Both the position numbers and the translations under genes were made by a program. A stretch of DNA of 44,920 nucleotides, from positions 66,916-111,835 of IMG/VR virus record IMGVR_UViG_3300022173_000112. One strand, written 5' to 3'. A model generated the notes under the pieces. That model worked only from the letters and a program-made list of their open reading frames with translations. It had not been told where the DNA came from and did not search any database. The stretch is from a virus (lineage: Duplodnaviria; Heunggongvirae; Uroviricota; Caudoviricetes). This document shows, piece after piece, positions 1-44,920 of this stretch. How positions within the stretch are numbered: the stretch's first letter is position 1; each line of letters starts with the position of its first letter.

Positions 1-516
1 CTTGGAGTTCCACTTATCGAACTCAAGCTGTACCGAGTACATGGCAGACTTCGGTGCAATCCAGTACCAACTCTTGGCATTGGATTGTTCCATCGCACTG
101 ATTGTCGAGAGCGTCTTGCCAGTACCCATTTCGGCGGCAATGACGCAGTAGTGACGAATCAGTTCAAATGTCGCAATGTCGATTTGGTGTTGCCGGAGTT
201 CGGGACGCCAAACGATGTTGCTTGTGTCAAGAGGCTTGTCGAACCAAACATAAGGATCACCGCCAGCGAGGAAGTCAAGCTGAAAGCGATTATGTTGGGA
301 GTCACTAAGACTCCAAGCCTTAATCGGCGGGTCTTTGAACCCATGCCAAGTCGTACCCTCAAGAGCTTTGAGTTCTTCGGTTATCTTTTTGTTGAAAGCA
401 TACGAAGCCCAAAGCCGGTCACGTTTCTTCGTGAACGTGACCGGGTACCGATAATCCCCAATTTGGATTTTCAGGACCTTTGGAATTCCCTCTTCAAATT
501 GAAGATCAGTGAACAT
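1..516 (-). CDS. SNF2/SWI2-like helicase, N-terminal part (runs off the left edge; not in the ORF track)
   Basis: Hand translation from ATG at 516 is open to base 1: MFTDLQFEEG...FNKKITEELKALEGTTWHGFKDPPIKAWS...LRQHQ...VIAAEMGTGKTLSTI...WYWIAPKSAM. It contains a Q-motif, Walker A EMGTGKT and motif Ia IAPKS. Confidence 0.88.
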   Translation of the reverse strand, partial: MFTDLQFEEGIPKVLKIQIGDYRYPVTFTKKRDRLWASYAFNKKITEELKALEGTTWHGFKDPPIKAWSLSDSQHNRFQLDFLAGGDPYVWFDKPLDTSNIVWRPELRQHQIDIATFELIRHYCVIAAEMGTGKTLSTISAMEQSNAKSWYWIAPKSAMYSVQLEFDKWNSK

Positions 517-605
517 TGAGAGTATCCTTGTGTGAGTGTGGAGTGTAAAAGAATCTTCGTGGCTGAACTAGCTCAGCTATAGTACACCTTTTGGTGCATT
601 GCAGT

Positions 606-938
606 TCACGAAGATTTGAAGATAATAAAGGCGACGACTTCGAGAAGCGTCAGGCCAAGGGCGAGTGCCCACAATTGACGACTGCGATACGTGGCGTACT
701 GCACAATCCCTTGCACACGAGCGTAGACCTCAGCCGACACAGTCGTCATGGTCAGAGTGGCGAAGAATCGTTTCCAGTGGAGTCTGACAATTGTCGCCAG
801 AATCGCACCGCCATACAAGCCACCAACGAACAAGTGAGAGACGTCTTTGAAGACATCCTCTTGGTTGATTTGGCCGGTGGCCGGCATGAGGAATCGGCCA
901 ATGCCGAAAGCAATTGTGAAGAGCAGCACGAATCTCAT
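606..938 (-). CDS. hypothetical membrane protein (about 3 hydrophobic segments)
   Basis: Start moved to MRFVLL (ATG 938), which overlaps the upstream stop (ATGA) and has GGAG upstream. Hydrophobic stretches are present. Confidence 0.7.
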   Translation of the reverse strand: MRFVLLFTIAFGIGRFLMPATGQINQEDVFKDVSHLFVGGLYGGAILATIVRLHWKRFFATLTMTTVSAEVYARVQGIVQYATYRSRQLWALALGLTLLEVVAFIIFKSS

Positions 939-1429
939 TTCTTCTCCAGAAGCTTGAAGGTCTTGTCCTTCAAAGGAACCTTTGAGTAGTTCACCCAAAG
1001 CTGACCCATTTCTCGTTTCTCCATGTCCATCAAGACAAGGTTCGTGAAATGTCTGAATGATGGCAAGGCCGATTCAGAGCAACCAGCTATGAAAGCCACG
1101 AGCCATTGTTGCAGAGTCCCACTGACAATCACATACTCTTCATCAAAGCTGACAGTGAAGTTGAGATTGCATTCTTCGATGATCTCGATTCTGTCTCGCT
1201 CTTTCGGGCACTTGAGCAAATACACGTAATGCTCGTGCCGGAGTAGTGACCCAAGATTCGTGAAATTGCATGGCACATCCTTGAAGTCTGTCAAGGTCGC
1301 CAAGTATGCAAGCGAGTGATTCGGTGGTAGACGTAAGCTGTCGATCTTGGGCGACTTCTCAAAGCTCTTGATAAGCTGCAAGAAGTTGCCCATATCGACA
1401 ACTGTTTTACCCATGAATCCTACTTGCAT
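935..1429 (-). CDS. hypothetical protein, possibly a truncated ThyX-like fold
   Basis: 164 aa with RBS AAGGGTG. Segments LGSLLRHEHYVYLL and VIVSGTLQQW...FRHFTNLV resemble the N- and C-terminal ThyX segments; the catalytic RHRx7S motif is absent. Confidence 0.55.
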   Translation of the reverse strand: MQVGFMGKTVVDMGNFLQLIKSFEKSPKIDSLRLPPNHSLAYLATLTDFKDVPCNFTNLGSLLRHEHYVYLLKCPKERDRIEIIEECNLNFTVSFDEEYVIVSGTLQQWLVAFIAGCSESALPSFRHFTNLVLMDMEKREMGQLWVNYSKVPLKDKTFKLLEKK

Positions 1430-1447
1430 GGTTCACCCTTAAAGAGA

Positions 1448-1581
1448 TGGGCGGGAGGGAATAGCAATCGCCGCTCAACAACCACTAACATCTCAACCGC
1501 CCAATTGATCAGTCCGGGGTACGATCCCGGTAGTCGTGAGACTAAGCCGACTCCAAATCAACACGACTAGTACCTAGTCGT
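1448..1581 (-). ncRNA. candidate structured RNA / leader upstream of the ThyX-like gene
   Basis: Stems tgggcgg 1448-1454/ccgccca 1497-1503, ccggg/cccgg 1514-1530 (7-nt loop), tagtcgtg 1531-1538/cacgacta 1562-1569, acgactag 1563-1570/ctagtcgt 1574-1581. Confidence 0.35.
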
Positions 1582-1647
1582 CAGGTATGTCTTACCCTAT
1601 TTGCCTGTTCGGTTATCCTACTTAGGTCTTATCAAGGGAATCAGACA

Positions 1648-2379
1648 CTATCGGTCACGTTTGGTCTGACCTTCTTCCTTCTTCACGACTTCGACATCCG
1701 ATTCCTTCGGGTTGGCAAACTTCGTCGCCTGCTCGATGATTTCTTCCATCGGCGGGATCGTGAACTGAGTCGAGCACTGGGTGGACACGGGACCGTGCCA
1801 CTTGTACTTGTCAGTCTTGATGAGGTTTGCCTTGAGCGTCATCGGACGCGGACCCTGGCCCGGATCACCATTCGGGAACTCGGGCGTGATGTGGGCCGGA
1901 TTCGCCGGACGCGGACAGAACGAACGGATGTTCGGGGCTTCACGGCGGCTCGTCTTGCTGTTGCAGTAGAACGTGGCGAAGCAACGAGCAGGCAGTTCAG
2001 GCACCCAGAACAGGAACTCGATCCCGTACATGCAGCCCGAATCCTTGATCTCGGACTTTTCTTTGATCGTCAAGAAAGTCGTCGACTTCGGATCGTAGCT
2101 GCTGAGAATCCCTTCGCCGATTTGCATGGCCTTGTAACGCCACGCAATCGCGAGGACGTTGAACTCAGCGGTCAGGTCTTCGATTTTGTCCTTCTGGCGG
2201 ACAAGGCCGTAGCGGCCGATTCCAATGAGTCCTTCTTTGCACGCATTGCTATTCCCGCCGTAGAGCGAGATGTACGGAAGGAAACCACCTGCGGCGACGA
2301 CATCGCCCCAAGCCTTGTCGTCCTGCGTGTGGACCGACATCGGGAAGTTCTGATTCAGAGTGGAAAGGTCTGTGGACAT
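1648..2379 (-). CDS. conserved phage replication-module protein, putative ssDNA-binding protein
   Basis: 243 aa with strongly biased codons, beta-rich aromatic pattern (LPYISLYG, YGIEFLFW, KYKWHGP) and a charged C-terminal tail. Sits between parB and the helicase. Function is inferred. Confidence 0.5.
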   Translation of the reverse strand: MSTDLSTLNQNFPMSVHTQDDKAWGDVVAAGGFLPYISLYGGNSNACKEGLIGIGRYGLVRQKDKIEDLTAEFNVLAIAWRYKAMQIGEGILSSYDPKSTTFLTIKEKSEIKDSGCMYGIEFLFWVPELPARCFATFYCNSKTSRREAPNIRSFCPRPANPAHITPEFPNGDPGQGPRPMTLKANLIKTDKYKWHGPVSTQCSTQFTIPPMEEIIEQATKFANPKESDVEVVKKEEGQTKRDR

Positions 2380-2413
2380 TGTGTAGAGTCTCTTGGTGGA
2401 AAAGGAAAAGGGG

Positions 2414-2458
2414 AAAGAAAAGACACCTAGCCGTAATCAACGATCACGGCTAGGTGTC
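2414..2458 (-). terminator. Rho-independent terminator after parB
   Basis: 13-bp perfect stem gacacctagccgt/acggctaggtgtc (2422-2458), followed on the minus strand by TTTTCTTT. Confidence 0.8.
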
Positions 2459-2464
2459 GGTTGA

Positions 2465-3445
2465 TTACGCAGCCGCCGGAGTTGCGGGAGCATTCAGCTT
2501 GGCGACTTCCTGCGCCGCTTCCTGAGCCTTGCGCTGAGCACGTTCGGCCGCGGCCTGAACGCGTTCGGCTTCGGCCGTCTTCTTGCGTTGTTCGTCCTTG
2601 GCCTTGGCGGCTTCGATCGAACGATTGTCAAGATGTACGGCGTACTTGAGGCCGAGGAGGAATCCTTCTTCGGCGGTCTTGATTCCAGCTTCGCGAACGA
2701 GCTGGGGTCCGATGACCGGCGTCTCAAGCTCTTGCTTGATTTCGGCGGTCTTGCGGGCACGGGCGACGGCGACGAAGCCTTCCGGATTCGCAGCGCGACC
2801 TTGACGGCGAGCCTTGTCGAGTTCCTGTTTGCGGGCCTGGACGGTTCCGCCGAACTCTTGAGGATTCATCGACTGGGCGCGATCAATGAACGCGGCCTGT
2901 TCGTCTTCCGGCAGCTTGGCCAGGACGTAGGCGTTGCTCAGATTGATTTTGCCACCATCGACGAGGGCACCGACGGTTGCCGTCAGCTTCGTGAGGCCGA
3001 GACGTTCCTTGAGCCACGTGTCGCTCTTGTGCAACTTCTGAGCCATCTGGCTGAAAGTCGTCAGAGGATTGCGACCCATGAGACGCTGGAGAGCCTTGCT
3101 GTACTCGACAGGCTTCGTCTCGATCTTGTGGATGTTGCCGAGGATTTGAGCTTCCTCGACTTCGGCGTCGCTCATCGACTTCACCTGAGCCGGGATCGTT
3201 TCTTTGCCGGCGTCGAGCGACCCGGTGTAACGATGCAGACCTTCGATGATTCCGTAGAAGATTTCGCCAGTGGTCGCGTCCTTGACTTCGCGGACGAGGA
3301 TGGGATTCAGGATGCCGACATCCTTGATGGAATCAACCAGCTGAATGTACTCGACATTCGTGCGGTTGACGCCACGCAACGCGACGGGATTCTCGCGAAT
3401 CTGTGCGAGCGGGATGTGCTTCAATTGGGTCAACTCATTGGACAT
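2465..3445 (-). CDS. parB: ParB/RepB/Spo0J family protein
   Basis: IPLAQIRENP...LVDSIKDVGILNPILVR...IIEGLHRY (ParB N-domain with GxxR), ENxxR-like GNIHKIET, HTH QMAQKLHKSDTWLKERLGL and an Ala/Lys-rich coiled C-terminus. Confidence 0.92.
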   Translation of the reverse strand: MSNELTQLKHIPLAQIRENPVALRGVNRTNVEYIQLVDSIKDVGILNPILVREVKDATTGEIFYGIIEGLHRYTGSLDAGKETIPAQVKSMSDAEVEEAQILGNIHKIETKPVEYSKALQRLMGRNPLTTFSQMAQKLHKSDTWLKERLGLTKLTATVGALVDGGKINLSNAYVLAKLPEDEQAAFIDRAQSMNPQEFGGTVQARKQELDKARRQGRAANPEGFVAVARARKTAEIKQELETPVIGPQLVREAGIKTAEEGFLLGLKYAVHLDNRSIEAAKAKDEQRKKTAEAERVQAAAERAQRKAQEAAQEVAKLNAPATPAAA

Positions 3446-3498
3446 GGATCAAACTCCAGAGTGGGTTGCGATTCTTGGATCGCGGTTGAAAATCGTTC

Positions 3499-3830
3499 AC
3501 GAATCAAATCTGATTTGATTCACGGTGAAGCGGGATAGCCTCATATAGCATGGTCCGAAACGGTTTCTTTTGTTTCACGAATTCCAGCGAACCCGCCTAT
3601 CTATAATGGCGCGAATTCCGCCAGCTGCGCCGCCCTCCGCGCCGCCCTACTATTTTCTTCCCTTTTCCTTACTCTTTAATGGCGAACCCTTTTAGAGTTC
3701 CTCGCATTAAAAGAGTAAGGGAAGGGAAGAAAATAGTAGGTCAACAATTCTTGAAACAATTCGGCACGTTTCGGACCATGCTAAATAGACCCGTCTTTCT
3801 GTAATGTGAATCCAATCAGATTTGATTCGT
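3499..3830. repeat. nested inverted-repeat control region between divergent parB and primase (candidate origin / twin promoter-operator)
   Basis: IR pairs: 3499-3523/3806-3830 (25 bp, 1 mismatch), 3546-3562/3767-3783 (17 bp, perfect), 3570-3583/3746-3759 (14 bp, 1 mismatch), 3646-3681/3705-3740 (about 36 bp, near-perfect). Direct repeat gcgccgccct at 3627 and 3639. Confidence 0.9.
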
Positions 3831-3845
3831 AAATGGAGGATTCCT

Positions 3846-6548
3846 GTGCTGAGAAGCGAAGCAATCAAAAAATTGCTCGTTGCTAAAACCCATGCTGACC
3901 TGGCGGAAATGTATTCCAAAAACATGGAAGTTCAATTCAATGTCGCTCAAGATGGTGGCGATCGAATTGAAGAAGATTTCAAGGGGCGAACACTCCACAG
4001 TTATACCGATGGTATCAACAAGTGGAGTCACTTTCGGATTCCGCGTAATGCGAAGACCGAACCCGAAGATAATGATTGCCCCGTGTATGGGGACATCTAT
4101 CAACATGCCGAAGGCGTTGGCATGACGGGTTGGGACTGGCAGAATCGCTTGAGCCGATGGGTCGCCTACGATTTCGACGCCATGACAGGTCACTCGGATA
4201 AGCACGAGAAGAAGATGACCGACGAGGAGCTTCAACAACTCCGAGAAGTAGTATCCGCGATTCCGTGGGTCACTATCCGATTATCAACGTCAGGCAAGGG
4301 TATCCACCTGTACGTGATGCTTGACCCAGTACCCACGCAGAATCATACGGAACACGCCGCCCTCGCTCGGGCGATTCTTGGGTTGATGGCTTCGATTACT
4401 GGCTACGATTTTCAATCGAAGGTTGACACCTGCGGCGGTAACATGTGGGTCTGGCATCGTAAGATGACCGGCACCAAAGGATTATCCGTCGTAAAGCAAG
4501 GAACGATTCTTACGGAGATTCCTCAGAACTGGCGTGATCATGTACGCGTCGTGAGTGGTGCGGCACGTCGCACGTTGCCTGCGTTCGTTACGGAGAACAG
4601 CGAAGCGAACCCGAACCTCGAAGACATGTTTGAGGAAGTAACCGGCACGAAGACTTTGATTCCGCTCGACAATGAACACAAGCGATTAATCGCTTTCATG
4701 CACGAGAACAGATGTTGTGCATGGTGGGATCAAGATCACCACATGCTTGTCACGCACACGGTACACCTGCAAGAAGCTTTCAACAAGCTGAATCTTAAGG
4801 GAGTGTTCAAGACAAATGCGAAAGGTGAAAATTACGGGCAAGACCATAACTGCTTCGCTTATCCACTTAGAAGGGGTGCTTGGGCAGTTCGTCGGTATAC
4901 ACCGGGGGTTGCCGAGGAATCGACGTGGGATCAAGATGGGCAAGGATGGACTCGATGCTACTTCAATCGAGAACTTGATCTCGCAACTGCGTGTCGCGCA
5001 TTCAATGCTAATGAAGATGAGAGCGGAGGTTATGTCTTTCGAGAAGCAGAAGTTGCAGCCAAAGCCGCAACTCTCCTTGGAATCGACCTTGGCATCCCTT
5101 CCTGGGCTAATACTCGATCCGCCCTGATTAAGAAGGGTAAGGATGGAAAGTACATTGCCCAGATGGACGCGACCGAACATGATGACCCACGAGAGATGAC
5201 CCAATGGAATCGTAAGGGGAAGAAGTGGTCACGTGTCTTGAGCGGTAAGGCAGAGGTTGCACCCGAGACCGAGGGTCGTAACTACGACGAAGTTTGCCGG
5301 CATATAATCAGTTCGGCCCATTCCAATTTGGGCTGGCTGTTACGTGCAGAGAAGGAATGGATTGACGAGCCATTGAATCATGTGTCCATTGGCTTGAAAG
5401 GAATCGTCGGCAAGCAAGCTCTCGTGGATACGATCCTGGGCGAAGCGGCACTCAAGCCGTGGAAGATCGTGTGCAGACCGTTCGAACCTGAGTACCCCAA
5501 GATCGCGGGTCGCGTGTGGAATCGGAACGCACCACAATTGCGATTCCGTCCCACGAATGCAGACACGCTCTCGTATCCGACATGGCTCAAGATTCTTACA
5601 CATTGTGGCAAGAGTCTGAACGAACCGATCAAGAAGAATAACTGGGCCAAGGGTGCAGGTATTCTTACTGGTGCTGATTACTTGAAGGTATGGCTCGCAT
5701 CGCTCTTCCAAGAGCCGTTGTGTCCATTGCCTTACTTGTTCTTTTATGGACCACAAGATAGTGGTAAATCTATCTTCCATGAAAGCATCAGGAATTGTTT
5801 GGTTACATCAGGAGTCGTGCGTGCGGATACGGCGCTGATTAATCAGCAAGGGTTCAACAGTGAATTGGAAAAAGCTGTTCTATGTGTGGTTGAAGAAACC
5901 AACATGAAGAAGAACAAAGTGGCCTATAATCGTATTAAGGATTGGGTCACTTCGGAAGAGCTTCCTATTCACCCGAAGACAAAGACGCCCTACAGTGTTC
6001 TTAATACAACACACTGGGTGCAGACGGCGAATGAAGCAGACGCCGTTCCTGTGATGGAAGGTGACACCCGAATCGTTATGGCTTTTGTCGATGAGCTTTC
6101 TCCTACGGATAAGATTCCTAAGAAGATTCTCATGCAGAAGCTGATGAAGGAAGCACCTGACTTCATTGCAGAGTTGTTGAGAATTCAACTTCCAGATTCT
6201 AACGACCGTTTGAATGTGCCGGTCATTGCGACCGAAGAGAAGATTCGTGCACAGCAAGCGAGCCAGAGCTATCTTGATATGTTCTTGGCTGAGCGTTATT
6301 ATTACGTCCCTGGCGAAACGATCCAATTCAAGGAACTTGTGGATGCGTTCCATGAATGGTTGCCGGGGAATGAACGTGATAACTGGATGATGAAAACCAT
6401 TGGGGAATCGTTGCCGGATAAATACGTTAAGGGACGTAGCCCGTCCACTAACCAAGTTATCGTTGGTAACATCTCCAAGAATAAAGATGCAAAGCCTGGG
6501 AAGGTTTTGGTTATTCGCAACGAAAAACTCGTACCATCGGAGACCTAA
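3846..6548 (+). CDS. primase-polymerase (AEP) fused to an SF3/DUF5906-type helicase
   Basis: GTG start at 3846 after GGAGG. AEP motifs YDFD and STSGKGIHLY; C-terminal Walker A FYGPQDSGKS, Walker B LCVVEE and motif C HWVQTAN. Confidence 0.92.
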   Translation: MLRSEAIKKLLVAKTHADLAEMYSKNMEVQFNVAQDGGDRIEEDFKGRTLHSYTDGINKWSHFRIPRNAKTEPEDNDCPVYGDIYQHAEGVGMTGWDWQNRLSRWVAYDFDAMTGHSDKHEKKMTDEELQQLREVVSAIPWVTIRLSTSGKGIHLYVMLDPVPTQNHTEHAALARAILGLMASITGYDFQSKVDTCGGNMWVWHRKMTGTKGLSVVKQGTILTEIPQNWRDHVRVVSGAARRTLPAFVTENSEANPNLEDMFEEVTGTKTLIPLDNEHKRLIAFMHENRCCAWWDQDHHMLVTHTVHLQEAFNKLNLKGVFKTNAKGENYGQDHNCFAYPLRRGAWAVRRYTPGVAEESTWDQDGQGWTRCYFNRELDLATACRAFNANEDESGGYVFREAEVAAKAATLLGIDLGIPSWANTRSALIKKGKDGKYIAQMDATEHDDPREMTQWNRKGKKWSRVLSGKAEVAPETEGRNYDEVCRHIISSAHSNLGWLLRAEKEWIDEPLNHVSIGLKGIVGKQALVDTILGEAALKPWKIVCRPFEPEYPKIAGRVWNRNAPQLRFRPTNADTLSYPTWLKILTHCGKSLNEPIKKNNWAKGAGILTGADYLKVWLASLFQEPLCPLPYLFFYGPQDSGKSIFHESIRNCLVTSGVVRADTALINQQGFNSELEKAVLCVVEETNMKKNKVAYNRIKDWVTSEELPIHPKTKTPYSVLNTTHWVQTANEADAVPVMEGDTRIVMAFVDELSPTDKIPKKILMQKLMKEAPDFIAELLRIQLPDSNDRLNVPVIATEEKIRAQQASQSYLDMFLAERYYYVPGETIQFKELVDAFHEWLPGNERDNWMMKTIGESLPDKYVKGRSPSTNQVIVGNISKNKDAKPGKVLVIRNEKLVPSET

Positions 6549-6551
6549 CCA

Positions 6552-6746
6552 ATGGATGCGATTAACGAAGCCTTCAAAGAACTGAAGCCAGAAGAGCGTG
6601 ATTCTCTGATGGCAGCATTTGATGACTTGATTCCGTTCGTTGTCAAGCTAAGCAACAACAGGTTTTTGGGTGCCCACTGTGGGGAAGATTCCAGCTTGAC
6701 CGTGGTTGAGACCAATGGCTACTGGTTTGTGGGTACATTCAAATGA
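6552..6746 (+). CDS. hypothetical protein
   Basis: 64-aa ORF tightly packed after the primase; ATGA overlap with the next gene. Confidence 0.65.
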   Translation: MDAINEAFKELKPEERDSLMAAFDDLIPFVVKLSNNRFLGAHCGEDSSLTVVETNGYWFVGTFK

Positions 6747-7027
6747 AAGTCATAGCGTTCGCAAATGACGCCAAGCGTATGGCAATCCGGTTCTTGAGCC
6801 AAGAAATTCGGCTCAAGCATCCGGGTTGCAATATCTTGGTGATCGCAGCAAATCATGTCAAGCTGGAGAATCTATGCAAAGTAGATTACTGCTTCTTGAC
6901 AGAGGCGGCACCTTGCGAGGTTGCCGCCTTGGATGGAAAGCTCTACACTCTAACGGGTGTTCCTGAGCAAACGATGAGAGAGTATCACGCGGAAGTAATG
7001 GCATTGCTACCGGAGATTCTTGCATGA
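6743..7027 (+). CDS. hypothetical protein
   Basis: 94-aa ORF with ATGA overlaps at both ends. Confidence 0.7.
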   Translation: MKVIAFANDAKRMAIRFLSQEIRLKHPGCNILVIAANHVKLENLCKVDYCFLTEAAPCEVAALDGKLYTLTGVPEQTMREYHAEVMALLPEILA

Positions 7028-7896
7028 GTGAAGACCTGTTGCGTATCTACGCAGACCTGGATGACACGGCAGTCACGCGTGAGAACTACGTTCGTGCACC
7101 GTTCAATTACCCTGGCAATAAGAAGGAATCACTTGAACACTTACTTCCCTTGCTCCCCACTACTGACGTTTGGGTTGATGTGTTTGGTGGTACTGGAGTT
7201 GTCACTCTTAATCGCCGTCCTTCGAGACTCGAAGTCTTTAATGACCGATGGAGTGGTATTGTTGCTTTCTATCGTTGCATACGTGAGCCTGCGAAGCTTG
7301 ATGCCCTAATCGAAAGACTTCGGTTGTGCGTCCACTCGCGTGAAGAGTTCATGTGGTGCAAGCAAACCTGGGAAAATCCCACGGACGATGTCGAACGAGC
7401 GGCACGTTGGTACTACATGATTCAATGTAGTTTCGCTTGCCGTGGGTTGTTCTTCGGCCGAGTCCTCGGACCGGCCACACCGATTGCAAAGAAGATTTCG
7501 GAAAATCTTCCATTGTTCTATGAAGTCCATCTTCGGATGCGGGATGTTCAAGTTGAGAACTTGGACTTCCGAGAATGCTTCAAGGACTACGATTCCTCAC
7601 AAACAGTCTTTTACCTTGATCCACCCTACTACGAAAACAACATCTACGCCATCAACTTCACAAAGCAAGACCATGTAGAAATGCTCGACAAGGTTTTCAA
7701 GCTGAAAGGCTTCGTTGCGTTGTCCGGGTATAAGAACGATTTGTACGACAAGTTCCCCTGGGACTCAGTGCACAACTGGTCACGCCAAGATAAGATGGCT
7801 ACGATGTCTACAAAAACTGATACCAGTTGCGTAGCAGGGTTGGATATTGAGCGTGAAGAGAAAACTGAGTACCTCTGGATCAAGGAGGCATATTAA
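7024..7896 (+). CDS. dam: DNA adenine methyltransferase (Dam/D12 class)
   Basis: APFNYPGNK, motif I VDVFGGTGVV, VFND and motif IV FYLDPPY. Confidence 0.95.
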   Translation: MSEDLLRIYADLDDTAVTRENYVRAPFNYPGNKKESLEHLLPLLPTTDVWVDVFGGTGVVTLNRRPSRLEVFNDRWSGIVAFYRCIREPAKLDALIERLRLCVHSREEFMWCKQTWENPTDDVERAARWYYMIQCSFACRGLFFGRVLGPATPIAKKISENLPLFYEVHLRMRDVQVENLDFRECFKDYDSSQTVFYLDPPYYENNIYAINFTKQDHVEMLDKVFKLKGFVALSGYKNDLYDKFPWDSVHNWSRQDKMATMSTKTDTSCVAGLDIEREEKTEYLWIKEAY

Positions 7897-7998
7897 ATGT
7901 ATGTCACTTGGTTAATCAACGTCCCGTACTCTTTCAAGTTTGCTATGGATTCTAATGGCGACTTGATGAAGATTTCTTGGAGCGATCAATGCACCTGA
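7897..7998 (+). CDS. small hypothetical protein (33 aa)
   Basis: ATG directly after the dam stop (MYVTWLINVPYSFKF...) and TGATG overlap with the exonuclease start. It fills the gap exactly. Confidence 0.4.
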   Translation: MYVTWLINVPYSFKFAMDSNGDLMKISWSDQCT

Positions 7999-8597
7999 TG
8001 AAACATCTCAATGGACACTTACTATGTGCCATTGACGTAGAGACGACTGGCTCCCGACCCGGCTTTCATGACATCATCCAAATTGCGGTGATTCCATTGG
8101 ACGGGTTGCTGAAACCAGATGGGAATCGAATACCCTTCCTGTTGGACATGTGTCCGAAGCGGCCGCAAAATGCCGAGCCGGATGCAATGGCTTGCAACAA
8201 GCGAGAGCTTGCCGAGCTTGTACTCAGGGGTGTCGATGCCGATCGTGCTGCTGATCTCTTTGTTGAATGGGTCGAGAATCAAAAGCTCGGCTTCAACAAA
8301 CGGATTATGCCGTTAGGTGCAAACTGGCCTTTCGATCGTTCACACATCATGGAATGGTTGCAACCAAAGACATATGAAATGATCTTTGATGCACAGTACC
8401 GTGACACTCAAGTCGTTGCGACCTACCTCAACGATCTTGCTTCGATTCGTGGGCTACCTTACCCGTATCCCAAAGTGAACCTGAGCTACCTGTGCAATAT
8501 CTTCCGCATCGAACGGACGAAGTCACACGATGCGACTGATGATGCACGGGTCACGGCCGAAGTGTACGCAAACCTTCTCAAGCAGTTCGGTGCGTAA
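7998..8597 (+). CDS. DEDDh 3'-5' exonuclease (DnaQ/Pol III epsilon-like)
   Basis: ExoI AIDVETTG, ExoII GANWPFDR, ExoIII SHDATDDA. Start chosen at MKHLN. Confidence 0.92.
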   Translation: MKHLNGHLLCAIDVETTGSRPGFHDIIQIAVIPLDGLLKPDGNRIPFLLDMCPKRPQNAEPDAMACNKRELAELVLRGVDADRAADLFVEWVENQKLGFNKRIMPLGANWPFDRSHIMEWLQPKTYEMIFDAQYRDTQVVATYLNDLASIRGLPYPYPKVNLSYLCNIFRIERTKSHDATDDARVTAEVYANLLKQFGA

Positions 8598-8599
8598 TC

Positions 8600-9103
8600 A
8601 TGGACTACCTAGACAAAGCTAGAGAGAACATGGCGAAGCATATCGACAAACTGGTGTTGGCAGAAGCCGCAGCACCTTTAGGAGTGACCATGACTGAACC
8701 AATCAAGAACGGCGACTTTGTCGTCAAGGATTCTGGCGAACGTAAGGAGTTTGAAACCGGAGCAGTTCGCGACAAGTCAAGTGGCAAAGGTCGCTTCGAC
8801 TTGATTCCTCCACATCCTCTCCGCCGATTAGCCAAGCTTTACGAAGCTGGCTCTCTCAAGTATGCGGAACGGAACTGGGAGAAAGGAATCCCAACTGGTC
8901 GGTTCTTCGATAGTGCTTTCCGGCATCTGATGGATTATGCGGAAGGTGATCGAAGTGAGGATCACTTGATTGCTGTTGCGTGGAACGTGTTTGGTATGGT
9001 TTGGACTCAGGAGCAAGTACGACTCGGCAGACTGCCGGAATCATTGCTGACGTTTCCTGAGCCAAAGCCACTCGATGGGACAACGAAAGACGTACCGTTC
9101 TAG
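8600..9103 (+). CDS. dATP/dGTP diphosphohydrolase domain protein (DUF5664-like)
   Basis: KDSGERKEFETGAVRD...KGRFDLIP...LYEAGSLKYAERNWEKG...DSAFRHL...EDHLIAVAWN, the typical family pattern. Confidence 0.88.
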   Translation: MDYLDKARENMAKHIDKLVLAEAAAPLGVTMTEPIKNGDFVVKDSGERKEFETGAVRDKSSGKGRFDLIPPHPLRRLAKLYEAGSLKYAERNWEKGIPTGRFFDSAFRHLMDYAEGDRSEDHLIAVAWNVFGMVWTQEQVRLGRLPESLLTFPEPKPLDGTTKDVPF

Positions 9104-9109
9104 TGAAAC

Positions 9110-9191
9110 ATCACGCGAGGTCGTATACAACTCTGGAGTAACATCCAGCGGCGGTCCATCTCCGAAAGAGAAACGGATGTCGCGGCGTGAT
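9110..9191 (+). ncRNA. unassigned structured RNA candidate A
   Basis: Closing stem atcacgc/gcgtgat; hairpins ctgga-GTAACA-tccag and tctc-cGAAA-gaga; ends 4 nt before tRNA-Arg. Confidence 0.45.
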
Positions 9192-9195
9192 ATCT

Positions 9196-9269
<74 letters not shown>

Positions 9270-9274
9270 ATGTA

Positions 9275-9356
9275 GGGAACGTGGCCGAACGGTAAGGCAC
9301 AGCCCTGATAAGGCTGCGTGCGAAAGCACTAGCAGGTTCGACTCCTGCCGATCCCA
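9275..9356 (+). tRNA. trnI: tRNA with GAT (Ile) anticodon and a type II long variable arm
   Basis: GGGAACG/CGATCCC, D-arm GCC/GGC, CAGCC-CT GAT AA-GGCTG, variable arm GTGC-GAAA-GCAC, GCAGG-TTCGACT-CCTGC, A73. Confidence 0.85.
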
Positions 9357-9357
9357 A

Positions 9358-9463
9358 TAGTTGATTCGCGTCAGGGTCAACTAGACGCACTTCGGGTGCG
9401 GATGCAACTGGGCTTACATAAGCAGGCTTACCAGAGCTATGCAAGACTCCTAACGGAGTAGTC
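9358..9463 (+). ncRNA. unassigned structured RNA candidate B (could be the spoVG leader)
   Basis: Consecutive hairpins tagttga/tcaacta, cgcac-TTCG-ggtgcg, ctgg..gctta/aagc..ccag and actcc-TAAC-ggagt. Confidence 0.4.
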
Positions 9464-9465
9464 CG

Positions 9466-9819
9466 ATGGCAATCACAATCACCGAGATCAATATTCGGAA
9501 GCCCCAATATCTTGATTCTCGGCTCCTGGCGTTTGTTACTGTAGTCTTCGATAACTGCTTCGCAATCACGGACCTGAGGCTATTGCAGCTGAAAGACGGT
9601 CCTTTCCTGGCGATGCCTTCGAAGAAAGCATCTACGCCGTGCCAGCATTGCAGACGTAAAAATACGTTTGATTGCAGGTACTGCGGTAAGTGCGGCAAGC
9701 TCTTGGAGTTCAAGGCGGAAGAGCATTTTGACGTAGCTTTTCCGATCAATAACGAGTTTCGTCAATTCATGCTACAGTCGATCCTTGAGAAATACAAGGC
9801 TGAGACACCTGTAGCATAA
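9466..9819 (+). CDS. spoVG: SpoVG family protein with CxxC/CxxC Zn-ribbon insert
   Basis: ITEINIR...LLAFVTVVFDNCFAITDLRLL...GPFLAMPSKK...HFDVAFPINNEFR; insert CQHC...CGKC. Confidence 0.92.
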   Translation: MAITITEINIRKPQYLDSRLLAFVTVVFDNCFAITDLRLLQLKDGPFLAMPSKKASTPCQHCRRKNTFDCRYCGKCGKLLEFKAEEHFDVAFPINNEFRQFMLQSILEKYKAETPVA

Positions 9820-9825
9820 TCGTAT

Positions 9826-9905
9826 CGGTGAGTGATTTGTGGCATTAAGGCTCAGGCGTCCAACCCTTCGGGGCGTGACCAGAAAGTGTCTCCACATACT
9901 CACCG
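9826..9905 (+). ncRNA. unassigned structured RNA candidate C
   Basis: Long irregular hairpin: cggtgagt/actcaccg, tgtgg/ccaca, apical ccc-TTCG-ggg; ends 4 nt before tRNA-Thr. Confidence 0.45.
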
Positions 9906-9909
9906 TGTT

Positions 9910-9983
9910 GCCCGTATAGCTACAATTGGTAGAGCGCCTGCCTTGTAAGCAGGGGGTTGAGAGTTCGAGTCTCTCTGCGGGCT
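9910..9983 (+). tRNA. trnT: tRNA-Thr(TGT)
   Basis: GCCCGTA/TGCGGGC, CCTGC-CT TGT AA-GCAGG, TTCGAGT. Confidence 0.92.
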
Positions 9984-9991
9984 TTTGATTT

Positions 9992-10080
9992 GGGCGCGTG
10001 TGCCGAGCGGCAAAGGCGGCATGCTGTAAACGTGCTGTGGAATAGCTATCCACTCGCAGGTTCGAGTCCTGCCGTGCCCA
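9992..10080 (+). tRNA. trnY: tRNA-Tyr(GTA)
   Basis: GGGCGCG/CGTGCCC, GCATG-CT GTA AA-CGTGC, long variable arm GTGGA/TCCAC, TTCGAGT. Confidence 0.9.
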
Positions 10081-10099
10081 CTTCTTTTGGAGTGTCAAC

Positions 10100-10333
10100 A
10101 TGCTGAACTGGTTTCTCTCCCTGTTCAAAAAGTATCGGGATGGTGAGTCCCGAGTCGGCCGAATCAATTGGCACCTGGATCATCAACGGTATACCGTTGC
10201 TCTCTGTGGTGGCAATGAAATCGTGACAGCCTACAATGTGAATGACCATGAAGAAGTCATTCCACGCGGATCGGCTGTTACGCTCATCCACCAAAACGAT
10301 ACGTGGTACTTCCATGTGCCGGTGTGGCTATGA
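10100..10333 (+). CDS. hypothetical protein
   Basis: 77 aa with GGAG RBS; ATGA overlap with the HAD gene. Confidence 0.65.
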   Translation: MLNWFLSLFKKYRDGESRVGRINWHLDHQRYTVALCGGNEIVTAYNVNDHEEVIPRGSAVTLIHQNDTWYFHVPVWL

Positions 10334-10746
10334 GCATTCTGTTCCTTGACATTGATGGAGTCCTGAACGGCCACCAGAGACATGCTAATGGGTATTGCGG
10401 TATTGATTCCCATTGCATGAGTAACCTGAACCATGTAATCGCACAAACCAAATGTCTGGTTGTAATCAGTTCCGCTTGGCGGTACATGATGCCAGAAGCC
10501 ATGACCATTACTGGCTTTGAGTATTTACTCAAGAGTCATGGTTTGAATGGTAGTGTCTACGGTTACACTGAACGTGACGAAGTAATCACGAAACGCGAAG
10601 ATCAGATTTTGGCCTATCCCAAGCAAGGCAAATGGGCCGTTGTCGATGACCTTCCTCTAGCCATAGAGAACTTCGTCCGAACTGATGGTCGTATCGGTAT
10701 GCAACGGCATGAAGCCGAGATGCTGATTAAATTGTTGGCCGGTTAA
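10330..10746 (+). CDS. HAD-family phosphatase (Swiss Army Knife RNA-repair-like HAD domain)
   Basis: ILFLDIDGVLN (DxD), VVISSAWR, WAVVDDL. Start moved to MSILF. Confidence 0.88.
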   Translation: MSILFLDIDGVLNGHQRHANGYCGIDSHCMSNLNHVIAQTKCLVVISSAWRYMMPEAMTITGFEYLLKSHGLNGSVYGYTERDEVITKREDQILAYPKQGKWAVVDDLPLAIENFVRTDGRIGMQRHEAEMLIKLLAG

Positions 10747-10809
10747 CTCAATTGGTAGAGTGCCAGTCCTACACACTGGATGTTACAGGTTCAAGTCCTG
10801 TACCGGCTA
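10737..10809 (+). tRNA. trnV: tRNA-Val(TAC), with C at position 33
   Basis: GGCCGGT/ACCGGCT, CCAGT-CC TAC AC-ACTGG, TTCAAGT; overlaps the last 10 nt of the HAD gene. Confidence 0.85.
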
Positions 10810-10812
10810 CTT

Positions 10813-10906
10813 CCCTCTACGAGTCGAAAGACAGCACTGTTATCGTGTCACCGATGAATGAGAAAGGTGGACCTGGCGTATCCAGGGTGAATAGTCGGCT
10901 AGAGGG
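10813..10906 (+). ncRNA. unassigned structured RNA candidate D (multi-branch)
   Basis: Closing stem ccctcta/tagaggg; gtc-GAAA-gac, actgtt/aatagt, cacc/ggtg, cctgg-cgtat-ccagg. Confidence 0.5.
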
Positions 10907-10912
10907 ATTACC

Positions 10913-10969
10913 ATGCCTGACGATGATGAAGATGAAGAAGACGAGGACATTGATATCTATTGTCCTTAA
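10913..10969 (+). CDS. putative 18-aa acidic peptide MPDDDEDEEDEDIDIYCP
   Basis: ATG 6 nt after AGAGGG; stop 1 nt before tRNA-Glu. Confidence 0.35.
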   Translation: MPDDDEDEEDEDIDIYCP

Positions 10970-10970
10970 A

Positions 10971-11043
10971 GGCGAGTGAGATGTCTTGGCGATATCACCG
11001 GGCTTTCAATCCGGGCAGATGGGTTCGAATCCCATACTCGTCA
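10971..11043 (+). tRNA. trnE: tRNA-Glu(TTC), atypical D-arm
   Basis: GGCGAGT/ACTCGTC, CCGGG-CT TTC AA-TCCGG, ATGGG-TTCGAAT-CCCAT; positions 8-9 are GA instead of TA/TG. Confidence 0.75.
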
Positions 11044-11057
11044 CTCCTTAATGGGAG

Positions 11058-11657
11058 ATGACTATGTTCAAGTTACTCTTAATCAGTCTGATGTTGGGCG
11101 CGACTCCTGCGGAGATCACGCAAAGTACAGTCAAAGTAGATTATCGATTCGGCGACAACATCCTCGTTGGGTCTGGAACGATAATCGAAACCACCGACGT
11201 GAGCTTTAGTGTACTGACGTGTTCGCATTGCGTCCGACATCATGTGCCCAATGGAAAGAGCAAAATCATTCTTCAAGATGGTCGAAGCTACCCGGCAACG
11301 ATTATCAAGATTGACCCGGACCGTGACCTATGCCTCTTGAAGTCGGACTTCAAGATCGAGATCAAACCTTCCGAGTTCGCGGACGATGATTACAAAGATG
11401 GAACAAAGATTCAGGTGTCGGGGTTCTCGGCTGGTCGGTTCTATTCTCTACGGAATGGAACCGTGACCAATGACTTTGGTTGGAAGGTTATCAACAAGGA
11501 CAAAGTCATCTCACCGATTCTGAATGTACACGCCGTGCAAGGTGATTCGGGTGGTGGCGTGTATCGCGATGGAAAACAGATAGGTGTGCTATGGGGCGGT
11601 ACCCCTGGTGGCATCTACGTGAATCGGATGGATACGATTAAGTCGTTCTTGAAGTGA
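11058..11657 (+). CDS. trypsin-like (S1) serine protease with predicted signal peptide
   Basis: GSGTII, VLTCSHCV (His), DRDLCLL (Asp), QGDSGGGV (Ser); hydrophobic N-terminus FKLLLISLMLGA. Confidence 0.93.
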   Translation: MTMFKLLLISLMLGATPAEITQSTVKVDYRFGDNILVGSGTIIETTDVSFSVLTCSHCVRHHVPNGKSKIILQDGRSYPATIIKIDPDRDLCLLKSDFKIEIKPSEFADDDYKDGTKIQVSGFSAGRFYSLRNGTVTNDFGWKVINKDKVISPILNVHAVQGDSGGGVYRDGKQIGVLWGGTPGGIYVNRMDTIKSFLK

Positions 11658-11662
11658 ATTTA

Positions 11663-11723
11663 TCGGGCCGCTCCTGCAATGTGGAGATGATGCATCAGGG
11701 TGGTGTAAACCCATCCGGTCCGA
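11663..11723 (+). ncRNA. tRNA-like mini RNA lacking an anticodon arm (candidate E)
   Basis: tcgggcc/ggtccga, ctcc-TGCAATGT-ggag, tga-tgca-tca, gggtgg-TGTAAAC-ccatcc. Confidence 0.45.
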
Positions 11724-11727
11724 CCCT

Positions 11728-11800
11728 GCGGGTATAGCTCAATTGGCAGAGCGTCAGTTTTCCAAACTGGATGTTGAGGGTTCGAGTCCCTCTACCCGCA
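11728..11800 (+). tRNA. trnG: tRNA-Gly(TCC)
   Basis: GCGGGTA/TACCCGC, TCAGT-TT TCC AA-ACTGG, TTCGAGT; discriminator is A. Confidence 0.92.
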
Positions 11801-11805
11801 CTATG

Positions 11806-11934
11806 CCTGATCGTCTTACCTTTGGCAAGGCAGCCGGTCAGGACAGCGGTGGATTAGAGCGTGTGGGGCTACACCACCAGGCTTATTACGAGTAGAGAGG
11901 TTGTGCCAACAGCCATACTGTAATCGGTCAAGCC
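11806..11934 (+). ncRNA. unassigned structured RNA candidate F (three hairpins)
   Basis: cctgatcg/cggtcagg (11806-11842), ggtgg/ccacc (11848-11878), and ggctt-attac-agta-ggttgt GCCA acagcc-tact-gtaat-aagcc (11880-11934). Confidence 0.4.
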
Positions 11935-11955
11935 CTTCCTTTTAGGAGATTCACA

Positions 11956-12393
11956 ATGATCGCAGGTACTGTCCTTATTTCAAGGAACAATGACGAGGCT
12001 TTGAACACAAGTCCTGGTCATTGGAACCATTGTGCAATCTACGTGGGTGGTGGACGCATCATCCATTCCCTACGTGATCAAGGTGTTGTCGAAACAGTCT
12101 ATGGCGAATGGCTCGCTTATGACTGTACTTGGGTATCCTTGATTCCTATTGATGTGGCGGTTGGATACAAGGCTGCATTCAAAGCGACACAGCTTGTAGG
12201 CTTGCCGTATCGTACTCTGTCAAGCGTGTTTCTGCGTGCTAGGAACCTTAGCCGTGGAATCAATTGTGTTGATGCAGCGGTCAGGGTTCCTTACGAGTTT
12301 GCTTTAGGGAAGAGCCTCAGTTCGATTCATTGGCCTGACCATGTAATCGAACTCACAGGTGTGTTCACAAAAGGACCGACAAGTTCAGACTGA
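11956..12393 (+). CDS. permuted papain-like NlpC/P60 amidase (YiiX/YebB-like)
   Basis: GTVLISR, GHWNHCAIYVG (His first), VGLPY, INCVD (Cys second); AGGAG RBS. Confidence 0.85.
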   Translation: MIAGTVLISRNNDEALNTSPGHWNHCAIYVGGGRIIHSLRDQGVVETVYGEWLAYDCTWVSLIPIDVAVGYKAAFKATQLVGLPYRTLSSVFLRARNLSRGINCVDAAVRVPYEFALGKSLSSIHWPDHVIELTGVFTKGPTSSD

Positions 12394-12398
12394 TTCTC

Positions 12399-12473
12399 GG
12401 GCCGTTAGCTCCTAACTGGTAGAGCGCCTGCCTTGCAAGCAGGAGGTTGTGGGTTCAAATCCCACACGGTCCA
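12399..12473 (+). tRNA. trnA: tRNA-Ala(TGC)
   Basis: GGGCCGT/ACGGTCC with G3:U70, CCTGC-CT TGC AA-GCAGG, TTCAAAT. Confidence 0.94.
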
Positions 12474-12485
12474 TTGGAGATTGAA

Positions 12486-12647
12486 ATGGAACTTTTAATT
12501 AAGAAGTGGCGTGCCGAAGCAAATGATTTGGGGCGTCGCTTAAGAAGTGGTTCTTACATTGACCAACAACAACGTGCTGCTTATAGTGCGAAGATGAAAA
12601 CTCTTCGTGCTTGCATCAAAGAACTCAAAGGGATTGGTTATGGCTAG
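12486..12647 (+). CDS. hypothetical protein (53 aa)
   Basis: Start at MELLIKK after GGAG; helical and basic. Confidence 0.55.
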   Translation: MELLIKKWRAEANDLGRRLRSGSYIDQQQRAAYSAKMKTLRACIKELKGIGYG

Positions 12648-12816
12648 ACCATTGCTAGACTTGGTTGATCAAGTTGCGAAGGAACCAACGAAGAGAGACT
12701 TGCAAGAACTTCGACTAAGAATCGAGGCGATCCAACGCGGGGTTGATGATTACCCGCCAGACCTTTGCATGGTGCATGTTAAGGATATCTTGCAAGGAAA
12801 TTGTATCACTTATTGA
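12640..12816 (+). CDS. hypothetical protein (58 aa)
   Basis: Start at MARPLL, overlapping the previous stop. Confidence 0.55.
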   Translation: MARPLLDLVDQVAKEPTKRDLQELRLRIEAIQRGVDDYPPDLCMVHVKDILQGNCITY

Positions 12817-12821
12817 AACAT

Positions 12822-12894
12822 TCCCCGGTAGCACAACTGGTAGTGCAACTCGCTGTTAACGAGTAGGTTGTAGGTTCGAATCCTACCTGGGGAG
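12822..12894 (+). tRNA. trnN: tRNA-Asn(GTT)
   Basis: TCCCCGG/CTGGGGA, ACTCG-CT GTT AA-CGAGT, TTCGAAT, G73. Confidence 0.94.
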
Positions 12895-12896
12895 CT

Positions 12897-13058
12897 TGTG
12901 TGGACAAGACGGTTAATCGGCTAGTCAATCGAAAGCCGGGAGACAGGCTCGTCCGGGCCATCAGCACTCGTCAGAGTATTGATGGCCCGGCCTAGACCTC
13001 CGGATAGTGCGATTGCGGGTTGACTCGTTGCGACTAGCCCTCGAAAGCAGTCCACACA
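12897..13058 (+). ncRNA. unassigned structured RNA candidate G (162 nt)
   Basis: Closing stem tgtgtggac/gtccacaca, ggctagtc/gactagcc, and a 17-bp hairpin ccgggccatcagcactc-GTCA-gagtattgatggcccgg. Confidence 0.65.
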
Positions 13059-13062
13059 TTAA

Positions 13063-13134
13063 CGGTGCGTTGCTGGAAGGCCATAGCACGTGGTTTGGGA
13101 CCACGGGATGACGGTTCGATTCCGTCCGTGCCGA
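13063..13134 (+). tRNA. trnP: tRNA-Pro(TGG)
   Basis: CGGTGCG/CGTGCCG with C1-G72 and A73, CGTGG-TT TGG GA-CCACG, TTCGATT. Confidence 0.88.
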
Positions 13135-13135
13135 A

Positions 13136-13295
13136 TGCTGATGAACGCGGAGTCATGTCGCGTACATGAATTAGCGAGAGGGATACTGTGAGCCGCCGGG
13201 AATCCCAGCGGGTGTACACTCACGGAAACGAATCTGTTTCGCAGGTAGTCGTCCCAGGGATATATCTCCTGGCTTCCGGAATCCTGCCATCAGCA
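13136..13295 (+). ncRNA. unassigned structured RNA candidate H (160 nt)
   Basis: Closing stem tgctgatg/catcagca; inner catg/catg, ctgtgag/ctcacgg, ccgc/gcgg, gaaac/gtttc, ccagg/cctgg. Confidence 0.6.
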
Positions 13296-13301
13296 CCTAT
13301 T

Positions 13302-13355
13302 AAAACGAAAAAGCCCGCGTAAACCAATTTTGGTCTACGCGGGCTTTTTTCGTTT
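13302..13355. terminator. bidirectional Rho-independent terminator at the convergence of the two genome arms
   Basis: aaacgaaaaagcccgcgta...tacgcgggcttttttcgttt, with an A-tract before and a T-tract after. Confidence 0.9.
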
Positions 13356-13911
13356 ACACGTTTGCGAGGACAGCCGGTTTGTCGTAGACGATGATGACGC
13401 GGACAACACCAGCGGTGACGTTGGTGTCACCGAGGGCGGAACCGTTAGTCACGATGCCGTTGACGTCGATTGTCGTTTCACTGGCGATGATGCCGAGGGC
13501 ATCGGTGGGAACCTTATTGATCTGGGTATTCTTGGTCAGTGTGGCCAAGGTACCGAGTTGGTCAACGTCACCACCATGAGGTCCAATACCAAGCTTGACA
13601 GTGGTGCTTCCACCGACTGCGAGCGTGGTAATCTGTGCGATGACGAGCTTGACTTTCGAGCCAGCCGGAATCGTACAGACAGGTTTGTACTTCGTGGCAT
13701 TGCCAGTGAAGTCGATGACTTCATCGACCTTCACTTCGATCGAACCAGCAGGATCAGCAAGCATCTCGGCACGAAGTTGTGCCAGAGTGATTTCCTGTTC
13801 CTGACTTTGGCTCTTGGTCACACCACGGTCATCAACGACCGAGGTCGAGTTCTTGACCACAATCGTATCGACTGTGTAATCAAGATTGGGAGTGGATACT
13901 GCCATATTCAA
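13354..13911 (-). CDS. virion structural protein, putative capsid decoration/spike (paralog 2)
   Basis: 185 aa, beta-rich (VCTIPAGSKVKLV...VRVIIVYDKP), with highly biased codons like the coat gene. Confidence 0.6.
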   Translation of the reverse strand: MNMAVSTPNLDYTVDTIVVKNSTSVVDDRGVTKSQSQEQEITLAQLRAEMLADPAGSIEVKVDEVIDFTGNATKYKPVCTIPAGSKVKLVIAQITTLAVGGSTTVKLGIGPHGGDVDQLGTLATLTKNTQINKVPTDALGIIASETTIDVNGIVTNGSALGDTNVTAGVVRVIIVYDKPAVLANV

Positions 13912-13923
13912 ATCTCCAGAGGG

Positions 13924-14484
13924 TTAGACGTTGGGGAGGATGGCCGGTGTGTCGTACACAATCAACACACGGACTTTGCCGCTGACCAGGTTTCCATCCG
14001 ACAGCGAACCGTCGGCGACAACCGTGGCACACAAATCGATTGTGGTTTGCGACGCGATGATCGCATTCGCATCCACAGGAACTTTCGACAGTTGGTAATT
14101 CTGCGTCAGGTTGGCCGCACCTTGCAGCAAAAGTGCAGGTGTCGTACCATGAGTACCAAGACCCAAAGAATCACCGGTGCCATCATCGACAACCGTTGTG
14201 AGAATCTGAATGGTAGCACGTTTGACTTTCGATCCTGCCGGGATAACGCAAACGGCAATGTAGCCGGCGTCAGGGGCAAGAGCCGTGATGTCGATTGTTT
14301 CATCGACACGCACTTCTTGCAGTCCAGTTGGATCAACGAACAATCGTTGATGAAGTTCTTCGAGCGTGATGACAACCGGAACTTTCAATTGTCGAGTCGT
14401 GCCATCACCAAGCACGACAGACTGGTTTCGAATCACCGGAACGGTATCCGATGTAAACTCCAAAGCAGCTTGCGGAGTTGCCAT
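13924..14484 (-). CDS. virion structural protein, putative capsid decoration/spike (paralog 1)
   Basis: 186 aa, alignable end to end with 13354-13911 (VCVIPAGSKVKRA...VRVLIVYDTP). Confidence 0.6.
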   Translation of the reverse strand: MATPQAALEFTSDTVPVIRNQSVVLGDGTTRQLKVPVVITLEELHQRLFVDPTGLQEVRVDETIDITALAPDAGYIAVCVIPAGSKVKRATIQILTTVVDDGTGDSLGLGTHGTTPALLLQGAANLTQNYQLSKVPVDANAIIASQTTIDLCATVVADGSLSDGNLVSGKVRVLIVYDTPAILPNV

Positions 14485-14487
14485 AGG

Positions 14488-14760
14488 TCATATCTCCCTT
14501 TTGGTACATGTTTGACAGAAGGCTGGACCCACCGGCAACCCAAGTAGAGAACACTGGTCTACTAATCGGGAACCAAGTGGGCATTTAACACGGACCCCGA
14601 TCGTTCGAAACCTACAGGGTTTGTAGGTCTGAACGAATCGGTAAGCGTCCGTTGGATCGCGAACATAGTTCGCTGGTGGTTCCCACGCTGGGGGAGGTCC
14701 ACGCATCGGGAATGTAATACTCCCGTCACCTTGCAATTTTGCTCCCGGTGGCAGATTCAT
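14488..14760 (-). CDS. hypothetical Pro/Cys-rich protein
   Basis: 90 aa, coupled to its neighbours; C-terminal Cys cluster (CRF, KCP, QCS, FCQTC). Confidence 0.6.
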   Translation of the reverse strand: MNLPPGAKLQGDGSITFPMRGPPPAWEPPANYVRDPTDAYRFVQTYKPCRFRTIGVRVKCPLGSRLVDQCSLLGLPVGPAFCQTCTKREI

Positions 14761-15698
14761 TAGCCTACTCCTGGTCCAGTTGGGTTGAAAGGATCAGAGA
14801 TTGGGTAGTTACAATACTGGTAACTATTGGGCTTCGGAATCGCATACGGGTCAAGAGTCGTTCCAGCGTGCCAACCTTCAATATCGTGCCAACCAGTATC
14901 CCAGCCAACTGCTTCAACCGTTGCACCTACCCCTTGGACAACACCAAGGGGATTATTGTAGTACACTGATACAATACCATCAGAAAAATTCAAATGGTGT
15001 GTAGACCAGTGTGGACAATCGATGAAAAGATTGCGTTCATACGGCGGACCCAACATTGCGTAGTAGGTCACACCTTGACTAAAAGTTGTATCAGACAACT
15101 TGTAGTGAACGTAGCTTTCAATCAACCCATCCTTGCTATCCCACACGAAAGGGTTGATACTTGGGTTTGGATAGCCTTGTGCATCGTGAGCCGCTAGGTA
15201 CACTTTGCATGTTGCCGATCCAGCACTGTAGCCAAGACCCTGCATGAACTCTGTAGCAGGTGCTTCGTTTGAAGAAAAAGTTTCCTCAAATGGCATCTTC
15301 GCATCTCGCTGCCAATTCCTGATGTACACTTTCGGTTCCGCACCAGCACCATTGTTACCAATGGTGTGGGCAAAACCAATTGTGATTCGCAGTCGGATAC
15401 TGTCCTGACCGTTGACCCAAGGACATTTATTGAGTCGCAATTTCCTTCGCAGAATCGTTCCTTTCTTACCGTACTTCTCGGTTGCCGAATCAACACAGAT
15501 TCCAGTACCACCTTCAAAGCCCATGACGGTAGCAACATTCTTGCCAACCATCGGGCGGCTCGACATAGGAGACAGCCCGTATGGTTGCAAGTTGTTGGAA
15601 TCGGAATCCATATCCGTCAGCCTGAGAACTTTCGTCAACATACCAGCGGTAAGTTGCTTGCCGTCCCAGGTTACTTCGTCACCATATGTTAGAGCCAT
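14760..15698 (-). CDS. hypothetical tail-associated protein
   Basis: 312 aa, overlaps the hub gene end; Gly/aromatic-rich. Confidence 0.6.
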   Translation of the reverse strand: MALTYGDEVTWDGKQLTAGMLTKVLRLTDMDSDSNNLQPYGLSPMSSRPMVGKNVATVMGFEGGTGICVDSATEKYGKKGTILRRKLRLNKCPWVNGQDSIRLRITIGFAHTIGNNGAGAEPKVYIRNWQRDAKMPFEETFSSNEAPATEFMQGLGYSAGSATCKVYLAAHDAQGYPNPSINPFVWDSKDGLIESYVHYKLSDTTFSQGVTYYAMLGPPYERNLFIDCPHWSTHHLNFSDGIVSVYYNNPLGVVQGVGATVEAVGWDTGWHDIEGWHAGTTLDPYAIPKPNSYQYCNYPISDPFNPTGPGVG

Positions 15699-18600
15699 AC
15701 GGGCACCTGCATAGTGTATTCACCGGCCGGACCCTTGGACACTAAAGCCCAAGTTCCCGAAGGAATGTTATCGTTAGCAATCTGCAATTGCTTAACGCTA
15801 ACAGCAGTCGGCGGGTTATTCAAACCACTCTTGTAGATGTTGACGTTGTAAGTACCACCGCTACCACCTGTCACGACACCCGGATAAGTAGAAGTACCAC
15901 CTGTTGGCAGGAAGTACCGCTTAGTCGTTTGCTTCGTGCCAGTGCTGGTACGTGTCCGTGTAGTACCATTCGGATTCGTAGTTGTTGTCGTGGTAGTCGT
16001 TTTGTCAGACCATGTTACTGGCTGAATCATGACCCACATACCAGCTTCATGCGTGACAGGGTTGGCCTGATCGTAAGAAGCATCGGTAGCTTTCGCAACT
16101 ACGCTTGGTTTGTCAGTACCTCTCGGATACGAATCCAAAAGGTATTCAGGCAAACCTTTATTGGAAACCCGTCGAATCTTAGCAGGAATGGCCGAAGTAT
16201 TAACCGCTTGTGGGTTCGTACTCAAGTCATAATCCTGATTGATTCCTGGGTACAAGTCCGGTTTCTCATCTTCCAGTTCACCGATGTTGTTTTCCACTTG
16301 AGGCGAAACAACAGGGTTCAATTCTTCGGCACCAGGATTCGGGCTGCCATCGTGTGGACGATCGCGGCCATCATCGAATTCCATCGGCTCAGAAGCAGGA
16401 TTGCTACCGCCGCTGACAATGTCACCGCCAGCAGTCTCTCCAACATTCTGGCTACCCACTTCATCAGTGATGTGCGGGTAGAAGAAGAACCTGTCAGGGT
16501 TTGCACCTGGATACTTGTGCATCTCTCCGATTCGCACAGGCACCCAAACAGTGAAGTCGATTTCCATCGCATCACTGTCCAAGCTCGCACTTTGCACAAC
16601 ACCGACCACTGGCTCATCGGACACAGACCTTAGATCGACCGTGATCGAATCGAAAGTCTCAAGTTTGAGTTTGTGCAACGGCGTCTTGAACTTGACCAAC
16701 TTCCATGTGTTGGCCTTTCGGATAATCCAAAACGTCGCACTCAAATCAACCAGTCGCGTACTTGTGTACGCATAGTAGTTGTATGTTTGTTCGTGGCAAC
16801 CATACTTTGCCATATTAGCACGGAGAAGGATTTTATCATCCTTTGTACCAATGTCGGAAGCTGCGAACCCTGTCGGTGGTCCGTAGTATATCTTGTAAGT
16901 CGCGACGAACTTTGTCACCAGTTCCTCGGTTGACGTATGATGAATCTCAAGAGACTTCTCTTCGATATCATCCAACGTAATCGAGTCCACTGGTGCACCT
17001 TCCGGCACCAAGTACAACAGGTAGAAAACATCCTCTTTCAACCAGATTGCACAACGTGCTTGGAAAGCAATTTCCTTCAACGCGTCAAACAGATTCTTCC
17101 GATCGAACAAACAGAAGTGCATAGGGAATGCACCCAGTTGTGCCCGAACAGTGTTGAAACTGGTCGTGTCGCAATCGAACGGTGGTGCAGGATAAGGCAC
17201 ACCGCTATAGGTGTGAACCAGATACTGCAAGATGTCGGCCGTATTAGGACCGACAGGCGAAATAAGATCGACGTAAATTTGATCTTCCCACCCGCTTGAA
17301 AAGCTGGAGTCTCGATTCAAATTGAAGTACGACTTCTTATTTTCGTCCCGTAGATGCTGACCGTTCGTTGACGATGTTGTTGTCCTAACAATGCCAGTTC
17401 CAGTTTCAGCAGTTACCAACTCAATATCGTTGATGTAACTCAACGGCTGCTTGAGTGTAATCATCGTTGCGGTGATTCCTGGCCCACCATCTGCTGCACT
17501 GAAATTCTGGTAACTGACTGAGTAGTAGTTAGCCGGAACCGCAGTCATCAATTTGGTGCCGTCGTAATCGCGGATGGCATACACACCCAAAACTGCACAA
17601 GGCAGCATTGCTGCTACCCAACGCATTGGAAGGTCGCTCACCCACTTGATACGAGTACCAGCCTTGACGAAGATAAAGCCGGGATTACTATCCACGATGA
17701 TTTTGTCAGCAGCCTTCTTCGTGATGTCGATTTCAGTGACCATGCCCATGTCGGCATTGATGTCGTTGGGAAACCCAAATTCATTCGAGCCAGACAAGTC
17801 CGAGCTTGTGTACTTCTCGACAGTTGATTCACCAACTTCAAGGTGTGTCAGGAATGGTTTCTTAGGCGTCACCGAAGTGATGTGTAAGATACTATCCCCA
17901 CGCGGACTGGCTGGTAATGCCGAGATGACCCCGGTGACAATCAGTTCACCAATTTCAAATGTCGCTGGCACTCCCATTGGGAATGTCTGACCATTGAACA
18001 GGATCACGTAGTCCTTCTCGAATTTCTTCTGGGCTGTGATCTGCTGATTAATCGCAGATACACCATCCAACATTCGCTGACCTTCATTGAGCAGCTTGGT
18101 CGCACTATCCATCATGCCTTGACCCTGTTGAAAATCAGGATCATCGGGATTCTCTTCGAACGGTCCTACGTCTTCGCCGCGGCCAGCAGAGTTTGTTTGC
18201 AGTAGGCTTCCAGCCGTATACAATGCCTGGGCATAAGCGTCCGAGAACTGCTTGGCCATGTACAAGTTCTGAATGTCAGCTTCGAGTTTCGGATCGTGCA
18301 ATCCGATGCTATCCATCAAGGTTGCATTGCCGACCAAATCGAGACTGACTGATGGAACCTTAAGCACGGTTCCAAAAGGCATGGGCCATGCCTTTCCAAT
18401 CATGTTGTCATTGAGCATCGGGAAGTCGCCTTCTTCTGGCGAGAATCCGATTTCTGCGTCTTCCAGTTTGCTCACAATATCGAAGGACATTGTTCGATTA
18501 ACTTCAACCCAAACAATGGGCGAGTTAATCACGCCTTCAAAGATCACGAACTTATCATTGAAGTTAAGTTGCGTGAACCACTGGTAGATCATGACCTTTT

Positions 18601-18892
18601 TCTTGTGGATGTCGCGTGTGTTATAAATCGTTTTGATCGAACCATCCGTATCACTCAACGTGATCGAAACGGATTGCGAATTCGATGCATTCGAGATATT
18701 CACAACGTCATCAAGGTTGGCCAGCTTGAGAATCTTACCTTGCAACTGTGGTACGTTTTGATGCGCACCACGGTCGCAATAGTATTGGGGTGGACGATTC
18801 TCGCCATCCCAGAAGATTGCTACAACGCACAGTGGTTCCCCACCGAGCTTTGTAGTAAGCTGCGTCATTGCCGCTGCTGAAATATTTTTCAT
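15689..18892 (-). CDS. tail hub / tail tip (baseplate hub-like) protein
   Basis: 1067 aa downstream of tape measure and Dit-like genes; hub-like segments KAWPMPFGTV, PNTADILQYLV, LKEIAFQARCAIW, KLETFDSITV. Confidence 0.7.
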   Translation of the reverse strand: MKNISAAAMTQLTTKLGGEPLCVVAIFWDGENRPPQYYCDRGAHQNVPQLQGKILKLANLDDVVNISNASNSQSVSITLSDTDGSIKTIYNTRDIHKKKVMIYQWFTQLNFNDKFVIFEGVINSPIVWVEVNRTMSFDIVSKLEDAEIGFSPEEGDFPMLNDNMIGKAWPMPFGTVLKVPSVSLDLVGNATLMDSIGLHDPKLEADIQNLYMAKQFSDAYAQALYTAGSLLQTNSAGRGEDVGPFEENPDDPDFQQGQGMMDSATKLLNEGQRMLDGVSAINQQITAQKKFEKDYVILFNGQTFPMGVPATFEIGELIVTGVISALPASPRGDSILHITSVTPKKPFLTHLEVGESTVEKYTSSDLSGSNEFGFPNDINADMGMVTEIDITKKAADKIIVDSNPGFIFVKAGTRIKWVSDLPMRWVAAMLPCAVLGVYAIRDYDGTKLMTAVPANYYSVSYQNFSAADGGPGITATMITLKQPLSYINDIELVTAETGTGIVRTTTSSTNGQHLRDENKKSYFNLNRDSSFSSGWEDQIYVDLISPVGPNTADILQYLVHTYSGVPYPAPPFDCDTTSFNTVRAQLGAFPMHFCLFDRKNLFDALKEIAFQARCAIWLKEDVFYLLYLVPEGAPVDSITLDDIEEKSLEIHHTSTEELVTKFVATYKIYYGPPTGFAASDIGTKDDKILLRANMAKYGCHEQTYNYYAYTSTRLVDLSATFWIIRKANTWKLVKFKTPLHKLKLETFDSITVDLRSVSDEPVVGVVQSASLDSDAMEIDFTVWVPVRIGEMHKYPGANPDRFFFYPHITDEVGSQNVGETAGGDIVSGGSNPASEPMEFDDGRDRPHDGSPNPGAEELNPVVSPQVENNIGELEDEKPDLYPGINQDYDLSTNPQAVNTSAIPAKIRRVSNKGLPEYLLDSYPRGTDKPSVVAKATDASYDQANPVTHEAGMWVMIQPVTWSDKTTTTTTTTNPNGTTRTRTSTGTKQTTKRYFLPTGGTSTYPGVVTGGSGGTYNVNIYKSGLNNPPTAVSVKQLQIANDNIPSGTWALVSKGPAGEYTMQVPVWL

Positions 18893-19809
18893 TGGAGTAC
18901 CTGAAAGTCAAACTCAACGTCGTAAGAGCCGCAGTTTTTGTCGTTGGTGCAAACCACCTGTGCATCTGGAGTGAGAATGATTCCATTCCACACAACTCCA
19001 AAATGGTCCGTTAATTGGACACTGAGTCCAATCGTGTCAGCAAAGAATCGAAGCAACTGTTGAGACCTATTCCGAGTCAAGTTGGTGAGCTTGTATTTGA
19101 AAATCTCCGTGATCGACCAAATCGGGTCACGGAAGATAATCGTGTCACCACCGCGTGTTTGATCCTGCACACGCTTTACATTGATGCTATCACTTTCTCC
19201 AATTTCTGGTACTACGAGAGTAACGGTTGTTGCACCGTGCACCAGAACAAGCGGCGTGTAGTTAAGCGAGTCCGACGGAACATTTACAGAAATGTTCGCA
19301 GACGGAAGCGGCACTGGAATGTTAAACGTCTTGACAGCGTCTTTCTTAAAGAAAGAAACGCTTTGTGTAATCGTCAAAGACGAAGCTGGCGTGGACGGAC
19401 TGTACGTCCCGGTAACAACCACAGCGTGAGCCACGACCAATGTGCTTTGCAAGGCACGAGTCGGGACAACACTTTGAGTAATCGCCAAGCCTTGGTAAAT
19501 CTGTTGAGGATTTACATTGGCCGCTTGTTGACTGATTACCAGTGCATTCGCACCTTCGATGTAGTAAGTCGGACTCATGACTTGAGTCAGACTCAAAATA
19601 CTGTCTACAGCGATGTTCAGAATCTTCCCAACAGCAACTGTTTGGTTGACGTTGAAAGGTTGATTCGCACTGGCGTTCTGACTCGAACAATGTACCGACT
19701 GAGTCAGGTACAAAGGTTGTTCAACTATTTGACCAATGATTCCATCTGGCCCTTGGTCGCCTTGCGTGATGGGCAAGAACTGGGCGACGCTGATATTGAT
19801 GATCGCCAT
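18889..19809 (-). CDS. distal-tail (Dit)-like protein with N-terminal beta repeats
   Basis: About 7 xxxQxLxITQSV repeats plus a C-domain (VPEIGESDSINVKR...VWNGIILTP...YDVEFDFQ) homologous to the C-terminus of 28988-30808; position before the hub. Confidence 0.55.
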   Translation of the reverse strand: MAIINISVAQFLPITQGDQGPDGIIGQIVEQPLYLTQSVHCSSQNASANQPFNVNQTVAVGKILNIAVDSILSLTQVMSPTYYIEGANALVISQQAANVNPQQIYQGLAITQSVVPTRALQSTLVVAHAVVVTGTYSPSTPASSLTITQSVSFFKKDAVKTFNIPVPLPSANISVNVPSDSLNYTPLVLVHGATTVTLVVPEIGESDSINVKRVQDQTRGGDTIIFRDPIWSITEIFKYKLTNLTRNRSQQLLRFFADTIGLSVQLTDHFGVVWNGIILTPDAQVVCTNDKNCGSYDVEFDFQVLQ

Positions 19810-19831
19810 TAGTCAAGCTCCTATTGAAAAG

Positions 19832-19916
19832 CGGAAGGAGAAGGATTCGAACCCTCAACTGCCTTACGGCAGTTACGGCTTAGCAAGCCGCTGCAATACC
19901 ATTCTGCCATCCCTCC
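19832..19916 (-). tRNA. trnS: tRNA-Ser(GCT)
   Basis: Reverse complement GGAGGGA/TCCTTCC, GCGGC-TT GCT AA-GCCGT, variable arm ACTGCC-GTAA-GGCAGT, G73. Confidence 0.93.
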
Positions 19917-19922
19917 GAAAAT

Positions 19923-19946
19923 AGGGACCGGGTTTCCCCGGTCCCT
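19923..19946 (-). terminator. GC-rich hairpin, possible terminator or processing site
   Basis: 10-bp stem agggaccggg/cccggtccct with a GAAA loop on the minus strand; short T-run ATTTT. Confidence 0.55.
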
Positions 19947-19953
19947 GTTCGAT

Positions 19954-20526
19954 TTACGCCGATGTCGTGTAGGTGATATTCAGTTGGTCACCGCTCGACA
20001 CTGGGACGGGAGACGCGAAAGGTGCCGTCGCCCACAATTTTCCGGTCGTGCCGCTCTTGGCACTTCCGCTCGTCACGAAGATTCCGTAGACCGTTCCACC
20101 ACCACCATTGATGTTGAACACGCAGGCGGAAGCATTCGTCACCGTTCGAACACCAGCACTAGCCGTACCGCTGGTCCAGCTTACACGCGTCGATTGCGAG
20201 TAGGCGATGAACTCGGTCCAACCACCGTGGCTGTTCATCAGGTCAGCGTTGTCAACGGCCGGCGAACCAGCGTTGTCGATGAACCCGATGTACCACGCGT
20301 TCTGTGCGATTTGCGTTGCACTGTTGAACATCACGTTGAACAGGGTATTCACCCCTTCGTTCGTGATGTTGTTCAACGTGTGGTGAACTCCAATGAGTTC
20401 ACCTTTACGATAGTGTTCCATCTTGACGGGGTTGCGGAATTTCAGCATCTGCACAAGGCTTCGATTACGTTCCGCGACGAAATCGATTTGGTCCTTGACA
20501 GAAAAAGCTCGAACGTCGTTATTCAT
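19954..20526 (-). CDS. minor tail/structural protein
   Basis: NNITNEGVNTL...YIGFID...FAxPVPVSSGDQLNITYT; related to 38318-39172 (NLLTNIGRDWL...GDTLTVT). Confidence 0.65.
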   Translation of the reverse strand: MNNDVRAFSVKDQIDFVAERNRSLVQMLKFRNPVKMEHYRKGELIGVHHTLNNITNEGVNTLFNVMFNSATQIAQNAWYIGFIDNAGSPAVDNADLMNSHGGWTEFIAYSQSTRVSWTSGTASAGVRTVTNASACVFNINGGGGTVYGIFVTSGSAKSGTTGKLWATAPFASPVPVSSGDQLNITYTTSA

Positions 20527-20540
20527 CTTGGTCTCCAGGG

Positions 20541-23500
20541 TTAAGCATTACCACGCCGTTGTTCGCGACGTATGATTTTCATGACTGCACGAGCAGTCTG
20601 TTCAGGACTGTCAGAACCGCTAACATTGAAGGTCATGTTACCGATGCTGCTATTCGTCACGGTTCCACCATGAGCATAACCACCACCGCGTGGTGAGTCA
20701 CCACGATTCATGCGAACAAGTGTCGCATAAAACTTCTGTGTCGATTCCGGGTTCATAACGAATTCGCCGCGTCGTGCACGAATCATTACGTTGTCCGGTC
20801 CGAAATTGGAAAACATGTTTCCAATCAAACCACCTTCTGCATACCCTTGCGGGTTTACCATATTTCCATTGATGATAACAGGTGGCGGAGCCGGTGGCGG
20901 AATCACTAACGGTGGAGGGATGTTGATGATTACCGGTGTCGGTCCATTCTGAATAACTGGCAACGGTATAGCACCTTGAACCGGTGGTCCTACTGGTGCT
21001 TGTACTGGCCCATTCTGAATGACCGGTGCGGCCGGTGTTGCTGGTGCTGCTGGTGCTGCTGGTGCTGCCCCTGGTCCCCCAAGGATTCCAGGTGGCACAA
21101 GTCCAGCAATACCTTGCAACCCTGTTCTGATTCTTTCGCCCAGGGTTCTCAACGCTTCCGGCGCTTGGTCTACAGCACGCTGTACAACATCCATTCCTTG
21201 CCGCCCAACACCAACCAATGTCTCACCAGCACGCCGAGTTCTCTCAGCTTGGACTCGTGCATTAGCTTCGGCAATCGTTGCCTCAGCCCTGGTTCGAGCT
21301 TCGGTCACTTCCGTGAGGCGATTCATCGCAACACGAAGTGCCTCAGCACCCGCCGGTGTGTTTATCAAACCGTCAGCCCGTGGCGTGGTTGGTGTAAGAC
21401 CACGACCAATTTGCAATCGGTGGAACAATTCGGCAACTGCTCTCGTTGCCTCTTGTGCCGCTGCAATATCTGCCGGTCTGCCAGAAGTAACAGCTTGAGT
21501 GTTCAAGCGTTCTGCTTCTGTAATGGCAACGTGCAAATCTCTTGCACGCTGAGTACTCAAAGCATCCGCACCTTCTGCGACAAGTTGTCTTGCACCGCCA
21601 AAGGTTCTCGGATCAGGTACAGCCCCTCGAATCTCACCCAGTGTGACCTGAGCAGCCCGCAGAGCATCAATCTGCTGTTGCCTTGCAGCAGTAGCATCAG
21701 CCGTTGCCTTGTCCGTATTCCTTGCGATCTCAGCCAACAGACCGATTTGCTCACGTTGGTTAGCTTCACTGACTCGCCTTGCCTCAGCATTCTGAAACAA
21801 AGCTTGCGTTGCAAGTCGTTGAGACTCCAACTGGAGAGTCAGAGCTTGAACTTCTTGCGGAGTCGGTGCACGCCTACGAGCTTGTTCAGCTTGTTCAGGA
21901 GTGATTGCACCAGTACGCAAAGCGTCAGCAATACCGGCTTCAATCGAAGCTGGCAATGCTTCAACACGAGCAATCTGCTGATCAATAGTTCTATTGATCT
22001 GTGCTGTAGCGTCTCGTCCGCCAGAAGCACCCTGGAAGTTCTCGCGTGGCTTTCCATCCGGGTTAAGCAATTGATTCGGCAGACGAGATACATTACGTTG
22101 ACCTTCTTGAACCAATCGAAGTTGCTCACGCAATTGTCGATTGATACCTTCAAGTACAACTTGTTGTGCAGCCAATCGTCTACGATTCGCTGCCTCGAAT
22201 GCTTCTTCCGCAGCATTGAGTCGTCTCGCCCCTTCTTCCCGTTCACGGTTGAATGGGTTGAAAGTTTGATCCTGCCCAGTAGACCTTGCACGGAACTCGG
22301 CGTTGCGTCGCGAAGAGCCGGCACGAATGTCGTTCTCTTGGTCGTTCAACTGACGAAGTTCGGCAAACTTTCTACGGGCCGATTCAATACTGTTTGCGTC
22401 ACCCTTAGCTTCAAGCTGACGAATCTCTTCCATCAGCCGTTGTCTACGGTCACGAATCAGATTCAACTGGCTAGTCGCACCAGCGTCTTGAGCATTCAGG
22501 AGTTTCGCAGCATTGTCCTGTTGCTGTGGACTTGTGAATCTCGATGTTTGCGAAACATCAGCAAGACTCTTCAACCGATCTTGGAACGATTCCTTGTTCG
22601 TCTTCTCGGCAAATTCCTGAACTCGCTTCAACGATTCCATGATGCGAGATTCAGCTTGTCTTGCGACATTTTCCATCGACTCGATTTGCGAACCGAATGC
22701 ACCGAAGACCGATTTGCTAGACGCTTCGATTTCTTCACCGAGCGTATGAACTCGTTCTCGTTGCAGTTCAGCTTGACGGTTCAGTGCAGCATTGACTGGC
22801 AAGAAAGTATTTGCAATCGCTTGCGTACCTTCTTGCAAAGCTGTTCGAGTAAATTGGCGTTGACCGGCTGCCCAAGTGTTAGTACGTTCCATCGATTCGC
22901 GAGCAGCTTCATTGAACTGCTGCATTGCTTCGCGATTGAGTCTTGTGGCCCGGTTAAGGATACCGAACCATTCAGCAAGTCTCTCAACTTGTTGGGCCAG
23001 AACAACCGCACCAGCAGCAACCAAAGCAATTGGTTCAACCAGTGCTGCAATCAACCGACCAGTGTCAGTGATTACATTTGCCAATCCACCAGCACGATCA
23101 GCCATGCTGAGAATCGTGTTGATGATTCTCGGACCGATTTCGCCGACGAAGACCGTCTTGATTTTCTCAAGTTCGTCATTCCACCGACCTGTCGCATCCA
23201 CAACTCGCAAAGCAGCGTCAGCCGTATTGTTTAATCCTTCAACATTGTCTAAAGGATTACCACCACGCTGTCTTTGTTGGAAGGAATCAGCAACACTCAG
23301 ACCGCCACCAGCACGACGACTCTGAACAGCTTGCCGTGCTTGAATGTTACCTTCATCAATATTGCGATTGATGTACTGGAGTGCCCCGCCCAATCGTTGG
23401 GCTTGAATCAATTGCTGAGGGCTAAAGATTCCATCGCCAGCCATCAAGTCACGCATTCGTTGCGTAGGCCGTTCGATGGAATTCATCACCGCGCCGAGTT

Positions 23501-24458
23501 GAGTCATAACCTCGGCATCAGAGATGCCGGTGGCTTTCAACTCTTCCATCAACAAGGCAACTTCGGAGAAACTAATCCCCAAGCGTTGGGCTTGTGAAGA
23601 TACTCGACCGAGCGATCCAGAAATCGCTTCAACGCCAATACCCGTTTGAGCCAAGTGGATCAATTGGTTACTGACGTGTTGCGATTCCTCAGCCGTCATC
23701 TGGAAGGCACGAGTAACAGCAGTAATAGCTGTTGCCGCTGCTGGTCCAGTAGAACCAGTAACCTCAGCCAAACGAATGGCCGAGTTAGTAATCGCATCGA
23801 TTTGCTCGCTGCCCTGTGCCCCACCTTGGTCAGTAGCAATTCGACCAATAGCAGCCGTGTCTTGCAAAGACCGCCCATAGGCCAAAGAAAGATTCTGGAA
23901 TTTGGCAGACAGTTCATCAGTGCTTACACCAAGGTTCTGGTGCAGAGCAACAATGCGTCCAACCGATTCTTGATATTCGGCAGCGGCCGTAATCGAGCTA
24001 CCCATCGCACCGGCAATGTCGAGGAAGACACGCCGAATGACTGTAACTGTCAACAGCCGGAAGATGCCGTCCCATGCAAAAGTGAAAGCCTTAGCATGTT
24101 CGACACCAGCTTTACCTGTCTTGGCCGAGGCTTGAGTCAGCTTGTCCAGCGAGTCAGCGGCTCGTTGAGTCGCTCCTGCGATTGCATTCAAAGATGCAGC
24201 TTGTTGAGCTTGTGCTGCAATCAAGTCGCGAACAGCTTTTGTCGTAGCCTCGGTCGCTGTCTTTTGGTCAGCCATTGCAGAGTTCATACTCTGCAAGTGT
24301 TTCTCGATATTTGCAGTCGAAGCTGCAAACCCGTTGAACGCTGCCCCGGCAGCTGCCAGGTTCTTGTTCATATCGACGATTGCCGCGCCGATCGCATCTA
24401 CAGATGCAATGAACTGACTGGCATCAAGTGTTACTTGTGTTTGAGCAGGTGTTGCCAT
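20541..24458 (-). CDS. tail tape measure protein
   Basis: 1305 aa, Ala/Gln/Arg-rich helical; TMP core (LAEVTGSTG...AFQMTAEESQHVSNQL); C-terminal GYAEGG...RRGEFVM and GYAHGG motifs. Confidence 0.93.
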   Translation of the reverse strand: MATPAQTQVTLDASQFIASVDAIGAAIVDMNKNLAAAGAAFNGFAASTANIEKHLQSMNSAMADQKTATEATTKAVRDLIAAQAQQAASLNAIAGATQRAADSLDKLTQASAKTGKAGVEHAKAFTFAWDGIFRLLTVTVIRRVFLDIAGAMGSSITAAAEYQESVGRIVALHQNLGVSTDELSAKFQNLSLAYGRSLQDTAAIGRIATDQGGAQGSEQIDAITNSAIRLAEVTGSTGPAAATAITAVTRAFQMTAEESQHVSNQLIHLAQTGIGVEAISGSLGRVSSQAQRLGISFSEVALLMEELKATGISDAEVMTQLGAVMNSIERPTQRMRDLMAGDGIFSPQQLIQAQRLGGALQYINRNIDEGNIQARQAVQSRRAGGGLSVADSFQQRQRGGNPLDNVEGLNNTADAALRVVDATGRWNDELEKIKTVFVGEIGPRIINTILSMADRAGGLANVITDTGRLIAALVEPIALVAAGAVVLAQQVERLAEWFGILNRATRLNREAMQQFNEAARESMERTNTWAAGQRQFTRTALQEGTQAIANTFLPVNAALNRQAELQRERVHTLGEEIEASSKSVFGAFGSQIESMENVARQAESRIMESLKRVQEFAEKTNKESFQDRLKSLADVSQTSRFTSPQQQDNAAKLLNAQDAGATSQLNLIRDRRQRLMEEIRQLEAKGDANSIESARRKFAELRQLNDQENDIRAGSSRRNAEFRARSTGQDQTFNPFNREREEGARRLNAAEEAFEAANRRRLAAQQVVLEGINRQLREQLRLVQEGQRNVSRLPNQLLNPDGKPRENFQGASGGRDATAQINRTIDQQIARVEALPASIEAGIADALRTGAITPEQAEQARRRAPTPQEVQALTLQLESQRLATQALFQNAEARRVSEANQREQIGLLAEIARNTDKATADATAARQQQIDALRAAQVTLGEIRGAVPDPRTFGGARQLVAEGADALSTQRARDLHVAITEAERLNTQAVTSGRPADIAAAQEATRAVAELFHRLQIGRGLTPTTPRADGLINTPAGAEALRVAMNRLTEVTEARTRAEATIAEANARVQAERTRRAGETLVGVGRQGMDVVQRAVDQAPEALRTLGERIRTGLQGIAGLVPPGILGGPGAAPAAPAAPATPAAPVIQNGPVQAPVGPPVQGAIPLPVIQNGPTPVIINIPPPLVIPPPAPPPVIINGNMVNPQGYAEGGLIGNMFSNFGPDNVMIRARRGEFVMNPESTQKFYATLVRMNRGDSPRGGGYAHGGTVTNSSIGNMTFNVSGSDSPEQTARAVMKIIRREQRRGNA

Positions 24459-24991
24459 TAGTTCAACTTCTTTCTAATTAGATATTCCGTTATGGCAGGA
24501 ATCCTTTGAAGACCTGTTCGTTCCAAGTAGTCGATGAACGCGGCGGTCCCGAACTGATAACTCTTCCAATTCAGTCGCTCGTCGTTGATCTCGTAGTATA
24601 GCACAGTGTTGTCATAATTGAATTGCCAAGATTTACCATTGTTGGTAAACACTCGGTTTGCTGGTGTCGAAAACCCACGAGCAGCATCTGGGGTTTTAAG
24701 TACACCTTCGTAGTATTCAATCAGACCATTCACTGGCGAATTTTGTTTGGGCCGTTTGGCCAATTTCTTTTTGAATGCTGCGGGGCTAGAAGCCGCCGCC
24801 ATTCCGATTGCGTCTTGAAGATTGAGGAGCGTCCCGCGTGCAAATCCTGTTCGGACTGGCACGCGGGGTAACGCCGCCTCTACAAACTTTCTGGCCGCAT
24901 TTCGCATCTCAAGTGCGATAGCCTTTTTGAAAGCTTCAGAGAATTCGGCCCGTTTGAACTCGAATCCTGCGATACTGATCTGAACTTTCAT
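24458..24991 (-). CDS. HK97-gp10-like tail/neck component
   Basis: AARKFVEAALPRVPVRTGFARGTL (PVxTG motif). Confidence 0.65.
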   Translation of the reverse strand: MKVQISIAGFEFKRAEFSEAFKKAIALEMRNAARKFVEAALPRVPVRTGFARGTLLNLQDAIGMAAASSPAAFKKKLAKRPKQNSPVNGLIEYYEGVLKTPDAARGFSTPANRVFTNNGKSWQFNYDNTVLYYEINDERLNWKSYQFGTAAFIDYLERTGLQRIPAITEYLIRKKLN

Positions 24992-24992
24992 T

Positions 24993-25247
24993 TTACAACC
25001 TCGGTCCGCCTGCTTTCAGAAACTCGATTTTCTCGTCGAGTTCTTCATAGTCACGGATTTGAGAATAGGCTATCAATTGAGCTTGCGACCAGACATTACA
25101 GTCGTCCCATGACGTTTCGATTCCTGGCGGTCTTATACCGATTCGCTCGCAGGCCCGCCAGATTGCGTAGTCGTGGGTTCGTCCTCTTGGGATGTACCGT
25201 TCGACACTTGTGTTTCCTGCGATTGTATAAAACGCCGGCGAGCTTCC
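24993..25247 (-). CDS. -1 frame extension of the tail assembly chaperone (gpT-like segment)
   Basis: Start-less open frame YAIWRACERIGIRPPGIETSWDDCNVWSQAQLIAYSQIRDYEE...GGPRL* overlaps the chaperone 3' end and fills the gap to 24991. Confidence 0.65.
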   Translation of the reverse strand, partial: GSSPAFYTIAGNTSVERYIPRGRTHDYAIWRACERIGIRPPGIETSWDDCNVWSQAQLIAYSQIRDYEELDEKIEFLKAGGPRL

Positions 25248-25669
25248 TCAAGTTTCTGCTCGTCGAGGTTGTTGGCAATGAAGACACCGCGGGAAATCAG
25301 ATTCCGTTCGATGGAACTGAATCCCGCAGCCTTGAGTTCATTCTCAAAATTCAGCCACGTACCTGGGTCCTTGATGTCGATGGTTTCCCATTGCAACCCT
25401 TCGGTCGCTTCGAGAGACTTGATCAACATGAAGTAGGTCTGCATCGTGACCCGTTGCCGGACTGCTGCTTGGTATTTGACATCCTTGAAGTTCTGCTCTT
25501 TAACCCCACCTGGCTTCATAATCCAGGGTACCTTAGGTTCGGGGCAGAGTCGTTCGAAGTCAGCGTAATCAAGCACGGCTCGTGCCTTGAAAACGATCTG
25601 ACTGTCACCCCGAGGGATGACAATCAGTTCTTCGTTCGGACCCTTAATCTCTTGGCCCAGAATACGCAT
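25133..25669 (-). CDS. tail assembly chaperone (gpG-like)
   Basis: 178 aa directly after the tail tube gene and before the tape measure region. Confidence 0.8.
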   Translation of the reverse strand: MRILGQEIKGPNEELIVIPRGDSQIVFKARAVLDYADFERLCPEPKVPWIMKPGGVKEQNFKDVKYQAAVRQRVTMQTYFMLIKSLEATEGLQWETIDIKDPGTWLNFENELKAAGFSSIERNLISRGVFIANNLDEQKLEEARRRFIQSQETQVSNGTSQEDEPTTTQSGGPASESV

Positions 25670-25681
25670 TGAATGCCTCGC

Positions 25682-26782
25682 TTATTGGTCAACGCGGGTA
25701 ACGGTTGCCTGAGTCAGATTGCACTTACCCGTACATGCAATCATGGCCGTTTTCGTATCGTGCTGGAGTTCCTCGTAACGGAACTCAGCCAGATCGATGA
25801 TTTCCTTCTTTGCCGTGGAGCAAGGAGGAACGTACTCGATACGCAGAGTAACGCAGTACGGTTCGCAAGGGTCTTGACCGGCACTGACCCAAGTCGATGC
25901 CTGACCTTGCTGCTTGAGAACGTCTTCGACAGTCAAGTCTTCGCCGGTGCTGGACTTGATGAAAATCCAGCCGAAGTCGAGTTTGACTTCCAGCGGTTCT
26001 TCATCACCATTACGCACCGAATCGAGCTTGCCGCGATTCTTCTTGTACTCGCGAGCTTTCTTCTCCGTGTAGGAGAAGCTACCGTCACCGAGCCGCACTT
26101 GCAGGGTGTGCGGAGCGACAGCGACCACAGCGTTGTTCTGAACCGCCAGGGTCAATGCCGGAGTGAACGTCACCGAAGATGTTCCGTTTCCACCAGTCAT
26201 GGTGTAGACGGTCGCATCATTCAGCGTCGTGTCGTCGTTGGTGATCGAGAAGCTGTCACCAACTTGGATCGTTCCCGTTCCAGTGTCGATCGCAATCGTC
26301 GAGATGCCTGCCGCGTAGGCCGGGACACCAGCGGTGAGAGTCGAATGGCTGATAACGATTGCCGCAGGGCCAGACGTCATCAAGCTGTTCGCTTCCGAAT
26401 CGATCAGCGGGAGGTTTTCGCCGGCGAGGTCGCCAACGAAAGTAACGGTGAACGGACCAGTGCCGGTCGTACCAGTCACAGTCACGTTGCCGGAACCGAT
26501 TGTGGTCAGGGCTTGCAGAGCAGCCTGAGCCGCAGCAGCCGTGTACGTCGAAATTGCCGCAGTCAGTTCACCGCGGAATCGCAACTTGTACGAGCCACTC
26601 GCCATCGTGCCATCGAAAGCAATTTCCTGGACTTCGTTGGTCCCCGCGTTGTTCACGAGGTAACCAGTCGGTCCACCGCTTGCCGTTCCATATCCATCGA
26701 AGATATAGATTTCGGCGTTCTTGAGGTCAAAGTACGCGTAAGACGTATTGACCGGAATACCCTTGAGGTACTTCATGTTCAA
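25682..26782 (-). CDS. major tail tube protein with inserted accessory domains
   Basis: Tube-like halves FDLKNAEIYIFDG and RLGDGSFSYTEKKAREY...NRGKLDSVRNGDEEPLEVKLDF split by a NEVQ domain and a TFTPAL domain; biased codons. Confidence 0.8.
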   Translation of the reverse strand: MNMKYLKGIPVNTSYAYFDLKNAEIYIFDGYGTASGGPTGYLVNNAGTNEVQEIAFDGTMASGSYKLRFRGELTAAISTYTAAAAQAALQALTTIGSGNVTVTGTTGTGPFTVTFVGDLAGENLPLIDSEANSLMTSGPAAIVISHSTLTAGVPAYAAGISTIAIDTGTGTIQVGDSFSITNDDTTLNDATVYTMTGGNGTSSVTFTPALTLAVQNNAVVAVAPHTLQVRLGDGSFSYTEKKAREYKKNRGKLDSVRNGDEEPLEVKLDFGWIFIKSSTGEDLTVEDVLKQQGQASTWVSAGQDPCEPYCVTLRIEYVPPCSTAKKEIIDLAEFRYEELQHDTKTAMIACTGKCNLTQATVTRVDQ

Positions 26783-26790
26783 AACTCCTG

Positions 26791-27279
26791 TTAAGTGTCC
26801 AAGTACATACAGTAGTAGGCTTGGACCGTTGATTGTGTCAATTTCACAGCGGGATCAAGCTGGCCGAAGTGGTGAACCACAATCGGGTCAGACTCTTCGG
26901 TATCAAGGACGAGGCACCCTACAGCGCTTTTATCGTCTTCAACTCCATTACCGAGTTTGAATACGGTAATACTGGGGGCAAAAGTAGCAAACACGCGGCC
27001 TACCGAAGTATCGTGAGTATAGACATTGTTGCCAGTCAATTGAGTTTCGACCAAGAAGTTCATGGTAATCGTGTACTTGTCACGGCCATGACATTCCCGA
27101 ACCAAAGGTCCATCCATTCGCATTTCTGCCCATGTCGGTTTCTTGGTAACAATCTTACCATTCTTATCGACATGCTCAGTAAGCTCGATGAACACATGAA
27201 TCTTGTCTTTAAGTTGGTCTCCAAACCAAGTATAAAGAGAAGCTCGAATCCAGCGGATGATGTGTTCTTTGTTAATCAT
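26791..27279 (-). CDS. putative tail terminator / completion protein
   Basis: Position just before the tail tube; about 162 aa; start MINKE overlaps the upstream gene end. Confidence 0.6.
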   Translation of the reverse strand: MINKEHIIRWIRASLYTWFGDQLKDKIHVFIELTEHVDKNGKIVTKKPTWAEMRMDGPLVRECHGRDKYTITMNFLVETQLTGNNVYTHDTSVGRVFATFAPSITVFKLGNGVEDDKSAVGCLVLDTEESDPIVVHHFGQLDPAVKLTQSTVQAYYCMYLDT

Positions 27280-27745
27280 TGTGCGCCCCTTGATCAATAT
27301 CAAGTTCAGTGCACACTGAGTCGCTCAGCAACTGTGCTGGCGGAACACCTTGTGTGTCTGTCATCGTGATAACCCAACCATAACCGCTAATCAATTCGGT
27401 GATACTCGAAATGGCCCATCGTGTGCCATTGTGTACGATGTAATCTTCCATGTTGGGCACAAAGTCGACAGGGACATCTTCTGCATCAATGATGCAGACA
27501 TGTTTGGCCGTGTCAAAGTTACCACCGTAGTTGAACTGATTATTGGCTGGCTTGAATTGTCGCTTGCTGCCTTCATCCAACACGACAGCTAAAGACACGT
27601 TCAGGACAGTTTTCGGTTTTTCGATTTCGCCGGTACGAGTGTCAACTGTTTGCGACCCGTAGCGGTAAATATCAATTGGAGTTCCATAATCCAATTTCAA
27701 TTTATACAACACATTCTTGATGTAAGCTGCACCGCCGGGTGTCAT
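27272..27745 (-). CDS. putative head-closure (gpFII-like) protein
   Basis: Start MTPGG after AAGGAG; VDTRTGEIEK, DYIVHNGTRWAISSI pattern; neck-gene position. Confidence 0.6.
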   Translation of the reverse strand: MTPGGAAYIKNVLYKLKLDYGTPIDIYRYGSQTVDTRTGEIEKPKTVLNVSLAVVLDEGSKRQFKPANNQFNYGGNFDTAKHVCIIDAEDVPVDFVPNMEDYIVHNGTRWAISSITELISGYGWVITMTDTQGVPPAQLLSDSVCTELDIDQGAHND

Positions 27746-27749
27746 CAGT

Positions 27750-28007
27750 TCACTCCTTGGGTTTGCAAAGATCGAGGCATTCATGAAGAGTGTCATGCAA
27801 TGGCTTGAACTGCTTTGCAATTTCAGCGATTGCGTTCTTCAACTCTTCTTCTTTTGTGTACAGCAAGACGGGGACTTTTACGTCGGGTACTGGAGCGTCG
27901 GCCACGATAATGTGGCAGTTTTCAAGTGACGCAATCTCGAAACCGTAAGCCACCAGCACTTGACGTAACTTATCCTCATCGCGGCTGATTACGCAGACGC
28001 GAATCAT
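27750..28007 (-). CDS. hypothetical protein
   Basis: 85 aa; GGAGG RBS; ATGA overlap with the upstream gene. Confidence 0.65.
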   Translation of the reverse strand: MIRVCVISRDEDKLRQVLVAYGFEIASLENCHIIVADAPVPDVKVPVLLYTKEEELKNAIAEIAKQFKPLHDTLHECLDLCKPKE

Positions 28008-28357
28008 TTCGGTATCCTCCGTTCCAAGTCAGCAACCTTCTCACGAAGCTCGGTATTTTCCGCTGACAAAGTTTTGAGTTGTTCTTTCATAGTGATGTTT
28101 TCCATCAGCGTTGCGACATTCGCAGTTTGAATGTCAACAACTTTTTGTTGCACTTCGACAAGTTTCGTTTCCAGCCTCTGCATCTTCGCATCTTGCTGCA
28201 AAATCGTTTCTTTGTAACTTGTCAAAAGGAAAGCAGCACCCTCCTGATCCTCTTTCTTTTTCTGCGACAAAGCTTCCTTTATCTTTGTGATAATCGGCCC
28301 GATAGCAGCAGAAATTGCCATCAAGACAGCAACCCATTCTGTTGAAATAGGTTCCAT
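28004..28357 (-). CDS. single-TM coiled-coil protein (holin-like candidate)
   Basis: Start MEPIS after AAGGAG; N-terminal hydrophobic helix WVAVLMAISAAIGPII followed by a heptad coiled coil. Confidence 0.5.
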   Translation of the reverse strand: MEPISTEWVAVLMAISAAIGPIITKIKEALSQKKKEDQEGAAFLLTSYKETILQQDAKMQRLETKLVEVQQKVVDIQTANVATLMENITMKEQLKTLSAENTELREKVADLERRIPK

Positions 28358-28367
28358 GTTAAGCTCC

Positions 28368-28988
28368 TTATACCCGAATGATGTCAATCTCTTCCGGGTC
28401 GCGTAAATATGGTTTCAGGTAACTCCAAGCTCGGAAACTAGGAATGCCTGCACGCATATAATCGGGGATGAACGAACGATCGTAACCAGTTCTGACATTG
28501 CTGTACGTTTGAGAAGTAGCAGCAAGGATGTCAGCTTCACGATCAGGATCATACCCTTGGATGAGCTTTATCGCAATTTCAAAGCAAGCCTTTTTGATGT
28601 CAGCAGGAATCGCGTCATCCGGGTCACCTGCGGTATTGACGCCACAGATGATTACCGGACTCGGACCACGCGGAAACTGATGAACTTGGCTTGCGTCAGC
28701 TTTGACTCCCGTGAAGTTCAAGCGATCGATCATCTCGGTCGCCTCGTGCATGGCAGACTTCTTGTCTTCTTTCCTTGCACGCTTCCACGCTGTAGAGCGT
28801 AGACGATTATCAAAGTAGTTGTTTGCTTCCGACAAAGTGCCGTAAGCATCCAAATACTCAGAGTTGTATGGCGTACAACCCTGCATGGGAAACAAATTGT
28901 TGAGACAGGCCAAGTTCAGATTGGCTTGATTACCTTGGGTTTGTGCAAGGGTCAACGTGCTATCAACAGAGATGTCAATAATTGCCAT
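28368..28988 (-). CDS. head-tail adaptor (DnaT-like/gp6-like)
   Basis: YGTLSEANNYF...AW...KKSAMHEAT..ID.L.F.G.K...HQFPR...IPADIKKACFEIA. Confidence 0.82.
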   Translation of the reverse strand: MAIIDISVDSTLTLAQTQGNQANLNLACLNNLFPMQGCTPYNSEYLDAYGTLSEANNYFDNRLRSTAWKRARKEDKKSAMHEATEMIDRLNFTGVKADASQVHQFPRGPSPVIICGVNTAGDPDDAIPADIKKACFEIAIKLIQGYDPDREADILAATSQTYSNVRTGYDRSFIPDYMRAGIPSFRAWSYLKPYLRDPEEIDIIRV

Positions 28989-30808
28989 TAGTTAACCCTC
29001 ACTCCCTGGTATTCAAGTTCGACTTCGTACATGTCGCCGTTACAAATTCCTCCACGCGAAGTGGAAATGATTTCAGCCGGATCAGTCAGTAAGAACCCGG
29101 TCCACATTTCGCCCTTCCAGTTCGTCATGTTGATTCGATCTCCGAGGAAGTCCAGCAGGAATCGTCGCAGTTCATAAGCCTTCCGTTGATTTATGGTGAA
29201 CTTGTATTTCAGCTTACGGTTGGCACTCTTCTTCACATAAGAGTAAGTCTGGCCAGTGATCGTTCGCTTAATACTTACTGCTGCTACATTCCCTTCCGAA
29301 TCACTGTATTCAGGATTCGGCAGCACGATCGCACGTGTAGCACTTTGATAGACTGTAGACCCACTTGGGATGGGGCAACATTCAATATCAGGTGCCGGTC
29401 CTGGAAGGCCATCCGGAGTACCTGGAATCGGTGTCGAGCCACCTTGCGTCACAATGACGTTAGGTACTTGAATGAAGCCACCAGCCCCATCGGCTTTCTG
29501 GTGTTCTTGTTTGAACTCCAGTTCGCTGACAAGACTACGGTTCAAAATCATCGCCAGACCGACACTTTGTGTGACGGCCAGCGACTGACTTACCGACTTG
29601 TTACGTTGTACATCAACGTCAACATCATGGTCGAGATCGGCCAAGACGTTAGAAGCATTCCGTAGCGGACCACCAATGACCGATTGCAAAACCGTTAGGT
29701 TGTTTGCTACCGATATCTCAACGATCTTTAAGTAACCAACAGACTGTGCAAGTGCCACAGTGTGTTCGATACTTCTATTGAAGATCGCTGCAATCGTTAC
29801 GGTCTGTGCGGGAACCAACACATGGAACTGTTGGTCAAGGTGTGGATCGTATTGAACGGCCACATCTTGCGTAATTGTCAGTTCGTTGCCAACACCAGTT
29901 GTTTGGACAACATCAACATCCTGAGTGATTGTCAGGGTATTGTCAGCGTCAGTCGGCTTGAACTGGAAGTAGTCAGCAGACTGGCTAAAGGTCAGTGTAT
30001 TCGAAGCACTCTTCGACAAATCCTTGACAGCTTCAACACTCTGACTGATTGACAAACCTTGTTCAACGGATTGAATAGGTGTGGCAACCAAGTTCGACTG
30101 AGTAATCGTCAGAGTCTGACTGATACTCCGATTGACCACTTTGTTTGCAACAACCGCACTTGAGATAGTCGAAATGTCAGTGACATTTCGACTTGGATCA
30201 GAGTGAGCTATTACAGATTCAGAGATCGTCGGAGCATCAGTTGTAGTTCTGATGAACGTCAAACTTGCTGTCGCACTCTCACTAATGGTCGGTGCGTCAG
30301 TAGCAGTTCGACTAAGTATCGCTACCCAGTCAGTCGATTCCGAGAGTGTTGGTGCATCGGTTGGATGCCGAACAAAATCAGCGACTACTGCAACACTCTC
30401 GGAAAGTGTTGGAGCATCAGTTGTTGTTCGCGTTACAAGGATGACGACCGTTGCATCTTCGGAGATGGTCGGGTCATCAGTTGTTGTTCGAGGCTGGATA
30501 GTTACAACGACAGCAGCATCCGACAAAGTCGGAGCGTCGAAAGTAACATTTCCAATAACACTAACTGCTGTTGCACTTTCAGAAATCGTTGGAGCGTCTA
30601 CCGTAGTCCGGTAAAACAAACCAGTTCGATCCACCGATTCCGAAGTCGTCGGTGAATCTGTTGTTGTTCTGAGTAGACCTACTGTTCTACTTACCGATTC
30701 CGATAGAGTAGGACTGTCTGTTGTTGTCAACGAATCGACAACAATGTCGCCAAGTAGGATGTTACCTAGAAGGCTGTCACTTGTTCCCAATTTTCCGGTA
30801 ACAGCCAT
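28988..30808 (-). CDS. repeat-rich structural protein with a Dit-like C-terminal domain
   Basis: 10 x 20-aa RTTTDAPTLSES repeats, about 10 xxxNTLTITQSV repeats, and a C-domain LPNPEYSDSE...MWTGFLLTDP...YEVELEYQG. Confidence 0.75.
   Translation of the reverse strand: MAVTGKLGTSDSLLGNILLGDIVVDSLTTTDSPTLSESVSRTVGLLRTTTDSPTTSESVDRTGLFYRTTVDAPTISESATAVSVIGNVTFDAPTLSDAAVVVTIQPRTTTDDPTISEDATVVILVTRTTTDAPTLSESVAVVADFVRHPTDAPTLSESTDWVAILSRTATDAPTISESATASLTFIRTTTDAPTISESVIAHSDPSRNVTDISTISSAVVANKVVNRSISQTLTITQSNLVATPIQSVEQGLSISQSVEAVKDLSKSASNTLTFSQSADYFQFKPTDADNTLTITQDVDVVQTTGVGNELTITQDVAVQYDPHLDQQFHVLVPAQTVTIAAIFNRSIEHTVALAQSVGYLKIVEISVANNLTVLQSVIGGPLRNASNVLADLDHDVDVDVQRNKSVSQSLAVTQSVGLAMILNRSLVSELEFKQEHQKADGAGGFIQVPNVIVTQGGSTPIPGTPDGLPGPAPDIECCPIPSGSTVYQSATRAIVLPNPEYSDSEGNVAAVSIKRTITGQTYSYVKKSANRKLKYKFTINQRKAYELRRFLLDFLGDRINMTNWKGEMWTGFLLTDPAEIISTSRGGICNGDMYEVELEYQGVRVN
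30180..30735 (-). repeat. 60-bp period coding tandem repeat (about 10 units)
   Basis: Variants of ggagcatcagttgttgttc recur every 60 bp, in frame with the TDAPT repeat. Confidence 0.85.
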
Positions 30809-30821
30809 TTAACAACCCTTT

Positions 30822-31793
30822 CTATTGTTCTAGCCAATGTTTCACGTGCATTTGTGCGTCCTTACTGCCCCCGTTAGTATTGGCGTAGAAGAATGCTCCG
30901 GTTGGGGTACTACCTCCAGAGAAGAAAGTACCTCTGGCTTCACTGAACAACGTAATCCACATTTTTCCGTTATTACTGTAACGGAAGTAAATGTTCGTGT
31001 TGTCGTCTTCTACCTGAAACCAGCGAATCCAGTGTCCTGCATTGTCTGCAAAAATCGAAGCAGGTGTACTTGAGTAAGCCGTTTCGTTGGTGTTCTTACC
31101 AACTTCAAGTGCCTGTCGATTACTCGCGTTTGCAAGATGTATTTCCTCACACTTACCGGATGCCGAACTTCTCAAACCCAAACCACAAATCATGTAGTTA
31201 TTGTTGGGAAGATTCGGCATGAAGTGCATTGTCACCTTGTAAGGTGCAGTCAATGCTTTGTATCGAAGTCGCATACTGTAACCAGCACCGGCTGGTGCTG
31301 TGAGTATTACGCCTCCACGGGCTGTACTCACCGAAGCACCACCCTGATTAACCCAAGAGAATTGGGCGTCAACAGGTGGTGTCAAATTCGGAAAGAACGG
31401 CCCGAAGTGATTCCAGTTGGCCCCATCATCAATGGCTATCGAACACCCGTCAGTGATGATCTGCGAACGGCCAGCGACACCAGCCGCTGGCAGATTAGCA
31501 AAGGTGTCACTGAGTCGAGCATCACTGAGCCACTGGTCAAGGCCAGCCTTGGTAATCGTCTGGATGATTACGTCACCCAAATTGTGCGAAGCACCAGTTG
31601 TTCCTTCTTGCCCACGAGTCACGGTGAGTGTATTACCCACAACCGCTGTGAGTCGCATAATCTCAGACCCAATGACGACTCGTCCTGGGGCTGAGAATCG
31701 CGTACCATTCACAACAGTAATCGACGTCGTCGAGTTGTTGATGTTCGCGTCAAGCGTCGTGCGTGCGAAGTTAGGAAACTGTTCCAGAGCCAC
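30822..31793 (-). CDS. tail fiber / receptor-binding protein, paralog 3
   Basis: MALEQF..TTL..IN...GSEIM.LT.V.GNTLTVTRGQEGT..H N-domain plus a beta-sandwich C-domain (WFQVEDDNTNIYFRYSNNGKMW). Confidence 0.7.
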   Translation of the reverse strand: MALEQFPNFARTTLDANINNSTTSITVVNGTRFSAPGRVVIGSEIMRLTAVVGNTLTVTRGQEGTTGASHNLGDVIIQTITKAGLDQWLSDARLSDTFANLPAAGVAGRSQIITDGCSIAIDDGANWNHFGPFFPNLTPPVDAQFSWVNQGGASVSTARGGVILTAPAGAGYSMRLRYKALTAPYKVTMHFMPNLPNNNYMICGLGLRSSASGKCEEIHLANASNRQALEVGKNTNETAYSSTPASIFADNAGHWIRWFQVEDDNTNIYFRYSNNGKMWITLFSEARGTFFSGGSTPTGAFFYANTNGGSKDAQMHVKHWLEQ

Positions 31794-31794
31794 G

Positions 31795-32769
31795 TTATTC
31801 CTCCTTCCAACTCAACAGAGTGAACGCGTGGTTGATTACGTTGCCTGTGTTGTTTCGGCCGTAAAACATCGCTTTTGTTGGTGCGTTAGACAACCAAGCT
31901 GTGTGAGCTTCCGAGTAGACAGTAATCCAGTCGAAACCGTTATTACTCATGCGGAAGTACAATGTGTTAGATGCGTATTCAATTTGCATCCAACCCATTG
32001 AGTATCCGCAAGTACCCATGAAGCTGTAGGCCGGTGCCGTATTGAAGTTCGTCGTACTTCCCCAACGGCAACATTCAACATAGCTGTAATCATGGTCGAA
32101 CACAATGAAGTGCATCGACACAAGTCTACCACCAGTTGGGTCATAGAAGCCCATACCGCAACTTTGGTAGGACAAAGAACTCTGGTTGAAGATGAAGTAG
32201 CCAGTAATCTTGTAAGGTGCTGTTTTTGACTTATGCAACACTCGAAGACTCAGGCCACTATCAGCAGGAATCTGTACGTTGATTCCACCCTTCGTTGTCG
32301 AAGTTGTGCAACTCCCTTGGTTAGCCCAAGTAAAGTCACCCAACACTGGAGGCGTGAACAAGTTCAACGTGGACATCGTTGCCAGTGAACTACCATTATC
32401 ACGCGTCCATTGGTCAGTATCAGTTGGGAAGTAGACCAACCCATCTTTTGCCGCAGCCGGTGTACTTGCGAGTACACCAGACTGAGACAAGTCCGACACA
32501 CTTTGATTCAAAGACCCTGCTGTCAGGGGTCCAGTTACGACATCAAGGTCAGAGTGACTTGCAGCAGATGTCGATTCCTGTGCCCGAACAACAGTCAAGG
32601 TGTTTGTAGACCGTGCCGTTACAAGCATGATTTCCGAACCAATTAAGATTCGGAAGTTACCAGTGGATGGGAAAACAGCCCCACTGGTTACGACAACTGT
32701 CGTAGTGGAATTATTGATTCCACCATTCAATGTAGTCGTTGCCAGATTTGTGCATGTTTCCAGAGCCAC
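31795..32769 (-). CDS. tail fiber / receptor-binding protein, paralog 2
   Basis: Same architecture (WMQIEYASNTLYFRMSNNGFDW). Confidence 0.7.
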   Translation of the reverse strand: MALETCTNLATTTLNGGINNSTTTVVVTSGAVFPSTGNFRILIGSEIMLVTARSTNTLTVVRAQESTSAASHSDLDVVTGPLTAGSLNQSVSDLSQSGVLASTPAAAKDGLVYFPTDTDQWTRDNGSSLATMSTLNLFTPPVLGDFTWANQGSCTTSTTKGGINVQIPADSGLSLRVLHKSKTAPYKITGYFIFNQSSLSYQSCGMGFYDPTGGRLVSMHFIVFDHDYSYVECCRWGSTTNFNTAPAYSFMGTCGYSMGWMQIEYASNTLYFRMSNNGFDWITVYSEAHTAWLSNAPTKAMFYGRNNTGNVINHAFTLLSWKEE

Positions 32770-32771
32770 TG

Positions 32772-33764
32772 TTAATACTCCTTGTAATGGAAAATTTCCA
32801 TAAAACTGTCTTTATTGTTGCTAGTTTGGCCACCAAAGCCAATCTCAGTAACTGTTCCCAGGAAATCCGCATTTACAACGAAGTGGTATGTATACCAGAA
32901 CACACCATCTTGACTGTATTGACAAGTCCGGTACAACCCGTCTTGTTTGATTCGCCAGAACATTGGACAGTTCAGCGTATTCAGACGCGGGCTTGAACCG
33001 ATTGCAATGTAAGTGCTGTTAAAGCCACCACCATTGTCATACTTGTCGTTCAACAAGTGCAAGGCATCGCCACCCGTAGCGTGAAAGCCTGCACCAAAGT
33101 GAGTGTGGGCATTTGATGCGTTCTTGAAGATCAAACCCCACCCAGTGTAATCAGCAGGGTAGCCAAGCAACCGCATTCCGATTTCGATGGTGTAGTCGCT
33201 GACTGGTCTACTCTTGACCAGCATACGAACCAAACCACTTGTTTCAGCCGGAACCTTCATGATCCATGAGGCACCATCACGAACAAAAGTGGCAGAACCT
33301 TGTTGGTGCCAACTCCACTGTTGATCGAAAGTGGTGCTTGGTGGTACAATCGGATACAGCGGTCCCCATTCTTCCCAAGCACTTCCGTTATAGCGAGACA
33401 GAACAAAGCCGTCTGTCACACCGTAGATAGCACCAGTGCGGGCAGTCGCTGGCCGATTCGCGTAAGTACCAACACTGTACATTTCGGCACGAATCGCGGC
33501 CAATGCACCGTTGGTCAGTTCGTAATCAACATTCGCTCCACTCGGGTGAGTAGAACCAGATGTTCCCTCTTGACCACGAACGACAGTGAATGTTGTACTG
33601 GATACACCAGTTACTTTCATTAGTTCATTGCCAACGCGAATCCGAAAATTTCCACTTGTCGGAAAAGGCGTCGCACTGGCAACAACCAAAGTTGTTTGCG
33701 ATGCGTCAATGCTACTCGATAGAGTAGACTGTCCTGCACCGTTAAACAGTTGTTCAAGAGCCAT
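32772..33764 (-). CDS. tail fiber / receptor-binding protein, paralog 1
   Basis: Same architecture (FWRIKQDGLYRTCQYSQDGVFW). Confidence 0.7.
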   Translation of the reverse strand: MALEQLFNGAGQSTLSSSIDASQTTLVVASATPFPTSGNFRIRVGNELMKVTGVSSTTFTVVRGQEGTSGSTHPSGANVDYELTNGALAAIRAEMYSVGTYANRPATARTGAIYGVTDGFVLSRYNGSAWEEWGPLYPIVPPSTTFDQQWSWHQQGSATFVRDGASWIMKVPAETSGLVRMLVKSRPVSDYTIEIGMRLLGYPADYTGWGLIFKNASNAHTHFGAGFHATGGDALHLLNDKYDNGGGFNSTYIAIGSSPRLNTLNCPMFWRIKQDGLYRTCQYSQDGVFWYTYHFVVNADFLGTVTEIGFGGQTSNNKDSFMEIFHYKEY

Positions 33765-33783
33765 CTTTAATCTCCAAGAAAAG

Positions 33784-33859
33784 TTACGGGAGTGGGATTT
33801 GAACCCACATTGTTTGGCTTATGAGACCAAGCTGGTACCAGATTCCAGTCCATCCCGTA
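33784..33859 (-). tRNA. trnM: tRNA-Met(CAT), initiator-like scaffold (Ile2 not excluded)
   Basis: TACGGGA/TCCCGTA, TTGGT-CT CAT AA-GCCAA, GTGGG-TTCAAAT-CCCAC; D-arm atypical. Confidence 0.75.
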
Positions 33860-33863
33860 AAAG

Positions 33864-33936
33864 CGGTCGATGAGGGATTCGAACCCTACTACTCTCGGTT
33901 GACGGCCGAGTGTGTTAGCCATTACACCAAAAGACC
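33864..33936 (-). tRNA. trnD: tRNA-Asp(GTC), degenerate, possibly a pseudogene
   Basis: CTCGG-CC GTC AA-CCGAG, TTCGAAT, G73; two acceptor-stem mismatches, a T-stem mismatch and C33. Confidence 0.6.
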
Positions 33937-33941
33937 GTAAA

Positions 33942-33996
33942 GGGTTGTATTCGACGCTCTCTCCGCCTAAAGGCAAGTGCTTTCGTTATACAACCC
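33942..33996 (-). ncRNA. small structured element between the coat terminator and tRNA-Asp
   Basis: 9-bp closing stem gggttgtat/atacaaccc with inner gcc-ttta-ggc (minus strand). Confidence 0.3.
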
Positions 33997-34003
33997 GAAA
34001 ATT

Positions 34004-34032
34004 ACGGGGCAACCTCAATGAGGTTGCCCCGT
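34004..34032 (-). terminator. hairpin/terminator after the major capsid gene
   Basis: 13-bp stem acggggcaacctc/gaggttgccccgt, followed on the minus strand by AATTTT. Confidence 0.75.
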
Positions 34033-34036
34033 TTGA

Positions 34037-35446
34037 TTACGCTACGAACACGGCACCGAGGTTGGTGTCGAGTGTCTTGATACCCGCGAGGATATCGAGA
34101 GTCACGCGAGTACCCTGGGCCTTGCCGTCGTAGGTCATGACAACGCGAACGGACAGGCCGTTGTAGTTGACGTTGGCCGACGCAGCACCGATTCCCTGGC
34201 GAGGCAGTTCCATCGGACGGGTCACGAGTGCAATCGCGTTCTTGTGGAAGGCGAAGTTGTACTCACCCATCGGCGACAGTTGCACAGGCGCTTCGTCCGC
34301 GACCGCAACTTGCAGCGAACGGTCCAAGGTCAGACCGTAGCTCGGGCCGGCGTAGGTGGACACGTTGATGATCGTGTACACCGGGCTGTTGGCCGTGTTG
34401 CTGAACGAAACCAGCTGACCAATCTTCGGCACGACCGAGAGACCGTCAACGATGATTTCCTTGTTGTACCCAGCCGCGTATCCGGCGGTGAGTTCAACAG
34501 CGCCCGGAGTCGTGAAGGTCACGACCGCACTGTCAAGCACCGCACCCGTGAGGGCCGGTGTGAAAGTGATGCTGGTCGCCGTTCCCTGGCCACCAGTCAG
34601 AACGCGGTGAGGAACGCCCGAGCCAACAACCGTGAACCACGCGTTGTTGAGGAAGTCCGTCGTACCGGTCTTGAGGGCGAGGGTCGTCGCGCCAGCCGCA
34701 GCAGCCGCGTTGGTGCGGTACGTCGCGTCGACAGACGGAGTCACGGCAACGCTGGACATGTGCTGAGACATGTACGTTCCGAATCCGTACTTGCGACCGA
34801 TGTACGCGTTCGCGAGAGCCTGACCTTGGTCACCGACTTGGTTGGCCTGCGTGAAAATCGGCAGGTTCAAGAGAGTGGTTTCGGTCGAGGGAGTCAGAAT
34901 CAGGTTACGTCCATCGACGTAAGCCAGGTTCCGATTCATGATTTCGCGAGTTCCGAGGATGCCGTCGATCGCGTTGTTGACGGTCAGGCCGTTCAGGGTT
35001 CCATAGGCATTGCCCATGAAGTTGCTGACCTGGCCGAGAACGACCTTGTCAATGGCCTGAGCGTGCGCCAACATGGCGGGACGCATGTATTCGGTCACCA
35101 GGTCCTTGAAGGACTTGCTGGCTTCCGAATCGTAGATGACGAAGGTCACGTGGAAGAGCTGGTCGAGGACGACCGCTACGTTCGTGGCCACGGCATCTTG
35201 ATCCGTCACGTTTTCCGTGCCGGTCTTGCGGAGGGCGGTGAACTTGCTCGGACGACGGGTATTGACCGTGTCGCCGTAGGAGGCGATCAGCGGGCTAAAA
35301 TCCCGGTGAACGAGGTTCGCAGCCACCATATTTTCCTCAAGGATGGCGAGCGATTCCTGTGCCCACATCTGAGGAACGTATGCGCTGTTGTCGTTCGCGT
35401 AAACGGTGCAAACAGCGACCGCTTTGAGGTAATTGAGAGTCTTCAT
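34037..35446 (-). CDS. major capsid protein (P22 coat-like, HK97 fold) with inserted domains
   Basis: YVPQMWAQESLAILEENMVAANLVHRDF...YGDTVNTRRP, LDQLFHVTFVI, NFAFHKNAIALVTRPM...TLDILAGIKTL; strong codon bias. Confidence 0.92.
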   Translation of the reverse strand: MKTLNYLKAVAVCTVYANDNSAYVPQMWAQESLAILEENMVAANLVHRDFSPLIASYGDTVNTRRPSKFTALRKTGTENVTDQDAVATNVAVVLDQLFHVTFVIYDSEASKSFKDLVTEYMRPAMLAHAQAIDKVVLGQVSNFMGNAYGTLNGLTVNNAIDGILGTREIMNRNLAYVDGRNLILTPSTETTLLNLPIFTQANQVGDQGQALANAYIGRKYGFGTYMSQHMSSVAVTPSVDATYRTNAAAAAGATTLALKTGTTDFLNNAWFTVVGSGVPHRVLTGGQGTATSITFTPALTGAVLDSAVVTFTTPGAVELTAGYAAGYNKEIIVDGLSVVPKIGQLVSFSNTANSPVYTIINVSTYAGPSYGLTLDRSLQVAVADEAPVQLSPMGEYNFAFHKNAIALVTRPMELPRQGIGAASANVNYNGLSVRVVMTYDGKAQGTRVTLDILAGIKTLDTNLGAVFVA

Positions 35447-35449
35447 GTT

Positions 35450-36262
35450 TTACAGACCTTCTTTCTTGCGCCACTCACGATATTGAGCGGGCGTCATTTC
35501 GGATGGATCGACACCCCTGCCACCGGGCCGTGTATTGGCTCCCACGCCAGCCTGTGCAGTAGTTTCAAACAAGTATCCGTACTTGGGAATTTCTTTCATG
35601 CGTGCCACAACTTCCGGCACCGTCAGGTCCGCGACGAATTCCTTCTTCTCTTTGTCAACGTCCTTGAACTTGGTCTTCGGAACGAAATCGCCGGTCGGTT
35701 GACCAGATTCGTCCAAGACTTCAACGAGTCGCGTCTGCGGCCCCAGAATAGCAATCAACGCGTCAGAGTCGAATGCTTTGTGGGCTGCTGCCTCACTGGT
35801 AATCGCTTGCTTGATCTGAGACGAATGAAAGCGATTCTTCCACTGATCACGATCGGCCGTGAGTTGCTCGGTCGTGGCCTTAAGGTCCTTCTCAAGCTTT
35901 TCTTTTTCCTTGGCAGCGCGTTGTTCCTTTGTCAACACGCTATTTTGAAGCTCTTCGATCTTGGTCGTCAGATTCGTCCGTTCTTGATCGGAGAGACTTT
36001 TGGACTTCTTCAACTGCTCAAGCTCAGCGACGTGCTTGTCGACTTGAGCCTTGTGCTTTCGACGATCTTCCGCCAGCATCTTGTTCACTTGGTCCTGTGT
36101 GAACACCTGGTTCGGATTCGCTTTTGCTTCCGCTTCGGCTTTTGCTTTCGCAGCAGCTTCGGCATCAGCAGTAGCTTTGGCTTCCGCTTCCTTTGCGGCC
36201 GCTTCTTCATCGCCATCGTAAAACGTCGAAACGATCAGCCCAGGGAGGTAACGATTCTTCAT
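35450..36262 (-). CDS. capsid scaffolding protein
   Basis: Ala/Glu/Lys-rich N-terminus, FTQDQVNKML, coiled coil, C-terminal MTPAQYREWRKKEGL; directly upstream of the coat gene. Confidence 0.85.
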   Translation of the reverse strand: MKNRYLPGLIVSTFYDGDEEAAAKEAEAKATADAEAAAKAKAEAEAKANPNQVFTQDQVNKMLAEDRRKHKAQVDKHVAELEQLKKSKSLSDQERTNLTTKIEELQNSVLTKEQRAAKEKEKLEKDLKATTEQLTADRDQWKNRFHSSQIKQAITSEAAAHKAFDSDALIAILGPQTRLVEVLDESGQPTGDFVPKTKFKDVDKEKKEFVADLTVPEVVARMKEIPKYGYLFETTAQAGVGANTRPGGRGVDPSEMTPAQYREWRKKEGL

Positions 36263-36284
36263 TGCACACCTTTAGAAATCCCTA

Positions 36285-38051
36285 CTATTTGATGGGTGTA
36301 GGTTTCCCAGTTCCGCGTACTGGCACTTTACCAGTATCATTTTGAGTGGGGTCTTTCTGTTCCTTCTTCTCGTTTTTACCAGCCAGTGGGTCACCACCCT
36401 GGTCTACGATTCCTCTGGCTTGTCCATCTTGGACAGGATTCTTAGGAGCTTGAGCCTCCTGAATCCGTTTCAATCGCTTCTCATGGTCCTTTTCAGCTTT
36501 CTCGGCCTCACCCTCAGGGTAGCCGCGAAGGATAGAAGCTGTACCGTTGGAAACCAATCCATGTTCCACATCACTGGCAATCGTCACAGGATCGCTACAG
36601 AAACCAGGAGCATCATCAATTTCCTTATAAATCTTCTCCATCGTTTCTTTCGAACTAGACGCTGCAAGCAACGAGTTTGCCAATTTCTTGCCAACAGTCT
36701 TTTGATACGTAACACTCGGTACAAGTGGCAGAAGTTTGCCCAACTGTTCCGATTCGGTACGGCGATCTTGTTCAGTCCGTAGCGTGTACGTTTCAGGATA
36801 GTTGACTGTCGCGACTTTGTTCTCTCCTTCGTAGTACGACCAAATCTCGGCGACTTTCCGTTCGCCGTTTTCAAGGGTCATACCAATGTAGCTAAGACCA
36901 GCTTCAAGAGAAGCTTCATCTTTTGCTTTCGATTCCGCCGATGCCATTCGTGGACCTTTGAGATTCGCAAGAGCCAATCCGACGAGTTGTCGAATTTCAC
37001 CCTTGAGTTGGTCCTGTTTCTCCATCGAGGCGGTCATCGGTTCCGAGGAAGGGTGAATGAACTTCGGAGCGTCCAAACCCTTCGGATATCGTCGTCCTTT
37101 TGCGACACCCATTTTGACTTCTTCGGTGCTGCTTGTCACAGCACCTTCTGCCGTACCATCTCCAGCAGGTCGGAGATGTTGGCTATTCATTCGTGCTTCG
37201 TACTGTTCGACGTAGAATGGGAAGTTAGCTTTCAGCGAATAAATCATATCCGCCGAAGCCAGATTGAGCAAAGCAATCTGGTAATCCGCGATGTTCTTCA
37301 TCAGCGAATCGCTAATCTCAAACAATACGAACGGCACAATCGGAATGTTCAGGACTGTTGGGTCTTTGACAGGTTGATTATTCTTATCAACCATGTCACC
37401 AGCAGCATTGTAGAAAGCGAAGTAGACCTTTCCGGCTTCCTTCCAGATTCGTCGATAACGCTCAACACAATTCACCGGGAAACCAAACTGATTATCATAT
37501 TCGTAAATATGATCTCTCAGTAAGACAGATTGAAACTGAGTAAGGTCATCAGTATCATCAAGCTTCCAAGCTCGAATGTCTTCGGTGATGTAAGTGTAAA
37601 GGTAAGGATGTTTGTGTGCCGAATCTGCCTGACTTTGTCCTACGTCACTCGGCATATCGACATACACCCCGACTTTACGCATCTTGAGCATTTCCTCAAG
37701 AACACTACATCCAATGTAGTAGTTCATCGAAGAGCCGCACAAATCGACACCACCGTTGCCACCCTCACAAGCTGCTTGATACTTCTTACTGCCACCTTGC
37801 CGGCTCACATCGGCCATACGCTGATAGATGGAGTTCTTCACTTCATCAAGAGCGGCCTTTGCAAAGGCAGGACAATAAGAAATATCCCGACGCATCGTAA
37901 AATCATCAGGGTCTTCACGATTGGTAAATTGTCGGAGATACTTTCGGATGAAAGCGGTTCCGCTCTCATACGTGTATCTCCACTTTATCCATTCTTGAAG
38001 TTGTTGCTGGTAATCGGGATGCGTCAAATTACAAACATTTGCATTTGACAT
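36285..38051 (-). CDS. portal protein (DUF4055-like)
   Basis: HPDY...W...YL.QF.NRED.DDF..RR..SY.P.F, IPIVPFV, LALANL; low-complexity C-tail; position before the scaffold. Confidence 0.85.
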   Translation of the reverse strand: MSNANVCNLTHPDYQQQLQEWIKWRYTYESGTAFIRKYLRQFTNREDPDDFTMRRDISYCPAFAKAALDEVKNSIYQRMADVSRQGGSKKYQAACEGGNGGVDLCGSSMNYYIGCSVLEEMLKMRKVGVYVDMPSDVGQSQADSAHKHPYLYTYITEDIRAWKLDDTDDLTQFQSVLLRDHIYEYDNQFGFPVNCVERYRRIWKEAGKVYFAFYNAAGDMVDKNNQPVKDPTVLNIPIVPFVLFEISDSLMKNIADYQIALLNLASADMIYSLKANFPFYVEQYEARMNSQHLRPAGDGTAEGAVTSSTEEVKMGVAKGRRYPKGLDAPKFIHPSSEPMTASMEKQDQLKGEIRQLVGLALANLKGPRMASAESKAKDEASLEAGLSYIGMTLENGERKVAEIWSYYEGENKVATVNYPETYTLRTEQDRRTESEQLGKLLPLVPSVTYQKTVGKKLANSLLAASSSKETMEKIYKEIDDAPGFCSDPVTIASDVEHGLVSNGTASILRGYPEGEAEKAEKDHEKRLKRIQEAQAPKNPVQDGQARGIVDQGGDPLAGKNEKKEQKDPTQNDTGKVPVRGTGKPTPIK

Positions 38052-38063
38052 GTCATCTCCAGA

Positions 38064-38315
38064 TTACTGGGTACTCTGCTTGAGTCCCAACGTGTTGCCA
38101 GTGGAAAGAGAAATCGCTTTTCCGTTCGGTAGTTCTTTGAGTCCGTTGGGCAATGCTTGTCCAAGGACTTCCCAATTCGAGGCGTCCAACACCTTGGCTC
38201 CGGTTTTCGGATTGTAGGTGATGCCCGCACCACAGGCGGAACAAGCGTGTGGATGGGAGCATTCACCCGCTTGTTCCGCCGATTCTACATGACCGCATGT
38301 TTTGCACTTAAACAT
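38064..38315 (-). CDS. small Zn-ribbon protein
   Basis: CKTC...CSHPHACSAC. Confidence 0.65.
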   Translation of the reverse strand: MFKCKTCGHVESAEQAGECSHPHACSACGAGITYNPKTGAKVLDASNWEVLGQALPNGLKELPNGKAISLSTGNTLGLKQSTQ

Positions 38316-38317
38316 GA

Positions 38318-39172
38318 TTACCCCGAAACCGTGAGAGTGTCGGTCACAGTGAGCGTGTCACCGTTGCCGACTGTTGCGTCTTGGTTCAACACCGTCTCGA
38401 AAATCATCGGGTCGGCTCCAGCAGCACTCAGCGTGGTGAAGAGACCCATCCGGTGAATCGCGGTCAACGTACCGCTAATCGAGAATGCTTTTTGCAGCGT
38501 GAACGTCGCAGCACCAAAGGTATGGGCATACGTCGCCAACGCACGGGCACCACCGTTGTTGGTGATTTCGGAGGCAAGCACCGTGTTCGATGCACTTGCA
38601 GCCGAAGAGTTTGTCGTCAAGGCCATGAATCGAGCAGCAGCAAAGCCACCCGGTGCGATGATGAAAGCATCACCGCTTGTCGGTGTCGTGCCTGTCGTGT
38701 CATCAGCCTTCCACCATTTGTCAATGGTGATTACGTTGGTCGTGTTGCTGATGATGTTGCCGTACACAACCGGGTTGGTGCTGGTATTCGGTGCCGCATA
38801 GACACGCATACCAGCCAGACCGAGTTGAGGGGTGGCAAGGTTACTGGCGGTCCATACCGAGCCAGTACCAGTGATGCTTGTGCTGGAAATACCAGTGGAG
38901 ATATCCGACGCAACAGTATTACCTGCTGCCGAGAATCCACCGATTGCGCCGCACAGCCAGTCACGACCAATGTTGGTCAGCAAGTTGTAGCTGACACCAA
39001 GGTCTTCATAGGAACCATCCGCTCGGGTGATTCCTACATGGATTGCGTTCGGTCCCATGCGGACCTTACCGATCGATTCGTGCGAACCGGACTTCACACG
39101 CTGACGGAACATGGACATCATTGCCCCGTCATTGTAGTGAACGATTCTATTCAGTATGTTCTTGAAGAACAT
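38318..39172 (-). CDS. virion structural protein (tail-fiber-like) inserted between terL and portal
   Basis: Start MFFKN after AGGAG; NLLTNIGRDWL, MALTT..., FTLQKAF, GLFTT..., DATVGNGDTLTVT; Thr/Ser/Gly-rich. Confidence 0.65.
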   Translation of the reverse strand: MFFKNILNRIVHYNDGAMMSMFRQRVKSGSHESIGKVRMGPNAIHVGITRADGSYEDLGVSYNLLTNIGRDWLCGAIGGFSAAGNTVASDISTGISSTSITGTGSVWTASNLATPQLGLAGMRVYAAPNTSTNPVVYGNIISNTTNVITIDKWWKADDTTGTTPTSGDAFIIAPGGFAAARFMALTTNSSAASASNTVLASEITNNGGARALATYAHTFGAATFTLQKAFSISGTLTAIHRMGLFTTLSAAGADPMIFETVLNQDATVGNGDTLTVTDTLTVSG

Positions 39173-39180
39173 GGTTTCTC

Positions 39181-40854
39181 CTATATAGGTGTTTCGACAA
39201 TGTCTTGGCTCTGACCCATACCACACGCAAAAGGCAGAGCGATTTCTGCGTAGTTTCGTGCGTGTGCCAAGTGGTCTTCATCTCGTTCCTTCTTGATGTA
39301 TTTTGCCACAGGGTTACCATCCTGGTCTTTCTCGAACACACGCACCAAGGCTTTCAGGTGCTGCAAGTATTCGAGGTCAGTGTCATTTGGCAGTTCAATT
39401 CTCTTCGACCGGAATCGGCCGAGAGACATATCCAGCCACGATGTTCGATCAACTGTGATAGTTGGTTCTGCGTTTCGGTCCGCATTCGGTACGTTAATCT
39501 GTTTCCCTTGGATGCCTCGTCCATAGAAACACATCTTAACGTAACCCCAAAAGCGAGAGGCAAATTCAAATGCCTTGCGTCTTTCAGGATTCGCATCAAC
39601 TACACAGAAGTTGATTTGAAACTCTCGCATCAACACATCCAGGTCTTCGAACTTTTGAACCTTACCCATCGTTACAACACGACAGTAAGATTCCAAGTTC
39701 AAGTCATTCTGAACATGCTCCGGTGGGTACCACAAGTCGATTTCGTAGTGAATCCATTTACCGATATCGACACCCATTGTCGTGAAGCCATTCTTCGGAA
39801 GTTCTTTCTTTTTGTAAGAACCGTAGCACTTCTTGATGGTTTCGTCATCAAGCTTCGCACCATCGACAGTATGAGCAAGTCCGCCTTTCGAGTTCCAATA
39901 CTCTTGCTCGACAGCCGGGTTGTATTCCGATTCTATCGAGAACTTCGCCAGTTCGTATGGCGACACTGTCGGCGAATACTGCTGATGAATGTAGAAGCCA
40001 CGTTCCTCACGGTCCGTATAGCTTGGCACCCATCGACCAGTTTGAAGCCACTCATGCTTGCCCTTATGAGGCAACACGGCTTTACAGTGTAAGCAAATCA
40101 AGTGGCTCTTTTCCAAGTCGGGATCAAACAGGTCTTTACCAGTGACCACCAACGACTTAGGAAACTCCAACTCGATGAATCTTTTGCAACTTGGACAGTT
40201 GAAGAAGAAATGCTCTTGAGTGGTCTTACCAAACAAGTCATCAATTCCAAAGGTAGGAATCGTAGGCGTTGAAATCGCCCAAGCATTCTTTGTCAATTGA
40301 CCGTCTTGACGAGCCATAGCCAGTGGAATGTTCTTCTCCACCATTTCGTCAACTTCGTCCAGTACCAAGAAGCCGACAGGAATCGACTTCAACTGGGAGC
40401 GACTTTTGCTACCACGAATGTAAAGATTCGTAGGGCCGGCTCGTTTGTGTCCGATGTTCTTCACATCACTGAAAAGATTCTCCAGATGCGGCGACAGTTC
40501 CAAAGCCGGATCGAATCGTCCGGTAGAAAAGTCGCTCGCATCAGGAGTCTTTGATGGAAGCACATAAAGGCAATCAATCCGTTCGATATCAATCTTGAAG
40601 AACGTCAGATTGAGAACGGTTTCCGTGTAGCCCATCTGTGCTGACTTCTTACCCACATTCATTGGGGCTTGAGAATCATGCATCTCCTTCAACCAAGGAT
40701 GGTGTTTGAATCGCCACGGACCAGGGAAGTCCTTACCACCAAGTACCCGGTACTTTTCAGCCCATTGGGAGCAGGTAGTAATCGATTTCCGACTAAGTCC
40801 GGCAGCGATTCTATTGGCCATTTCCTTGAATAAGGGGTGTTTCAGGTTCGGCAT
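39181..40854 (-). CDS. terL: terminase large subunit, lambda GpA-like
   Basis: Walker A KSAQMGYTE, Walker B LVLDEVD, coupling motif STP, Zn site CPSC...CLHC, nuclease TMGVDIG. Confidence 0.95.
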   Translation of the reverse strand: MPNLKHPLFKEMANRIAAGLSRKSITTCSQWAEKYRVLGGKDFPGPWRFKHHPWLKEMHDSQAPMNVGKKSAQMGYTETVLNLTFFKIDIERIDCLYVLPSKTPDASDFSTGRFDPALELSPHLENLFSDVKNIGHKRAGPTNLYIRGSKSRSQLKSIPVGFLVLDEVDEMVEKNIPLAMARQDGQLTKNAWAISTPTIPTFGIDDLFGKTTQEHFFFNCPSCKRFIELEFPKSLVVTGKDLFDPDLEKSHLICLHCKAVLPHKGKHEWLQTGRWVPSYTDREERGFYIHQQYSPTVSPYELAKFSIESEYNPAVEQEYWNSKGGLAHTVDGAKLDDETIKKCYGSYKKKELPKNGFTTMGVDIGKWIHYEIDLWYPPEHVQNDLNLESYCRVVTMGKVQKFEDLDVLMREFQINFCVVDANPERRKAFEFASRFWGYVKMCFYGRGIQGKQINVPNADRNAEPTITVDRTSWLDMSLGRFRSKRIELPNDTDLEYLQHLKALVRVFEKDQDGNPVAKYIKKERDEDHLAHARNYAEIALPFACGMGQSQDIVETPI

Positions 40855-41383
40855 GATTCATCTCTGTAATAACTCGCATGATGCGTTCGGAGACGCCAGC
40901 AATCTTGTCGGGAGGGCAAACCTCTCCGATGATTTGAATGACGACATCGCCCATGAACATCATGTTTTGTTTGTTGACCAGTTGACCAGTAGCCAGTTCG
41001 AGTTTGTGGCAGCTTGCCACGAGTTTTTCGATTTTCACGACCAAGTCGGAAATCTTGGAAGAGTAAAGCATGAGGTCAGTATCGGTATGACACTTATTCA
41101 TGGTCTCTTCAAGTAGTAATCGTAGCACTCCAATTTCTTCATGGAGGCTCTTCAACGAATCATTGTCGGCCAATTCGTTGATGCGGTGTTGCCATTTGTT
41201 GATTCTGTAGTTTCTTGCCTCTTTTTGTTCAGCAATCTTATTGCCGATTCCAAAGTGCAGCTTACAGAACTTCTGTCCTGGCACCGCTCGAATGTTGCAA
41301 GGGCCATGAGCATTCAGGCCCTGGCAACATGTAGGATCATCCGCCTCAACGCGGATAAATGATTGGGCATCTTCAATTGGCAT
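40811..41383 (-). CDS. putative terminase small subunit
   Basis: Overlaps the terL start; C-x8-C-x10-C-xx-H Zn knuckle followed by a helical region (SLHEEIGVLRLLLE). Confidence 0.6.
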   Translation of the reverse strand: MPIEDAQSFIRVEADDPTCCQGLNAHGPCNIRAVPGQKFCKLHFGIGNKIAEQKEARNYRINKWQHRINELADNDSLKSLHEEIGVLRLLLEETMNKCHTDTDLMLYSSKISDLVVKIEKLVASCHKLELATGQLVNKQNMMFMGDVVIQIIGEVCPPDKIAGVSERIMRVITEMNHAEPETPLIQGNGQ

Positions 41384-42644
41384 TTTTCACCATGGCATTC
41401 AAGTGTGCTGCGTAACCCCGTTTGGCACTGTATAAGAAGGCTTGAGCGGCTCTCATGCCACCCACGTAGCCCTTCTTAAAGTGCCAAGAATCAGTCCCAC
41501 ACAAGCTAGGTAGGACTCGCACCAATACACCGTCGATCGTCTCGGCGGCATTGTAATGCGTTTCTTTCACTCGATGGAAGTGTCCCAACTTCCATTCCCG
41601 GTGAGTCGTTCTGGCCCACTCATGAGGCCATTGTCCGGCCATAATCGCCGGTAAAGAGCCGTGTTTTTCGTCACAACCGTGAGTATAACCCAAAAGATTC
41701 ACACCATATTCGATGTGTTTCCTTGGCATTTCACTCGCATCCACGGTGACCGTCCTGGTGTGACGGTAATGGGCTTCGAGAACCTTGATAAGGTACCAAC
41801 TTGTGTACCAGTCATGATTCCCAGGTACCCAAAGGATGTGTACTGGAGCGATTCCCATGAGCAAATCGCAAAGATTAATCAAGGCTCGCTGTCCTGTAGC
41901 GAAAATCTTGGCTAATCGGCCATCAACATCTTGTGGAGTACCGGCAGTTGTCGTGTTATTTGGTCCATCAACGTGGAAAAAGTCTTGTCCGATAGGCAAA
42001 ACGATTCTGTCAATGTTGAACCCACGACTTTTTTCGATCAACTCATACGCCGCATCAGCGTAAATCTGTTCCGCGATCTTGAGATCGTAGTTCTCTCCGG
42101 TTTCTCGGCCCCAAGCCAACTTACCGAAGTGGTGGTCCCAAATACTTACCTCAAGAAGGTAAGGATCAGCGTGTTTCTCGTAAAAGATTCGGTCGATTTT
42201 CGCGGCAGGCACTTGTTCGAGGAAGAGTTTTATGCCATCTTCGATCAAAACAGGCACTTTTCTTCGCAAAAAGACCTTAACTTGCCACAATTCTGTTGCG
42301 GCAAGCACCTTTTTCTTTGAATTTTTCGGCTCAATCTTGGCAACACAGTCCCATTTGTTGACTACAAAGCGTTCGACTTCCCAAACCTTTGTATTGACTT
42401 GTGCAGCCTTGAGAGCTTGATCCAATGTTCGCACTGTCTTGGAGTGCGAAGTGATTACTGTGACATCTTCCTTAACATCAACCTCTAAGTTTTCCTTAAC
42501 CCCTGCTAGTGTTTCCTTCCCGGCCTTCAACTTGCGACGAATCGAAGTGATTGTACGACCCAAACGAGATGCGATTTCCTTATGAGGCACCTTTTCTTTA
42601 TTCAGGTTGTGTAAAATCGCTTCTTGCTCAGGTGTCCAGAACAT
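41373..42644 (-). CDS. HTH + calcineurin-like metallophosphoesterase
   Basis: N-terminal WTPEQE...IASRLGRTITSIRRK; motifs DHHFG, GQDFFH, PGNHD, THG, GHFH. Confidence 0.88.
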   Translation of the reverse strand: MFWTPEQEAILHNLNKEKVPHKEIASRLGRTITSIRRKLKAGKETLAGVKENLEVDVKEDVTVITSHSKTVRTLDQALKAAQVNTKVWEVERFVVNKWDCVAKIEPKNSKKKVLAATELWQVKVFLRRKVPVLIEDGIKLFLEQVPAAKIDRIFYEKHADPYLLEVSIWDHHFGKLAWGRETGENYDLKIAEQIYADAAYELIEKSRGFNIDRIVLPIGQDFFHVDGPNNTTTAGTPQDVDGRLAKIFATGQRALINLCDLLMGIAPVHILWVPGNHDWYTSWYLIKVLEAHYRHTRTVTVDASEMPRKHIEYGVNLLGYTHGCDEKHGSLPAIMAGQWPHEWARTTHREWKLGHFHRVKETHYNAAETIDGVLVRVLPSLCGTDSWHFKKGYVGGMRAAQAFLYSAKRGYAAHLNAMVKNAN

Positions 42645-42677
42645 AAAATCCCCAACTGAGGATGAAAGAAACTACCG

Positions 42678-43451
42678 TCACCGCGATGTAACTCGAACCG
42701 GTCTTGCGACCACATCCGCCACATACCCTCCTCGCGGAGAGATGGGCGGATGTCCACCGCAATTCTGACACGTATGTGTCGGGTTGGCGGTATGGTCCCA
42801 AGTATCACCACAATTGGTGCAGGTGTGAGTGTGGCCTACAGGATTCCTAACAGCCGATGTCTTTTGCACACCAACCCAAATTCGGCCGTATGGACACGTT
42901 GGGCACTCTTGATAACCCGGAGTAAGCGGGTAATAAATGTGCAAAATGTCCAAACGAATGCGTTGTTTGGGTGTATTTGGCGGAAAGTCCAACCGAATCA
43001 ATGTTCCATCCTTAGGAACACCAACGATGTAACCAGGCTTCTCGCCTGTAATCGTTTTCAATTCGATCAGTTTCCACATCGGACTTTCGATTTTCGGGGC
43101 ACTTACAGCAAGTACCACAGCTTTGTTGTCCTTGACAGCTTTCTTGTACACAGCGTCAAAGCTGTTACAGGCGACGCAATCGCAACTGTCCTTCGTGCAC
43201 TTGCAATCAGTGCAGTCGCAGTTCTGACAAACGCAACTGATTTTGACTGCTTCGAAAGCTTTTGCAGCTTTTGCTGTACAGCCAACACAGGCACATTTAT
43301 CACTGGTGCACTTGCAATCAACGCAAGTACATTTCTCGCACTTGCACATTTTGACTTGTTCGAAAGCCATCTTGGCCTTCTCAGTAGCCGTTTGTCCAAA
43401 AACTATGGACGGAAGGAGAAGAAACGCAAGTACAAGCAAACCCTTTTTCAC
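42678..43451 (-). CDS. secreted Cys-rich protein with two metallothionein-like repeats
   Basis: GTG start after GGAGG; signal peptide MKKGLLVLAFLLLPSIVFG; two 9-Cys blocks; C-terminal HTHTCxxC...HTCxxC. Confidence 0.75.
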   Translation of the reverse strand: MKKGLLVLAFLLLPSIVFGQTATEKAKMAFEQVKMCKCEKCTCVDCKCTSDKCACVGCTAKAAKAFEAVKISCVCQNCDCTDCKCTKDSCDCVACNSFDAVYKKAVKDNKAVVLAVSAPKIESPMWKLIELKTITGEKPGYIVGVPKDGTLIRLDFPPNTPKQRIRLDILHIYYPLTPGYQECPTCPYGRIWVGVQKTSAVRNPVGHTHTCTNCGDTWDHTANPTHTCQNCGGHPPISPRGGYVADVVARPVRVTSR

Positions 43452-43663
43452 ATCCAACCTCCATCGTTCAAGCAATCACCGGCATCCATTTGATTCGGAC
43501 GCGGTGCCCGAACCACTTGGTTGTTCTTCGGCGATTCGAAGCAATTCGCCTGATTCTGCGTCTGCACAACAATCATGCCCGTATTGAACATGTATGCCGG
43601 CATCGTGTATTCATCAGGATGAACCGGATCACCACCGAAACCACCAACAAATTCCATGCTCAT
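43448..43663 (-). CDS. hypothetical protein
   Basis: 71 aa; AGAGGG RBS; GTGA overlap with the next gene. Confidence 0.55.
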   Translation of the reverse strand: MSMEFVGGFGGDPVHPDEYTMPAYMFNTGMIVVQTQNQANCFESPKNNQVVRAPRPNQMDAGDCLNDGGWM

Positions 43664-43676
43664 GTCTTTACCCTCT

Positions 43677-43712
43677 AAAAAGCCCCGTTACCGATTCCTC
43701 GATAACGGGGCT
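43677..43712 (-). terminator. Rho-independent terminator after the C1 peptidase
   Basis: 10-bp stem agccccgtta/taacggggct, with a short T-run following on the minus strand. Confidence 0.7.
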
Positions 43713-43720
43713 GAGTTTGG

Positions 43721-44668
43721 TTAGAAAATCCAGGGAACCCAGTCGGCTGGGAATCCTTCGACGAATGGCGAGTAGGCGAACACTTCGTGCTGGTCGCAGA
43801 TGTATTGAAGTTCACCCTTCAATACCCAGAAACCACCACCAGGCGCACCCGACGGGCAGATACCGTGGACATTCCAGCCCCACGAGTTTTGAATCCAGAA
43901 AATTTCGCCAAGATCGGGATGGTCCCAATAGGCGATCACGGCCATCTGGTGATTCCAAGTTGTCACTCGGCGATTCAGAAGCACACCGTTCTTGACGGTG
44001 GGCTTCATACTTCCGCCCCAGTTCGACGCAATGGTAATTGCGTACTTGTTCACCAGAGCATCGCGGCATTGGTCAGTGTTCCGCAGATTCGCGGTACTCT
44101 TCACCAATTGCTTCTTGCCGAGTTCGATGTACTTGGAAGGGGCACCGGCTCGTCCCCAGTCCTTTTCGACGTTGCCCGGTTGATTCAGCGTCTTGCCACC
44201 GTCACCGTAGGTAATCGTGTTGGCAAGAGTCGGGTCGTACTTGATGAACAAGGCACCGAACTTGGTGGCCGCTTCCGCAGCACCCGATCCAGTGGACCCG
44301 TCCGAGTTGCCTCTGATTCCAGCACAAACACGGCTCTGAGCGTATCCATACGGCTCGTAAATCTGTTCGTACTTTTGTGTCGGATCGGCAAGGACAGTGT
44401 TCACCAAGGTGTAAGCCTCGGCACATTCCTTACCTTGTCCAACGCAGGAACCGATTGCTTGGTAATTGGTAGGTTTGTCCTTACCATTTACCTGGCGAAA
44501 GGCGTCCCAGAGGGCAACCTTTTCGACGGCCTTGAATTGTCCGATGATCTTGAAGGCCGGCATCGCGCCCATGATTGCAGCGTGGGCGTTTTTCGTTTCA
44601 GTGGTACGCACACCCGGCTCGATCCAGCCGGACTCAATGTGCTGACCCTCATGAGCTTGTGTGTACAT
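43721..44668 (-). CDS. papain-like (C1) cysteine peptidase
   Basis: Q..IGSCVG (Gln/Cys), WNHQM (His), WIQNSWG (Asn). Confidence 0.9.
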   Translation of the reverse strand: MYTQAHEGQHIESGWIEPGVRTTETKNAHAAIMGAMPAFKIIGQFKAVEKVALWDAFRQVNGKDKPTNYQAIGSCVGQGKECAEAYTLVNTVLADPTQKYEQIYEPYGYAQSRVCAGIRGNSDGSTGSGAAEAATKFGALFIKYDPTLANTITYGDGGKTLNQPGNVEKDWGRAGAPSKYIELGKKQLVKSTANLRNTDQCRDALVNKYAITIASNWGGSMKPTVKNGVLLNRRVTTWNHQMAVIAYWDHPDLGEIFWIQNSWGWNVHGICPSGAPGGGFWVLKGELQYICDQHEVFAYSPFVEGFPADWVPWIF

Positions 44669-44920
44669 TTACTTCACCTGTTTCAGGAGATTCGCAATCC
44701 GTTGCAATTGCGGAACCAGTTGATCCTTGTTCACCGCGATAGCTCCGTCAGCCGGAGTGATTGGGATGCCCGCAAGAGACATCTCATTCTGAATCAATTG
44801 CTGCACCGCGATCAGTTTCTTGGAGCAGCCGAGTGTTTTCGCGACTTCACTGAAGGCCGACCAGACCTGGCCGTACGTCTTCAAGTCTGCTCGTGTTTTC
44901 ACAAACACGCTGCCCTGGCC
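44669..44920 (-). CDS. hypothetical protein, C-terminal part (5' end probably outside the window)
   Basis: The frame stays open to the window edge (GQGS-VFVKT...); its stop abuts the peptidase start. Confidence 0.6.
   Translation of the reverse strand, partial: GQGSVFVKTRADLKTYGQVWSAFSEVAKTLGCSKKLIAVQQLIQNEMSLAGIPITPADGAIAVNKDQLVPQLQRIANLLKQVK

Follow-up and report, generated by a model that had tools for sequence, protein, structure and literature searches.

A mirror-image region between a ParB-like gene and a primase-helicase gene of a large uncultured phage as the probable site of twin promoter–operator cassettes of a ParA-less, KorB-like ParB

The 400-bp gap that separates a minus-strand ParB-like gene from a plus-strand primase-helicase gene in a large uncultured phage contains two mirror-image modules, and, as judged by comparison with related sequences, this mirror-image region is real and under selection. 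We propose that the modules are probably twin promoter–operator cassettes, controlled by a ParA-less, KorB-like ParB protein. We established the anatomy of the region, the selection that acts on its blocks, the family-wide conservation of its outer box, and the link of this box to promoters and to the type of the ParB recognition helix. The window, by which we mean the whole stretch of DNA that was analyzed, comprises the last 44,920 bases of an IMG/VR virus record of 111,835 bases that is rated 100% complete. Positions are those of the window, unless they are given for the whole record (G000) or for one of the related loci.

Results

Two divergent operons and their relatives

The ParB-like gene (2465–3445, minus strand) encodes a 326-aa protein that is the presumed binder of the palindromes described below, and it opens a leftward operon. 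Matches to ParB_N (1.3e-13) and HTH_ParB (2.6e-07) support the assignment, and a profile of the family matches the structures of Spo0J (1vz0, 1e-24) and KorB (8qa8, 4e-14). The primase-helicase gene (3846–6548, plus strand; 900 aa) starts with a GTG at 3846 that is preceded by a GGAGG ribosome-binding site at 3835–3839, its product matches DUF5906 (8.6e-15) and the DNA primase family phrog_1156 (6e-24), and it opens a rightward operon that continues with a methylase, an exonuclease, and further genes. In protein searches, the primase found only distant matches, about 26–30% identical, to primases of Achromobacter, Xanthomonas, and Curvibacter phages, and blastn of the gap region against named phages gave no match. 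The primase search yielded 46 related viral loci, 28 of which have a ParB-like gene upstream in divergent orientation, and ParB_N is present in 29 of 29 genes upstream of related primases. Two features of individual relatives may be recorded here: in L029 (3001–6726), the primase-helicase has 1241 aa and carries inside its helicase domain an intein with a LAGLIDADG endonuclease (Intein_splicing 5e-12, LAGLIDADG_3 7e-17), and in relatives whose ParB has an x-G-R-L helix, DnaA boxes (TTATCCACA) lie just upstream of the primase, namely in L038 (2657–2751), in L039 (2371–2431), and in the upstream regions of L104, L123, L131, and L107.

Anatomy of the mirror-image modules

The two modules, 88 nt each (3496–3583 and 3746–3833), are mirrored about a common center at 3664.5. 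They consist of three inverted pairs, namely 3496–3523/3806–3833 (28 nt, 93% identity), 3543–3562/3767–3786 (20 nt, 95%), and 3570–3583/3746–3759 (14 nt, 93%), and as all three pairs have the same center, the internal spacing is identical in both modules. The original prediction of three blocks, repeated in inverted orientation with equal internal spacing, was thus borne out. The modules were also found where 85-bp units had been described, but their length is 88 nt when the full matching arms are included, and the inner spacer, given earlier as 8 nt, measures 7 nt. When the left module is reverse-complemented and compared with the right one, the blocks are identical at 58 of 62 positions, and the spacers at 6 of 26, which is the chance level (Fisher p = 5.6e-11). 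The symmetry score of the region is 64 of 90, as compared to 33.8 ± 2.0 in shuffled sequences, with a maximum of 41. The 17-mer and the 21-mer have no further occurrence within the window. What is distinctive here is this blocky mirror of three islands with randomized spacers, together with an off-center 95-nt hairpin.

The outer block, in the following termed box, forms a palindrome of 21 bp whose half-site is GAATCAAATC. The left box (3496–3523) has its palindrome core, GAATCAAATC-T-GATTTGATTC, at 3501–3521, lies 56 nt upstream of the parB start codon, and is identical in L157, the closest relative that we found. The right box (3806–3833; core 3808–3828) lies 18 nt ahead of the GTG of the primase, immediately in front of the GGAGG, and it differs from its counterpart in L157 by one change at an already imperfect position. 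Both boxes have GANTC (GAATC and GATTC) at both ends (3501–3505, 3517–3521, 3808–3812, 3824–3828), and the primase operon includes a gene for a D12-class adenine methylase (7024–7896); the GANTC ends are not conserved in relatives.

Of the inner blocks, the left 20-nt block (3543–3562, minus strand) combines the invariant core TAGCATGGTCCGAAA with a −10-like end, TGcTATAT. It agrees with the right copy at 19 of 20 positions, shows one to three changes in comparison to L157, and is unique in the genome. The right 20-nt block (3767–3786, plus strand) has a GACCAT that follows 17 nt after a TTGAAA, and it ends in TGcTAAAT. The left 14-nt block (3570–3583, minus strand) reads AATTCGTGAAACAA towards parB and agrees with its right copy at 13 of 14 positions. 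This right copy (3746–3759, plus strand), AATTCTTGAAACAA, includes the TTGAAA and is identical in L157, and the TGAAACAA within the 14-nt block shows no change among the four copies, two in the window and two in L157.

Selection on the blocks

An exact search of public collections with the 17-mer returned 1 viral and 26 metagenome stretches, among which L157 is the one true relative; all other matches are single-copy with no box nearby and were therefore rejected as chance matches. L157 is a near-identical metagenome phage whose flanking primase coding DNA is 97.5% identical (585 of 600 nt). Between the window and L157, changes affect 7 of the 126 aligned positions in boxes and blocks, as compared to 17 of 56 in the spacers (p = 1.6e-5). 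Since the spacers are randomized, both between the two modules and in comparison to L157, while the blocks are fixed, the comparison agrees with the earlier suggestion that the blocks are held by selection for protein binding and do not reflect a recent duplication. An assembly artifact, which had been named as a possible explanation of the symmetry, is ruled out, since more than 25 independent metagenome contigs show this layout and L157 reproduces it almost to the base. The conservation in the more distant relative L012 is limited to four elements of the gap, namely the two boxes, the element ATAATGGCGC, and a part of the purine-rich arm of the hairpin. Mirrored inner sequence is found in most relatives, 12 of 28 of which reach z > 4.5 without gaps, and this sequence differs by lineage.

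The center of the region

Between the modules lie the three elements that the original prediction had placed there. The TATAAT is present at 3602–3607, as part of a rightward −10-like element, TATAATGGCGCG (3602–3613, plus strand), which is retained in L157 and is found as ATAATGGCGC in L012; a scan detected no −35 that would match it. The GC-rich direct repeat (3627–3647, plus strand) consists of the 9-mer GCGCCGCCC at 3627 and again at 3639. As this repeat is missing from L157 owing to a 24-nt indel, it is dispensable here. The hairpin (3646–3740), whose 5′ arm is rich in pyrimidines and whose 3′ arm is rich in purines, is a strong predicted fold (z = −8.0 as DNA, z = −8.8 as RNA). It had been described as central, but its own center is at 3693, 28 nt to the right of 3664.5. 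In L157, the hairpin is still well predicted (z = −7.2), and most changes fall into the loop; in L012, the fold is not significant (z = −1.3). A partial and inverted paralogue of the center exists at G000 9125–9290 (L056 1125–1290), in an 870-bp gap without a long ORF, and it contains a GC-rich box, a CCTACTA..TAGTAGG pyrimidine/purine segment, and GTCAA. It folds poorly and lies near the cumulative GC-skew maximum.

One could assume that the hairpin acts as RNA, transcribed from the TATAAT at 3602 to give either a small RNA or a primase mRNA with a long structured leader. The strength of the RNA fold, the conservation of TATAATGGCGC in L157 and L012, and the fact that the stems are more conserved than the loop in the comparison with L157 would be in line with this idea. 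However, neither a −35 nor a terminator accompanies the putative transcription unit, no double compensatory change is seen between the window and L157, and the fold is not conserved in L012 or in the paralogue at 9.1 kb. In addition, Rfam searches of both box loci and of this paralogue gave only generic long-hairpin (miRNA-precursor) matches below the threshold. We therefore consider a function as structured RNA distinctly improbable.

The box is conserved in the family and marks a second locus upstream of a sigma-factor gene

The conservation of the blocks in related phages, which had been called for as a check, was found for the outer box, which occurs family-wide in the divergent ParB-like/primase-helicase pair. 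The 8-mer GATTTGAT or its complement is 40-fold enriched in the 700 bp that precede the primase (2.6 per kb, as compared to 0.064 per kb in the rest of the 46 loci), and GATTTGAT is present in 20 of 27 intergenic regions versus 0 of 27 coding controls. The usual layout in relatives is one box near each gene start, with a distance of about 200–470 bp between the two.

Within the whole genome, the 10-bp half-site occurs only in the gap and at G000 51461–51483 and 51783–51820. The latter two sites define a second, non-coding locus outside the window (G000 51380–51830; L005 3380–3830; fold z = −5.2), 19 kb from the gap, in which two palindromes bracket a 400-bp region upstream of a 215-aa gene. 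This gene (L005 2732–3379, minus strand) encodes a sigma factor, according to its match to the SigF structure 1l0o (E = 7e-15) and to phrog_351. The two loci have in common the box, the 9-mer GCGCCGCCC, and an element of the TTATTGGCGCGAA type that is similar to TATAATGGCGCG; the four occurrences of the 9-mer in 112 kb are two in the gap and two at the second locus. At each locus, the paired boxes are about 310–340 bp apart, with the putative promoters between them. The order of a 152-aa gene, boxes, and the sigma gene is also found in G001 and G003, and boxes are present upstream of the sigma gene in 6 of 6 genomes examined.

In G003, a 95-nt unit occurs twice that consists of a box, 23 nt, TTGACA, 17 nt, TGtTAAGAT, 26 nt, and a second box. 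These units tie the box to ordinary host-type promoters away from replication genes. The two copies are at L054 1440–1560 and 6040–6160, with the boxes in direct orientation; one is found directly in front of the sigma gene, and the other behind a tRNA-like stretch.

Promoter elements in the modules

A consensus scan of 3350–3950 detected no sigma-70 promoter at threshold. There are weak candidates, namely TTGAAA/GTGAAA with GACCAT at a distance of 17 nt, inside the invariant parts of the blocks, and TGcTAAATA/TGcTATATG, with which the 20-nt block ends. Both candidate −10 elements are weak, GACCAT as well as TAAATA/TATATG, which lacks the final T. In relatives, the sequence common to both sides always ends in a −10-like hexamer, and in many of them a sigma-70-like −35 is found at 17 nt, along with an upstream palindrome of the GTAAGTCAC type. 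Together with the consensus sigma-70 promoter that is bracketed by boxes in G003, this speaks for the earlier idea of twin co-regulated divergent promoters. In many relatives, for example at L007 2712–2739 and L029 2729–2756, a near-perfect CGTAAGTCAC..GTGACTTACG-type palindrome and then a T-rich run come before each promoter, and GACTTAC occurs in 12 of 27 gaps versus 0 of 27 coding controls. Such a palindrome might bind a second regulator or act as an insulating terminator.

A further part of the original prediction, that the promoters follow a non-sigma70 consensus, was not supported, as TGAAAC...CATGCTA is found only at the two module sites in 112 kb. We also searched for TGAAAC-N16-22-CATNNTA and for 8-mers of the blocks, and these were likewise confined to the two module sites; as they are found nowhere else in 112 kb, the blocks do not represent a promoter class of the phage's own sigma factor. 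For contacts with RNA polymerase, the 20-nt and 14-nt blocks would not have to be so long, and they are unique in the genome; at least one further factor is therefore needed to account for them.

Covariation of box type and ParB recognition helix

Eighty ParB loci from a second search form 66 clusters at 90% identity. With raw counts and kinship ignored, two or more boxes are found in 11 of 11 clusters in which a Q precedes the conserved W of the ParB helix. With an S before the W, the box is found in 3 of 16 clusters, and a variant, GATTTTGA, is found instead (kinship ignored as well), and with an x-G-R-L helix the box is found in 0 of 5 clusters, again irrespective of kinship, and a parB-side palindrome, ATCACATC..GATGTGAT, takes its place. 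The group with a KTxxWISER helix carries TGTTAAGC. L118 and L124 have the same ParB helix and differ in box content. Over the 66 clusters, with kinship ignored, the box type thus tracks the recognition helix of the ParB. The genome encodes four further ParB-like paralogues with different helices, all outside the window and on the minus strand (G000 20906–21814, 12395–12859, 64689–65534, and 15032–15394), and 0 of 4 are next to a box. As the box type follows the helix and the paralogues with other helices are not near boxes, the neighboring ParB is the most economical candidate for the box binder. Two other assignments were rejected: TGTTTCAC as a parS half-site, an 8-mer that occurs 5 times in the genome, which is about the chance level, and an IHF site in the box, whose consensus, compared by eye, did not fit.

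In its N-domain, the ParB has GLHR, a form of the family-invariant G-L-x-R, where canonical CTP-binding ParBs have GERR, and one of the three arginines of GERRxR is kept. Since GLHR replaces GERR, a sliding-clamp mechanism like that of KorB is uncertain.

A ParB-family protein that adjoins palindromic sites, four of them over two loci, evokes a partition centromere, in which the palindromes, comparable to the SopB sites of N15, would be the parS sites of a ParABS system for the segregation of a plasmid-like prophage. However, no ParA-type ATPase (PF13614, PF01656) is encoded in the whole genome, which is rated complete, and neither are tyrosine or serine recombinases, integrases, or resolvases. 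Moreover, every site is at the start of a gene, and promoters are bracketed in relatives. The lack of a ParA and of a recombinase makes both a classical partition system and an invertible switch unlikely, and we regard the centromere as very improbable. In the case of the switch, inverted repeats would flank a segment that recombines, so that the TATAAT and the hairpin drive either gene, and inverted repeats around an asymmetric center with a perfect −10 hexamer are indeed the arrangement that one would expect. Yet this center has the same orientation in the window, in L157, and in L012, and the spacers are randomized, a divergence that recombination between the arms would tend to erase. There is thus hardly any probability left for an invertible segment.

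Discussion

Four observations, namely the comparison with the orthologue L157, the locus at the sigma gene, the consensus promoter bracketed by boxes, and the covariation of helix and box, give weight to an operator and take it away from an origin as far as the boxes are concerned. In the model that we favor, the 400-bp gap would jointly control two divergent operons of replication genes, and each 88-nt module would be one promoter–operator cassette. Towards the gene, a cassette would be composed of the 14-nt block with its TGAAACAA core, the 20-nt block, a free spacer of 19 nt, and the palindromic box. The 20-nt block would supply the −10-like TGcTAwAT at its end as well as the GACCAT that follows 17 nt after TTGAAA/GTGAAA, and the exact start sites are putative. 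The box, situated between promoter and ribosome-binding site, would serve as operator or as loading site of the adjacent ParB, and the ParB would, without a ParA, regulate its own gene, the primase operon, and the phage sigma-factor gene, the presumed effect being repression. By bridging or spreading, ParB bound at the two boxes of a locus could shut down the DNA between them, where the promoters would lie. The inner blocks would be contacted by RNA polymerase and by the further factor mentioned above, a binder that we infer from their length and uniqueness.

The alternative with the most to be said for it is a replication origin, in which the mirrored blocks would be head-to-head loading pads for two hexamers of the SF3-type primase-helicase, and in which divergent transcription and the hairpin would aid DNA opening. 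The origins of SV40 and papillomaviruses and the alpha ori of P4 come to mind as analogues. The region is directly upstream of an initiator-type gene, its blocks are genome-unique and strictly mirrored, as expected of origin sites, and the hairpin is strong enough for cruciform extrusion. Moreover, the second locus bracketed by boxes, 19 kb away, recalls the ori/crr arrangement of P4, and the relatives with an x-G-R-L helix carry two to four perfect DnaA boxes on the primase side and nowhere else in their loci. However, in the phage analyzed here, there is neither a DnaA box nor an AT-rich unwinding element in 3446–3845, and the center at 3616–3645 has only 10–20% AT. If the lineage-specific blocks were bound by the primase, a lineage-variable domain would be expected in this protein, but an alignment of 22 full-length primases revealed no hypervariable segment, and the primase was therefore rejected as their binder. 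In some relatives, extra genes lie between parB and primase, and there the boxes remain at both operon starts and do not follow the primase gene; boxes also bracket ordinary promoters far from replication genes, and the hairpin is off-center and not conserved in L012. The local GC-skew minimum near 68–70 kb is uninformative in this respect, as it coincides with a switch in the direction of transcription. On balance, we see an origin as a tentative possibility that may coexist with promoters and operators in the same gap.

Such a coexistence can be taken one step further. The ParA-less ParB might load at the two boxes and close off about 300 bp that contain the twin promoters and, in the 14-nt and 20-nt blocks, the pads for the primase-helicase; upon its release, divergent transcription, hairpin extrusion, and bidirectional replication would all be set off together, and the same ParB would time the sigma factor. 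This combination of switch and origin is speculative, and we consider it doubtful.

If the proposed control by ParB is correct, a family of large uncultured freshwater phages retains a ParB without a ParA, whose boxes lie at both ends of the replication-gene control region and guard a sigma-factor gene. This would be a simple circuit, in which ParB acts on the replication genes and on the sigma factor, and KorB-like regulation would then also be known from phages whose lack of an integrase or resolvase gene suggests a lytic lifestyle. The covariation of helix and box over about 66 ParB clusters would furthermore offer a ready-made set of specificity variants for studying how a ParB-type HTH changes its target.

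Among known systems, the linear plasmid-prophage N15 has few palindromic SopB sites that are scattered over its genome, some of them in promoter regions where binding affects expression. The phage described here resembles N15 in that few palindromic sites, predicted for a ParB-family protein, are dispersed over a phage genome and lie in part in promoter regions, but N15 encodes a ParA, namely SopA, and exists as a plasmid prophage, and the present phage has no ParA. A second comparison is offered by the alpha ori/crr of phage P4 and by the Pri-Rep systems of SaPIs, where, as here, an SF3-type primase-helicase adjoins a repeat-bearing non-coding region and a second locus with the same repeats is found kilobases away. 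The origins of P4 and SaPIs have many short iterons and an AT-rich core and are bound by a specificity domain of the helicase. In contrast, there are two copies per block here, there is no AT-rich core, the primase lacks a variable domain, and the repeats track the helix of the ParB.

ParB-family proteins are best known for DNA segregation, and KorB of RK2 is the main example of a family member that acts as a global regulator of transcription. KorB, encoded by the IncP plasmid RK2, is a global repressor that acts through OB operators, and OB sites are present at several promoters, among them the one that drives KorB's own operon and the divergent ones at the replication-initiator gene; the sites are positioned upstream or downstream at variable distances (PMC11790492, PMC13768133). 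The phage system departs from KorB in several respects: it belongs to a large uncultured phage without an integrase or resolvase gene and not to a plasmid, it has no ParA/IncC partner, its ParB has GLHR rather than the GERR CTP motif, and its boxes are paired about 300 bp apart so that they bracket promoters, with a half-site spacing that varies among relatives. What the two systems share is a protein with a ParB_N domain and an HTH, and the same palindrome at several promoter regions, including that of the regulator's own gene.

Follow-up and report, generated by a model that had tools for sequence, protein, structure and literature searches.

A phage tRNA gene with an isoleucine anticodon, a class II-type variable arm and probable isoleucine identity

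An uncultured tailed phage carries a bona fide tRNA gene in which the isoleucine anticodon GAU is set in a body of class II shape. Judged from its sequence, the product is predicted to be a working elongator tRNA for AUC and AUU codons that is most likely charged with Ile by the host IleRS despite its shape, a reading to which we give a probability of roughly 0.6. Our confidence is limited because the gene is a singleton in an uncultured phage and has one acceptor mismatch. To our knowledge, both textbooks and published work on tRNA identity restrict long variable arms in bacteria to tRNAs for Leu, Ser, Tyr and Sec. That rule is broken by a long-arm tRNA-Ile that is conserved and covaries, and equally by long-arm tRNAs for His, Asn, Cys, Thr and Met that retain the identity marks of their isotypes. 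In our search of the literature, we came across no account of phage tRNAs for Ile with a long arm, nor of long-arm tRNAs of class I isotypes as a group.

Gene, fold and genomic surroundings

The stretch of DNA analysed here (the window, 44,920 nt) is the final 44.9 kb of a single-contig virus genome of 111,835 bp, rated 100% complete by CheckV. The phage, of about 112 kb, encodes a gpA-type large terminase, a P22-type coat protein, a tape-measure protein, a primase and a Dam-type methylase, and its terminase is at most 24% identical to that of any cultured phage. The genome contains 21 tRNA genes, ten of which lie co-oriented in an island at window positions 9195–13134 (+ strand). The long-arm tRNA is the only Ile-GAU tRNA of the phage. 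Leu tRNA genes are absent from the set, and CCA is encoded in 0 of the 21 genes. Neither a gene for a CCA-adding enzyme nor one for RtcB was found in the phage genome. The gene, its parts and its upstream neighbours are as follows (window coordinates).

8600–9103, + strand: 167-aa ORF with the N-terminal domain of a dATP/dGTP diphosphohydrolase (MazZ-like; Pfam PF18909, E = 3.9e-21)
9195–9270, + strand: tRNA-Arg(ACG), ending 4 nt upstream of the long-arm tRNA (ARAGORN, Rfam)
9275–9356, + strand: long-arm tRNA gene, 82 nt, with anticodon GAU, class II shape (long variable arm), A73 and no encoded CCA (ARAGORN, Rfam, MFE fold, model R1)
9275–9281 paired with 9349–9355, + strand: acceptor stem, with an A:A mismatch at 9279/9351 (5:68) (sequence, ARAGORN drawing)
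9284–9298, + strand: D arm, with a 3-bp stem GCC/GGC and a 9-nt loop (A14 A15 C16 G18 G19 U20 A21)
9300–9316, + strand: anticodon arm, with a 5-bp stem and the loop CTGATAA; GAT at 9307–9309, followed by A37 and A38
9317–9331, + strand: variable region of 15 nt, consisting of C, a 4-bp stem GTGC/GCAC (9318–9321/9326–9329) closed by a GAAA loop (9322–9325), and unpaired TA
9332–9348, + strand: T arm, with a 5-bp stem and the loop TTCGACT
9356, + strand: discriminator A73 (sequence)

ARAGORN called tRNA-Ile(gat) at 9275–9356 (+), and its score on the Rfam tRNA model RF00005 was 55.6 bits (E = 2e-9; gathering score, 29), which places the RNA in the tRNA family. Its MFE fold is exactly the cloverleaf plus the extra arm (−32.4 kcal/mol, z = −2.5 relative to shuffles). 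The initial annotation, made from the sequence alone, had described an anticodon loop CT GAT AA, a 3-bp D stem, a 4-bp variable-arm stem with a GAAA loop, A73 and an A:A mismatch in the acceptor stem; all of these can be read directly from the sequence, and the loop agrees with the ARAGORN call. Residue 20a is absent from the D arm, and G13 and A22 are unpaired. Instead of the class I shape, with a variable loop of 4–5 nt and a 4-bp D stem, the RNA has a 15-nt region forming a hairpin and a 3-bp D stem. Across the sampled loci, a simple count of pairs gave six of seven acceptor pairs for about 10% of the 260 distinct tRNAs.

The tRNA-Arg(ACG) and the long-arm tRNA are presumably made on one precursor. 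No promoter- or terminator-like site was found between them, and a promoter and terminator scan of the tRNA island returned nothing exceeding chance. Despite the MazZ-like ORF at 8600–9103, no PurZ-type adenylosuccinate synthase was found in the genome. Directly 3' of the long-arm tRNA lies an ORF of the SpoVG family (PF04026, E = 3e-20; 9466–9819, +), which is kept in the relative G001 described below, and a tRNA-Tyr(GUA) gene of 90 nt follows at 9992–10081 (+).

Identity elements and the meaning of ATT and ATC codons

The elements read by bacterial IleRS are the anticodon, t6A37 and the discriminator; in E. coli, stem positions contribute as minor determinants (PMC9976931). The major determinants are all present in the long-arm tRNA (G34 A35 U36, A37 as the t6A site, A38 and A73). 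The minor E. coli determinants C4-G69, U12-A23 (which appears in PMC9976931 as U12-G23), C29-G41 and G16/D20/D21 are replaced here by A4-U69, C12-G23 and G29-C41, with C16. The pair G29-C41 is likewise found in class I Ile tRNAs of IMG/VR contigs that bear the identical anticodon arm. This 17-nt arm occurs in 16 IMG/VR contigs, and the tRNAs that ARAGORN called on it (5 loci) are all class I tRNA-Ile(GAU), with 0 long-arm forms. A sequencing error in the anticodon of this single copy may have occurred but is an unneeded explanation, as the arm is Ile-type along its full length and the same architecture is seen elsewhere.

Set against class I tRNA-Ile(GAU), the long-arm tRNA has the same anticodon, the same loop with A37 and A38, A73, the same 7/5 acceptor/T-stem geometry, the anticodon arm found in the IMG/VR contigs, and the same slot in the tRNA repertoire. 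It differs in its variable region (15 nt with a 4-bp hairpin, as opposed to 4–5 nt), in its 3-bp D stem with a short loop, and in the E. coli marks at 4:69, 12:23 and 29:41.

It resembles the class II tRNAs for Ser, Tyr and Leu in its long variable arm, in a D stem of 3 bp with G13/A22 and in where G18G19 is placed, and those for Tyr and Leu also in A73. Its D arm is most Ser-like, and its T arm and acceptor are most like those of the phage's own tRNA-Tyr. It departs from all three in its foreign anticodon, and it lacks G73 (Ser), U35 (Tyr), and A15-U48 with A20a (E. coli Leu). The body had initially been described as Leu-type, which proved too specific: over the D region (positions 8–26), the mean identity was 0.68 (maximum 0.83) to Ser tRNAs of phage arrays and 0.62 (maximum 0.70) to Leu tRNAs, and G18G19 directly follows A14-A15-C16, a trait of Ser and Tyr tRNAs.

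The Ser- and Tyr-like body raises the question of charging by SerRS or TyrRS. G73 is a mark of tRNA-Ser that blocks LeuRS and TyrRS, and TyrRS requires A73 together with U35 (PMC9976931). The D and variable arms are Ser-like, and the T arm, the acceptor and A73 fit tRNA-Tyr, but A73 stands in place of the G73 that accompanies the long arm in tRNA-Ser, and position 35 is A. The variable region of 15 nt lies at the low end of the 15–21 nt found in Ser tRNAs of the sampled arrays. With no Ser at conserved ATT/ATC columns in the codon test described below, we regard charging by either enzyme as very improbable.

The meaning of the codons was examined by aligning crude whole-genome ORFs of the phage to 80 related IMG/VR loci, a column being taken as conserved when at least 80% of the homologues agree. 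ATT and ATC occur 1,504 times in the phage (52 per 1000 codons, about 5%). The homologue residues at these columns were Ile in 37–38%, Val in 17% and Leu in 15–16%. Among the conserved columns, 31 were Ile, 6 Leu, 1 Gln and 0 Ser; for comparison, conserved columns at the phage's Leu codons were Leu in 109 cases and Ile in 2. On these alignments ATT/ATC is Ile in the phage proteins, a result about what the genes mean and not about the amino acid that the long-arm tRNA delivers. A tRNA inserting Leu or Ser at these codons would therefore hit every protein.

These results bear on the proposal, made in the initial annotation, that the RNA could carry Leu to AUC and AUU codons. It would then be a Leu-accepting or dual Ile/Leu missense tRNA, charged by the host LeuRS through A73 and its class II shape. 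The precedent is given by nematode nev-tRNAs, which are class II-shaped, derived from tRNA-Leu, carry non-Leu/Ser anticodons including one for Ile (UAU), correspond to rare codons, and were charged only with Leu in vitro (PMC3333845). For E. coli LeuRS, A73 and the hinge elements A15-U48, G18G19 and A20a are required, and neither the anticodon nor the variable arm matters (PMC9976931). The long-arm tRNA has A73 and the long variable arm, and the phage itself encodes no tRNA-Leu, all of which would suit charging with Leu. It has neither a Leu anticodon nor a Leu-like body, and by the E. coli rules, which the host may not share, the hinge marks are missing: only U20 stands between G19 and A21, leaving no 20a, and A15 lies opposite the A that ends the variable region, not a U. 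Whereas nev-tRNAs are eukaryotic and Leu-derived, the phage tRNA shows no kinship to tRNA-Leu and reads common Ile codons, at which misreading would be damaging throughout the proteome. We therefore found the proposal unsupported, also in view of the class I Ile-GAU tRNA of the closest relative and the varied discriminators of other long-arm tRNAs (both described below), and consider delivery of Leu improbable. Some leucylation may nevertheless occur, A73 being a key determinant for LeuRS (and for TyrRS). On paper, Ile is the best fit to the determinants and Leu the only serious rival.

Another known group of unusual tRNAs, the allo-tRNAs, have 8/4 or 9/3 acceptor/T-stem geometry, a tRNA-Sec-like D arm, and G73 or U73, implying Ser identity (PMC5389517). 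The long-arm tRNA, with 7/5 geometry and A73, does not belong to them.

Long-arm tRNAs in other phage arrays

No match to the long-arm tRNA or to a neighbouring 1067-aa ORF was found by blastn/tblastn in cultured phages. The 80 loci around homologues of the primase and the 80 around homologues of the upstream ORF contained no long-arm GAU tRNA, and exact-pattern scans of the arm junction with the anticodon left free gave no match in IMG/VR or metagenome contigs. Among complete genomes the closest relative is G001 (107 kb, with a primase 67% identical), and it also lacks a long-arm GAU tRNA. It carries a normal class I Ile-GAU tRNA of 72 nt and an Ile-UAU tRNA, elsewhere in the genome, and in a blastn synteny comparison the ORF at 8600–9103, tRNA-Arg(ACG) and the long-arm tRNA fall together in an alignment gap. 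Because G001 has the class I form and no long-arm form, the long-arm gene occupies the repertoire slot of a class I Ile-GAU tRNA.

A wider family was sought with degenerate patterns that place class II spacing around CTGATAA, with A73 left free; conservation of GAU within the family thus holds by construction, because the patterns fixed the anticodon loop. Ten further loci of viral or phage-like character yielded well-formed long-arm GAU tRNAs (L099, L101, L102, L103, L105, L107, L108, L110, L111 and L132, the last being a phage-like array in a MAG), and about a dozen more came from metagenome contigs. The search for this architecture in related phages, called for in the initial annotation, thus gave no orthologue in syntenic loci or in G001, but did reveal diverged long-arm GAU tRNAs in the arrays of other phages, about 20 in total, with GAU, A73, a 7-bp acceptor and a short extra arm. 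They measure 82–89 nt and have a variable region of 13–17 nt, made up of a 3–4-bp hairpin, often closed by a GNRA loop, and then nucleotides that are unpaired and mostly A-rich. The long-arm tRNA belongs to this group by its 7-bp acceptor, 3-bp D stem, GAU, variable-region length, A73 and location in a phage array. The position where 20a would be is mostly U in the family, not A, which is a further point against recognition by LeuRS.

Covariation was assessed in 11 members. Ninety-seven percent of cells were paired, double changes occurred in 19 of 24 pairs, 0 of 500 shuffles scored as high, and no slid register came close. In the variable-arm helix all four pairs showed compensatory changes (93% of cells paired), and such changes were seen in every helix except the D stem. 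Model R1 gave the long-arm tRNA 77.1 bits, the sequence itself being one of its 10 training rows, and gave the untrained member L132 81.8 bits. Within the metagenome set, 13 copies have an intact acceptor and A73, and all 13 lie in loci with at least two tRNAs (mostly at least five); lone metagenome copies are nearly all Ser-like, with 5–7-bp arms and broken acceptors or a non-A discriminator. About 20 GAT matches in bacterial genomes were set aside as a different thing, since nearly all are Ser-like, mostly with a broken acceptor or non-A discriminator, and most are lone genes. BLAST of four family members against cultured phages retrieved no Ile member, the sole match being a long-arm tRNA-Asn in phage SB9. 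In three loci a class I Ile-GAU tRNA is present in the same array as the long-arm copy (L099 and L107, where it lies directly beside it, and L132); there, the long-arm copy is an addition and not a replacement, because the class I gene shares the array.

The family bears on a further alternative, that the gene is a decaying or newly formed chimera, derived by copying a class II tRNA, either the tRNA-Tyr of this phage or a tRNA-Ser(GCU) that has undergone C35A, and no longer, or not yet, useful. The gene is a singleton with no orthologue, is absent from G001 and has A:A at 5:68. With the anticodon loop masked, the closest match in the collection is the tRNA-Tyr encoded by the phage itself 640 nt downstream, with a core identity of 0.81 (rank 6 of 210 within-genome pairs), 16 of 17 T-arm nucleotides identical, and GGG..CG in the acceptor and A73 in common. 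The loop of tRNA-Ser(GCU) is one base apart from that of the long-arm tRNA, and Ser-like GAT copies, mostly with broken acceptors, occur in bacterial genomes. Core identities between unrelated isotypes are equally high, however (e.g. Lys-Ala, 0.85). Descent from the own tRNA-Tyr was accordingly not adopted, and the match is kept only as a lead on origin, because unrelated isotypes reach similar identities; it may hint at duplication of the tRNA-Tyr gene followed by replacement of the anticodon arm. All four arms and the extra arm of the long-arm tRNA are intact, and its score is well over the tRNA threshold. It shares its architecture with a family that is independent of it, covaries and has A73, whereas the broken Ser-like copies mostly have a non-A discriminator. 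It is the only Ile-GAU tRNA of the phage, with a class I counterpart in G001, and a single acceptor mismatch is common. We thus consider a useless chimera unlikely, and favour a functional tRNA-Ile.

Long arms also occur in these arrays on tRNAs whose anticodons are those for His, Asn, Cys, Thr and Met, and the discriminator goes with the isotype: G-1:C73 for His, G73 in 4 of 5 for Asn, U73 for Cys, U73 in 1 of 2 for Thr, and A73 for Met. The long-arm design therefore appears to keep the identity given by the anticodon, because recruitment by LeuRS would demand A73 in all of them, which is not the case. The isotype-specific discriminators are the strongest of the indirect arguments for predicting that these tRNAs are charged according to their anticodons.

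One such tRNA is encoded by a cultured phage, the T5-like Salmonella phage vB_SenS_SB9 (MK867835; L112 5994–6079), whose 86-nt tRNA-Asn(GUU) has a long arm and G73-CCA, and is annotated as a plain tRNA-Asn. It scored 71 bits on the Ile family model. Like the long-arm tRNA-Ile, it has a Ser-like D arm, a short extra hairpin followed by unpaired A-rich nucleotides, and the discriminator of its own isotype; it differs in its anticodon and in G73-CCA.

Proposed charging route and possible role of the arm

We infer the charging by IleRS, the expression of the gene and the purpose of its arm along the following lines. As part of the + strand tRNA island, the gene would be transcribed together with tRNA-Arg(ACG), which ends 4 nt before it, and the tRNA would be excised by host RNase P with 3' trimming. 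The host CCA-adding enzyme would supply the CCA end, and A37 would be modified to t6A, a modification with which the class II body of E. coli tRNA-Ser(GCU) is compatible. IleRS would then recognise G34-A35-U36, t6A37, A38 and A73. IleRS is a class I synthetase, at which the variable region should face the solvent, and class II tRNAs are already handled by EF-Tu and the ribosome; for these reasons, the added arm should be tolerated. The arm would most likely alter the surface seen by a binder of ordinary tRNA-Ile; candidates are a tRNA-targeting nuclease or toxin of the host and a phage product that eliminates the tRNAs of the host.

Three further genes of the phage are relevant to this last step (window coordinates for the first, genome coordinates for the other two).

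10303–10746, + strand: 147-aa ORF with the HAD domain PF18143 (HAD_SAK_2) of 'Swiss Army Knife' RNA-repair proteins (E = 3e-18), in the tRNA island between tRNA-Tyr and tRNA-Val
G000:C1:54720–55328 (L142 1468–2664), − strand: 398-aa RNA ligase with RNA_ligase (PF09414) and a PHA02142 OB fold, outside the window, adjoining tRNA-Gln
G000:C1:39240–40058, − strand: TROVE/Ro60 gene, outside the window, adjoining tRNA-His

With an RNA ligase, a HAD RNA-repair domain and Ro60, the phage is thus equipped for conflicts involving RNA damage. The initial annotation had offered, as its second possibility, an Ile tRNA reshaped to escape host anticodon nucleases. Its first half is the reading we favour, on the major IleRS marks, the family, the discriminators and the meaning of ATT/ATC; its second half, the motive, draws on the genome context, from which the arm may plausibly serve escape from tRNA-targeting factors. 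Phage tRNAs are known to evade anticodon nucleases by loop changes (PMC10264068), and bacterial Schlafens cleave tRNAs of host and phage alike in the anticodon arm (PMC13056530). By analogy, we would guess that a change in the body could spare IleRS, EF-Tu and the ribosome and yet block a tRNA-binding effector. More generally, and tentatively, tRNAs of class I isotypes (Ile, Asn, His, Cys, Thr and Met) may repeatedly have been given a class II-type arm by phages, so as to keep charging and decoding while evading immune nucleases or toxins, or the phages' own depletion of host tRNA. This would be a structural counter-defence distinct from mutation of the anticodon loop.

The same RNA-related genes could instead point to a decoy or partner RNA, which soaks up a host effector that targets tRNA or works together with the phage's Ro60 and RNA-repair proteins. 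The class I Ile-GAU tRNAs in the same arrays in L099, L107 and L132 would agree with this, so that the long-arm copy there is not simply a spare. However, a decoy needs neither a 7-bp acceptor nor an isotype-correct discriminator, and both are kept by the long-arm Ile tRNAs and by those for His, Asn, Cys and Thr; in the present phage, moreover, the long-arm copy is the only Ile-GAU tRNA. A decoy role therefore seems to us quite improbable, and we return to an Ile-charged elongator. If the long-arm tRNAs are charged normally, an extra arm on an Ile tRNA is acceptable to IleRS, to the enzymes that make t6A, to EF-Tu and to the ribosome, and the question becomes what selects for the arm, an arms race over tRNA cleavage, itself an active field of research, being the obvious candidate. 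If they are mischarged, they would represent a natural missense system in phages.

Several other tRNAs of unusual form were observed in the sampled loci. A Pseudomonadota MAG (L129 2766–2858, +) contains a perfect tRNA-Ser body (7-bp acceptor, G73-CCA and long arm) with a GAT anticodon, at the usual place of tRNA-Ser(GCU) ahead of tRNA-Arg(ACG); this is either a C35A variant that puts Ser at Ile codons or an error in the MAG consensus. At L132 3783–3873, 6954–7027 and 7349–7438, L107 5197–5291 and L099 5200–5278, there are Ile(UAU) tRNAs of 79–95 nt adjoining long-arm Ile(GAU), a 74-nt tRNA-Leu(CAG) and a 90-nt tRNA-Asn. L108 (8464–8548, −) encodes an 85-nt long-arm tRNA with a TGC (Ala) anticodon, lacking G3:U70 and with U73. 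The tRNA-Leu(UAA) of SB9 (L112 3971–4047) is only 77 nt long, a class I length. The present phage genome (G000) has three tRNAs with a CAT anticodon (33949–34023, 46347–46421 and 100698–100774), one of which may be the Ile2 (lysidine) tRNA for AUA, a codon covered in G001 by the UAU tRNA.

Follow-up and report, generated by a model that had tools for sequence, protein, structure and literature searches.

The window (the whole stretch of DNA analysed, 44.9 kb) is the end of a 111,835-base virus record in which 21 tRNA genes are found. The element considered here, called H, lies at the junction of the tRNA transcript and the structural arm and begins 2 nt 3′ of a tRNA-Pro gene. The surrounding features are:

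13063–13134, plus strand: tRNA-Pro(UGG), directly 5′ of H; the gap to H is 2–3 nt in all five phage lineages
13135–13299, plus strand: indel module; the entire segment is missing in sister phages L108/L149, L440 and L444, in which tRNA-Pro directly touches the terminator
13301–13356, both strands: bidirectional intrinsic terminator hairpin, immediately 3′ of H, separating the tRNA transcript from the structural arm

An earlier note on this DNA had placed H between tRNA-Pro and the terminator, as the last product of the plus-strand tRNA transcript; the position is correct, and the reading is supported. The supported view, judged from sequence, is that H is a structured, conserved non-coding RNA closing this transcript. 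No notable reading frame crosses H in the window, the phage genome has no second copy, and a search of that genome revealed no reverse transcriptase, RtcB or CCA-adding genes. Antisense targets of H gave no match longer than 12 nt.

Sister phages carry DUF1559 genes, a family which we take to point to Planctomycetota hosts, and the host is therefore probably a planctomycete. In several sister phages a sulfotransferase gene (PF17784) comes last in the transcript, after tRNA-Pro or the H homologue. The positions of these genes are:

L154 9123–9923, L436 8852–9661 and L440 7349–8164, minus strand: DUF1559/SBP_bac_10 prepilin-like genes within the tRNA island
L151 6600–7886, L152 6603–7871, L154 6821–8113 and L436 6673–7944, all minus strand: sulfotransferase (PF17784)

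Direct searches for H homologues gave none, and sister phages were reached via the neighbouring structural protein. The H family now comprises H and five homologues of 86–141 nt (overall range 86–159 nt); the distinct sequences are only six, five of them from one phage clade. Homologues are situated 2–3 nt 3′ of tRNA-Pro(UGG) in L147/L148, L152, L154 and L436–438. The fifth, L304, came from a metagenome pattern scan and occupies an intergenic gap of an unrelated contig with no tRNA nearby. In L151, which has no H, tRNA-Pro directly adjoins a gene. The H gene is a clean 165-nt indel, and its presence is patchy across the tree of the neighbouring protein.

A strict descriptor search recovered these members only, and a looser one added 14 unconvincing matches in 8.8 Mb. 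BLAST against INPHARED phages and PLSDB gave no full-length match; no member was found in GTDB genomes by a pattern scan with the short form only, or in 401 genomes of the phylum Planctomycetota by a 5′-half scan. The literature searched, with incomplete coverage, held no account of the family. Several other candidates were rejected: a scan with AGCGAGAGGGATAC gave 107 matches, which is chance level, int–alpA neighbours among them; the motif match in L415 falls within a DnaB reading frame; the matches in L412 and L425 are without the 5′ half; and L280 and L336 are without the T-stem partner. L280, L297 and L336 contain a recurring metagenomic segment in which GAACGCGGA and UCGCAGG are preceded by a long hairpin; it is not H-like, has no Rfam match and is possibly another non-coding RNA.

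When the members are compared, the H family is a tRNA cloverleaf frame without an anticodon. The order of its blocks is that of a tRNA: 7-bp acceptor, two linker bases, 3-bp D-stem, anticodon-position arm, U47 C48 and 5-bp T-stem. In H these are read as follows:

13137–13295, plus strand: predicted mature RNA body, 159 nt, from G+1 to discriminator A73, with ends deduced from tRNA geometry
13137–13143, plus strand: acceptor stem 5′ strand, pairing with 13288–13294
13144–13151, plus strand: invariant AACGCGGA, covering positions 8–9, the D-stem 5′ strand CGC (13146–13148) and GGA; identical in 6/6 members, with pairing predicted only
13153–13169, plus strand: hairpin inserted in the D-loop, with palindromic tip CGCG at 13159–13162; the tip is GGCC in L147/L152, GCGC in L154 and UGCA in L436
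13171–13176, plus strand: invariant UUAGCG, D-loop 3′ end and D-stem 3′ strand
13177–13238, plus strand: anticodon-position arm without an anticodon loop; helix 13186–13192/13219–13225, hairpin 13193–13211 and 7-nt bulge 13212–13218 with palindrome UGUACA
13239–13245, plus strand: U47 C48 and T-stem 5′ strand GCAGG (13241–13245); C50–G64 becomes U–A in L436
13246–13282, plus strand: insert replacing the T-loop, with palindrome GAUAUAUC at 13259–13266; the insert is 5–56 nt in homologues
13283–13297, plus strand: T-stem 3′ strand, acceptor 3′ strand, A73 (13295) and encoded CC (13296–13297), from family comparison

Invariant blocks are the inner acceptor pairs, AACGCGGA, UUAGCG, UCG(C/U)AGG, CCU(G/A)C, U−1 (13136) and A73. 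The 7-bp acceptor stem is paired in 42/42 cells of the six members, with two-sided changes at pairs 1–5, and the 5-bp T-stem in 30/30 cells, with one compensatory change, at 50–64. The anticodon-position arm has an A–U to U–A change between H and L436. All 25 pairs are kept between these two, with three two-sided changes, one of them in the long arm; as a comparison of two sequences this is alone not significant. MAFFT misaligns the variable inserts of the family. The 160 nt of H fold at −61.9 kcal/mol (z −2.71, 3 of 200 shuffles equally good), and fold z-scores of the members range from −2.0 to −4.6. In five of six members the cloverleaf costs no more than 1.2 kcal relative to the unconstrained ensemble; the exception, L154, prefers another helix. 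This alternative, G22–C50, is favoured in L154 only and is contradicted by the change of C50–G64 to U–A. The D-stem, the letters of which are invariant and which therefore shows no covariation, is a modelled part of the frame, with predicted probabilities of 0.34 in H, 0.21 in L304 and 0.09 in L154. As far as comparison of members can tell, the H family is a real, selected and previously undescribed RNA family with a well-supported structure.

The earlier note had proposed an 8-bp closing stem (13136–13143/13288–13295) around at least five helices, and both are present in the predicted fold; pair probabilities in the closing stem are about 1.0, with 0.54 for the terminal U–A. Since U13136 occupies position −1, the mature 5′ end is likely G13137. 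The proposed pairing of gcagg with cctgc holds for the partner at 13283–13287 (p 0.92), the gcagg strand itself lying at 13241–13245 and not at 13240–13244. The pair forms a nested helix, the T-stem, in a stack with the closing stem, rather than the pseudoknot that had been suggested. The linkers described as unpaired and purine-rich mostly take part in helices: GCG forms the 3′ side of the D-stem, AGA opens the anticodon-position arm and GCAGG belongs to the T-stem. A large ornate or pseudoknotted motif is likewise not borne out, the invariant letters fitting a tRNA cloverleaf and the smallest homologue having 86 nt. The homologue comparison that had been advised finds H conserved with compensatory changes in its helices.

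The likeness to canonical tRNA (RF00005) extends to helix order and lengths, G15/C48, G53–C61, A73 and the 7-bp acceptor stacked on a 5-bp T stem. Unlike tRNA, H has no anticodon loop, U8, A14, G18G19 or T-loop; it is therefore unable to decode and is without a normal elbow. The anticodon-position arm is variable (21–62 nt), with no conserved triplet and no 5-bp stem with 7-nt loop; the elbow letters U8, A14, G18G19 and UUCRA give way to A8, G14 and inserts in the D- and T-loops. An encoded CC follows A73 in 4/6 family members vs. 0/64 tRNA genes of the phage group. ARAGORN and Rfam, including RF00005, give no match for the family, which is an RNA gene class missed by both.

Non-coding stable RNAs are also found in the tRNA clusters of phages T5 and T4, and the H gene is similarly non-decoding, cloverleaf-like and situated in a cluster. 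T5 RNA1 and RNA2 are annotated as ‘tRNA-like stable RNA with unknown functions’ (AY543070), and T4 has RNAC and RNAD (NC_000866; PMC3014915). Such RNAs have long been annotated, still with no function (PMC3014915, PMC12685909). When folded here, RNA1 and RNA2 form a cloverleaf with an enlarged anticodon-position arm. The T5 and T4 RNAs have no sequence similarity to H (best matches 9 nt, E 0.5–0.8), and RNA1, RNA2 and RNAC retain the canonical UUCRA T-loop. That T-loop is lost from the H family, in which each of the three loops contains an insert and the tips are palindromic.

No Rfam 15 model matches H even at E 10, raiA, ROOL and GOLLD included, and a pseudoknotted fold of GOLLD/ROOL/raiA type is not upheld: conserved loop–loop pairing is absent, and so is the defining linker of raiA. 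The raiA motif (RF03072) has a UUAGA(C/A)GUAA linker and two pseudoknots (PMC12968392); H has no covariance-model match to it and no such linker. A circularly permuted raiA was rejected as well, RF03072 giving no match, the linker and PK1 complement being missing and a pattern scan reaching chance level only; the letters that H has in common with a raiA reading are tRNA T-arm letters. HDV-like theta ribozymes lie directly 3′ of tRNA and have a 5′ P1 closed internally in a nested double pseudoknot (PMC10879173). In H the partner of the 5′ strand is the 3′ terminus, and no internal partner is conserved. For a hammerhead (CUGANGA + GAAA core), the CUGAUGA at 13138–13144 is not kept in L152, L154, L436 or L304.

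The D-loop insert is a hairpin of 18–20 nt, the palindromic tip of which differs between lineages. Palindromes occur in 3.3–6.5% of comparable hairpins with 4-nt loops and in 10–11% of those with 5-nt loops, and the chance of the D-arm tips is about 3 in 10,000 when H is set aside as the discovery case and the other three count as independent. The palindrome total per molecule is at chance level; only the position exceeds chance. In the 7-nt bulge of the long arm, UGUACA in H is UCAUGA in L436, so that four central letters differ and the palindrome is retained; a loop of L154 contains UGUACA. L304 has two mutually complementary loops instead, UUUGUCA and UGACAAA. D-loop/T-loop kissing is possible in L147 and L152 only. 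Palindrome switching was used by Kretsch et al. as evidence of intermolecular kissing in OLE and GOLLD (PMC12286853), and this sequence signature, a possible sign of homo-oligomers built on symmetric kissing loops, is present in the H family. The lineage-specific D-arm palindromes, the UGUACA/UCAUGA switch and the L304 loop pair therefore suggest association, and the formation of dimers or small oligomers via palindromic tips is modestly favoured, with the caveats that 4-nt loops may prefer extended duplexes to kissing and that perfect hairpins can come from fold-back mutation. Arms are shuffled between phages (compared for L147, L152, L436 and window 13153–13238): L147, the nearest relative of the window, shares arms with the distant L152, and the long arm of the window is common to the distant L436.

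The preferred reading, to which a probability of about 0.36 is given, is that H may be a non-decoding, self-associating tRNA mimic acting as a decoy for a host tRNA-binding protein. H would be co-transcribed with the tRNA array, and host RNase P would cut at G13137, the same cut freeing the 3′ end of tRNA-Pro. Trimming and addition of the CCA end by host enzymes would then give a stable RNA, and pairing of palindromic loop tips between H molecules would, somewhat probably, produce dimers or small oligomers. In the weakest step, the oligomer might display several tRNA ‘top halves’ that lack a cleavable anticodon and so titrate a host protein that binds tRNA, with a tRNA-targeting defence effector as the most plausible target and the tRNA pool protected in infection. 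Cas12a3 is a defence nuclease that engages the T-arm, acceptor stem and CCA tail, and the anticodon loop is the cut site of PrrC, VapC and PARIS (PMC12851939). The decoy is proposed because the gene is accessory and recombining, the effector-engaged top half is kept and the loop cut by PrrC, VapC and PARIS is absent; patchy presence and arm swapping between phages fit an accessory conflict gene. Against it, the T-loop/D-loop elbow, which is read by many tRNA-binding proteins, is lost in H. Because the acceptor letters differ between members, a fixed synthetase identity is not expected. The family is a natural deletion series, with an 86-nt minimal form, that of L147, longer forms on the same core and naturally swapped palindromes; processing, self-assembly and decoy activity are therefore directly testable in vitro. 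The wider idea that such RNAs are natural nano-assemblies on a tRNA frame, whose exchangeable sticky arms build a multivalent decoy against tRNA-targeting immunity, is doubtful; if true, it would be RNA-only counter-defence through mimicry, not tRNA replacement, and would offer a function for tRNA-like RNAs of the T4/T5 type.

The strongest alternative, itself unlikely, is a structural RNA assembly in which the tRNA body would be a processing and stability scaffold only and the function would belong to an oligomer made of RNA alone, like OLE, ROOL or GOLLD on a small scale. GOLLD and ROOL are likewise found in phage tRNA islands, and OLE and GOLLD have sequence-switching palindromic kissing loops (PMC12286853); the switching palindromes and freely varying arm lengths of H agree with this. 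However, GOLLD, ROOL and OLE are several hundred nt long, whereas H and its relatives are 86–159 nt long, follow a tRNA frame and match none of them in Rfam, the invariant letters are in the tRNA core and not in the arms, and the 86-nt form is little more than core.

It is distinctly unlikely that H is an aminoacylated or CCA-bearing mimic entering translation through EF-Tu, the ribosome or trans-editing factors, as does the tRNA-like domain of tmRNA. The 12-bp acceptor/T stack, A73 and the partly encoded CC would allow such a role, but G3–U70 is found in no member, acceptor pairs 1–5 are variable, and T-loop consensus and a tag-like reading frame are absent. For the same lack of G3–U70 and tag frame, H was rejected as a tmRNA tRNA-like domain, and the ARAGORN tmRNA search was empty.

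Improbable, too, is a role purely as a processing aid in cis, in which cleavage of H by RNase P generates the 3′ end of tRNA-Pro and H is otherwise inert. Its attraction is the spacing of 2–3 nt to tRNA-Pro, constant in five lineages, together with the invariant U−1; yet the same tRNA occurs without H in four sister lineages, L304 has no tRNA nearby, and elaborate arms would be unnecessary.

The origin of H is a separate matter, for which descent from tRNA-Pro is plausible. The invariant blocks of the family, used as an IMG/VR query, recovered eight real tRNAs, five of them tRNA-Pro(UGG). Three natural phage tRNA-Pro(UGG) genes match 27/27 core letters, 20 of the 27 being preset by the search pattern, and L304 has its best BLAST match in a phage tRNA-Pro (E 0.08). 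When identities are averaged by isotype, however, Pro does not stand out, and host tRNAs with an identical T-arm are those for Tyr, Met, Val and Arg. The tRNA-Pro of the window (13063–13134) and those of L151, L154 and L444 have an unusual D-arm (UUGC-UGGAAGG-CAUAGC, with U9 and without the U8-A9-G10 start); a conventional tRNA-Pro is found at the same site in L147 and L152. Template switching can produce perfect palindromes, and this, with the tRNA-Pro-like core and the patchy presence, could suit a decaying, functionless tRNA-Pro duplicate with fold-back palindromic insertions. Such a duplicate is very improbable in view of the compensatory changes in three helices, the invariance of the non-tRNA letters A8 and G14 though the phages are only ~66–78% identical nearby, and the position of the bulge palindrome away from the hairpin centre.

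Least credible is a Y RNA partner of a phage-encoded Ro60, since, although a TROVE protein is encoded in the genome and Y RNAs such as YrlA (RF02553) are tRNA mimics with conserved D- and T-stem letters (PMC4201824), H lies 40 kb from Ro60, has 0/22 repeated 8-mers of the Ro60-adjacent repeats in common, lacks the Ro60-binding motif GNCGAAN0–1G, the T-loop and the permuted order of YrlA, whose gene is next to Ro60, differs from YrlA in that its acceptor stem is terminal, and is not matched by the YrlA model.

Other elements were observed in the tRNA island and in relatives. In the window, a structured element at 9822–9909 (GUGGCAUUAAGG ... CUCCACAUAC) is 5′ of tRNA-Thr, and its homologue occupies the Asn–Pro gap in L108/L149 (L108 10678–10763, minus strand). 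With one site before tRNA-Thr and the other in the Asn–Pro gap, RNA cassettes evidently shift between tRNA slots. An unannotated element at window 11802–11935, 3′ of tRNA-Gly, is 80–90% identical in L108, L149, L151 and L154 and has no match in Rfam. In L147, another tRNA-like gene, at about 5025–5092 (minus strand), comes after the H homologue; it has the loop CUGACAA and the T-loop AUCGAAU and is missed by ARAGORN and Rfam. The tRNA island of the window also includes HAD_SAK_2 (RNA-repair-type HAD) and SpoVG genes (10303–10746 and 9466–9819).
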